Assembly: GCF_964204645.1 (NCBI RefSeq)
Contig: NC_134031.1
Location: forward strand, 20,653,910-20,717,909
DNA length: 64,000 nt
Reading direction: 5' to 3'
Source of the DNA: Tubulanus polymorphus
Taxonomy: Eukaryota > Animalia > Nemertea
Below the pieces are notes generated by a model. It was given only the letters and a program-made list of their open reading frames with translations. It was not told the origin of the DNA and made no database searches. A program made the position numbers and the translations under genes. Below are positions 1 through 64,000 of the stretch, one piece after another (positions within the stretch are counted from its first letter, which is position 1; each line of letters begins with the position of its first letter).

Positions 1-20
1 CCTCCATAAGTCCGTGATAT

Positions 21-56
<36 letters not shown>
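21..56 (+). repeat. (TGA)12 microsatellite
   Basis: Directly visible. Confidence 0.97.
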
Positions 57-1077
57 GTAACAATCTCATGCAATCACCTGAATCGAACCTAGGGTTCTTC
101 TACGCACAACGCAAGTTGAAATTGATATCCATTTTCATTGAAATGTTACATTATTGGACGTCATTAAGAATATATCTATATATAGATCTACATTTAATCT
201 ATCAATTGTGAAGTATTTTTTGGACACACACATTTAAAGAAAGGAAATGAAATATGTTTCTCCACATTCCCGGATTCGCGTATAAATTGGTTTATACAGA
301 TTTGCGATGTCGTCATATTTTAGGAGGAAGTTGTGGAAACCACGACGTTGATCAAATACGAACACAGATTGAGTTCAGAGAATTATTGTAGCCAGAGCAC
401 TTAATCCGATAAATCAAAACATTGCGCGATCGCCGCTAGGCAATCTGGACTAACATGACGATTTATTATACAACCATATCTAAGGCTTGGTTGATAGCTG
501 GTAGATCTAGTTTTTAAGACGCTGGACATGTATATAATGTCCAAATGTTTGAAAATACCCGGAGATGTGGACGCACAAAGAATTCTACTAATGTCTACCG
601 TCTTTTTTTGACCGATGGCGTGATGTGAAGAAAGATCGTATATTGACCTGAATCATTTAGAGAATTAGCCGTCGCAGTTGTGCGGCTCAACATACGTTTT
701 CTGGTTTAGGCGACGAATAACAGTACAGATTAATACGCGAATGGCGTAATTTGTAAGATTTCGACAAGCAAAAGGAATTTCTTCGACATTGTTCCTCATT
801 GTCGGAGGAAATTTCACTAAATAAATAAACACTTAAATATCAACTGCGGGTTTTACTTGTCAACTCAAAATATTGAGATTAATATCAGTCTACCGTCAAT
901 TTATTCGATTGTATGAAGTAATATATATTTAGTGATATGTTAGTTTCTCGGTCGAGCTGGGGCCAAAGGATGGTTAACTCCTAACGTGTAGTTAACGTGC
1001 ACTAACCGGTCGTTAGCTAACGGCTGTTTGAGCAACACTTTTTAACCAACTTTTGAGCGACCGGGAATCCAGCATCT

Positions 1078-1219
1078 AGGGGCCGGTTGCATAGTCATTG
1101 CTTAGACCTAAGACCAGTCTAAGACCAACTAAGTTAGAAAGCCAATCTAACAACTTAAGACCTGTCTTAAGATTTAAGACCACTTTTGGACTTAAATCAC
1201 GACTGTGCAACTGGCCCCT
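1078..1219. mobile_element. MITE (~140 bp)
   Basis: TIRs AGGGGCCGGTTGCATAGTC / GACTGTGCAACTGGCCCCT with internal TAAGAC repeats. A related decayed copy lies at ~15265-15381 and an adjacent palindromic element at ~946-1066. Confidence 0.7.
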
Positions 1220-3201
1220 GGTTTTTAATCCCCAAGAAAGAGACATCCTATCAGTTCTATAAGTGGTGATGGCGAAAGTTTCAATCATCTTTTCAGGGTG
1301 ATAGAGATTGCGCAGAAGACGACGATATATCGATATAGATATTTCCAACCGTCTGCCAGACTGTCGCGTCGCGGGCAGCAACTGGCAAATATATACAATA
1401 TTGCCAGTTCGGAAAAAAACTCCGATATCTCCGTTTATTAGATAAGACCGAATAATAACATAAATTGACATATCTCCTGACAATTGAAATAAGAGGTTTT
1501 CGCTTTCCTGCTGAAGCAGATTTATGGGCGATGTCAAGTTTTATAAGCTTCGGATCGTTTGGCTATCAAATATAATGTGTATCGCCACATGACAGGATTG
1601 ATTTATTGCGAATAGAATCCCAAGACAAGTAGTGAAATTTCCTATGAAACCTTCAGAAGACGGGCCATTAGTAAATATAGCATATTCACTGGATTTCACC
1701 AGCGCGTGTTTTTCAAGAAATGCATTCCATATGAGAGTAATCAAAAGTTGTTGCAGAAAGTTCAATAATGGAGTTTTTATGGAGGTTGCTATAACTCCGT
1801 GGTTTATGGATGGCACCAGCCTTTACGAGATTGGCCCATAACATATATAGACATTTACAACATCGTCTCATACTTTACGACGATTCTTCGCGTGTCTTTA
1901 TCAACATCAGCCCCGAGTATCGAAACATGATATCGGTTCGGATGCGAAAAAACGCCACCGGGATGGATAACTGCTGACCACACGGATCGTGTGAATAATT
2001 CACCACATTCAGCTCACCATCGATCGGGCACTTTTCAACGGCGGAGTAAAAAACTATTAACTGATTATTCCGTGACTGCAGAGGTGCTAAAAAACTGCAG
2101 CTTCGGGGCAGATGACGAAATGATTCGTAGTTCTTTTTTTCGACGCCGCGAAAACCGGTTACAATAATGTTTATATAGATTGATAACTAAACTTCGTTAT
2201 TTCTGACTACTGTGTCAGTCGATATGTGCACTTTGTCATCAATGTTGGCGTTTCAAAATAGCATTTAGAATTGTGAATTGTAAATTTTGGCATTCGTTTT
2301 GTAAATTGAATATATTTATTTTCTATCTGAGTGAATTTTGAGTAGTCATTTTTCTTCGAGGCATCAACAAACTTTCAGCTCTAGTTTTTTTTGTCCTAGG
2401 ATTTCACCCGGAGACGTCACCATCTAATCCTTTGTCGTTTGCTGGAGATGACTTAACAATGGATATTCTACGTGATTCTACCAAGCAAAGAAGCTCCCAT
2501 GACGGCGAAGATATTTGACGAAAAAGCTTTTCGGAATAAAAACATCTTTTATCATCATCATATAACAAAAACGTTATCACAATATCTATAATAAGTTGGC
2601 CCCAGGTGTACATGTGATATTTGATGGATTCGTATTTGTGCCGCCACCTATAGTGGATGGGTGTATCGGTGTGTTTCATAAAGTGAAATAAAGTAAAACT
2701 AGAAAAAAAGGAAGAATTTCCGTACGTAGAATAATAGAGTGACGACTTTTGACAGTGCTCTGAGCGGTCAGACGATAGAAATGATTTAAGTGCCATCCAT
2801 GGACTTACCGGTGACTAGAATCTAAGGTAATATCGGTGGGACTGGGTTTAGTTCAAATCAGTGACCGATGATCATGAATTAACTCAATTTAGTCATAAAT
2901 GATTAGCTTAGACTCAAAGATTCATAGCTGTTTTCGTGGGGAAGTCAAACCGACTCGAAATACACGATAAACCACATAGCATGCGGTAAAGGTGTTGTGA
3001 CAGTGTTGTTGTAAGTCACGGTAAATCCATTTCTTTTTAGTGATATAAATGGAATTCGTGCGATAGAACAGGTTGTCAACATAACCTCACTTACCACAGC
3101 TAATATAAAGTAAATAGGAACTAAAACACAAAAACCACGATGAAAAAGACTTAGTAGGAAGACCACGAAACAAATGGCACGGTCTAAAATAGTACTTAAG
3201 A

Positions 3202-6200
3202 CTAAACATCCGTCCAAAAACGATTAGGTTGATTAAGGTTGTTTAAAAGCCGACAATCAACAGAATCTTGTCTGGGGTCTGCGATGAAGCCCTTCGTGGT
3301 GACAATTTTACGCCAAGAACGTTTTTTTTTAGCAATTTCTCGTAAAATGTCCTGTACATTTTGATACAGTAACAGAAGGCTTGTTTTACGCAAGATGACA
3401 CTAAACAACTTTCCAGTAGCGGAATCGTTAGGTTTACATCTGCCGGTTATTCAATTTTAGGACATCTTATGGATGAGGTTCTTCGTCATTCTTCGTCTTT
3501 AGCTATCATTTGTTGCACGAAGAAATTGATCTAATCTGGCGCTGGCAACAGGTTTTACGGCAGTAAAGAATTTCAAACATAAAATTTTCAATTTTACATT
3601 TTTTTTAAAGAAATCATATTGGACTTGTGGCGCAATGGATAACGCGCATGAACACGGGTCAGATGATTCCAGGTTCGAATCCTGGAAAACTCGGGAAGGC
3701 ATTCTTGGGGAATGTCGCAATGCTGTTAATGATGAAATGTATTATGAATAATCGAAAACGTACATTCAAATTCGGCCACCAGTATTATATAAAAGCACGA
3801 AGCATCTGTCACTAGATGTTCAGATATAAGACTGACTCATTGTTAAGATTGCCAGGAGATGCTCAAAACAATAAAATGGCACGGCACGGCTGGCACCTAT
3901 TTTTTTGAATTACCTGTTTAGCGTTATCGTGGTTATTGGCCGCTGGTGTATTAGCGTTACGTAGAGCTACGCTACAACTGCGGAACGTTGGTCGTCTCGC
4001 CATCGCCTGCTCTTCTCTCTGTCGCTTCAAATAATTCCTGTGTAAAAAAAGAAAAATAACCGAATGTAAAAACCGCAGATTTTGATATCATAATAATCAA
4101 AATCAGCACTTATGTAGTGCAGGTTTCCCCGGGAGGTTTCCTCGCGAGAAAAGTACAGGGTACTTTTAATTTGTATGGACCATAGGGAGAAGTACACATG
4201 TTTAGAGTTCAGAAGTAATCTATCAGGTCAGTTACCTCTCTCGGTACGGTAGAGGATGAGGATATGAGTATGTTGTGGTGTCACTACGGTCTGTATACCG
4301 GGTTCGAACCCACATGACCTTGCGTCTTAACGCTCTTATCATTCGCCACAGCGCTCCGGTAACGTAGCGAAAGAAGACATTTTTTTTTCATACGGAACAT
4401 ATTTATTCATTTGTCCAAAGTAACATGACATGGGAGACGATACTTAGCGAAATGTCATGATACACACTTTGTACGTGTAATCGATATGTGTGTAATTAGG
4501 TTCAACAAAAAATTCTGTAAACTCGACCGCCGATCACACATCTCTACTTCGATTGATGATTTCGAAATCAAACTCCCTGTTCAATCCCGGCGAAAAAAAC
4601 CTTTGGTTTCTATTCCGAATAACTAATCTTAAAGACACTATAGTTTCTCAGTTTAAAATGATTTTGGAGGATTTCCCCCAGATTTCCCCAGGACGCTTCG
4701 GTCCGTATTTAACCATTAAGACCTAAGTTTCTGATATTGCGGTCACGTGTACTTCAGTCTACATTTCAATCTAAAAAGCAGAAAATACAATCAACATGTT
4801 TATCAACATTAATGCCACTATTGCTTTCCACATAAAATCAATCAATCATTTGAGAAAAAAAAAACGACATCTGATATCGTTTCCTCCGCAATATTTACAT
4901 CGCGCGTTGTTAGTTTCGCCCGAACACGGTCAAGTACACAATCAAAATGTCTCGATGATATTTGTTCGGTAGCATTGGTTGATATAAGTGCAGTGTTAAT
5001 TTTCCAAAGACTAAAGGCGAACAGTTAGTTGCTTGTGTAATGTCGGTCTCACATTAATCTTCTATGATTTTATTTCAACGTAGTTTTCTGTTAAAAACAC
5101 ACGGACAAACCAAGATCACGAGCGGTGAAAGAAAATGTTATTTCTTTCCCTTCTCGATGGCAAAAAACGTAAAATTGCCGACGGGAATTTCTCACAAATA
5201 ACAAGAAGCAATGGAGCAATATCACGTTTTCGGAGTACACACATTTCATGATAATAGTAACAGTTAATATTGTCAGATGGTGAATGGGTAATTTCATTGA
5301 AAATGACAATTCCGCATTCACTCATACGTTTGAGGATAATCCCAACGGCTTCTGAAGGGGGAAGAAAATGGGTTTTTTTTTGGCATTTTCTGTTACAATT
5401 TTCTGTCCTATAGTGTTTTTAAATCGCGACAAAATCTTCAGAGAAAGAAATCGTCGTCACAGTTTTTCCTTCGAATCTTTGATAACTTTCTTCAGTTCTT
5501 AAAAAAACAACTTCAATTACAACAGCTTTTTCGCAAAAGAAATATTTCCTCCTTTGTCTTCTTCGTTACTCTACGATTATCGATCTTTTGTATCATTAAG
5601 ATTAACAGCGATTCAATGACTGAGAATAGTATTTTCATTCGGTCCGTTCTTCAGGCGCTCGGCGGGTGTAGCTGAACTCGTCGCGGCATCCGCCGGTATT
5701 GCGCCACGATCAATCATCATAACATTGAAGCGAACGATCGTCAAAGATAGATTTATTATTAGATTTATGAATGATTCGTTAATTCACAAAACTAATATCT
5801 GTCGATGCTTTACTCGATGTCGATGACATACACGTAAATTGGTCCCGTCTAAAAAGGATTAGCCGACTACATCGACGCAAATGGAGCGTAATTTCATTCG
5901 ATTAATAACATACCCTCGTAATTAGCGGCGCGTATGTCATTGCTGTATGGTAAAATCAACTTCGTCTGAGATAATGAAACGGCGACCTCCCACCTCTCCC
6001 TCCCCCCTCCCTCCCCTCTCCCTCCCCTCTCCCCCGTTATTTATTACGTTTAATACGTTCTCGTTATCTAACAGCCCATAATCGACCAGCCCGCCGCCAG
6101 TGTTCCGCAGAACACCGCAGTAAGTTTCCTAGTATTATTAACGGTGATTGACCTGTCTCGAAAATGTCGTCCGTTTCTCGTCTCACAACAGACGACACCA

Positions 6201-9200
6201 AATTTCCGGTAATCACGAAAATGCTAACTCCCCGGGCGGACGCTCCTGAAAAGCCGTTTATACAATATGATTATATACATACGTATTACACTTGCAATAT
6301 ACACTTTCATTTGAAGAGGAATGTCTCCTTTCGTTTGTGTACAAAATCAGGTCCGTAGCAAATTTTTGGGCGGGTTAGTTTCTAACTTGGTTGGAATTGA
6401 AAGAGGGTCTGAGGCCCCCTGCCATGAAAGATTTGATGCTCAAATTTGGCTTCTTAGCGATTTCACGGTAGCAGAGCCCAGTAATTATCATCTAAACCAC
6501 AAAAACGTTTTATGTTAATTCGGCTCTTTTTTCTAACCCGGGGTCGGTTTCGCTGTGCGCGACATCGTAAGGAGATGCTGCTAAGGATTCCGACTGCTGC
6601 CCGTTGCGGATATCAATGGGTAATTCAATCTACTACTGAATCAATTGGTCGTGTTTTCATAAGGCAAACTTGGGTAATTTATCACGAGGAAATTACCGAA
6701 GAGAGGTAATCAGACCATTCGCAAAATACCGGTTTCTTAGCGAAAGGGTATAGTTTGAAATGCCACCTCGTTTGCCGTATTGTGTAGGTGTTTGGCGGCC
6801 CTTCGTTAAACCTGCCATTTGCAAGTTATCTCCTAAGTAGTTCGAGCCGACTTGATTAGGATTACAAATCCTAAGTAATTGGAAATAAATCCGAGCCGGG
6901 CGCGGGGAGTGAGTATACGGAAATTAAATGCATTTATTGGTTCGAACCGAATGCTTGATACGTTCGGATATAGATCAAAAACTCGCGAGGTAATCAAAAA
7001 CGAACTTATTCGCTCTTATTTGATCAACGCGAGCCCGGAATCCGCTAAGCATTGCTGATATATCGAAGATTGCAATGAGAGAAGGATATGAGATGTTAAG
7101 AAAAGAGAGATGTTATCATAAAGACTTATGATGATATGAACCTTTCTAAATTCCTACAACTTTCCTGACCAAATTCGGACATCACTCGAACCGATCATTA
7201 ACGGCGTCCTGGCAAGCCATCACCGTGTTCATCTTTGAACGCGTCACCTCGATAAAGGAATGCAGGAATATGGTCGACGACTTTTCTGCGCCTACACAAG
7301 ACCACGCTGCTCACATACATAAATAAATAAGTCAAACGCGCTGTATAGAAACCTGGTGCCAGTTGTTCAAATGCTGGTGCTGATGCTGATGCCGGTGCTG
7401 ATGCTGATGCTGGTGCCGATGCCGGTGCCGATGCCGGTGCCGATGCCGATACTGATATTGATGATCCTTGGATTAACTCAAAATCATTTCAGCAACCTTG
7501 ACCTACGAGTAGTACAGCCACGACGTCGGTCGAATTTTCTTGTTTAGCGAGCAACTCGGTCGACAGATTTTTATTTCCATACGTATCATGTAAAAATAAT
7601 TCTTGATGTTGTTGACATTTAAGGGGTTAAGTAGGTGTAGATGAAAACGCGCATTGTTTGGATCCCCGGGCGATGAATTTTTGCAATTAGCACTCGTTCC
7701 GTTGGTGTGGTGCGGCGTATCAAGCGCGCGGCGAAATTTACATTTTGAAATATTCAAAGTTGAATTCGTTGCGTCTCGTAATAGCGTGAACAATTGCGGA
7801 TCTCTATTTGATTGCACTTTACCACAGGGGATGAAATGAAAGCCTGCGAATAGAAAAAAAACCTAACGTCGCCTTTTCTCTGATTGAAAAATTGGAAAAT
7901 TATCAACCTCGCCCGTCGAGGTTGCTGCGGGACTCTAGCCATTTATTACCGAGATATCCGATATTCGACGAGCAACATTCGACGATGGGTATTTTTACCA
8001 GTATTATTGACTCGACGGTTAAAAATCACTATCGACGTTTCAAAAATCTTGCCTTCAAATGTTGATGAAAATTATTCTAAAGATAATTATTCTATAGCTA
8101 GATAATTCATCAGTTACCAAGCAATTTGATGACATAACATCACAACTCCTAAATACGTACGGCACTAAAGGCATGATAAATCGCTTCTCAGTCTGATGAC
8201 GTCATAGGGGGATTTATAAAGTCAGCACATGTCTGTAGCTAGCTTTTTGCAGCGGTAAAACCTGAAGTTCATAAGATAAAAATTCCGACTCCAATAATAA
8301 TCTAACTCGAAGGTGAGACGTCATTCGTATTGAAATAAACTTTGATTGATGGTAAGGTGCAGTGTTACCGGTGACGTACGAGGAAGCAATTACATTTAAA
8401 TTTCAATTAAACAATGTTGAACCGTCGACTGATGTCTCCCATAGCCGTCTGGCGTTATTATTTGAGCTTCAAAACATCGCAATTAAAACAAGAAATAAAA
8501 CTTCAACGCCTTAACCGCGATGTATTGGCACGTCATGTCATGATTGGTTTTTTCAAAAATTATTTTCCGCAGATTTGATCACGAAAACATTACCTCCTAG
8601 TTTGCCTCCGCCATGACGATATATAGAATCCAACGATAATAAAACAAGAAAGACGATCTTCCGTCGTCAGAATGAGATCTTCTTATATCAACTACTTGAT
8701 ATCAAACTGCCAAATTTTCTTTAATACTCGGCTGAATGCTTTAAATGAGATTTTTACGAATGATATTTCATCAAAATACTTCGTCACGCTTTGCACCGTG
8801 TATTTTTGCACCGTGTCCCCCGGCGAGTGTGCATTTGCTACTAAAAACGCTAATTTGTAACGTCACTTTGAATTTGTTGATCTTTCCCGGTGAAAGAACG
8901 TGCGTGTTGTTTGGTAATTAGAACGGCTTTCGCAGCGTCACGATTTAACCATTTCTGAGCCGAGGTCAGAACGTCTCATTCATTCGAAATCCATCATGTT
9001 CCACTTATGCCGAGAGTGACCGCAATTTCTTTGTGAAATCATTTTTTCGACGCCCGTTGAATTTGATATCATAATTATTTTCTTTAAAATATCCCAAACA
9101 AATTCGAATTTTCCATTAACGCTAGAGTGCGACAGACTTTAGTCTCTAGTCAATCCGTACCGATCTCTACACCGATTCTAATTAGACGAAATGAAGCGCC

Positions 9201-12200
9201 TACAGCGGTTGGAAGACCATTAGGCGTACTATATACATATCGTGCACCCCTCGAGAAATATCGCTTCGAATGTAATCAAAAACAAAACGTAATTAAGAAG
9301 AATAACTCGTAGATTTCCCGCATCGTACTCGAAATTCACGTAATTACTATTTCGCGTAAGCTAATTACGCCAAAAGAAAAATCGAAGTAATTTCGCCTTG
9401 AGTATCCTTTATGTGAAAGATTGCTTCGTAGAGTAAATTAAAATCAACACATATATACGGCTGCCTGGTCCGATATTTTATCGTGAAATTTTGCCGATAA
9501 AACAAACGAGGACAAAATGACTAAACAACATCGAGCACTTGGAATCTGATCTGAAAAGATATCACTCGAATAGACATAAAATTGGACCAATCGTTTTAAT
9601 TCAGAATCAGCTGCTTTTTGCTGTATGGCTCAGCCACCGTTATTGGTGTACTGTGAACATTCCCGGCAAAATACTTAACAAATCGCGTGCTAAAGCTTAC
9701 TGTAAACGATCTAACGGTTTTCAAACTACTGCTTGCTTTGCGTAGGTGGGTGACATCAGACTCTGGGTCAGGAAATTAGTCGGCCTTTTTTGCTATAGCA
9801 TTAACGAAAGCAATTAATCGTCAACCGGGCGAAAAGAATCGGGAACTCGCGTTATCAGCAATGACACGTAATAGATAGTGAATAAATGGGAGACATTTTC
9901 AGCCATAGCAGCGCGTCGTCTGAAAAATCGGGTGGCTCGGTTATTCTTGTGTGCATTAATATCGAGAGAATTTCGTCTGGTGAAAAAAAATCAATACTCT
10001 GCGGTCATATATGCGTAATGATTTGAATATACAGATTAATACAGGCACACTCGCATACATACACATGGAACGCTAGTTTCAAATTCGATTAAATTCACTG
10101 TCAGAGGGAAATAATTCAGCTCGTTCAATTCAGCAACTTAGGCGAACCAGGGAACCTCCCTGGGCGAACGGATTCCAAAATTCGACGGTTCTCCTGCACT
10201 AATTTCAAGAGATCGTCGTCACTTCCGTTACGTCACTTGTCCATTTACTTCCGGTTAATAGTATACGTGGCAGAGATCTTTATTCATCTTCATTTTGATG
10301 ACACGTGACGTCGATGTCAATTTCATACGTTTTCATTTTAGAATTTTTACGGTTACATCCGGCGCGTTGGATCCCCTGAATGAAGCCTGGATCTCGATAC
10401 GGGTACGGACACTTTCGCCTATCGTTTCTCAAAATGAAATTCCTATGTGTAGCGCCAAAACCTGGGCACGAAAAACTTTGAAACGAGTATTCTTTATGAA
10501 AATGTTACTTTGAAATATGCGCACATTGATCAGCGGATCCGACCTACCACTTCGTAAACTATGGTTGTTTGTAGTGTAAGCTTTGGTATTATCATAAGCC
10601 TACATAGCTTTGATCGCAATAACTCAAGGGAATTATATTCCATCTCTCTCTCATTAGATATCTATTACATAAATACGTGTATAGAACTGATGAACCATCT
10701 TATTAACTATCACTAGGCGTGCCGTCAATGACCCGATTAAATGACGTATCACCCACCGTGATGGCAGTGCAGCTGAACACTACCTGTCAAAACGGAATGC
10801 AGTGTGTTATTCTCCCCTTGGTAAATTGATGTATCCATATCCACCATGAGGGGGATATTTCCCCCAGTGATATATATCTCGAACAGTGACATCTCGCTGA
10901 CATATTTTAACTGAGGCCGTGCTAGTAAGGTCGTCGTGTTTGGTTGACCGCCGGGGCGAACTTCGGTTATCGGAGTAAGTCGACTATTTGCGAAATAAGT
11001 GAAACCGAATATCAGTTAGTCGGAACTTCAGTGCGGAAATAATCAACCATTGGGTTTTGCGCAGTCGCTTTATAGCACAGTTCCAAGATGGCTGACACTG
11101 AAAAACGTTACGACAAACTATAATGTGTTAGGTTATAAGTTTCGACCACAAGTCGAGGCTAACTATGAAAAGGGCCTACATAACAGGAAAATGTCACTTT
11201 GGGATCTGTAGACTCGTTGGCCAAACAAGAACACGTTATTGTATTCTGCCGCCAATATGGCACCGTCATGTGAAAAACACACATGGCCTCACAACATTCA
11301 TATCTATCCATCTAGTTCTCAATATGCGCCTCTCGCACTCTCCTTCGTCCTTGTAAGTACATATAGATTATGCTAACTATCAGCGAATACTGAGGAATCT
11401 TTCTTGTAGCATGTTTATAGGATACGATTACGAAACGGCTGATTAAACCGGTTATAGATGTTTTAACAAATCTGTCCACTTCCAAACGATGGATCTAAGC
11501 GATGATGACGTCCCGCAGGTGATACTTCATGCTAATCCTAATCCAGTTGAGTGATACAGGGTTGAGAGAGAATCCTGCATTGGATTCCACTAGAAATGTC
11601 GCTAATGTTTCTTCGACGACGAGGATCTGAATTGAAGTTTGTTGTATCCGGTATATGTGTATCATCTATCATCAAATATGAAATTAGAATCGAGAGACAA
11701 CTATCCGTATTGTATATCCCGACGAGCAATGTTTTTTTTTCTGAAAATGTGTTTTTTTCATGTGGTCATCAATACTGATCTCAGCATTGAATTTTAGCCT
11801 ATATATTAAAAGTACTTCTTCTGGTATTACAAAATATATTTCGAAATGATGACGATATTGCCAAATTTAATTTTACTGATATCGTTGTCCTGTCTAGTTT
11901 TCATTGCCTGTTGTTTTTCTCGAAGGAAGGGGGTGGATTCTGGACGAAAGGTTAGACAATGATGATAATCACCGAACAGGCTAAAACGGTTACTTTTCTA
12001 CAGAAGATTAACGATGTTCGTCCTATCACCTAATTCGATTAGATTAAAGTAAAATTGATAGTTTCTAAAACTATGCGCCGCCATCATGTTGTAATCATCG
12101 ATAGGAGAGCCTTCGATGAGCACGCTTCAAACCGGATGTATGCTAATGCTGCAAGATGTGACATCCAGCTTTCAAAAACAGAAAGTAATTTGAGGCGAGC

Positions 12201-15200
12201 TTCGTGTCTGGCAAACGAGATCGAATTCCTAAAAGCTCTTCTACAGTTATTATCAAAGCCGTACAACAAAACCGTGTTCATTGTCAACATCGTCTACAAT
12301 CTACTGCGCATAATGATTGACAGATTCCAAAATTGGAATCATGAATTGTCGAAAGAAATGTATTTTATGATATGATATGATATGTATAATCATATTTTAT
12401 ATATTTCCTAAGACTCATATGGACGTGGACTTCAATATATAGGGCTGATCGGAAGTACCATGACCGTACTGTGGATTCAAATAGTGTTCAAAAAGAATCA
12501 TTTTTCTTTGTATATTTAATAGTACCTGGGATACTGATGGATCTAAGCTACAGTTCACCCCCAAACTTCAAATACGAGCCACTGTACCATTACCATTTGC
12601 AGAAATCGTCTCGGACATCGAGTACAGCTGACAACATGTGTTATCTTAATGTTCCACAGACAGGGAATGCAGGGGTCTTTGGGCAAATATTGTACTGCGC
12701 CCGATATACTCGAAGAAACCGTTGATTAAAGCAGGTATCAGATGTGTATTAGGTTTACAGATCTCCGGTGCCACCTGTCGTGCGGACCCGTTGATATATA
12801 TATTACCAATTAATACCGCAGTGATGAACCTATCGATTCTCCGCACAGATGATATATAATCTAAACTTGTCGTTCGTAATTAAAACCTATTCATTTATCG
12901 TGATGAATCCGTCAACCGTTCATATCGATTTATCGAAAATATTCCCATTCGAAGCCCGAGACATCGAATGCACGCTCGTTGGTGGAGACGGGGCTGAGCC
13001 GACGACGCGCTGCGCTTGGTGGCGGAGAATTCCTTAGCTTTAAAGACGAAATCAAGTTGAAATAATTCTCGTAATGAACCGAGACATAATCGAGCAATCG
13101 TGTTTCGCTGGCTGTCGCTCGGTTTCCGAGATAAACACAATCGGTTATGGCATTTCCCACGTCGAATCCGCGCTCATCGTCGTAGATTCTTTTCAACTAA
13201 ACCCGACAAAATATGATGAAAATAACGAACGCTCACACTATTTGTAACCGTGAAACGTTATCAAACAGGCAAATTCTCCTGTGTCACACAGTATTCTATG
13301 AAATTCTCCAGATGATTTCCAGAATAAGGCCACCACGTCACAGATAAGCATTTATCTCTAGTAGAATAGCCACCAAAACTCTGACGTTTAAAACCGACTA
13401 TGTAAACAATTTAAAAGATTTAAAGCGAATTTTATTTCGCACTGGAGCATAATTTAAAATGGGAAAGACTTCTGGTCTTGAGTTTTTAGGATGATCAATG
13501 CCATTTTAGGTTTCTCGATTACAAAACCACTTCAAATATATGGAATTGCTAATGATTTGAAACGGAGATTTCTTTTTTCATGTTGAAATAGACTTGGTTT
13601 TAACTGTATGAGGGTGATATACTAGTGCCATCGCGGTATAGGTCATGACGCACGTAGAACTATAGGTTCATCGGAAAATTAAATATTTCTGTCAACCGTG
13701 TGTTATTGAAATTTCACACCCGATGACTTCTGTAACCGCGGCATAATATTGCATTCAAAATCGATTATCGAATAGATTAGAAAGTTGAAGGTCAGGACGA
13801 ATAGTTGAGAAAGAAATCAGAATTTCAGTAAGCGCCTGGTTGGAGAGACATGAAGCGCGATATTTCATGTAATCAGCAGATGAATAGTGTTTGACTGGTG
13901 TAGCGATGGTTTTAAACAGAAAACATTATGAAGAAATCTAATCATCTAGCAGGCAATAGCGCCCCTGGACGTTGATGTGTCTTAATGTGCAACCGATAGA
14001 ATATTCTGTCAACATCGTCAACATCGATGTGTTAAAGTAAGCCGCACTTTTAGCCTGAATGTTGTCGGATTCATGGAGCTGGCGAGGCCTCGCGGCGGCG
14101 AACTGTCAGTCCGCGCTTTTGAAGCGAGTTTATTGTGACAAAAGGACCGGCTCAATTGATAAGTTCTTCGACGTTAATGTACGGCCAGTGCACACTGATT
14201 AACGTGGTTAATTACGGCCGCAATTTGCGATGTTGGGAAAGTCTATCCGCCGGATTGAAACGAACGTAATCTCCGGCATATACAACGACCGTCTGCTAGT
14301 AAATGTCAGTAATTAGCATTTTATGACGGCGATGTCGGATGTCGCACTCGGAAATCCGTTGACAACCATTCGAAAAAAATGTCGAGCTCGTTTCACGCGG
14401 GAAGTGCGCAATGTTGTTGTTGTTACGAAGACACGAATGCAGAGAAAAAAGTAGCGGGTTTTACATCGCAGTGACGCGCGTTTCCCAACGACTAGTGAAA
14501 TATGAAGCCTCATTCATATCGTGATTAAAGAAATGCTGTAGAATGGCGCATCATCTAGTTTTTTCTTATTAAATTGCACGGCTAAGATTAGCACCTCGCT
14601 AATCGCTGATCACCATGTAATAGAACTTGAGATATCAAATCGATTCAGTTCACGTTGTATGATTGCCATTTACCACAATAATACTGAAATCTGACTGAGC
14701 AGCAGTTTTCCCTATGGACCGCCTGCATGGTCAACAGCTAACAGAGACCTTATTCACATGGCGAATCCTCTCACAACTCTAAATGTGCAAAAACCCCGCA
14801 TTCACTATAATCCTCGCAAATATTTTACCCGCGAATTCGCCAATATTTTCCAGTTCACGAGTACTTAGCGGCAACCCTAAATCAAAACACAAATAGTTCG
14901 TGGCTTTTTATTGAATCAATGAATTGAAAATTTCAAGGCAAGATTTTATATACCGGTGCCGTACCACTACCTTGGATTAATTTTCAGTTAAGACCCTACA
15001 ATATACTGCGTCACTAAACGCCCAATTTTTGGCGTACTCCATCGTTATGTCACCTATCCGATGTAGGCTATAGATAGAATTGTTAATCAAGGAAAAGCTT
15101 TCAAGTTAAACAATGATAAATCAATTTAGTGTTACACCACGAAACGCAAAATGACTTTCATCACAAAATAGCCTCGCAACGCAAATCAACCAACGCAGAC

Positions 15201-18200
15201 TTGCAGTAAAGTCCCTATAGCTGCTAAAACAAGGATCAGTAGTGATTTTGATTCTATAGCCTATCTGACGACTCAAGACATGTCTTAACTGACCATGAGA
15301 CTTGTGAATTAGTCTTAACTATAGAACCATGAGAACATTAGGACTTGTGATGTATAGTCGTGACTGTGAGCAACCGGATCCATTCAAGCCTATTTGGGGA
15401 CTATATCTTCACTTGGAACTAGATCAATACAGTTCAATAAATTACATTTCTGTTTCTGTTTTGACCATGTTTATACTTTTTTCAAATAAATCGTTGTTTT
15501 CAAAGCAATAAGAAAAGAATAAATAAAAACGTACCGAACTCTCATAATTGCAGCAACGATGAAAAATAATCCTATCACAGTAGAACAAGTCGATATAACC
15601 ATAATCTGCGTTTTCGTAAGACCAATACTTCCCGGACCACCTATAAAAAAAAACAAATAATTCATTTCATTCTCTAATATCTAAAATCAAACCAGTTTTC
15701 ACGTGGACTCACCAGCGGGCCAATTATTATAGTCAAACGAAAATAACTTGAATTACGAATCGATTTTTTATCGAAGGCAGTAAAGACCACACTACGTTGT
15801 GACATGCTACCAAACGATCCGTCGATCAACTAGCGCCTGATCGTATTCATTATTCAAATCGTTTCACCAGAAATAATTTCATTCTATCATTATTTACACG
15901 ACGCCGGTAGTTGTGCTGTTTTTTTCACATCGAACTCTCTCGACTCTAGGGGCTAACAGGTTGATAACCCAGGCCACAGTACAGGCTCGTCTCAGAGTAA
16001 CAGATTGATAACCCAGGCCACAGTACAGGCTCGTCTCAGAGTAACAGATTGATAACCCAGGCCACAGTACAGGCTCGTCTCAGAGTAACAGATTGATAAC
16101 CCAGGCCACAGTACAGGCTCGTCTCAGAGTAACAGATTGATAACCCAGGCCACAGTACAGGCTCGTCTCAGAGTAACAGATTGATAACCCAGGCCACAGT
16201 ACAGGCTCGTCTCAGAGTTGCTGGGACTGCAAAAACGGTGTTTGTTAATTGTATATATTTATCAATTGACATTTAATTGTTATTTTATATATACGAGAGA
16301 TACAGGAATTAACATATTCTTACAGTACCAACAATTCTGATCCGGTCACTGTGAACACAAACGAGTTTCTCTGCTACGATGTGAAAAAACCTTGTTGGAA
16401 GTGAAAACATCAATTCAAAATGTTATCTAAAATCAATAGCAGTTTACTGGCACTCAATAACATAACTTGGTGTTCGTTGCTTCGCGGTGTCTCATTAAAT
16501 CTCGGAATTTTCTCAAATCTGGAGCCACTGAATCTGACGTGATGTGTCATGGCGAATAATCGTTGCGGAGAAAAATATGATAGGAATTTTCATTAGTGCG
16601 ATATCATGAAACTTTCGCCGAGAAAGCGAGCAATCATTTACATTATTGGCCGTTGTATGAGTCGAGCTAATGAGAAAAATACATCCGAATACATTGTTTC
16701 ATGCTACGTTACTTATTGATTGATTGATTCTATTCGACTCAACATATTTGGCGATGGAGGATTCCTCTTGTGGCAAGCGAGGGCCCGCCAGGTTCGCCAC
16801 TGTCGATAAAAAGCGTGTCGGAAGCAAACAGCGCTTCATCCCTCAACAGACGCTGAAAGCTTTTCTTCATCAAACGAATTTTTCTACCGATGAAACGAAA
16901 TGATTCGCAAACAGCCGGATATCTTTGTAGAAAATGATACACACACGACGATGATACGTGTAGGCTACGAGCCGTGTCGATTGACAGTCTCGTCTGGCGA
17001 TATCGGTTTCTACGTCGTTTGAAGTAGTATCATGTCTTTTGCGTGACCCCCGCGTTGTTCCGAGATCTATACCGATATATTTGAAACAATGTTGATAGAG
17101 AGTCACTCTTGATATGATGATCGATGAATACGTTTGTTGCCTTGGACCTTTTCAAACGCAAGCTGCTCATCACTCATTCATCTTCTCAGTCTTCTATCAA
17201 AACGAACAAATCTCCACCTTTTGGAAAAACCCGCTATTGATAGAAAAACTGTATGGGTAGTTTTACGTTTTGACTCAAATATAATACTATAAACTGTTTT
17301 GGAAACAGATCAAATTCTCCTATAGCGCAGGGCGACAATGTCACTAAGTGATACTTGGTAGTGACTTGACTTTCATCAATGGCCGTTTCTCCTTGTGAGA
17401 GAAACCTGTGTTAGAATTCACTGTAAAGCAGCCTCAGTCAAACCGCAAAGTCAAAGTCTTTTTTAGATTTTGGGGTTTTCATAAATTCAAAACAATGACT
17501 TGTCTATGAAAATCTAACATTGTCTTACAAAACGTATCCATCATTTGTATCTACCTTGGTTAGGAATGGTTGAACTGTTTTTCAACTATATGGCAAACCT
17601 TGTGGATTATCAGAGTTTCATTTTCAAAATCAAAACAATTCCCTTTCCTGTCTTACGCACATGAAACCAGGACTACACAAAACGTTTCACAATCTTCCAG
17701 CGAATGTCTGAACCAAGGTGATGTATTTCTTAAAGTTAAATCTGCACTACGTTATCATTACGATTCGCATCAGAGGCAGCCATTTTTAATTCTAGAGTTC
17801 TTTGTTTAATGGAGTAGATTGTATTTAATGGGGGTAGCAATCTATGGCAGATTTAATCCTTTGGAGCGAAAACAATTTTCTTGATCTTACCGCGTATAGC
17901 TTATATCCGAACTACGGAAGTTCGGTGTTTATTTTCAAAACTGCGGATCTGATATCCGCCGTCTGCGCGCACTAATTCTCGAACGACCGCGGATCAGAAA
18001 AGTAAATTTCCGTTTTGGTAACTAGTCGACGGAACATGAAACATCTGCAAGCTTTTAGAGCGAGTTTTGCTTTGCCGTTTCTTTACACGAGCGTAGAAGA
18101 TTTCTGAAGCGGGTTATTGGCAAGAGCTTTTTCACATCGTAATAATCATCAGAACAAGATAAACTAAATAAGATTTAGAAGTCGGTTTGATTTAACGACG

Positions 18201-21200
18201 CTTCTTCGATTTCACGTGATATAGGCCTACATTGATATGGATCTACAATGTACGATGCGGAACACGACCAAACGTAAATTTATGTTAAGCCTGACGCGCG
18301 ACACGCATCCGACTGAAAAACCAGTTTAGGTGTTTTTTTTTTGGTCGGCACTAGAACAACAACAACAAAAAAACATCGATATTTTCTCTTTCGGGTTTTG
18401 TCGAAATAAGTGAAGGTTTGTCGTTTTTTTCGTGTTTTCGTAATCTGTGTTGCCGGTTTTGTAAACGAGCTTTTGTATTGTAAGCATACAGTGATAATCG
18501 ATTTCGTGAATAAAGAAACATTCGATTTTTTAATCGTATACGTCATTTTGTTTCGTTGAAAGACCAAATATATATGGTTTTACAAAGCCGTTCACAACGT
18601 ACCCATCAAATTATTAAATGCTAAACAATTTTAGGCGCTGATCGCTCAACATCGATTCGATATGAATTTGAGAAGAAATGGAGACTTTTAACTGCCACTT
18701 ATCTCTAATCGATGAAATATAATTCATCGCGCAGTAATTACTCAAATAAATCTAGGCGCGTGTGGGGGCCCGGAAGCGGAAATCAGCAGCCATATAGACA
18801 CGACTAACTCCCGGAACATCCGCTTTCACGCAGTCACTGGGTGGGGAGGCAAATGGGCAAAGTTTCTTTATAATTGCATTCTAATTTAGATTTACGTTAC
18901 GGCGTGGCCCGATTCAATTTCACAGTTGAGTTCCACAACGCTTAAGACTTTCCGATCATCCTCGGTTTTCGTATAGTTAGTCGAATGGTGATCGGAACTA
19001 ATAATCGAACGCGCTTCGATTCGGTCGTAACGGATTTCACAGTATCGGCCATCTTGGAACATGGTGCGAACTACCGTACGTGCAACCGTACGTGCTCAAT
19101 CGCGTGGGCGCTAACATTTCCGGACTATAGTTCGGACTAACGGACATTCGGTTTCACTTCGCAAATAATTGACATAGTCCAATAACCGAAGTTCGCCCTT
19201 GTGCAATCGATAAGATACATCAAATGTCTTGATAATGAAGGTCAAGCGCCTTAAGAGCAGTTATCAATTTCCCCAACAATAATAAAATACTCGCATTTTG
19301 TAGCGTTAACTACGGAACAATATATCTTTTCGCTTTTTCCTTCGTGTTCTAAAAACGGAAACGAAATTTATTTTACCCAATAAATTACATTTCGGTGCTA
19401 TTCGCGGAGCAACGGGTTTGATTTACACTTTTATCTGCGCGTTTTATGTAGATCTCTCCGCGGCTTCGACGACGATACGCAAGTTACTGTTCTGAAGAAT
19501 TGCAGTTCTATTCATGGCGTTATTAACGATTCCAGTGAGCTGTCGGTACAAACCTATAAAGCGACCCGTCGTACCCAGTGATTGCTTTTATAGTTAGCAC
19601 AGTTACGGCACTATTTCCCGTCGTAGCGATTCTGTGCGTAACACGATAGAACACGTGAGGTGACTGGTCAACGTCAGGATTTTTACATATAGCGGTAGTT
19701 CTTAACTGGTGTCAGGTCTGGCCATGTAAACCCCGTGGAGACCACGGGTGTTGTTAGCCCAGAACTTCAAACTCCCCGTTTATTTTCACCCAGTCCTGGA
19801 AGTGGTTGTGTCCACAGTGATCTCCGCCGCTCTACGATCACCCATCTACCTATAGTAAGGTTCTTGGTAAATTAGATTTTATCTAGAAGTGAGCATTATG
19901 GAATTCTATTTCATCTGTGACGTGCATAAAATGCGGGTCCTCCTGGCTAATTCGATAATGTGTGCCCGTGAAGACCCGCGGGTCTTTCAGCAAGGAGAAC
20001 TCAGGTCGGATAGCGCGTGTAAAGAAACATGCAATTTTTCCTTTCTAGAAAAATGATATACACCAAGCAGGAGTTTAGAGCTTCTAGTCTACCGATCAAA
20101 ATGCAGCATCATATTCTTCCAGGACAACCCTTAGCTATATACGACTTGGCACACTAGATTATGAAGGGCGAAATAGGTAAACTGAGGGAAGAAAGTTTAT
20201 GCAACAGAATGTGAAATGTTAGAAAATGAGTCCAATAGTGTACAAAATTTGATCAATGGAATGAATCTCCAATATCCTCAGATGTCAAATATTAGAAACA
20301 TTTATTAGGAACAACGTTATTTCTTTTCAGCTAACTCAATATCCTTTGCACCAATTCACTCAGATACAGATACATACGTACATGCAGTAACCTCTGAATC
20401 AAATCAATTATATACTATTCTCTTACTTTTTGAGTCGACGGTTTTATTGCTTGTTACCGCTATTGGTATTGTAGATATGTATGAGATCATGGAATAGTTT
20501 CACTGAAACTCGATTGCTTCCATGATGAAATCCCCTGACGACATCCATAACTACCCGACATCGTAGATATTGACTTATCAAGATTTTAACGGTTTCAGCG
20601 TTCTAGGAAAATGAGTCGACGTCATTATCAGCATAATTGTGGGTGACAATTTTTCTAAAAGTGTCTATAAATCAGTCGCACTAAAGACTTTATCTCACCT
20701 CAAATGGACTGTCTATAAATCAGTCGCATTAAAGACTTTATCTCACCTCAAATGGACTGAGAACTGAATTCGAAGTAACACGAGGATATTTGCTTTAGAT
20801 CATCATGTCTCCACATATAGGGACACGATAGGAGATATCTCTTAACTTGGAAAATAAATGCACCATTCACACCAGTCTATATCGGATTTCGTATCGTTTA
20901 ATAAGTATATATTACAATAATCATTATATAACCACTGATATAACATCGGGTACATTACAGCCGATAGTCCAATAATTCGCTAGCATTGACAACGACGCAA
21001 ACTCTCTCTCCTCTCCCATTGGAATCCATCGCTATGCAGCCGACCTTGACATTAACTCCTGCGCAGCTACATGAGCGTAACTTCACAGGCGATGTCAACT
21101 TCCCGTTTGATTCCAGTGAACTATGGAGAATTGCCACCTGCTCTTCTCCCAAAGCCAGACTAGAGAATCTAATCATATTTCGTTGCCGTGTATAACGATA

Positions 21201-24200
21201 TAGAAAAAACATAAGCATTCTATCACCCCCGATACGTGTAGTTACAGTCAATGTCCCGTACAAACGATAACAAATCATGCGAACAATTTTCACGGACAAC
21301 AGAACCATGTATTCACGAAGCAACCGTAAGCCTTTACCGTCCCATGTAAGTCTACCAGTAAATTCACGCGTTAAGTGAAAAGTCTGACACGTAACTTAAC
21401 GGATGCTTCGTGAGTGCGGTCCCATACATCTGATTATTCGTGTCGCATCGTTGATAACTACAACCTGTCAGAGTTCTCACGGAGACATACGTAAATAACT
21501 TGAACTGCCTTTCAAATCTACAATGGACGCATTTTAAAACGAAGGTCCGACGAAAACAAAAAAAAACTACCGCCATGTGCTTGTTCAAATTGACCGTTAA
21601 TGCCACATTGGTTGGCAAACAAAACGTGGATTTACAGGACAGACCCTCGACGTTTGTAAATCCCCTTATTAGCAGTTTATGTTGCTTCTTTGGTGGTTAT
21701 TTTTGTATTTTACTTTTAATAAAGAAATAAATTTATGATAATAAAAGAAACTATGACGTCACTTGCAATATCTCTACTCAAGTACAGAGGTTTTAACAGC
21801 CATAAACTTAAGAGTCTCCTAACACTTGAATACGAGTGTTGATGAAAAATTGATAGCTTCCAATAACAGCTTATTCATTAACCGACTGTACCGTGTATAT
21901 ATCTAGCAGTATTTCGTATATCCTATACTGTTAAACGAACACAATCTACTTATATTTCTTAAACGACCAACAAAACTAGTAGTATTTCAAACTCTATTGT
22001 GAATTCGCCTTTTTGCTGACACATTTAAAACACGATTCAACTTGCATAATATTGGTTTCAGACACGTTCAATTTCAATAAAAAGCGGTTTGAAATAAGTT
22101 TTTCTAAAAATGTCGAATGAATATGAAAAGTTATTAATGTTGGGAACATAAATCCACTTATTGTCCAATGGAAATCCTTTAATATAAGTAATAATCAATA
22201 GTAACTTTCATGAACAGATCCAAAAGTTTCTACATCAGGTACGTATCGTTATAGATTTTCTAAATTTTGTAATAACGTCTAAAAATGAAATCTCAAATAC
22301 ATCAATCGTGTGTTTCACATTGTTTTGTACAAAACACATTTAGGCAACCTTCATTACGAGTTGGTGTACACTTGATTTATGATGAATAAATTAAATTGAA
22401 TTGCCATTATAGTCCCATCGTGCTTTTCGACGAGACATGTCTAGAATGATTCCACGCGCGCCTTGTTTGCTCCTTGTCTTCGGCGAAACTGAATATTGTA
22501 ATGACTCTGTAGCGGATGTGAGCTCGGGCAGCTTAATTACTCGCTTACTTGCAAACTGTCGGTAACCCCCGCCACCGTCAACGCCTGCCAGTTCTAGAGT
22601 TCGACTGGAAATCATTTGCCGTCTGATTAAATCAAGACGCGCGCTACGACATAGACAGCAGAGAGCTGGAGTGGTTGAACGGAACACGGGCCAATTTCCA
22701 TCAAATTAGAACCGACGCAAATAATCACCGAGAGAAACAGAAACAAGGTGAAGCGATGTGTGTTTATATTGTAGACGTTTCGTGCGGCTTCGACTGAAAA
22801 TGATTTCGGGTCGCAATTTATGCTTGTTTACGCGTTGCGTAAAATGGCAATATTTGAAAAGTTGAAAATTGCGGAATGTCGTTCTGTTTACATTACAGCG
22901 ACTCGCGATCCAGGAAATGCACGAATCCAAAGCCTTTTCGCGCAATTTATCCTGTCTGAAGATTATGAACTTACGAGGAAAAATACCCAACATCTAGAAT
23001 CTGAAACGTCTATCGTGTCTCCCATTTGAATCGAGGCGAGATTTTTTTCTTGAGATTCCCTCAAGCAGTTTAAACTGAAAAACATTTCAAATGAATAAAG
23101 ACCCACACGTCAAAGAGCTACATTTTAAAATCTAGAGAGTCGCTGTGCTCGAGTTTCTTTATCGGTAAGAGAACTACTAAACGAGACCCCGAATCTGGCA
23201 TTCAGCAGTCCGAGGGAAATCTTAAAAAAGGAAAGAAGATAGAAATTTTGCGAGAATGATAGCTCGGTGCTCCCGGCCGTGTATTTATAATGTGTACGAG
23301 TTCTATTCATAAACGCAAAAGCCGGTAAACTGATTTTGTAACAAGATAGTGATAGCTTCATCAGCTAAATCTGTTTGCAAACGAGTGACATTTTTGGTGG
23401 CTGATTGGTAGAAATGATCATTTTTGAAAACGGCATCAGTCGAATTAATATTTCGACGTGAAATTAATTCCGCGTTTTATTATTTGTAATACATATAGCG
23501 GTTACAATGATTGCGTATATTAAAAGCACAATACGAAGATGATCCAAGGGGAAATGGCAGATTCACTATATCTGCTACGCGCAGAGCCGCCGTACTAGGC
23601 AATGTGTAATTATACCGAGTAGTTGGCTTTATGGGGCAATTCATCATTCAAATTGCAATATTGCCGCGTCCTTATATCGTTGAAATGACAGTAACACATT
23701 GGAAAGTATTGACGCGTCGGTAGGATCCTACTATACTTGAATGCCGAGAAATGTTTGCCACTGAATCTTGCGCGTCGTGTTTTTAAAACACCCACGACAC
23801 GAACAAGTGCTACTAGTAGTGATTGCGGTGTTCGTGTGTGCACTACCGTTACCACCAGTTCCCGGATTATTTGAAAAGTTTTTTGACGACGCAAAAGCCG
23901 TTACAATAATGTTTGAATACATCGATACCAAATAACTAATTTGCCTTGCACTTCTTTGTCGTTAAATAAAATTACTTTCTGCTAATGTCTATTTATTTTC
24001 GTGTGATATAGATTTTTGGGACATTTCTTTCTTATTGACACGGTGTAGAATGGATATAAAAACGATAAAACAGTTTATTCAAACTGTACAGTTTCACCAG
24101 TCATATAAAGTCCAATTTGAGGTATGTGCTCTGGAAGCTTAAGAGAAATATCCCAGAAATCGATGTCAGACAAAAAATAGACTTTATATAAGTTAGTAGA

Positions 24201-27200
24201 ATCTGATCAAAAAACACCAAAAACCAGAAGCCAAAGACCGGAACATGCCCAAGCTCGACCCTAACCCTAACCCTAGTACGCTCTAACCCTAGCAGGACTC
24301 GAACCTGCGACCACCAGCATGCCAGCCGAGGACGCCAACCACTAGCCTACTGCGGTCTGGCTACTGAGGGAGTTAGTAAATATTACTGGTCAGTGTGACC
24401 AGTCAGGTGTGGTCGACAATAGTCACTGATAATTGTCCGCATAAAAGATAAGAAAGTGAGTGAAAGTGAGTAGAATACATTGTTAATCGATGTGTCCATA
24501 CCAGAGGAGCACATTTCAACCATTTATTCACGGAATATACTGGCGCTTTATGGGAGCTTATCGTTATCATTATAGGGATTTCCCCCATTATCTATTTCAT
24601 CGATAAATTTGGTTCGATGTTTTATTTTAATTTGGTGTCCATTTACAAACCCACCACACCTGCCGGGAGCGAAACAGGGGTTTGATTTTGAAGTTGGAAA
24701 TCGAAGTACAGATATAGTGGGATTATCAGCTGTCAAATATATAGAATTTTTGCTTCAATCAAAGGAGAGTGGATGTTTCGATTCGTCTAAACAATCTTCC
24801 CTCCAGCTTCCAGCTTGAACCGGCGACATAATCATTATCATAACACGTATCTGTTGATTGTTCGCGCGATTAAACTCGGTCTGATGAAAGAATTGACACC
24901 TCACTCCTCACCACCTCACACCTCACCACCTCACATCTCACAACCTCACACCTCACCACCTCACCACCTCACACCTCACATCTCACCACCTCACACCTCA
25001 CACCTCACCGCCTCACATCGCACAACCTCACACCTCACCACCTCACCACCCCACCGCCTCACACCTCACAACCTCACCGCCTCACATCTCACAACCTCAC
25101 TCCTCACCTCACACCTCACCGCCTCACATCTCAAAACCTCACTCCTCACGACCTCACAACCTCACACCTCACCGCCTCAGCCGCAGGGAAACACGACGAC
25201 AGATTCATCAAACATTTAGATCTTCGGTGCGCGGATAAATTTCTCCAACCCTTTTTGAAACCGAATGACTATCGGCGGAGGGAATTACTAAACCAATATC
25301 TTGACCGATTTTCTGAGCGATCATACGGCAGTAAGATAAGTCCTCTATGTGTTCCGATATAGCGCACATCTGTACGCAGTTCCACGGTATAGCCAAAACT
25401 ACTTTATTTCCAGTTACTGATATTTCAACTTCGGGATCAAATTTTACATCTGGGTAACGTTTCGGGCTGATTTACACGGGATAGACCATAATAACTGCAT
25501 CCCACATCCAGAAATACCTGCGCTGAAATTAACAATTTTCTTTGTTTTGCTCGATTAACTACTCGTAATTAATTCACTATAGAACTTTGTGGTTTATTCT
25601 AACAATGAATCTGACCTGTCAATTTATACTTCAAAACCAACATATTCTTTCTCTTAAAAATTGTATCGCTAATACATTCCTGATAAGTACAGTCCTAATT
25701 TTTATCCTTCAGGCATAAACCCTCGATTCAGGGTCTGGGGTATTTTGGACACATTTGAGGTTACTATAAGTGGGGGATTCTGTGTGCGTATTTCGCTGCA
25801 GAGTCGGGTGACTAGCGCGAGACAAACGAAGTGCGAACTAATGAACATTATCTTTCTTAAAATATTCGTCGCCGGGAATGTGATTTGTCAGTGTTGTTCT
25901 TCCACGGCAACTAACGTTATAAAGTTGAGCCATTTGCAAACAAACGACATAACAAGTAACGCCGGAAATTAACCATATGACGGAACGACCTGCGTCTGGT
26001 AGAAAATAGTGTTAATTCCCTGGATCTGATGTGTTCTGCGATATCTGTTCACAACAAGATGAATTCAAGCATAGACAATTCGACTCGATATATGCATGTT
26101 AATAGTTAACAAGGTGGAATGGCCTCCGGTCATTCCTTATAATCACGGTAAGATAGTATCTACTGGAAAATAAAAAGACTCCGCTACAAGAACTACATAG
26201 ATAGGAACACTAGATTACTGAATGATTCAATCAAACAGATATGATCGCCAAGTTTGTTTTTTCTATCACCATCGAAGCGCTTGATAAACATTTATACTTC
26301 TATCAATTGGATCCAGTTCCAGAGATATGAGTCGAAATTGACTTGAGTTTGAGCGATTGAAAATGAGTTTACGTGTAAAAACCCAAGTGATTCATCTAGT
26401 TAGACTAAAGATACATATTCAATCATTCAAACTTTAAAAGAGTAAAGATTATTGAAAATGATGTAATTTCGACTGACTGAAGCCTTTTTATTTTAGCCGC
26501 TATTGTGTTCATCTTCAACAGATAACAGAATACATTCTCGAAGAGTTGCGTTAAGCAGACGAACGCTCCCCAAGGATGAAATTAGGCTCGGTTCAATTTG
26601 GTCCTATATTTCATAAACAACAACTGATAATTGAAAGCCATTTTTTAGGTGGAAAGCCAGACCACATAATTCTGCGGGCTCGATTCTACGGAAGCGATAA
26701 GGGGCCTCTACTTGTCGCATGCTAACTCAACAAGTCGCGGTCGGTCTTAAGAACGCTTGCGTCATATCGAATCTTACTCGACCTTAGTTAGGCTTTAGAT
26801 TCGTCTGAAACGTAAAGCATAGAAAACAGAAACATTCACGAAGCGCGCTGTTAGTTTTCAAACGAAAATCCCCGGTATCACGGCTACAAAAAATATTCCC
26901 GCTAGATTTTCTAACACAATAAAGGCGGATTAACGAAACAGACGGGAATCAATGTTTCTCGTCTGCTGTCGACGTTCTCTAGAGTTAGCGCTGGAAGTAA
27001 TTCGAATGCTAAATGAACGCACCTCGGAGACGCATCTGAGCCGGAAAAGCAGCGAGAATCGTTTGATTAAACGTTATTCATCTTCAATCAGCGTCGTTAA
27101 CTTTAATTACTGTCAATCCGGCATTTAAATGACACGTCAAAATTGTGCGCATGTTGATAAAAGGACGCACGCAGAAATCGACTTAAAGGGAATTAGAATA

Positions 27201-30200
27201 AATATTATAAGCGTCTCAGCGAAATTGACATCAGTTCGGAAATGTTAACGACTTCCGTGCAGGTATCATCAATCTAGATCCCGCCTACATTTAACCGCTA
27301 GTTTTGATACCTTATCATTCTCAAAAATTCTTTTATCTTCGCCTACGTTCAGGATCTCACCTCAGACATGCGACTTATCAATTAAAAATGGAAAATTGCC
27401 GAAAAAAATGGGGACAACATTAAAAGTCATCACCAAACTTTCAAGAAGTCGTCATCAAGACTTCGTATAACAATGAAATGTTGAATGTGTGGAGAAAGAT
27501 TTTCAAGGGGTAGATTCTGTATCCCCTTCTAGATGCGTCCCCGGAGAGATGGTACCAGGCTGGTGCCATGAAACAGAATACTATCGTCATATGTACGGAA
27601 GAAATTGGACGCGTATCTCGCGTTAATTACTTACACTAAAAACGAGATGTAATCAGCATTTAGATCGAAGAGATGATCACATATATGTATGTATATATAT
27701 ATATACTGAACCAGAATCCAATCCGATCGCATGAATGACAGCCTTCGGTTTATAAGGCAAAGCTGATCGATATAGAGCTCAGGAAAATAACATGACCAAG
27801 ATATTGCGTCGCGAAATAGGGCCACGGATTCTAGATGTCACGAACAAGTGACACGAGTCGTACGTGACCTTGAACTCTAGACGAAGCCAGACGGACAGAA
27901 AGGCAGCTTACGACAGTTAGCGAAGGCAATTTGGGCGTTTAATGAGATATCGTCGTCATATTTCATAGTCGTTAAGATGCTGAGTGCGCGACAGTAAGTA
28001 ACTTAGCAATGAATAGACAAAGATATGGTTCCTCAAGAGAGATTTAATTACAGATCACCTGTTTATGGTGCAGCTGGAACTTGCATCAGAACATCGAAAT
28101 CAACCCGAAACAAAATGTCCGTGATGGAAATTGTCAGACGACGCCAATAGGGCCTACCAAGTCCACCCGGGGCTACTCACTAGGAAACGTGGGGGCTTGC
28201 CCTCTACGGGAGTCACCCTATATCGTGATATCATTTCGGCTATTTTCTTGCGACGACGCCGTAACTTTTTTGTTCACGACTTTACTTTTAAACCACGATC
28301 GAATCGGAGAATGCGAAAACTGGTCCAAACACACATGGACTGCGCCCATCCGGTCGACCGTCTTCGCTCAAATGCCGTTCCTAAAAAAAACGCATGTTGA
28401 ATTTTCAGCACATCTCTGTATCTAATGTATCGCTAATCACAGCAGCTTAAGAGAAAGACTTTAGTGTCGTGAAGTGCCATAAAGCCATACGCGTATCAAA
28501 TGGCATTTGGCGCTGTCGTGTGAGCTAGCAGGCCGCTGACAACTTGATCTAATTTCTCGTAGGCCTACGCGGATCACAAGCATTTAACGCGCGATGACGA
28601 TGATTGTTCTTGTAGTATTTATATATGGTCGAGGGCTGTTCGGTCGTCAGAAATATTCATATTCAATCCTGTGAGAAGTGTATATTCGGAAGCATACCGG
28701 TCGTACTTCAACGTCTTCTATCATTAACTAGCGAGAGGTGTATTTATTGACCGTTCTGCCCGGTGATAATGATAATGCAAATCGCTGTGTACGAGCCGTG
28801 TATATGTAGTAGTATTATCTGTTAGCTTTGCAGATGCATTATTCAGATAACTACCGTCAAAGCCAATGATACATATTCGAATGACGTTTCTTCGAATGGG
28901 GAATTGATTTATTTGAGAAAAAGTTCATTCGGTTTTCATTGAAATGTATAAGAAATATCGAACGCGGACGACCGAGTAACTACTAGCGAACCTGATGGAT
29001 CCTCCCCTGCCATAAGCGGAATCCTCGATTACTGCAGGAGGTTGCAGGTTTCCCATTCGAGATTTATGGAAAGTCGCGTCGACACTGAAGAAATTAAAAC
29101 TTCTAAAGTACGCCTCCGAAAACAAAGAGCGATATTTCATTATGTAGGGAATTCCATTATATACATATCGATCAAAGTTAATCTAGATATTGAAAAATCG
29201 TTGTAAATACTATTGGTCAGTTGGTGTGACTTGTGATGGCTGGGCGAGTAAGATGATAGTCGCACGAGCCAAATTCGGCCTGTATCAGATCAGGCCATGC
29301 CTGGCCAACCGTTCATACCGGTGCCAAATGAGTCCGTGTCTGTGAGACATGGGCCAAATTTGGCCCGACCAAAAAGTCTGATCAAGCCCGAACCAAGTTT
29401 TAGCACGGCTCAAATCATTACCCTGCCACAAATCGTAGTAACGCGTTCCACGAATTTGACTCGGGTTTGGTCCTGGCCAATTTGATCCGGGCCAAAATCA
29501 TCTCCGTGCGATCGTGGCTATTTCATGTCTAAAAAGTGAGATACTATCGTGTTCAAATAGAACATGTAATATATTTTGTGCTATGACGGTAAAACAAGGT
29601 ACACTTAATGGTTGCAAGTAAAGAAACACTTACGTTGAGCACGTGTGAATTTATTTTGTCAACTAAATGCGGTTAACATGTCGACAAAGAAACATTTCAT
29701 AAAATTGTTCTGTTGAAAGGAATGTTTATACGCGGCGGAAATCATTGAAAGCGTTTTCCGATGTGAGAAACTTGGGCGGCATTAATTCTTCAACCGCTAC
29801 ATTCCTGAAGACTCTCACCATGTCGCAACACAGTCAGTTACTGCAATATTCATCGAGTCATCTTGCCCGATGTTCTGCCGTCGAATACGACGCATTTGTA
29901 CACCACTAAATCTTCCCATTATGCCGACAATGGAGTTGGCCACAGACGGATAAGGGGATAACACCGTCAGTTTACTGAGATCAAAACAAAATGTGAAAGG
30001 TGAAAACAACCATCAGATCATCGGGGACAGAGACACTACTAGATCGCAAAGCAGCACTTTAAGACATCCTTTCATCTATCCGTGACTTTGAACGTCATAT
30101 CTTCACCGTAGAGAACGCGCATCAATACGAATGATCTGTATTTAATTAGAAGACTTAGTTATTCGACAAAATGTTACTTTTTAGTTATAATGTTCTATTT

Positions 30201-33200
30201 CTGATTTGTTACCGGCTATCCACACGGCTGTATATGGACGCCTGATTCTGTAATTATATAAGTCACTTTTCGACTTCTCTAAGCGAGTCTCCTGTATTTA
30301 ATAATCGCACTTTCTTGCAAAAAGATTCGTATGAAACCTCGTAAATTTCTTTACCGGTGATTTGGAAATGCAAAATAAATTCATTCATTCAATCTAACGA
30401 TTGTTGATCAGAGAACTTGTATGTACGAAATTCTTAATATAAATTACGTATTTCTATGTTCTGTCACCCAGGCACGTATAGTCTTTAACTTCAGATTCGT
30501 GTTCTAATTCGTGTTCTACAGGGTAGATAGGCCGGTAGATAGATAGATAGCCGGTCGGGTCAACTATTAAGCTCAGCAGAAAAGAGAACAGAGAAAAGAG
30601 GTATCAATTTTTCAGCCTCAAGTCATTCAACAGTATTCTTTTCACCGCGGATATAGTGATCTACCGGTCCATACGCCATTACGCTTATCAATACTATCAG
30701 GGAAGTGTAATAGTCCTTTCTGAAATATCGGAGATTGCAGCAACATGAAAATAATCGTACATCCGGTGAACATAAAACCAACATGTAAGTTTGTCGATAT
30801 AACGAACAACACTGCGGACCGATGGATGTCAGAAACATGTGCTAATTAAGCATTCGAAATGCGACAAAATCGCCGCGGCAGCGAGCAATATGTTCAGGTA
30901 ATGTCTAATTGGCAGCTGTCTCCGAAAAACATCCGAATCGTACAGTTTCCAACTAACAATTTGTTGCAGCTTTGTCAATTATGAGACCGCTTAAGGGAAG
31001 GTACAGCGTGCAGATTTTGACCACACGTCCCGGTAAAACCCCTGCGCAACCGGCCCTTCGGTTGTTACGTTCAGAACGGGATTGTGCAATCACCGATTAG
31101 AAATTCTGAGTTGAAACGTGCGCATCATGCCTCTAGGCGCATCATGCCTCTAGGCGCACTATACAAAATTCGGCGAAAGTGCTGTATGTTATTGCCCTGC
31201 AGAAACTTTATTATGCGAAATATGTATTTCTGCTTTTTCGACAAAAACAGTAACAGCAATTTCTATGCGTCTTCTGAGCGAAAGTCGATTAGCCGATGAT
31301 CATTAGCTTAGTCTGTCAAAGGCTTAAGACAATTTTAAGGCTCTGTTTCATAAAAAGGATCAATTCTTAAAACTGTGATTCGTCTGAATCGATAAGGCTA
31401 AGACTGATCGTTTAAATGAAACTGGGCCCAGGTTGATTTCATATTTCTTTGTCGATTCGATCACCGCTCGCGTAATTTGGTACCAAATTCCACGGATATG
31501 AACTTATTCCAATGTTTAAGGTCTGGACTGTAGATTCGAAACTGCAGAGCGAGTTGTATACACTTGTACTCGTTGGTTCTCGTATCTCGGTTAGACGGGC
31601 ACCGAATTGAAGCAATAGGTTTGTGTGTTTATATATTTCAATGAATATCTGAGCTTATGAGATGCCTGCAATTGTTCCCCTAATATGAGACTCGAGGCGG
31701 TGGGTTCATAGGAAATCATATATATCCGATGATAAATTAGATTCGCCTTTGAATTGCTGCTAACGAGCTATCGATCGATTAAACTGTAAAATCTGTAAAT
31801 ACACTTTACCGACTACAGGAGTCGGTGAAATGCTAAATGTGTGAATGACCTAACGAACAAACAGAGACCAAACAGGATCAATATTTTGTAGGGTGAATAT
31901 AACAGCTAGTTCATGGCGGGAGACGTTAATTTGAAATTCAGAACTCGATATATCAGAAGTGTAAACCTACTCGGATCGGTGTACGGTACGTGAGGTATTC
32001 GTGCGCCGCTATAAGCATTTGGTTCAAAATCATCCAAAATCCGAATTTAGTTTATTTTTTTGTACAAAATTATACACCAAATGATGCACGAATTTACAAT
32101 CAATTTGGAATCACCAGTGTGAGTGATAAGGTCGCAAACAAAAAATGGTATGGATATCATATGTGTGCTGGGTTAGTTTCAAATTAGATTCATTTTAAAC
32201 GTCCTGTCTTCGTGACGACCGATAATTAGTCGGACTCGTGGTATCTTGCTCTGGAGTATAGGATACCGTTTGCACGATTTGCGGTTTCGATTATCCCGAT
32301 AACGATAGATGCGTCAAATACTGTTTTCGATTACTTGCTGTTATAGATGTGTGACAAGAAGGGTCGTACTCTCGTGCGCAGTGTGCGACGAAGACACTCA
32401 ATAGACGCTCGTATCTGGAAAGTGTAATATGGATACCTCCACACATTTTCCCAAAACAAAATGGAGCCAGTTGACAGTGTAGTTGTGTGGGTAACACGTA
32501 ATCAAGTTTCAATTCAATCTAGAATTTCGATATGAGTAGCGGGATCATAATCCAATACAGTGTAACCATGGACCCGATATAGTGTATAATCAACAGCTCG
32601 TATCGTGGGTTGGACTCCAGTCGATTCACATGTCACAATATGTATATGTATAATCTACGTATTTGGACTCCACAACCCAGTACAACAGTTCAATGAGTCA
32701 GAAATGAAGAAACATGTCTCTATTTACTGAATTTAAGTTAAAACTGAGGCCTTGGGTCCCGGTGGTCTGATGTATTGGCTCTCCGAAGTATAGAATGGTT
32801 GAAAATTAACTAAAATTAGCTGATCAATATCGGACATTTTCCTCATCTGCCAATTCAAATAATTTTCTAATCAGTTCGAGTTAAGATCGATCGACCCTTG
32901 GTGATGCTGATTGAGTCAAAGATCTTACAATACGCTATAATTCAAACACATTGAGAAATGACTGCCGAGAGACTCGAACAAACAGCGCATTCCGATCGGT
33001 GCGCCGAATTCGGAGCAGTCTCAAGCAGCGCACTTCACCTACCACGCACACTTTTTACCGGGGAAGAAATCTATTTTGCCGACGACGAAAACAGGGGCGT
33101 CGCACGCATTCAATTTATGAGTATTGTATCGGTGTTATTGAATTCATCAGTGGCCTGTGAAGTTCGTCCGAAACAAAATTGAACTCCTGCTCCGGCTAAT

Positions 33201-36200
33201 GACGACCATTTATGGCGAATATTGCAGTCGCGTCAGATGGAAAATGCACTTTTCTTTTTGCAAGGGTTTTTTTGTTAACCCTTTATAGGCGACGCGTCTA
33301 GGCGTATTACATGCGAGCTCGGTGAGGAAGTAAAGAGTTAAAACGCGAGATCCGCGATGTAAATTTCCGATGGGTTATAAATATATCAAGTAAAATTCGT
33401 TTTTATTCCTTTTTTGCTTTTATCGAAATAAAACGGAATATAGAGTTAATAACGACGGTCTTTCTTGTTTTTATTTCTTACACGTTTCAATGAAACTTTT
33501 CTCTTAAATAAATCAATTACTAATGAACAACTTCAGATAGAAAAGTGAATTTCATGATTATCTGGTGGGTCCTATGGTAATTTATAGATCCGGGTGCTGT
33601 CGCCACGCCATCTGGAGGGATAGCCGATGTGGCAGTGTGTCTTCAAAATGAGATCCTCGCTTGGTTGCCTCAATATGTTGCTATTTTCAGCATGAATTAG
33701 GATGGCAATAAATGTGTGCAGGTATGTTTTTCAGACACGTAGGTTCCTAACGGGGCGGCACCGACAATATCTAATATCAAGGCGTGCGGAGCGATTGCAA
33801 AGATCAGGTAAACAGACGATCGCGGAAACTTTTTTCAGGTTTCGTGTATTCGGTGGCAGTGGTATGATTAATGCGCCGTGCGGCGGTATGTCCGTCAAAA
33901 TACCCGGTCGAGTTTTTTTTCGGGTGGCGCCGAGCGTTCGTGCGATGTTTTCGATATTTTCCACGCCAAGCGTTATCCAAAACAAACACCGTTTTCACGG
34001 CTGAAAATGACGATTTTGACGTCGCGTCGATATTGGCACAAACGATTCCGACCGAGCGTGTTTTAAGCTAAAACAAACACAGCGCCGATGATAGGCGCAT
34101 TACGAGCCATAAATGAAACTGGGAATTCTCTCGCTGTATCTCGTCAAATCTCGCAGATGACGTCATACGCTAGATACGGTCGTTGGTTTTAATTATTTTG
34201 CCGAATCCCGCGAGGTTTCTGAAAAGGGATGATAAACTCGCCGACAAAACTGAGCAGAAACACAGACGGATGTTCAATGTACATTGTGTGTAGTCAAATT
34301 TTAACGAGAAACGCCTCGTGATTTTCTTACCAAGGTTTGCGGTAAAATCGTCTAGATGTATTTCAAATTTCGCCGCAAATCCACACTTAAGATCAATAGG
34401 ATTTATTCGACAGTACGCCCATATCATATACACCGATTGCGTAGTTACAGTGGCCGAGTGGTTTAAGCCGCCGGTCACTGGTCTTGTCATATCAGGTCCA
34501 CGGGTTCGAATACTGGTGGCAGCTGAGTTTCTATGTATTTCCCCATTTGGGTAAACGGTGATTTTCGAATCCGTTAATGCTGAGAATTTTTACAAACATG
34601 GCCATTCAACTTTTTTCTATTTGAATTTTGTAGCAGCTGTACGGCCACGTCAGTTGGATATCGCAAATTGTATCTTGGAAAATATTTATAAGTAGAGCAT
34701 GAATTCATGTTCTGATCTCGGGACATCATTTTATATATCGTCCACGCCAACGAATCGCGTATGACGTATCAAGCTTAGTTATAAAAATCTAAAGCTATGT
34801 CTGGATTTACATCGTCTGGCCGAGATCCGAGTCGGTATAGAATTTCGCTATAGATCGCGTTGTTTGGTCGAAACAGCGAACAAACGCGGTATTACATCTT
34901 AAAACGGTAATCGATAAATATTTTTTTCCGGCGTTGCTGATACTCCATTATCGGATGGAGATTTCAGAATTTCGTGGAGGGACAATTTATCGCGGCGAAG
35001 ACCGTTTCAACCAGATATAGATGACAACGAAAATCATTAATTCGTCATCGTTCTGTTGAACCAATATTTCCAATCATGTCGATTACTTCGATTTAAAAGA
35101 AAAGAGTTGAAATTCGACCGATCACCCGACTATGTAATGTACTTCGATTCCCGATTTCAAAATCAAAATCAAACCTGTTGCATTTCTAAGCATTTTACCT
35201 GACGATAGTCTCTAGAGAGAGAGGGGGGGGGAGTCCAAAACGTCGCGTCATTTTAATATTTGTAGCATTTGATCTGTAAATAGTGAGTTTTATCATAAAA
35301 CTAGTTTCATTCCCGGCACAAAATTCAAATCAAATGAAATCGAACAAACAAACAAAACCAGTTCAATCCCTATTTCAAGATTTGAAAAAACGGTCAATTT
35401 CAGGATTCGAATGCAAGCTACTTGCGACGTCAGGTGTGAATGCTTTTTTACAGGAATTGAAAAATCGTTTGATGAAAAATCTGCTAATCGAAAATATTTC
35501 ATCCCTCATTTTGTGGGTGTTGTGTAGAGCGCGTTTCGGGCAGTCAGTATCAACCCGTATTGACGACGGCGACACGAGACTGATTACTTAGCGTGTTTTT
35601 CCAACGCCTGCTTTTAATAAGCTATCCGCGACCACACATCGTTACAAGTAACCGCGGGGCGAGAATCGATCTTCATCATCGCAATGTTGACAGAAGAACA
35701 TATTGCGCCGGGCGAATTCTGTTCCGTTTATGAATCCGAATCTCACGAGCACGCCAATAACCTATCAACCGCTGCCAATAAGAAATAAGAAAAGGAACAG
35801 TTGTATCGGCGTTTAGACGAGACGCCCTTGATGTTGGACCGGGTCCAGACATTCCATATCCAGCAGCAATCTTTGTGATGATTCCTATATGTGTATTGAA
35901 AGATGGTTGATATTACAGCCTGGATTGCTGATCGCAGATAGAACCACCATATATTAATCATATGCGTGTTAATCAATTAGAGTGAACACCAGATGGCGTG
36001 CCCATCAGTAGGACATTCTCATTGGAACTTTACTTTTCGATTTTAGCCTCCATCGTCCAAGACGATAGACAAATCACGTCTTCTAGATGAACTCAGATGT
36101 CATTTCGGTTAATATGTGGCACGATTTCATTCGGCATTCAAAGTATTTGAGAAAATTCGAATGAAAATCCGAGAAAAATATCCAGTCTTAAAGCCACGAC

Positions 36201-39200
36201 ACGGGGAAACACTGAATGAGAACATGTTTCTGTCCCAAGTTACACGATTGTCTCATCTGGTAGATCCTCACTTGCCACAGGTCACAGGGGCTGGTATTTG
36301 ATGTTCGGGCTTTTTACATATATGCAGTACCTGGGATATTTGATTATCTAAGCTACTATCTACCCCCCCCCCCCCCCGACACGGGGGGGGGGCATCTTAG
36401 GGAAATAGCATCTCGGTAGTCGCTTACATCAATGTCCAGAAACTCTCATTTCAAACAGATACGTTGAAATATGAATAATGAAGACGATATCGGCGCGAGA
36501 TTCAGAAGCTGTAAAACCGTGTAGTAGTAAACCATCACTACGATTTATAAGAACCTTGTCAAATAAACGTACAAAGATGACAGGAAGCCCCTGAACTTGC
36601 TGTATCGTTTACATAGCTGGCCAAACACTGGCTGATTAATATCGGGTATTTGTAGTATCCGAATAAAACGGCAATCGATCAGAGCATTACAATAGCAGGT
36701 CCGACAAAATATTCTAGATTAGGACCGTCAGCAGGGGTGAATGTGAGAAGTTTAAAATAGCTACTTTTCATCACGATGAGGAATTTCCAACGCTACTGTG
36801 GCAATCGAGGATCTACTAATGGCGAGTGAGGATCCGCCAGGTTCGCTAGTAGTTACTCGGTCTTGGGCGTTCAATTTCGGTTAAATTCGAATGGAGTTTT
36901 CTCTTGAATAAATCAATTAACAATGAAGACTATACCGATCTGGGTAGAAAAAAATGGATTGAATGTATATTTGGTGACGGGTCCTGTGATAATGTATGGA
37001 TTCGGGAGTCTAAAAACTCAGTTCTAAATTGATTGAAAATGAACTGAAAACGTAGCTGATGTCGCGGTTTCCCGTTTACTGGCATATACGAATCGACACC
37101 GTCAAAATTAGTTTGGTTTCAATCAATTCAAAGATACCCGAAGCCGTATGTCCTCGCACACGGTGCGTAGAGTTTTCGTTGATAACTGATTTACCTTAAG
37201 AGAAATGTTTATTCGATTTCAACTGAAATGCTCAAGAAATTGAACGTGCAAATTACTACAGTGGACCTGGTGGAGGTCGTTACTTACCACAAGTGGAATC
37301 CTCAATTGCCACAGTAGCGTTCCCTACTAGTCCACGCCATCCTCGCTTGCCAGGGTTTTGATTGCCTCACGCCAACACAAACCCTGGGCTAAAATCCTTC
37401 ATTGGTCTATCATGTTGCCCAAGGTTGCCCTGGGGTTGGCGTGAGCCTCGGCGGGAGGCAAACAAACGTTGGCAAGCGAGGGCGATGGTCCACGCTAAAT
37501 TGCAGGGGCTTAGTGCATCCATCATCCACTACTACGACGGATCAAAACTGTGTAGTATCAATAAAACAAATGAAATGAACACATTTTCCATGAACCCCCA
37601 GATCACCGTTAGGTCAAACCTATTTTCTATTTAATGAACTTTTATATTGGAATGTACTATGAGATTATTCCAGAATTATTCGCATCATTATAATAATATT
37701 GTAAAAGTAAATTTTATTTCCAGAGTCGAATCTCATCGAAACTTTCGGAATTAGATTGCGAGTAATTGTGAAAATCTTATATAAAATGGCGACGTGCAAT
37801 AGTTTGAAAAATAATCATCAAACATGTAAGGAAAAGCAATTAAATAGGGAACTAATAGGGAACTAACAGGGAACTAATAGGGAACTAATAGGGAACTAAT
37901 AGAGAACTAACAGGGAACTTAGTCGATCGAAAGAAATACATCTTCATCCATGTATACATATCTATATATCTAATTCAATTTCTTCATATTATGTTATGAT
38001 ATCAAATGTAAAACAGTCTCGAAATTCAAAGACATCAATTCAGAAACAAAAAGCGTTCAGTCTCACTGTTCAAACTAAACTCTAAACAGGACACACTACA
38101 CACGACCTTTACGAAAGTCGAACGCCTTACGCGTATTAAATGCTTCGAAGAAAAATAGAAATTTGAAAGATATTATTTTCAATGAATAAAACAGCGCCAA
38201 GATATGAAAACACACAATATATGATTAATAGTATGGCAATGATTAAACTTCGGGCGACGACGCTTCAAAAACTTGAGAGTTTCAATCGTGAAACGAATTT
38301 GTTTTGAAATGAGAAATATTTTTCTTGCGTAAGAATCTGTAATCGTGACGTAATTTGCATCAATACTTTGATAAGCAAAGCAAACCGTTAACTATTTATT
38401 AATTTATATCTGCTAATTGCGATCATAAACGTTAACGTTTGTACGTCATTTGCATTAGTATATCGATGCAAAGCAACGACAAAAGGGGAAATTAAAAATC
38501 GGTATTTTTTTGTGTTCCGATGAAATAACGATTTCGCTTTTAGCGCGCGGAACAATGTTAGGGATGACGTTTATGAAATTAGTTAATTACCTGAGCTGCT
38601 AACATCCTGGTTGAATTGTCCCAGAAGATTTGTGGAGTTTTGCGCCCCACCTGGATCCTCTGTCGTCATCTTATTTGTAAATCCAGTTACTTTCGTAGTT
38701 ATATTATCGCATTCCTTGATCGAAGCGCTGTTAGTATTTAATCCTGTATTTATTTGTTCGCCGATATTAGCATTATTTTTCGGCGATTTTAACCGGAAGT
38801 TGACGCTCTTTTTTTCTTGTTTTCCGCGTTTTTTTATCTCGTCGAAAACCATATAAATCTCAACACGGCGCTGATTCGTTTCGGGAACTAAGCTTTCCAA
38901 CTTTTTAATGCTACCCAGCGAAAAGCAGCCGGCAGTCGTCTGCGCTGTGAGAACTTGCAGACGATCCAACGCGTCGATGATTGTGTCTACGAGCGTTTTG
39001 TGGCGTTCTTCCAACGTAAACGTAGTAGCGTTCGCGTTTTTACGGCGGTCACAGACGAAAGCAGCATTAGACGCAGCAGCAGCAGCAGCATCGGTGGCGA
39101 CGGGTTCGTCTGAAAGATTCGGTCCGAACTCCCTGTCGCCATCATCGCCACCACGGAACCGTTCAGCGGCTTGATTCCGCTCTGAAGCGGTGCCGCGCGT

Positions 39201-39248
39201 ACAATTCGTTGTCATGGTAACGTAGATAATCATAGCCCACAACCTCAT
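3202..39248 (-). CDS. Uncharacterised single-pass type I membrane protein, ~345 aa, 4 coding exons: 39248-38591, 15640-15535, 4037-3914, 3351-3202
   Basis: All junctions are GT-AG and phases match: TCA G|gtaatt..tatag|GT (phase 1), CG|gtacgt..acacag|G (phase 2), CAG|gtaatt..gtacag|GAC (phase 0). The protein reads MRLWAMIIYVTMTTNCTRG (signal-like), a ~200-aa ectodomain, TM helix IMVISTCSTVIGLFFIVAAIM, basic stop-transfer RVRNYLKRQR, and a cytoplasmic tail ending NRFWTDV*. Extra small exons inside the 23-kb and 11.5-kb introns cannot be excluded. Confidence 0.75.
3621..3693 (+). pseudogene. tRNA-Arg(ACG) pseudogene
   Basis: 73 nt: GGACTTGTGGCGCAATGGATAACGCG-catgaacACGggtcaga-TGATTCCAGGTTCGAATCCTGG-aaaactcg. 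The D and T arms match eukaryotic tRNA-Arg(ACG), but the acceptor and anticodon stems carry several mismatches. It lies antisense within the last intron of the membrane-protein gene. Confidence 0.75.
4295..4356 (-). mobile_element. tRNA-derived SINE-like fragment
   Basis: Minus strand GTGGCGAATGATAAGAGCG ... GTGGGTTCGAACCCGG; degenerate anticodon region. Confidence 0.45.
4633..5418. mobile_element. Non-autonomous DNA transposon with TTAA target duplication (Kolobok-like termini)
   Basis: TTAA|AGACACTATAG ... CTATAGTGTTT|TTAA: an 11-bp inverted terminus (10/11 match) flanked by TTAA on both sides; no coding capacity. Confidence 0.5.
7370..7465 (+). repeat. Degenerate hexamer repeat (GCTGAT/GCCGAT/GCCGGT)
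   Basis: Directly visible; it explains the low-complexity ORF at 7356-7547. Confidence 0.9.
10954..11105 (+). repeat. Dispersed repeat; inverted partner at ~19030-19198
   Basis: GGGCGAACTTCGGTTAT..TATTTGCGAA..GTGAAACCGAAT..GTTAGTC..TTCCAAGATGGC recurs reverse-complemented at 19030-19198. A related palindromic copy lies at ~58955-59083. Confidence 0.65.
15954..16218 (+). repeat. Minisatellite, 44-bp unit x ~6
   Basis: TTGATAACCCAGGCCACAGTACAGGCTCGTCTCAGAGTAACAGA starts at 15961, 16005, 16049, 16093, 16137 and 16181; units are essentially identical with no spacers. Confidence 0.97.
20662..20759 (+). repeat. 48-bp tandem duplication
   Basis: TGTCTATAAATCAGTCGCAYTAAAGACTTTATCTCACCTCAAATGGAC twice, with 1 mismatch. 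Confidence 0.93.
24259..24356 (-). mobile_element. tRNA-derived SINE-like head followed by TTAGGG repeats
   Basis: The minus strand reads A-box-like TAGGCTAGTGG, then B-box GGTTCGAGTCC, then tagggttagagcgtactagggttagggttaggg. Confidence 0.55.
24896..25179 (+). repeat. Compound CACCT/CAC simple repeat
   Basis: ~280 bp of cacctcac/cacacct variants; it explains ORF 24815-25219. Confidence 0.93.
34446..34527 (+). mobile_element. tRNA-derived SINE-like fragment
   Basis: A-box TGGCCGAGTGG and B-box GGTTCGAATAC at tRNA-like spacing; no intact cloverleaf. Confidence 0.5.
36790..37322. mobile_element. TIR element of a dispersed family (ACTGTGGCAAGYGAGGATCC); other termini at ~16767, ~36258, ~42528, ~62996
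   Basis: AACGCTACTGTGGCAATCGAGGAT at the left end and ATCCTCAATTGCCACAGTAGCGTT at the right end. Confidence 0.55.
37336..37490. mobile_element. Palindromic MITE (related ends at ~47873 and ~59081)
   Basis: CCATCCTCGCTTGCCA...TGCCTCACGCCAAC ... GTTGGCGTGAG...TGGCAAGCGAGGGCGATGG. Confidence 0.6.
37843..37919 (+). repeat. 11-bp tandem repeat (AATAGGGAACT) x ~7
   Basis: Directly visible, with aac/aat variants. Confidence 0.92.
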
Positions 39249-42200
39249 GCTGCCAGGCAGACAGAAACCTCTCCTGAAACAATTAGGCAAAAATAAAAAC
39301 AAAGTTTCGACGATTATCGCAAAAACAAACAGCGTAAATTACGTCGTAAAAGCTTGACGTATTAATGTTTGCGGTGAGATTATTTCTAAGATCCCACGCG
39401 ACAAGTAAGATGTATTTCGTCCATGTATCCACAAACAAAATGCGACCGGTTCGTTATTAGATTCAAAACAATACACGACACCTTCATTCACGAATAAACG
39501 AATGTTTACGAATTTTCGAATTAAAACTTTGTTATTAACAATCAAACCTTTTCGCTTTCACAGATGAACTTTCCGATTTCGGTTTTGAAATTTGTATTTG
39601 AGCTGCCGCGCACAAGATACAAGTTGACACGTAGATTAGCCGACAAATAAGACTTGTCAAGTTGTCCAGTATATATATGTATGCTACGCCTAGCAGCTTG
39701 TAGTTGGTTAATTATTACCGGAACCTCATTTACGTCAACGGAAACCGCTGGGTGTGTATCTAAGGGTATTTGCTTATATCCAAGGGCCTTTGCTTATAGA
39801 TATACAACTATTAGCGTCGTTAAGAAGATACATTAATATTCAACTTTAACCTTGTCACAAATTACGACTTACGTGTATATTATGCCGATATTATTTTGTT
39901 TGTCTTGGTGACTTGTACATGTCGAAAAATGCTAAAAAAATTCTTGCTAATTTCAGCGATCTAAGGAAAAAAAACCGCCAATCATTGGGAATTCATCCCA
40001 TGTCTCAATGTCTCATACCTTAGTATGAAAATAAGTATGAATCATATCATCTCATTGATATCAAATTCATCAGCATTGAAAATGTCCATTCAAGGTTTCA
40101 AATACTAACGCCTAAAACATCATGTATTTCTAACTGTAAATATGTGTTTATTTTTAGAGAATCTTTCAGTTGAAAAAATTGAAAATCGAAACTGTCCTTT
40201 TAAGAGCAAACGGTAGTGATTTTTGAGTAGATCACCGACAGCATTCGCTTATCGAATATCGATTATTTCGGCGATAGTAAAACGGGACATGCTTCTAGAA
40301 TCACAAGAGACAACAATATATAACAATTCACTTAAACAGGGGTGGATTTAGGGGGTGGTTTCGGGGGTCCAGACCCTGCCTTCCCACTGACACAAGACAA
40401 AGATGAGCGTTAAAGGTTGCAAACTTTACGCTCATCCTTTTGGAAATTCCATATCCTCGGGTTTGATGTATATTTTTCCAAACACATCTAAGGTTAAAAA
40501 AGAAGGTATCAATTCATTCAGCCTATGACCGAGGGAAGCATCCGTTAGCCAATGACGTGACTGCTTCATCTGAAAAATGCCTTTCCTTTTGTCTTGAACC
40601 CCTGGGCTGGGTTTCATAGATGTGAAAGAAAGATAGTCTCTGGGAATATTTCGAAATTCGTCAGTTATAACCATGGTTTCTCATTGTTACTATGGTGGTT
40701 GTCACCCAAATTGAGGATTTACCCCTAGGGTTAACTTTGATACCAGTCTATGAAATCGGGCCCTGCTTTCTAAATTTCCTAGAACTACTCAAGTTTACGT
40801 GGAAATGAATTCTATAACGTTACCTATACGTATGCATTCGAAGTAACAAAGCGGGTATGACTGAATACACGCTGTGTGGTTGACCAGGTTGCGACATGTA
40901 ATACGAAATCGTTGTTTGGTGTAGATTTCACGGGGCTAATAATAAATCTATCGATATTACCGCGAGATTATCGTGTAGTATCATCGTCGTCATTTTCATG
41001 TTGCTGACGGACTCAACGCGCGCGTATCTATAACCGGCGTTAACCGTTAGTACTGATCACAGCGCTGAATACGTGGTCAGCCTACAGCTATTTCATTTTC
41101 CTATCGATATTACAAGATGGTTATCCAAGGTCGCCAATTAAAGGCTCGTACATACTCATGAGATTTTATCGTCAAATTTAGCGCATAGCCTATATATAGA
41201 GTTATATTGTACAGTCGAGACGACCCCAATACGGCTGCGTGTAGCTCGTCGTCGTGACTTTCAGGGGTGGATTTATGGGGAGCACTGGGACACGTGTTCC
41301 CCGCTAAGAGTGTCAGGAAATTACTCCGGACCAACCTTTTTAGCACATTGTACTGTGTCTTGAAATATATTCTATCTTTAAGAAAAACAGAGTTCTCGCA
41401 AAGGATTCAGATGATCTCAAATACTGCGTATTTTGACTGAACAGAGAGTTACAAACACCCAAAATTCTAGAAAGGGTGATTTTTAGCTAGCTGTTTTTTT
41501 TCTCTGTTGGTGCAAATATAAATATGTTGTTAAGAAAAATTCGATGCTACAAAAACTATCTCATTAATTTCTGTTGTTTTTTGCTCAAAGTGGGTAGTTG
41601 TGTATTACGTATCATAACTTCAAGATGCCTCTAAAATGCATCTAGCGGGATTCAATTTTTCAAAATATATTCTGCAGGCGATCGCCCAGACTCCCTCAAC
41701 CGGACAGTGACCATACACAGGCTCAAGCAGCTTGGAAAAAAGGAGCGAATAAGATTCTATGATTTCCCTAGAATAAAAAAACACGAATGACATCATATAG
41801 GTGAATCGTGATTATCTGATATTCACTATTGTCATCTGCGGCTATATGGAATGCACTCGAGATTGACTCCTAACACGAGATCGGGCTAAACAAAGATCGA
41901 CACGAATTGCAATCATAGTAAATAACCGCGATGATGTTTATGCTATTGCTCGGATTACGAGAGAAACCTTATATAATAATATAATATAATTTATTTCCAT
42001 CGTTATGTCATACATGATTATCTAACATTTAGGAATACACAATGTTTTTACATACATAAGATTCTTTTTGATTCGATGGTCAGATTTAATTCACTGAATA
42101 CCATCGTGACATCTATCTTCTATACGGAGCATATTAAACATCGTGTGATCAAAATGGGAAAACTACGAAACGACGAAGGTAATTTGTCGAAAGCGTTAGA

Positions 42201-43889
42201 ATCATTTGTTTGCGTATAATCATAGTTGGATGATTTAACGTGTGAAAATAAGAAGAATGAATTGCGGCAATAGGATACCGGCACTTCACAAAACATCGGG
42301 TCATTCGTAGTGAAAATCAGTTCATTTTCATGTTTAGAAATTTGATTTTTAGGCTTCCAAATCTTAGAATTATCAAACAAGTCGAATAGATGCAAGATTG
42401 CCTTTCAGTGTTTGTATAGAATTCACGAAAAATTTATTTACTGATCAGAAAGCTTTTAAAAGAATTCATTTGAAATTTAGAAGAAATTGAAGCGCGGTAA
42501 CCCAGCAGTGTCACTAGCGATCCTAGCGGGAATCCTTGCTTGCCACAGTAGCATTGCCAGTATCTCATTCCTATTCATGTGATCTTGTAAACGCATTTTG
42601 TTCATGATTTATACGTGTGTGACAAATAAACTAAACTATTCTGAGACCGACTATTTCATGTATGCATCAGTAGCATTAATGTTCATTGTATGCCTTCGCA
42701 GCGGTGCATTCACCATGATTGGTTTAAACATCTTAGTTTACCGAACCGTACACGTTACATGCGAGCATTTGGGAATTAGGAGTCTTACAAAATGAAACAT
42801 TAATATTTCATCAACTGAATGTTGTTTTGTATTTTTGACTTTCTACCTCGAGGGATTCTAATTCCGTAATGAAATTCTATATATGAATACAGAGCAGGTA
42901 TATTATATTACTGCCTGGATCCGCGCCATGTGACATTCGATACCTTAACACCATTCTACCATTTTTTGTAAATCACCCGTGTTCGGGCCCATCCTTTACT
43001 CGGACATTCTATCATTCGAAATGGTCTAGCAAATGCACTACCGTCAGACATAAGACATTTTACCATAACAGTTTCGAAATGTGATCATCAAGACTTTATA
43101 CTAAAAAGGGTAAATGTGAATGTCCAATTATGGGTGTTTCCAGGTGTAAATTGATACCTGCATAAAGAGAGTGAGTCCACTGCCTTTGGTGATAACTGCC
43201 GCTAATTCTTACCTCTCGAATATCCTATTTACTGATAATACATGTGTAAATCGACGCCGATGACGCAGTAAGTTTTACTGATGAATCAGATAATTGGAGT
43301 ACTTGCAGATGAATTTGGAATGGAAGCTTCATTGGATGTTCTTCAATTTCCGATTTTAAAATCAATCCCCTGTTTCGTTCTGTGATGGAAACAAAATTGA
43401 AATCAAAATTAATCCATCAAATAAATATGAAGGAAAATTCTTAAAACTATACACAATTCCCCTCTCACCATTATCTCAACGCTTAAGTATTCGCTGGCAT
43501 CATATTTTCCAAAAGGGTTCAAATTATTATATTATCCTCAAGCATCAGAATTTTAACTGTTGTGTTATCGCACCCAAAGTATATTCTACAACTCGTCGGA
43601 ACTAACTGGAGACAATGAACGACCACGTGTTCATATCTAAACTAATACATTTATGATCACAATGTTTATTCTCTTTGCTCAGACTCGCTTTACACAATAC
43701 AGAGTTAACCATTTTAAAATGTATGTAGAACTCAGGACAAGTTCGACTTCTTCAATGACTGATATCAGTAGCCGTATACAACCAACCGCCATCATCTCCG
43801 CCTAGTGCCAGATTCTTTACGACAACGGCTCATTTGTATGTTATCTTGGAAATGGTAAAATCTCCCGATTTACCGCCAAACTATATCGA

Positions 43890-44056
43890 GAATCCCACAA
43901 AGACGAACAAATAATTAAGTCCGAAAAATGTTTCCTTGAGCTGGTGTAGATTATTCAACGTTTAGACTTAATACTGATAGTCATCTTCAGGAATACTGTC
44001 GGGACGTTGAATAAACTACACAAGCTCTTTTCTATTTTCTCGTCTTTGTGGGATTC
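43890..44056. mobile_element. Fold-back MITE
   Basis: GAATCCCACAAAGACGA ... TCGTCTTTGTGGGATTC, plus inner arms GAGCTGGTGTAGATTATTCAACGT / ACGTTGAATAAACTACACAAGCTC. Confidence 0.7.
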
Positions 44057-46398
44057 TGGTTTTATTATAATCTCAAAACCGATATAATGTTTTATCAACG
44101 GTGACCACCACACCCTTCATACCACCAAAACCATAAATCACCGTGGATGGAATATCGGTTGACTGTTAGAAAATGGACACCTGCCCACATCGCATAATGG
44201 TTCAACCGTTGAGAACCTGAGTCCTGGATGAACTGGTTTATACGTCCACGGTTCTACGGTTCGACGGTCGTTATCTGACATGCTGAATTGTTGATAACTT
44301 ATCCGAACATATCGACATTAATGATGAAACCCGACACTGAAACAGTCAAACACGCTGGAATTTGCTTACCTGAAAAAATACGTATCAATGATATTCGATA
44401 TACAACCGTATAGTACTATCCAACACAACGAACTCGTTCATCGATATCAGCTCCCGATAGATAGCATCATCCACAGAACAACCCGCCCCCGACATAACAC
44501 GCCTGCCTGTGTTCCCCATTAAACGCTTTAGATCGACCTTGACTGACGACGGACGTGCGATGCGCTCGCTGTCTCTCTCTCTCTACGACGCGCCGGAATA
44601 CAAAACAACACAAACAACTATAAATACGTGTATAATTTATAAAAATATTTATTTATACGTTTTCATATTTCTTCCGGCTATACGCGACGGATCGCTTTGA
44701 TTTAAACTGCAAGAATATCTCCGCGTGGAAATATAAATATTTCGAACATCAAATATGAAACGACGATGAAACACTAAACGCCACTGTTTTATGCCAAGAA
44801 ATAAAACCAGATTCAGAACTATTGTCGATATACTCGCTGTAACACGTTTCGATCTGGTTTCACTTTGATTTATAGAAAATATATATATTTTGAGTTTCAG
44901 CCTTTTTATTTTCAGTTTACACAGATGCGGTGCGGTTAAAATGTTCCATAGTAAACATAACATAGCATAACATTTTCCTTGACAGTTGCACCAATAACTT
45001 AACAAGGAACAACATTGCATAAAACTATGGCAAGTAACACGCAGTTCCTGACAAATAATCTTGAAAAAGAAGCGAATTGCCATGAATCTAAATTCATTCT
45101 TGTGTTGCCAACATGATATTGCAATGTATCTTTGTCCCGTGGTAGAAAATTGGGGACGTGCTGGTAAAGGCTACTGTAAAGGCATTGACTATAAACGTAT
45201 AATTCCTATATAATATATGCTCGATGTAAAATGTATATCCTAAATTCTTCGACGATATCGATTCCAAGCTACCTCGTAATTACAGATTCTTACTCGTTGA
45301 TTATATGAACAGATTTAAAGATATTTCTATATGAAACAAAAAAGGATATACATTCAACTGAGTCAATCAGTCATCGATGTCTCTAGGTTTGATTCCCAAT
45401 GATGGGAATCAAAATCAATCGTTCATTAAGCAATAAAGCACATTTTTACAAATTCTAGCAACGATTTGCAGCAGCGTTGCGGATTCAACGTTGGCTTAAA
45501 CGTTGCGTATTATCGAATATAGCGGTAACGTAAGTATAGCATCAATTGTTGATTAACAAACAAAACACGTGTTACTCGTAAAAACCACCGATAAGCTTTA
45601 ATCGCGTATCAATAATTAATTGCAGGCAGAAAATATTCGAAATATTGCCTTCGGAAAATAACATTCATTTATTACTGTGATTATATAAAGTCGACAGAAC
45701 CACGAAACTAAGCAACACCTGTTATCCATTAATGTTCCCGCACACACGGGAGGGAACTCCGATCAAATAGCAACTTATTCAAACGAGCAAATAATGCAAA
45801 ACGCTAAAAAATTATATTTACATTATTGCACCCCGATGGCGACCATTTTAATAAATGAACACCATTGAAATGATTTTAACAATTTGAATGATGCTTTGTG
45901 TCCGCAAAATTGGAAATCTAAAATACGTTAGATTTCAATTATCGAAAATTTGAAATCTCGGCGAATTTCATATGAATGCATTGTTAAAATCGATCGTCAT
46001 TTTTCATTCACTTCCGTTTTTGGTGGAACGGAAATAATATGTCCATGAAAAAAAAATATATAAAACTAGAAATCCACTACGTAGCTTGATCCCTAGACTC
46101 CTATATCCTAATCGGTTTGAAATTCAGATAATTTTCTTCAAGGACAGAACAAGCGCTTCGATTTGCGACCGGTTTAATTAGTTAGAGACAAAATTCTGCG
46201 ATACGAACAATAATTTAGATAAATGAAAATTTTGTTTTCTGTTGGTTGTCTGAATGAGAAACAAAGAAATTCATCATTGACAAGATTTCACATTTTATCC
46301 CCAGTTCTAAAGTGACTTTTAAGATCAATAAATATTTGTCAATGAACGTAGAGAAAGTTCAATTACCGAAATACATAGAGCGATTAATGATCACTTAC

Positions 46399-46700
46399 CT
46401 GTATATTGGGCGGATGTTATGACGTCGGACGATGGCGATGGTTCACATACGATTGTGGTATCTTTTATTGTCTGAGGAGCAATAGGGAATTAAATCCTTT
46501 TTTGTCGCATAGATTTCCATGGCAACCGAACTGTAAAGGAAAAAACGGCGCGCACCACACGTTTGTGAAATCGAGATAATTCGGCTGATTTTTGTGCGGT
46601 GACGGGAAACACCCTCGTGGGTTGCGATTAGCGATACACCAGAAAGTCGAGGTGCTGTCAGTAGTTAATTCGAGCAATCATAGTGCAATCTACCGCGCGC
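46399..46700 (-). other. Probable 5'-UTR exon of the membrane-protein gene (upstream limit uncertain)
   Basis: Perfect donor ACAG|GTAAGT at 46399/46398. The next good acceptor, gtttcag|, lies at 39274/39273, 25 nt before the ATG. An in-frame TGA in this exon supports 39248 as the start. Confidence 0.5.
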
Positions 46701-46899
46701 GCGAGCAAGTTTGGTAAAAACTCTCTATACCGCAGCATATCGATGGCCAACCGACGTGCCGTATCACCCCGTGTTTCAGTATACGCGGCCGGCTTTGATA
46801 AGGGAGGATAAATAAAGTTAAGTGTTCTTTAAATAAAATAACGCAGTTGCTTGCTCTGTTTACGACACGGCGTAATTTTTCCAACGGAACGGAAAACTG

Positions 46900-47460
46900 A
46901 TGCAAGAGGTCGTTTTACTTTCTCTTCGCTTTTAGCTTCGATAACTCTCAGCTTGGTCTGGATATACAGGTCACAGTGTGAGTTGATCAACAGGTCCATG
47001 ATCTAGGACCGCGGACAGCACGGCCTTGGGAGGATTAGGTACGGGAGACTCTTCCATATAGTGTGGTCGTGCTACTACTACCACGCGTTAAAACGATATC
47101 AGCTTCAACCCGAGCTAAAACTACAATACACTTTCGCATTATCATGATTATTTACACGTGGAAAACGACCAAAAATCAAACCCGTCGCGGCAAATGTGCC
47201 GTGGTTTGTAAATCGCAAAAATCGGGATCGTAACATAGAAGGTTAAGATTATTTTCTTTAATGGTTGAGAACGAAATCCTTTTAAGCCAAAATTAAGTGA
47301 AAGTGTAACTCACTCTAACCGCATCGATTCGAGTCGTTGAGGAAACCTTTCACTGAACAGGTCTGAAACATCAAAACTACCGCTATTCTAACTTCGGCAA
47401 GCGAATGTGTACCGGATTGTGTCGCCATCTGGAGGCCTAAGGAAAGCGCGAAAATGGCGA
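46900..47460. promoter_or_regulatory. Probable bidirectional promoter region between the membrane-protein gene (-) and ING4/5 (+)
   Basis: Head-to-head 5' ends within ~1 kb; CpG-rich. CTCF-like site CCTCCAGATGGCGA on the minus strand at 47422-47435. YY1-like AAAATGGCG overlaps the ING start codon (47451-47459). Confidence 0.5.
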
Positions 47461-50400
47461 CCGCTATGTATCTAGAGCATTATCTCGATAGTAAGTCGAA
47501 TTTAACGCCGATTGAGAAATTAACGGCCTAATCCCTGACAGATCATTCAAGGATTCAGTTCCTGTTGTCGTAAAAAGCAAGAAAAATGAGGATTTACAAT
47601 AGATTTTTACCGTAAAACAAAAAAAAAACTGACGGAAAATCATTGAGCGCCAACCCGGAAGTAAACAAAACAAACATGAATCCCATTCCACTCAAAAGCG
47701 TTTCGATGAAAATGATGTCGGAAACCATAAGGGATCATTTGATATAATAATTACCCATTTTCGTAGATGGGTTCAAGGTGGTGACACTGACAGTACACAC
47801 TCAGACAGAGCCCGGCCGTGGGTCAGTCAGAGAGAGTCTGAATAGAGGTCTGAGGTGATCTTCAGCTGATGGTCATCCTTGCTTGCCAGGGTTTGATTGT
47901 CTTTGGCTAAGTAACTGAGGATTACCAGGCTCTTGTCATGTTCTTAACATGTTGTTCATGGATACATCCTACAATTCATGACAATGCTCTCTCTCTCTGT
48001 TCTCTCTTATCTGCTGAAAGTATAAAAACACCTGTGGCTCGCAGGCTTTTAACCACTGATGTTTATATACTCTTACAACGTAAAATAGCACGATATTAGA
48101 TTGTCTTGGTTGGACCAAATTTGACCTCGAGTCTTGTGGGAAAATCTGGCACAGTCATTTATTTGATTGTGGAACTTTTTTCAGACTTCATATGATCAAT
48201 CTTTAATCGTTGTGACTTTTTTTCTAGGTCTAGAAAGTTTGCCAGTAGAATTGCAGAGGAATTTCAATCTGATGAGAGATCTCGACTCGCGATCACAAGG
48301 TGAATATAACCGGTTCAAACAACCCCATACCTCTGTTCAGCTGTTTTACTAGAGGGGGTTCATTGCAGGCCTTCATTGCATTGACTTGTGAAAATCTTTT
48401 CCGAGAAAATGAAGACTATTGAAACTTGGAGAAGTGGCCAAATTACAGCTGGTTCATTGACAGAGGAAATTTGAATGTAAAGATGAGGTGCACTTTCAGC
48501 CCACTGAAGGCTTGAGTCCCAGGGCACTATTGCGGTCACTTTTTGTGGGGAGTCCGCTATTCCATAGATCCTGTTATTTTGGGAAGTTTTGGAGACGCTT
48601 CAAATGGATTGTTTTGATGTTAAGTTTATCAAGTGTCAGCCTAGACACATTTGCAGCCTAAAAACTGGCGTGATGAGATTAAAGAGAGCCAACTAGTGGT
48701 CATTGTTGTCTGGCGAAATCAGCACTTGTACAAATAGCAAAGTGCAATGTTTTTATGATGTTATGTATGATATTGTTGCAGATGTTCTGAAGAATATCGA
48801 TGAATTATGCGATGATTATTTGATGAATGTAAAATCGATGGAACCAGAGAAGAGAGCGTCGCGACTGACCGACATCAGCGAAATGTTCAATAAAAGTCGT
48901 GACTATGGAGATGATAAAGTACAGCTGGCAATGCAGACTTATGAAATGGTACATATTATAATTCTTATAAAGGAACTGCCACATGTTCCGCACTAGGAAA
49001 CGAAAGTTGTCCGCATTCAATTTCTTCTGCGTTTTAGTTACTGTAGAATTGTTTGAACGTTTAGAAAAACATTCTACACAAATGCCTTGTAGAAAAGTCA
49101 ATTGTATATTATGAAATGGTTTTAAGATTGGAAAGCCTTGAATTCCTGTCGAGAATCGCCTATTTTTGACCAAGTTAAACCAATCGTACTGTAGCGCTAT
49201 GCTAGTACTAATTAAATTAAACTTTGTATTTTTCTGCTTGATTAATTAAGGTCGATAAACACATACGAAAATTAGACGCCGATTTGGCTCGATTTGAGGC
49301 GGAATTAAAGGAGAAAGCGGTCGGTGCTAAATCTGGTGGACAAGAAACAGGCAGTAAAAGTAAGTAACATCAACAACTCTATTTGATTATCCATCAACCT
49401 TGTCGTTCGACAAACATTTTGATTAAACAATTTTTCAACTTTTCTTTCGATAGAGGGCAGGGCAAAATCGGACAAGAAAAAAAAGAAGAAAGACGATTTC
49501 GATGATGAAATACCGAAGAAAAAGAAAAAGAAGAACCAAATCAGGTATTCTTTAAATATTGGACAGTTCGTTCTAGCAAGGAAAAATCCTTAACGCCAGA
49601 CAATATTGGTTCCCTGAAAATTTCTAATGAATATTTATGAAGAAAATTCAAACTTGTCCATTATTTCCGCTTGCTTTTATGGTAATTAATGCTATATTTA
49701 TCCCCCGTCAAACCTACTTAATGGGGATGTTATTTACAATCCACCTTAAGAAAATAGAATATGATGTTTACTGTGTATTACTCAATATTTTTATGATCAT
49801 GGATTCGAGATGAGGGGAAGATAAATGAATGGTTTGTTCCTGCATTTTGATATTACTTGAGATGAATTTGTATTCATTAATAATAAATAGAATTATTAAT
49901 GAATATTTCAAATTTTATTTCAAAGTCTTAACATGAGTTGAGAGAAAAGGGCACAGGGGTATGGTTGTAGTGATAATGATAGTATTTTGCTCTGTATTTC
50001 TAGCGCTACTGATATACCAGTGACACCGACTGTACCTGCATTACCTCTATCTATCGCTCATCCGTCTGATGTATTAGACATGCCTGTCGATCCGAATGAA
50101 CCGACGTACTGTTTGTGTCATCAAGTCTCATACGGAGAGATGATTGGCTGTGATAACGCCGATGTAAGTACCCCCTTCAGATAACACCACACAATTGTTA
50201 ATGGAATAAAGAATTGTGATCAGTGTCAACTATGATGAATTTAAGTCTCACACTAGAATATTAGGCCATAAAATTTCAAAGATTACTGCAAAGTTTTGGC
50301 TAATACCAGAAATACCAGAAAAGGAAGGACAAAGTCCTCTTAGTCTTTAGACATTCTAGCATGGGACTTCGCATCTTTTTACCAATGTGAAGTTTTGAAA

Positions 50401-50761
50401 ATGTGGTGATAAAATGACTAATGTCTGATGTAGTAGTCAATCAAAATGTCGTGAGTAAACATCTTGTTACTTGTGACATTTTGATTGGAAGTTGATGTAA
50501 GGTTGGTGTTTGATAATATTGGATCAGAGGTGATAAAAGTGTGTCAAATATGTAAGGGGCTGGCAGCGGGTTGACACCCTCCAACCAGACCAAGAATAGA
50601 TACTGCTGTTGTGCTTTCTTTTATAGATGTGTTTACAGTTTACGTATGATTTATTTCAGTGTCCTATCGAATGGTTTCATTTTGCATGCGTTGGACTTAC
50701 GATCAAACCGAAAGGAAAGTGGTATTGTCCGAAATGTACGGTCGAACGAAAAAAGAAGTAG
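47454..50761 (+). CDS. ING5: Inhibitor of growth protein 4/5 (ING N-terminal domain, Lys-rich NLS, PHD finger), 245 aa; exons 47454-47490, 48228-48299, 48782-48948, 49251-49359, 49454-49544, 50004-50163, 50660-50761
   Basis: Spliced translation: [34 protein letters not shown]...[33 protein letters not shown]...[68 protein letters not shown]. These are hallmark ING4/ING5 motifs. All introns are GT-AG and in phase. Invertebrates typically carry one ING4/5 co-orthologue, and this N-terminus matches ING5. Confidence 0.96.
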
Positions 50762-51631
50762 TAAGGGACTGGGGAGTCGCGGGTATTATTGTGTAGACGG
50801 GAAACCTCTATTAATTTGTCGTAATAACGGACATTATTGCTTTGGAACTGATTAATGAAAACAATGAGCGTTACATTCAAAGTCTGATGTCGAGGCCAAG
50901 AGAAACACAGAGCGTCGTTACAGAATAATTGAGTTAGATTTGGTAGAAATGTTGGCGTTAAGTGAGCCCTGGTGTTATCGTGATCGGTAAATGGAATAGT
51001 GTTGGATGGACTTAATCGGTAATTTACTCAATGACCTCGCTGAAGTCGTCTTATATGTGGATGACACTTATGTAGTTATTCGAATTGTAAAATTATAAAA
51101 TTTGAGCTGTAAATAGAGACCACTTGATTAAATGGGATGCTTTATCGGAGTTTGACTGTAAATTTAAATTCAACAAAATCGTGGATTTATGCATCGATGT
51201 GGAACTGGTGGTTCCACATGTTGTGAGATGAATTTGTGGAATTAATTGATTTCAATATAATGTTTCATCGTGGAGTCAAAAACAACTATGAAATTGGGTA
51301 ACATATTTAAATTGGTAGAGAATGATTAACTTATACCTATTTATTATCAATAATCATTAATTAAGTTAAGGTATCTACATGTAATAATCTTGATATTAAG
51401 TATTTCGTTGTGTCCCCGTTCCCAATGAGATTGGATGTGTATAGTCTGTTGAAAGCGTGAGTTGATTACAGTAGTAAGTGTAATTAATGCATTTTGTGTA
51501 AATATAATACATTTATCAGTCAGTGATGAAAGTTGTTTGTGATAGTTCAAGGCCAAGAGCGGTATTTAAAAGTTGACTATCAATCTGAAGCCTTGAACCG
51601 CCCCTTCAGACAGACGGATTGGACATCATTT

Positions 51632-51765
51632 TACAGTGGAACCTCGTTACAGCAGCTTCAGGGGACCAGGATCTGTTTGTTATAACCACTATATCTTAGA
51701 AGATGACATTCTAGATATGTAATAGTCGATAAATCATAATCCATGATCATTATAACGAGGTTCCA
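51632..51765. mobile_element. Tc1/mariner-pogo type MITE remnant in the putative ING 3'UTR
   Basis: TA|CAGTGGAACCTCGTTA ... TAACGAGGTTCCA; the CAGT terminus follows a TA. Confidence 0.6.
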
Positions 51766-52307
51766 GAGCTTATTTTGAAAGCATTGGGAATTAATTATCT
51801 TCTAATAATGGTTTGGGTCATGTACATACGGTTAGCCTACTGTATAATGACCGTAGCTGATTTTTGAAGGCTCTAAATCATATCTATCCAGTCAACTGTT
51901 AATCTGTTAATATTTAAGTTCATCTTCAATTAAAATGATGTTCAGTAATCGGCCTGAAAGAAATAGGTCCCAGTGGGAAAATGAGTTTGTACTAAAATAG
52001 TTCTGGCTAGATTTGATTTGAACTCTTATCTGGTGTATATAGTTAACCCTTATTAAATTGTGTGTGTACGCCGTGGTGCACTGTATCTATATGATTGTTA
52101 ATTAAAAGATTGTCAAAGGTTGCAAATAGGGTACAATCAATGTAGTTATAGTGTTACGCTTGCAGACGTTGATCCAGGGAGTCTCTTGTAGTCCTTAAGG
52201 TTAATTATGTATTAGAATATTAACATGAGAAATGTCATTTGTTATAATGAATTTGTGTTAAATCTCATATCGTTGTGAGTTGCATCATGTAATGTTACTT
52301 GCATTGA

Positions 52308-52313
52308 AATAAA
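52308..52313 (+). terminator. Candidate polyadenylation signal of ING4/5 (implies ~1.55-kb 3'UTR)
   Basis: AATAAA followed by T/GT-rich sequence (ttattttt...gtttttgttgt). Confidence 0.45.
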
Positions 52314-52372
52314 TATTGTTAGATTATTTTATTTTCTAAATGAAATAGTTTTTGTTGTACCTTTTTGTGGAA

Positions 52373-52670
52373 GTACATCCTCCCTGGTAGGGATTCGAAC
52401 CTGATGGCATCGAGACTCGTTGCAGTATGAAACCCTGCCACACTGAACTGAGCATGCAGCTATATGTGCAGCTTACATGATCTCATATTAGTTTTGGGGT
52501 TAGGGTTAGCCAATCAGAAATCCTGTTTTCCCATTTATAATTCTTGCGTGAAATTTGCCTCTGATTGGTGCTGCCCGTTTCGCGTGGCAAAGCTGCGCAT
52601 GTACCTGTGCACATGGTCTAGAGAGCAGGGGTTCGTGCCATGGCTTAGTGTAGCGATGCCATTAGGATAC
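52373..52670. mobile_element. ~300-bp MITE family with B-box-containing TIRs, copy A
   Basis: Left end GTACATCCTCCCTGGTAGGGATTCGAACCTGATGGCATCG, right end CGATGCCATTAGG. The interior is homologous, in reverse orientation, to the copies at 54788 and 63644. Confidence 0.65.
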
Positions 52671-53973
52671 TGTGTTTCTTGTTGCCCTGACAAGGCAGTG
52701 TCATATTACATGTATGTGTATAAATCCCCTTTCTAATAATGACTGGGAGTTGGCGCTGAATATCAGTACAGTAACTGGACCAACCCTAACTAATGCACAG
52801 TATTGAAATCTTGTCTTGGATAATCAAATTTATTATTTTTCTTATTACAACAATACATTATAGCAACAATTTACTAAAAAAATACAACGATTGGTTCCAG
52901 CAGTTAAGTACTTCCACTTATAAACGATGCATAATTATCGTAAGTCGCAATCACACAAGCCTTTTTGACCAGGGTTAAATTAGGTCTAGGCCAAATAGTC
53001 TGTTTACATTAGCCACTTATTATTTGAGGATACCAGGTGATAAAATTAATCCAGATTATGCAGAAATATGAAAACGAGATTATGATAGAAAAAAGAAAAT
53101 TGGATTCTCGACCCAATGATTATAAGGAGATACTTAACAGTGTCCACTAGGGAGAGATCAACACCTACCATGTTTAAAATGTTAAGTCCCTATGTGCCTA
53201 CTTAAAACTCATAACAGGAATAAGATAAAACTATTAAAATGAATATATATATATATCTAAGTAAAACTATTCCAGTTTATCAAATGCTGATACAAGCAGA
53301 TATCCAGTGAGACAGAGATTTTGACATTGTAAGTAGAGAATAGACATTGTAAACTTCATTCTTGGTAAATATTTCTAAGTACAACACGCAAAGATAATAT
53401 CATATATAAGACAAGTACATGTATAAAATGAAAAACGTATAGCACAACTGAATTTCTAAAAGCAAAAAATTCTAATTCAGCACAATAGTTAACACATATG
53501 AGGTACAGGATCCAGCTCCACTGTTGTACATTTGATTCTAGAGTTAAAGAAAAGTCAAACCGAAACTGTGGAACTGGTTTGAGTTGATTTTTAGGTCAGT
53601 TTCTTAAGTCATGGGTCTAGTTAACTATCAGTAGTTATAATTGATAGTTTCACTAACTCAAAACTGTTACTATATAGATAACTTCAATGATGATAATAAT
53701 AAATCTATATCAGAAACGTTTTCTGTCAAACCAAGCGACCAGTTCCAAAGTGGTTCAAACGAACAGTTTGTTAAACTTAATCATTTCTAATGGTTTCTCT
53801 CGGCTGTGGTGGAACCATATCAAACAACTCTTATATCATTTATGCAATTTCTTGTAAGTCAGTCAAGTGTAAGTCATCAAACGTGCATGAGCATCGATCA
53901 ACTGTACTACCTACAAACAGATATTTATGTCAATGGGTTTAACAGCTGACAAATGAAAACCCTGCGAGAATAA

Positions 53974-56900
53974 TCAATATGTCACAAATATTTCACCCAT
54001 CTTTACCTGAACACGAGGTACAGTTATACAACCATCCACTGCATCTAGTCCAGTGTCTTCAGTTATTGTACAATCCGCGGTGACTCTTTGTAAGAACCGA
54101 ATCAATTCATCCATTGGTCCATCACTTTTCCACGACACATTGGTTAGGGAACTTACCTACAATTCATTGAACCATAAAAATATTTTGTGCAAAGAGATGT
54201 CTGGAGATAATTTTACCTGTTGCAATTGTCTGTGTGGTAGTATAGTCTAGGGGTTTGACCAGGGGTGATTGTTTAAGGAACCCTTCAATCTTTATCCATT
54301 TTCATTCTCACAATTTCTCACGATAGAGGATACATAAAAAATACCGTGACAGCATATAACTTGATATCGCTGCTTTGCAGCTATATTTATACGATTTATA
54401 TTTGAGTAAAACTTACTTACTTTGAATATAAATGCTATCAAAGCGCCTTGAAGATCATTTAAATCAGGAGTCAGATCAATATGCACACATTCAGATAGCA
54501 CTCGTGCTATACACAGAAACGCTAACAAAAATATTTCAACCTGAAAATATGAATAAGTGCATCGAGAAATGACTATAATTGTAGGATCAATGTGAATGAG
54601 TTTGGCAAACTGAATTGGCTGGCTGTAATGGCAGGTCTCTCCGAGGTTTCTTTTTCTCAATCAAAGCAAGAAAGGCCAGAAGAACCATCAAGATACTCTG
54701 GCACTGCAGCCAGGATTCAAACTCATGAATCTTGGATTGATAAAAAAGGATGGCTTAAACCACTTTGTTTCTCTTACTAAACAAGTCATCCTCTCCACAC
54801 GGCAGGGATTTAAACCTGATGGCATTGCTAGACTCAGCCACAACACGAAACCTAGGCACACTACCGCGCAGGTTTGCCTAGCGGCACCAATCAGTTTGCC
54901 CGTTGTATAATCACCGAAGCAATTTCACCAATAAACTACGAATGGAAAAACCTGGGCTAAAATGAAACGTATTTTTTGATTGGCTTAATGAAATGATCTA
55001 AGCTGCAGATCTGTGCAGACGAGCTAATCACGCAGGTTTCATACCGTGGTAGTCATGATGCGCCATCAGGTTCAAATCTCTGCCGGGGAAGGGTACACAA
55101 TGTACACCGCTCATAAATGACTACCTTAAATAATAAAGTTTCCGCTGACGATTCATCTGCGTAAATCAATTGACAAATCGATCGTATTTCATTCATTACG
55201 ATCGTCGTAAAGAAATTCTGATCTTCGACATTTTTCGTAAGAATTCCACCGTTCCATAGTACGTTTAATGAATCGGCTGAAGACCAAACCCAAGCGACTG
55301 CGGATAACGGTATCTTTGACGCGATGAACCAATTGTCTTCATCTCGTCCTAAATGACGCCAGATATATTTTCGAATGAAAAGCAGATGATCCTAAAAAAG
55401 ATATCGACCTTGATTTTGTCATCTAATAACATGTTGTATGACTTAACCCTTTCCCACCATAAACAGTAGTTCCTCCCATATAGAAAACCACTGTTTCCAA
55501 TTGTATAGAAAACTATAAGGATGCTGCCCTCTGAGAACTAATTATTATAGAAAATACCCGTACGTGGTATTTCATGAAGGGTGACACAAAACTGCTAAAT
55601 ACAGCCTTATAGTCGTACAGAAAAACCTAGCTCAGAAAGGATAGAGTATGGGTCAAGGTGACATCAAGTGGAATATCATATTTCTCAAATTTCTGCATAA
55701 CTTACAATTGACACAGCACCATCGACGTCATCCAATTCATGGACCTCTTTCGCAGAGATGTTAGACAAGGCTTCGGGCGTCATTAAACAATCTACTTCTA
55801 AAAATGGACTAAAATAAAATCAACATTTTACTTACTCCGGACAATCTCTCAATGTAGCTGTCAATCTGTCTGTACCTATCTTCTCAGATAATCTGAAGAC
55901 ATTCACTATCAGGTGACCAAGTACAGTTCGAGTATGCATTAGTTACGCAATCAGTAACCTGTCTGTGGTTTAAATGAATTCTTCATAATTCATGAATTAG
56001 TAAGATTACTAATCCCAAAAACACAGCGTGACCACCGTGCCACCAGTGACAAAAATTACCTACAGGCTCTTAGCTAGAAGGTCAATGCTAGTTATGAAAA
56101 TTGGGAAAGGTAGGTAATTAATGGTAGTAAATATCCTGTATCCTTCATATTGTATAAATCCTGTGAGTGTCTAAACTTGTGGAATAAAGTGAATTTGACT
56201 GTGAATAGATTGGCACAGCAACAAGAAACTTGAAGCAGATTCTCGAGAATGGTGAAAAAGTTAAACATGGCAGTACATTCAGCAGGACGAAATTTACGAT
56301 GTAAATCAAGAGAAAAAATAATAATCAAAGGAATAGGTTTTTCTACAATGTAGCAGAAAACCCGAATCAAAGATACGATATATTTACCTTTGTAGTTTAT
56401 TCATAGCTTTGAATAAAGGATGACAATATTCTAAAAGGAGCTGAAGTGGAAATGCTCCCTGATTTTCATCACGTTTCGTAAAATACTTCGTTAAGAAATA
56501 CGTAAATATGCCATGACCGAGTTCTCTATACGATAATGACCTCTGCATCGGCAAACACGAAGACAACACAAACACGGACGTCTTCAATTTGGACTCGCTC
56601 AGAAATTCCCGACCGAGTTTTCCGGAATAACAGCAATCGAGGATAATAATCACTGCTTTCGCGTTCGTTTTACGAAGACACTTTCGTAAGTCCACCGACG
56701 AGATGGCTGAATTTTTCGTACCGTCGAAGTCAGATGGAATTAAGTATGGTCTCGATGAAGTTTCACGTAGATTGTACCAATTATGTCCGGAAAACGTGAA
56801 AATAAGCACTCCACTTTTGGTAGCTTTTCGGGCAAAGTTCTCCAGACTTTCTAGAATGTTTGTTTTGTCGGGTGCATCAGTTGAACCGTCACAAATAAAT

Positions 56901-58688
56901 AGTTTTTGATTCATCTGTAATGTAATAATAGATGAATCACACACCCAACTTCTCGAGTGCCGCAATAGCCAAAATCTTAATTCTTATTATGCGCCTTATC
57001 TGCAGCCTGGAACCACCTTCGGACATAGGCAGCTATCAAAGTCTCAATCGAGAAACCAGCCTTAAGGCCTTCATTAAAACCAAACTATTTGATATATTTA
57101 ATCAAAACGTGAAATGAGCTCAGCATTCTCTTAAAGTCTCAACTTCATCAAACTTCACACCAAGAAATAAAAATTCAGATGTTTCTATATGATGAGAAGA
57201 GTTGTAGAAACTTGGTATCGAATCAGTTAAACATAGAGATGACATAGTTAACTGTTAAAGTCTGTCGAAGTTTTACTGATTTTAACATAGGTTATATCAA
57301 AAAGGCCTGAAATTAGGGTTTACTCTTCAGTCATGGCATAGAAACAACGACACCGAAAATTTGACTTAACGGCACATTTTCAAGTTGGTGCAAAGTATAA
57401 GTGTACTGAAAACACAGTGTCTACTTACTGGCGGTATCTTGTAGCCGTTTCTAAAGATTTCAGACAATGATTTCGCGTCATTGTCAGCCGGTGGTCCCAG
57501 GTCGGCATTATTACCAATCCTTTTTCTCTGTTTACCGATACCTGCGGAAAAAAGGATACATTATGAAGTGCTAAGATCGAGAAAATTGGTTGTAGTTCTG
57601 GCAAGGATACGAAGGGTGCGTGCGGGTGGGGTTCATACAAACCACCCAAAGTCCGACAAAGGTCTGCATTGCCGATAAACATCTAGTAGTTTTATGGATT
57701 AAAAGACTTCAATATTGATAGATTATATGTTTACTTCAAATATTTACACATGTTAATACCAGCTGAAAGGTACGGTCATTTTCAAATGAACCAACCAAAA
57801 CTTTTTGTTTGGTAAAAGAGTTAAGCTCAAATCGATGGTTTGAAGTACTGTCTAAATTACCAATGTGAAGTAATCAAGCTTCATAGGGCGAAATTCTATA
57901 TGATTCTTACCAACACAAAGTGAATAACTGTCATTTGAATCGAAATCAATTTCATTGGCAATCAGTTTTGCCGTAACGACACCATACGATCGTTGATTAT
58001 CCACGTGCGGTTGTTGCTTCATGAACAGTTTGCTCGATATAACACCCATCATTGAATGATGAATCTGTAAAAGAACGAAATTTGTCTTACATTTTTCTCT
58101 CGGCTTTTAGAGTCGACAATCTATATATTTTTGGTAAAAACACACGCGATAGACCGACCTGACGGCAAGTACGACGTCACCACTAACTTTATTTGATGCT
58201 ATTTTCCTGAATTTTCCCAAACACTTTGTATGTTATTTTCCGTGTTTAGAATCAAATCAATTAACACATTCTAATACACAAGACATAGATGGAAACTGCT
58301 TGATCACTTGAAATCTAACCGCAATCTCAACATTTCCATGACTTTAAAGCTCAACGCTAAACCGACAAAAAATCGTTTCTTTATATAGGTCTTTGATTGA
58401 CCCCCAGCTATCGTGACAAGCCCTTCTGCTTTTTTTTATATCAATAATTGCTAATTAAAATAGTCAAATGGTGTTTATTTGATGGAAGTGGATATTTTGC
58501 CAATGAGGCATTATTCTAGTAAACGCTTTTGCCAATGGCTATATATAACAAGATATAGTAATAGAATATAACAACTGTTTTTACCCCTAGGCCTAGGGAT
58601 ATAGGGTTAGGGTAAGGTGAGGCTACATGTAGTGATTGCGCAATCACAACAGAAACAACGACGGATAGAATTCGAAAATACTTACCAT
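53974..58688 (-). CDS. Peptidase C14 (metacaspase/orthocaspase-like) domain protein with C-terminal helical domain, ~483-489 aa; exons 58688-58686, 58064-57911, 57541-57429, 56914-56388, 55808-55706, 55391-55125, 54540-54421, 54156-53974
   Basis: Phase-consistent GT-AG splicing gives (MIHHSM)MGVISSK...SYSLCVGIGKQ...DLGPPADNDAKSLSEIF...DKTNILESLENF...VLIFTFSGHN...YLIPSDF...AVIIILDCCYSG...VFVLSSCLPMQRS...GHGIFTYFLTKYF. This is the complete strand/helix order of a caspase fold, with His at 56783-56785 and Cys at 56630-56632. The 3' end is uncertain: a donor CAG|gtaaag at 54007/54006 could lead to a further exon. Confidence 0.85.
54788..55096. mobile_element. ~300-bp MITE family with B-box-containing TIRs, copy B (intron of peptidase gene)
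   Basis: Inverted termini GGCAGGGATTTAAACCTGATGGC ... GCCATCAGGTTCAAATCTCTGCC; shared internal CCAATCAG...TGATTGGCT..ATCTAAGCTGCA. Confidence 0.7.
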
Positions 58689-58839
58689 CAACTGACCTCT
58701 TTATGTTCGGACTGGCTTGACTGTAGGCTCAACTACGTAAGCCTCATTCCATCTCACTCGACAAAATGTAAGATTAAACTATATCGTCAAAGAAAACAAA
58801 TTAATTCCATTTTGTGGCTTTGACATTTCGTTTTCTGGT

Positions 58840-58960
58840 CATCCGCCATTTTGAACATTAGGTATCATGTGATTAATGGAATGGATTAATGGGCGTAATA
58901 TTTACCACGTGCGACTGAATTTAAAATAGTAGCGGGTCGACGGGCGGGCCGACAGGGCCA
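58840..58960 (-). promoter_or_regulatory. Probable promoter/TSS region of the peptidase C14 gene
   Basis: YY1-like CAAAATGGCGG at 58853-58843 on the minus strand, E-box CACGTG at ~58906 and GC box GGGCGGG at ~58942. All lie just upstream of the exon that ends ATG|GTAAGT. Confidence 0.45.
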
Positions 58961-59779
58961 AATTCGGTTCAAATAACCGAATGCGGCCAAATAATCGAAT
59001 GCGCTTGATTTTCGAAATATTTCGAACATTCGGTTATTAGTTTCAACCACTAGTCGACTAGATACGAAAACCGAATTTGGCCCTCGCTTGCCAGGGGTCC
59101 GGTATCACTCCCAAGCTTTAGCGTAGTGGGTTCGAATCTATCCCTTGATGGGTGAAGATGCCACTTCGGGGGAAATTATGAGAAATAACGATTCGAGATA
59201 AACGAATACGCCTAAAGCTAGAGGTTTTCATTAATAAATGTTAACGTTTTTATTCTTCGATTTCGATGTGTCATATGCCAGGAGCCCCTACAAACTATTA
59301 TGGAAATCTAAATTACATTCGTACAACAAATTGAGCCTATACAATATGAATTTGACTTACTTACTTACTTTCGGATATACCAAATAACAGCTACCTCAAA
59401 AATTAAGAATTATTGTGCGTACAAGTTAGCAATTGAAACAGGAAGATATACCAGTACATCAAGAAAGAAAGACTTTGCACAAGTTGCAATGTAATAGAAG
59501 ATTAATTACAAGAAAACAATTTTTTTTTTTCAAATTGAGTGCCGGTAAGCATGAAGTTTTTGGCAGAATTTCAGAGGATCGGTGCTCCAAGTAATTAAAA
59601 AAGCCTATGTCTCCCCTTAATTGAATCAAGGAGTTTTTTTAAATGAAAATCTGTCTATTGACGGGATTCTGTGATAACATAACAGTATGAATGATGATTA
59701 ATCATGAATATATGGTATTAGTGGGTTTTCCCCCAATGACTCAAATAGACTGCTTTCCTCGTGCATGGTGTGAAATGAT

Positions 59780-60010
59780 TCCTTTTAAGGGATTGCTTCG
59801 GGCAGGGATTAATTTCCCTGTCTTCCTTTGCGTGCTAGGATTCATTGATTCACTGCGGGATCGCTTGCGTGTTAGCATTCATTGATATCCTTTTAAGGGA
59901 TTGCTTCGGGCAGGGATTAATTTCCCTGTCTTCCTTTGAGTGTTAGTATTCATTGATTCCGCGTGGGTTGCTTCGGGCAGGGCTAAGTCTTGTCTTCCTT
60001 TGGGTGCTAG
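59780..60010 (+). repeat. 108-bp period tandem repeat, 2 copies plus a diverged partial third
   Basis: TCCTTTTAAGGGATTGCTTCGGGCAGGGATTAATTTCCCTGTCTTCCTTTG at 59780 and 59888; variant at 59968. Confidence 0.88.
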
Positions 60011-60517
60011 TGCGGGCAATCCAGTTGCGCTGCCCTATTTTTGGCTTGGGCAATTTGATAGGTTTGTCAGTTACTGACGTCACCCGGCACACCCTGTCGG
60101 TAAATGGTGAAAGTAAGGCGTGGTCATCTTGGTTTTCGCGTTCTGTGTGAGGGCGTGTAGAGGGCAGTATATTCCTGGCTGGCTGTTTGTCTGGTGTTCT
60201 CGGCATGTGACCGGCGACGGAGAGCTGAACAGCTTTCGGACATTAGTTTTGTTCCGTACCAGGTTTTCATCGCTCTTCTCTTTTTTTTAAATTTCAGGAC
60301 TCCCAAGAAGTTGAAGAAGAAGATGGTAGAAGGCGACTACAGAAGATGCCGAAAAAAATACTGAACTCGGCAATCTTGAAAGTTAAGTTGATACCCATGT
60401 AAATTAGGATTAATGATGAAGAAATGTGTGACTACAAAATGTTTTTCTTTTTCTCAATTTCAGCTTCGACGAAACCCAAGAAGACAAAGAAGTACTTAGA
60501 TTTTGAAAAAAGATTAA

Positions 60518-60621
60518 GTAAAATCGACCGACGATCACACAACTATATCTGTACTTCGATTCCGAAAAAAATGATGTAAAATCGACCGACGATCACACAA
60601 CTATATCTGTACTTCAATTCC
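60518..60621 (+). repeat. Tandem duplication of a dispersed motif
   Basis: GTAAAATCGACCGACGATCACACAACTATATCTGTACTTCRATTCC twice; similar motifs at ~4517 and ~35113. Confidence 0.8.
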
Positions 60622-63600
60622 CGCCTCTTTCGCTCCTGGCAGGTGTGTCACGATCGTAAGGGACACCAACTCAAAAAGTCGAACGAGAGTTTTTCAACAA
60701 AGTGTCGGTTATGAATACTCATGAATTGTCAAATTCATAATCTTAGACTTAGACTTAGTCCAATTGTAGGTGTTTGATGCATCAAAGTTTATAATTCTAT
60801 GTGTATTTTGTTATTTTCCTTTTGATGCAAATTGTATTAATCAGCTGTAGTGGAAATGCATCATATATAAAGACTTATAAATACCTTACATGTAACTTTT
60901 GTGGTTTTAAAGTTAGTACAATTTCATACATAGTAATAGAAATAAAATTACTATTAAAATTTGAGAAAATAAGCTAAGAGGTAATAATTTGATATGTGAA
61001 AATAAAATGATGTTAAAAATGTAAATCAGATTGATTACTTAGTCCTACTCTTTCCAGAGTATTTGGCCAGGTTTATCTTTGGTTTTAGTGCAGAGGCCAT
61101 GGACTAGAGTCTATGGTTGGACCAGCGGCGTATAAACTCTTGTTTAATACGCCTATGGTGGTTGGACTAGTCACTCACCAATGGAAAATTTGGGATTCCC
61201 GTTGAAAGTGTAAAAATTTTGGAATGTTGTCGAGTGTTTCTGGAATTGAAACTGCGCTTTAATTCTTGTAGAAGAACATGCCACTCAAAGAAACAGTAGA
61301 ATAAGAAGTCTAACAAAGATATGCTTACATCAACATTTTGTGATTTATTGTTTTTCACATAGACCAATAATCATCATAATTCATACAACAGATATATACA
61401 TCTACATTTTATATGTATATATAATATGTTATGTCTATTTACAATAAAATACATTTTTTTCAATCGATGGCCTTGACTAAAAAATTCAGAATTCAGTAAA
61501 ATATTGATCTCAAATTGATGGTATTTTACAAAAATATGGAAGCACTCTGTAAATATTTTGCCATGCATAAATGAAAATAGCATATCTATACAAAACAAAA
61601 TCGTATACGTAAAGATACGGTATATACATAAATAACATATAATATGATATGAGTTTTCCAAGCCCAGCAGAAAACTCAAATGCAGCTGTCAATCTACTGT
61701 CTGTACCCATTCGACTCATAACGATCACCTTTTGAATGGCAAAGTCTGGACCGAACACATCTTTCACAAACAGTGAATGTCTGTCTAAAATTGATGGTTG
61801 CATGACACCCTAATTCATTTTCAAAGAAAAATATCAGGGGTCCTGCCACAGGGGGTGGCACACCTGTACAAACATGTTTTTGGAAAATTGTGAATGTCTG
61901 TCGACTTATCAGGGGTTGATAGCTGCATAATTACTTATTACGTAATCTATATGAACAACAAAAATCTTATGACTTATTTTTTCATGAAGATAAAATGCAT
62001 TTATTAACAATGCATTTTTATGTACATGTATATACCGAATGGAGATGATCTAACTCTAATAGCAGTCTATATAGCGTGTAGGATGAAACCAAACCTGTAG
62101 TCATTAGAAAAAGTATGCGTATATGTTATTTCTAACAAACTTTCAAATTATTTTTCTTGTTTTTATGATTGTGGGTTTGGTTTCATTTGTATCCAAAATA
62201 GTTCTTTAGTTTTCTAAACTGCATGAAAAATCAGGACATCAAAACTTTAAAGTGTGCCTCCCGATTTACTGATATTGCGCAGCCATAGAATGGAAAATTC
62301 CGAGGCCGTCACTGATTGAGAAGTCAGTCATATCTATTTGATGACTTGTTTCATCCTAAAAACTAATTGATATGACAGTAATGGAACTAAAATATCTGGC
62401 CTGTTCATTTGAATACTTTATACATAAGATACCCCAAATAGGTAACAATCCATACATGGTACACATTTTCTGTTTCCGCAACAAAAAGATATCTACATTA
62501 CTGACCTAAAATACATGTAGTAACAAAATCTCTATTCCACATTCTCTAAATGCCTCGATGAAACAGACATCACATCTAACGAGTAAAACCATTAAACAAT
62601 TCGATAATCAATAATATCTAATGTAAGTGGTGTATAAATATCAAATTTGGCACAAAATGAAAATCCAATTCAAAATGATTTATACGGACTCCATCAGTGG
62701 AATCATTTTTACACATATTGTCTGATAACGATGAGTGATATCAGAGTTGAATGCTATAAGATCCACATGGCGTACATAGGGTCAGAGTTGAATAGCAATT
62801 GGTCCAAAATAATTCAAATTAAATGGGTTTTACTGTAATAAGAATTGACTTACACCTTTCAACTCGGTAATCAACACGCTTTCCAGATTTTGTTGTAAAA
62901 CTGACCGTGAATAATGAATTCATCCCACCTTTTTATTTATGGCCGGAATAAGTGCTGGCGTCAAAATGACAAAACCCAATGGGGCTTGTTTATACCACTG
63001 TGGCAAGTGAGGATCCAACCAGGTTGATGATCAGCTGATTGAAGCAACATCATTGAATCCCATATCAAACATTAGCAAAGTCAATCTTCAACTTTTTTTA
63101 GCGACTTCTTCCATAATAAGTCAATTTTGAGAGCCTTAAAATTCAGTTCAAAGTCGACTCAAAATGAATGAATAAGATTGACTATGCCACCTGGATTAGA
63201 ACAAGCCCTGTTATTATAACCTATGAAAATGTATAGACAACACAATGAATCCAATAATAAGGATATGATCGCAAAAATAGCTCATGAATTCATAACCAAG
63301 TTTAACCAAACATATATTATCCGTGTATATGTACACAACACCTTTGAATTATCATTGGTAAAAATGATGAATCTTCAAAAAGCCATTGAAAAATAATGTC
63401 CTATCCTACTAAGAATTTGGATATTTTCAATACATTTGGACCAAAAGAAACATGAAAAGAAACTTTCACAGAATTACAGAATCGAGTAAGATTTGGCGTA
63501 CCGGTATTTATTGTCATAAATATGTTGGCATCAAGCGAGCATTGGTACCTAACGGGTTGGCATTATAGCCAACTTTGACTGAAGTAGTCTTTGTAACAAC

Positions 63601-63643
63601 CTGAACAGTTCATAAGCCACTTGCTCTTCCCAGTCTCTACTTG

Positions 63644-63935
63644 TCCTCCCTCAACAGGGATTCAAACCTGATGGCATCGCAACATTCGGCATGGCACGAA
63701 ACCATATCTGATTAGGTTTGCAGCACAAAAATATGCAGGGCCAATCAGATTGCCTGTTAATAAGTCGTTGAGGCAAGTTTCATGGATATATCTATAAATG
63801 GAATAACCCGGGCTGAAATAAAACGGGATATCTGATTGGCTAATCAAGTTATCATCTAAGCTGCATACCGATACACTAGAGCTGATCAGACAGGGTTCTG
63901 TGTCGATGCAATCAGATTCGAATCTCTGCCTAGGA
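63644..63935. mobile_element. ~300-bp MITE family with B-box-containing TIRs, copy C
   Basis: CAGGGATTCAAACCTGATGGCATCG ... CGATGCAATCAGATTCGAATCTCTG; same interior as copy B. Confidence 0.7.
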
Positions 63936-63985
63936 ACGATGGATCGAACCCGAATCTCTGCCTAGGAACAATGGATCGAACCCGA
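63919..63985 (+). repeat. 32-bp tandem duplication at MITE end
   Basis: CGAATCTCTGCCTAGGAACRATGGATCGAACC twice. Confidence 0.85.
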
Positions 63986-64000
63986 CTACCCCTATAAATA

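Follow-up and report, generated by a model that had tools for sequence, protein, structure and literature searches.

According to reviews, animals possess caspases and paracaspases alone and lack metacaspases (PMC5756287, PMC10896300); one of 2017 still describes metacaspases as missing from animals (PMC5756287). The gene LOC141908542, located in a 64,000-nucleotide stretch of DNA (the window) from the ribbon worm Tubulanus polymorphus, raises the question of whether animals carry a further class of caspase-fold protease. The analysis supports its protein as a third animal lineage of such proteases, closest to metacaspases and their prokaryotic homologues.

Structure and expression of the gene

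LOC141908542 is a spliced gene of nine exons on the minus strand (Table 1), and one copy only, with no paralogue, was found in the Tubulanus genome. The original prediction, made from the sequence alone, had described eight phase-consistent GT-AG exons; the exon ends, the phases and the freedom from internal stops hold, while the count is one short. The stop placed at 53974 falls inside an additional 96-nt intron (54006-53911) that is spliced out in the contigs of run X2 and in database protein P0001, so that exon 8 ends at 54007 and the stop lies in the ninth exon. The start placed at ATG 58688 has a weak context; the Met at 58049 (MGVISSK; A at −3, G at +4) is the likely translation start, and the in-frame ATG at the end of exon 1 probably represents 5′ UTR or a minor start, which, if used, would mask Gly2. 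The 3′ UTR continues to at least 53500.

Table 1. Features of LOC141908542 and the neighboring gene, in window positions
Feature	Position	Strand	Basis
Exon 1, 3′ end	58686..58688	-	GT donor; X2 joint 58064/58686
Exon 2: MM start (58052/58049), myristoylation motif, disordered N-terminus, strand β1	57911..58064	-	
Candidate myristoylation motif MGVISSK, exon 2	58049-58029	-	sequence
Exon 3: helix 1 with Asp69 (57479-57477), predicted S1 acidic residue	57429..57541	-	family alignment
Exon 4: catalytic core, p10-like strand and helices	56388..56914	-	Pfam Peptidase_C14
His129, exon 4	56785-56783	-	family alignment
Asp178, exon 4	56638-56636	-	family alignment
Cys180, exon 4	56632-56630	-	family alignment
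Exon 5: final protease-domain strand, acidic flexible linker	55706..55808	-	model, sequence
Caspase-type site DDVD290|G, exon 5 linker	55732-55718	-	sequence motif
Exon 6: family-specific helical domain, first half	55125..55391	-	no Pfam match
Exon 7: hydrophobic central helix of helical domain	54421..54540	-	model, sequence
Exon 8 (corrected end): last helices	54007..54156	-	X2 contigs, P0001
Second caspase-type site DAVD465|G, exon 8	54045-54031	-	sequence motif
Exon 9, coding part: last 15 residues and stop	53863..53910	-	X2 joint 53907/54004 (cut +3), contig 9
Neighboring ING4/5 gene	47455..50850 (approximate limits)	+	PF12998 E 5e-12

The X2 contigs cross seven of the eight introns precisely at their CT..AC ends, the intron 6 joint being absent among the X2 joints listed, and the expectation of a spliced transcript is borne out to that extent, run X2 carrying no record of being RNA. 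Because the spliced contigs are deeper (~69-107, versus 5-18 for the listed intron-containing contigs) and the genome holds a single copy, a processed pseudogene is ruled out as their source. Allelic variants in the exons comprise four synonymous and four non-synonymous changes, too few for a selection test. The ING4/5 gene named in the original prediction is indeed present in tail-to-tail (convergent) orientation with the protease gene; synteny with ING4/5 was not seen at the Lingula, Sycon, Amphimedon or Branchiostoma loci.

The protease domain and its relation to metacaspases and orthocaspases

All of the motifs noted earlier (SLCV|G, DNDA, FTFSGH, LIPSD, ILDCCYSG and VLSSC...HGIFTYFL) are found on the minus strand, SLCV|G being split by intron 2, and exon 4 matches Pfam Peptidase_C14 (E 1.9e-12; PF00656 score 47.8 bits, cut-off 21.4), as expected of a peptidase of family C14 (clan CD). 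A caspase/haemoglobinase fold is supported by structure prediction and fold search. The predicted structure (pLDDT 84, pTM 0.83; pLDDT <50 for residues 1-28) packs two domains in one confident model, in which, by DSSP, the core has six strands and a single helix separates Cys180 from strand 198-203.

The His129/Cys180 dyad is intact in the Tubulanus protein and in 242 of 244 family members. Two acidic residues, D69 (83% of the family) and D178 (98%), align with TbMCA2 aspartates, and position 213, corresponding to the third acidic S1 position, is non-acidic and mostly Val. The residue following the catalytic Cys is Y in 89% and H in 7% of the family alignment, and C205, E/Q209, S211, F222 and F225 are conserved beyond it. 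Position 60 is K/R in 71% of members. In Tubulanus, Asn130 replaces the glycine of the His-Gly pair, which is G in 93% of the family and Cys in the other four bilaterians. Cleavage after Arg/Lys is the predicted specificity, although activity and specificity are made uncertain by Asn130, by the lack of a third acidic S1 residue and by the absence from the family of the metacaspase S1 cysteine.

The type I/II metacaspases TbMCA2, Yca1, AtMC4 and AtMC9 are the best solved-structure matches (profile E 2e-10 to 5e-4; fold similarity Z 20.5-23.7). Comparison of the predicted model with known folds, as had been proposed, places AtMC4 and AtMC9 first (Z 23.7 and 22.8), with MALT1 at Z 20.5, and the family profile matches metacaspases at E 2e-10, bacterial orthocaspases at E 7e-20 and MALT1 only at E 0.18 (PDB profile search). 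The family shares with metacaspases the SGHG and D-x-C motifs, the acidic D69/D178 pair and a p10-like strand and helices; model residues 41-279 are predicted to align with residues 2-410 of AtMC4 (214 residues, rmsd 2.6). Metacaspases contain an extra β-hairpin that gives an eight-strand monomer (PMC9820594), whereas no such extension is predicted in the six-strand model. The family also differs from metacaspases in its animal host, in lacking a long type II linker and a Pro-rich or zinc-finger prodomain, and in having an additional C-terminal helical domain flanked by DxxD sites. Metacaspases are characterized by a DxCH motif; in the family DCCY is dominant, with DCCH in 7%, and DxCY is also found in bacterial-type matches. 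The positions aligned with the four-aspartate calcium site of TbMCA2, whose ligands we take to be those of McLuskey 2012, are not conserved as acidic in the family.

Orthocaspases and related proteins annotated as 'caspase family protein' are the closest non-animal sequences, and in them too an accessory domain lies C-terminal to the protease domain. The family matches the EACC1-associated caspase model NF047832 at E 1e-16, with scores of 52-61 bits that lie below the cut-off of 140. None of the bacterial-type matches has the helical domain and none forms a specific sister clade in the trees, and orthocaspases are prokaryotic in gene origin, whereas LOC141908542 is an intron-rich animal gene.

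Accessory regions and a proposed caspase relay

The layout of the family comprises an N-terminal MGxxxS motif, the protease domain and a helical domain of ~170 residues bracketed by caspase-3/7-type DxxD|G/S/A sites; the original prediction mentioned neither the myristoylation motif, the helical domain nor the caspase sites. An MG start occurs in 159 of 244 members versus 4 of 108 bacterial-type matches, with Ser6 in 126 of those 159; the Branchiostoma orthologue has no MG start. A precedent for a lipid-anchored metacaspase is provided by trypanosome TbMCA4, which, according to PMC10896300 (citing Proto 2011), is N-myristoylated; unlike the family, it is a pseudopeptidase lacking the catalytic Cys, with an unrelated architecture.

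DxxD[GSA] is enriched in the linker (20 of 63 members; 3.0 in shuffles, maximum 9) and in the tail (15 of 63; 1.9 in shuffles, maximum 5), with no excess over shuffles in the folded domains. These within-region shuffles reject a by-product of acidic linker composition, and calcium-binding DxDxDG loops are unlikely because P2 is T/V/P/I in 157 of 188 sites. About half of the non-redundant members lack a linker site, some of them being truncated gene calls.

The helical domain is predicted to fold confidently when modeled alone (pLDDT 88), and its two central helices are hydrophobic, with 19-residue hydropathy reaching 2.25. Searches with it gave no Pfam, Atlas, Foldseek (all E above 0.2) or convincing VIA match, and comparison of structures did not link it to Bcl-2, gasdermin, death-fold or HeLo proteins (best Z 8.2, a designed protein); legumain LSAM was also considered and gave no match. 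A blank fold search is no proof of a new fold, and we describe the region as a new conserved domain that lacks both a Pfam family and a clear fold match.

Together, the conserved anchor signal and caspase sites suggest that the protein acts downstream of the normal cell-death caspases. We give about even odds to a mechanism, proposed from sequence features, in which a membrane-tethered Arg/Lys protease is switched by host caspases. N-myristoylation at Gly2 would place the protein at the membrane as a zymogen with its C-terminal helical domain still attached; host caspases would then cut the DxxD|G sites on either side of that domain, freeing the membrane-bound protease domain to cleave substrates after Arg/Lys. 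In this relay, Asp-specific caspases would act first and a protease specific for basic residues second, as part of cell death or innate immunity. Such a relay in a member of an ancient family is, by a slight preference, the best overall explanation of the locus.

Alternatively, the helical domain might be the effector, released by caspase cuts in the manner of tBID or gasdermin fragments to act on membranes or partners, with the protease domain as regulator or carrier. The flanking of the domain by cut sites on both sides, its hydrophobic central helices and its confident stand-alone fold are consistent with this, but it resembles none of the Bcl-2, gasdermin, death-fold or HeLo structures and is only ~18% identical across the family, compared with a nearly invariant catalytic dyad, and we consider an effector role unlikely. 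Cleavage at the DxxD sites could also inactivate instead of activate, serving as an off-switch or removal mark on an intact protein that is active in housekeeping or signaling at membranes. Many caspase substrates lose activity on cleavage, and here both domains are packed together in a single confident model. However, the sites leave the catalytic domain whole and tethered, and the orthocaspase MaOC1 is active only once its catalytic domain has been cut from the chain (PMC5756287), so that an off-switch appears improbable.

Class, distribution and origin of the family

By motifs, domains and profiles the protein is neither a caspase nor MALT1, in keeping with the third class of animal caspase-fold protease proposed for it. 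Paracaspases of types 1 and 2 are defined by DxCR at the catalytic Cys (PMC5756287), whereas the family has DCC[Y/H], and neither Pfam nor fold searches identified the death or Ig domains of type 1 paracaspase MALT1. The Tubulanus genome encodes a separate paracaspase (L035) carrying DFCR, as well as many QACxG/SWR caspases.

By descent the family might still belong with the paracaspases, as a very divergent lineage that is sister to MALT1/type 2 and no separate acquisition. It shares with these enzymes an animal host, a predicted acidic S1 pocket and, in the model, a MALT1-like six-strand core (Z 20.5), and an AU test does not reject one clade of the family with the Tubulanus paracaspase (p 0.25, from a single long-branch paracaspase). 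The DCC[Y/H] motif, the missing death and Ig domains and the weak MALT1 profile match argue against this, as does the match to the separate Tubulanus paracaspase (E 2e-4 over 65 columns, versus E 7e-20 over 182 columns for a bacterial caspase). In neither of two trees, a quick tree of 85 rows and an LG+G4 tree of 42 rows, both built without eukaryotic metacaspases, does the family group with the paracaspase, and we regard such descent as a minor possibility.

Canonical caspases (C14A) are distinguished by QACxG, which is absent, and by a basic S1 pocket (R179, Q283, R341), with a Gln where the family has D178. A convergent caspase, with Asp specificity evolved by another route and the DxxD motifs as self-processing sites, would be consistent with the caspase-like motifs of its linker, the absent third acidic S1 residue and the K/R at position 60, but the pocket is lined by D178 and D69, the arrangement of Arg/Lys enzymes, and no Arg occupies the caspase R179 or R341 equivalents, which makes this reading quite improbable.

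Orthologues were found in Lingula, Ptychodera, Branchiostoma, Owenia, Sycon, Oscarella, Amphimedon and Halichondria, the full-length ones spanning four named bilaterian genera and three sponge classes. The family clade has support of 100/99 against 23 bacterial-type rows, the paracaspase and a caspase, and SH-aLRT 99 in the quick tree with 49 such rows. The full-length tree follows animal phylogeny (Spiralia 82/76, Bilateria 80/79, demosponge group 100/100), and five introns are identical in position and phase across four bilaterian phyla, with a sixth within 2 columns; no introns common to sponges and bilaterians were found in the family alignment.

Judged on these sequences, LOC141908542, present in a single copy, almost certainly belongs to an animal family of metacaspase/orthocaspase-like (C14B-type) cysteine proteases that is ancient and has been inherited vertically, and the gene dates to the sponge-bilaterian common ancestor. 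Of the origins first proposed, an old domesticated acquisition or a patchily retained ancestral lineage, the age is upheld and the tree and shared introns exclude recent or lineage-specific transfer; the deep origin would be either a bacterial gain by that ancestor or an older eukaryotic gene retained. The family apparently expanded in demosponges and was lost from many other lineages.

The proposal of a poorly described class in animals stands with one caveat. Hulpiau et al. reportedly described an Amphimedon metacaspase in 2016, so an 'animal metacaspase' is not wholly new, and that protein very probably belongs to this family, of which Amphimedon LOC105314946 (P0381) is a member. In the literature searched, neither bilaterian members nor the features discussed above (myristoylation motif, helical domain, caspase sites) were found to be described. 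A third lineage retained in protostomes and deuterostomes since the sponge-bilaterian split bears on how caspases replaced metacaspases, since both types occur side by side in a single genome and sequence features hint that one is a substrate of the other. We tentatively suggest that a third caspase-fold arm was present in the first animals, a myristoylated prokaryotic-type Arg/Lys enzyme switched by executioner caspases through conserved DxxD|G sites whose cleavage cuts out the helical domain, with immune-like amplification in demosponges and loss in model animals; if true, that loss explains why this arm was overlooked.

Contamination, or a recent transfer from bacteria into the lineage of ribbon worms, has a negligible chance of being correct despite the bacterial closest non-animal relatives, being excluded by the shared introns (five of eight common to deuterostomes), the family tree and the spliced X2 contigs, for a gene that lies beside ING4/5 on a 21.6-Mb contig of uniform GC, and the earlier dismissal of contamination stands. 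One member of a 90% cluster bears a Proteobacteria MAG label; the proteins with which it clusters come from long contigs of sponge type, and mis-binning is probable.

Gene structure and neighbourhood

The protease gene, LOC141908542, is intact and spliced on the minus strand at 53863-58688. The eight exons first read at 53974-58688 have consistent phases, GT-AG ends and no internal stops; their number proved incomplete, with nine exons in fact and the gene end at 53863. Contigs from the public sequencing run X2, whose record does not say RNA and whose behaviour is RNA-like, have seven introns precisely removed; the joint of intron 6 is absent among those listed. The gene is single copy in the Tubulanus genome. 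Its database product, P0001 (489 aa, 'uncharacterized protein LOC141908542', nemertean Tubulanus polymorphus), begins MMGVISSK, and the second Met, with A at −3 and G at +4, is preferred to the ATG at 58688 chosen earlier as the start, which has a weak context by comparison. The neighbour called ING4/5 does encode an ING N-terminal domain (PF12998) and the start of a PHD finger; no ING4/5 gene was seen adjoining the family gene in four other species checked.

Features of the protease gene, its neighbour and its modelled product
Feature	Position	Strand	Basis or remark
Exon joint	58064/58686	−	X2 contigs
Exon joint	57541/57911	−	X2 contigs
Exon joint	56914/57429	−	X2 contigs
Exon joint	55808/56388	−	X2 contigs
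Exon joint	55391/55706	−	X2 contigs
Exon joint	54156/54421	−	X2 contigs
Exon joint	53910/54007	−	X2 contigs; absent from the original prediction
ING4/5 gene	47455-50850 (approximate limits)	+	PF12998 and PHD finger start; tail-to-tail with protease gene
Disordered N-terminus	residues 1-28		AlphaFold model
Caspase-fold domain, six core strands	residues 35-280		AlphaFold model
Acidic disordered linker	residues 280-296		AlphaFold model
All-helical domain	residues 297-460		AlphaFold model

Small repeats in introns 6 (54767-54947) and 1 (58387-58748) reach a contig depth of about 6000, against 33. Elsewhere in the window are a low-complexity tandem repeat (24791-25359, +), open in all three plus frames with His/Thr/Ser/Pro-rich translations, and a stop-free segment of 251 codons (38586-39338, −).

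Spread and descent of the family

Searches with this gene used single exons or the P0001 record as queries. Exon 4 by itself matches Pfam Peptidase_C14 (E 1.9e-12), in agreement with the earlier C14 assignment, and its top matches in an exhaustive phmmer search are full-length proteins of about 490-530 aa. These form a real, ancient, animal family, alignable along its entire length, including a C-terminal region that is absent from every bacterial-type hit. Named members come from Lingula, Ptychodera, Branchiostoma, Owenia, Sycon, Oscarella, Amphimedon and Halichondria. Many more come from metagenome contigs, here assigned to sponges on two grounds: in the trees they join Amphimedon and Halichondria (100/100) or Oscarella, and their surroundings include Ig-domain, kinase and SRCR exons. 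The 30 clusters looked up yielded no named member from cnidarians, molluscs, echinoderms, arthropods, vertebrates or unicellular holozoans, and at that coverage these absences are suggestive. A spliced orthologue on JGI contig 3300040954 (L039:623-4668) has a roughly bilaterian exon pattern and matches Owenia best (45%). One member, P0352 (MCG8621587.1, in the cluster of P0239), is recorded as coming from a 'Proteobacteria bacterium' MAG, where its contig is 1.3 kb long; it clusters at 90% with proteins of sponge-type contigs of 167-689 kb and is probably mis-binned host DNA, which could mimic a bacterial donor.

Tubulanus, Lingula, Ptychodera and Branchiostoma share five introns at identical column and phase; a sixth, in a variable linker, agrees among these species to within two columns. 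The Sycon and Amphimedon genes have introns that differ from the bilaterian ones, and the demosponge-type contig copies examined are intronless. The family forms a single clade (100/99; 99 in a second tree) relative to bacterial-type caspases and the Tubulanus paracaspase and caspase, and the full-length tree recovers Spiralia (82/76), Bilateria (80/79) and demosponges (100/100). The common bilaterian introns, the family clade and the full-length tree therefore establish vertical descent from the sponge-bilaterian ancestor. Of the original alternatives, an old horizontal acquisition or a retained ancestral lineage, the old age is upheld; the gene may have been gained from bacteria at the animal stem or retained from an older one. 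Sequence signal beyond that ancestor is weak. The family profile gives E 7e-20 against a bacterial caspase and 2e-4 against the Tubulanus paracaspase; no bacterial sister clade was resolved in the trees, which contained no eukaryotic metacaspase, and sisterhood with the Tubulanus paracaspase was not rejected (AU test, p 0.25).

Protease fold and comparison with known enzymes

In the AlphaFold model of P0001 (pLDDT 84), the structures closest to the protease domain are the metacaspases AtMC4 (Z 23.7) and AtMC9 (Z 22.8), with MALT1 at 20.5. Among solved structures, profile matches to AtMC4, TbMCA2, AtMC9 and Yca1 range from 2e-10 to 5e-4, and that to the MALT1 paracaspase is only 0.18; no member has Arg at the caspase S1 positions. 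The protein is neither a caspase nor MALT1, as first read. The His129/Cys180 dyad is kept in 242 of the 244 members, and the alignment sets D69 (83%) and D178 (98%) opposite acidic residues in the pocket of TbMCA2. The family does not conserve the third acidic pocket residue, the S1 cysteine or the calcium aspartates found in metacaspases; the residue after the catalytic His is Gly in 93% of members and Asn in Tubulanus. Since the pocket is acidic, cleavage after Arg/Lys is predicted. The family protein would work like a metacaspase or orthocaspase, and by the features tested, with no hairpin extension and no calcium site, falls outside metacaspase types I-III. The helical domain modelled alone has a confident fold (pLDDT 88); nothing in Pfam or the Atlas matches it, and the PDB offers no clear counterpart.

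Tubulanus also has a type 1-like paracaspase (AGHG, DFCR, Ig-like segment; L035:1303-2037, −, in the Tubulanus genome at G000:C4 near 2.606 Mb), which lies within one 876-codon stop-free frame and is therefore largely intronless.

The architecture of the family is undescribed: no description of bilaterian members, architecture or caspase sites was found in the literature searched, most subscription journals lying outside its coverage. The family has probably been seen once before, in a sponge; the 2016 abstract of Hulpiau and colleagues reportedly presents the first animal metacaspase, from Amphimedon. Passages in reviews state that metacaspases are absent from animals (PMC5756287, PMC9820594, PMC10896300), and one mentions, after Hulpiau 2016, p20-only metacaspase-like proteases in early metazoans (PMC5756287).

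Terminal and linker motifs and a proposed mechanism

Met-Gly starts are found in 159 of 244 full-length members, 126 of them with Ser at position 6, the consensus for N-myristoylation, versus only 4 of 108 bacterial-type hits. Among 63 non-redundant members, 20 have DxxD followed by G/S/A in the linker (expectation from within-region shuffles 3.0, maximum 9) and 15 have it beyond the helical domain (expectation 1.9, maximum 5); the folded domains show no such excess. The P4 residue is D/E and that at P2 is T, V, P or I for 157 of 188 sites; in several members the site reads DEVD|A, DEVD|S or DETD|G. Such a pattern is the caspase-3/7 substrate consensus. The candidate sites in Tubulanus, which encodes many canonical QACxG/SWR caspases, are DDVD290|G and DAVD465|G.

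The motifs observed in this gene and its ancient family suggest a lipid-anchored protease that host caspases would cut, the cutting being assigned to them because Asp should not suit the acidic pocket. The protease may then become active once freed from the helical domain, by analogy with the orthocaspase MaOC1, which, according to a passage in PMC5756287, requires its catalytic domain to be cut free. Taken whole, from lipid anchor and Arg/Lys specificity to caspase cutting and activation on release, we give this mechanism roughly an even chance. The same cleavage could instead free the helical domain as the effector, or could inactivate the protease, opposite to the MaOC1 precedent. A convergently Asp-specific protease fits the DxxD sites and sits poorly with the acidic pocket. 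The proposed link between the protease family and caspases is directly testable.

One sponge-type metagenome contig (L038:1-21389) carries five intronless family copies in 21 kb, in both orientations and of two sequence types that are 36-38% identical; tandem arrays of such divergent copies fit an immune or conflict role, without proving it. In two separate samples (L004:3191-15409 and L040:279-16099), an intronless family gene is flanked by an Ig-domain (receptor-kinase-like) gene on one side and an ORF matching PF00779 on the other, an order that constitutes conserved sponge-type synteny.
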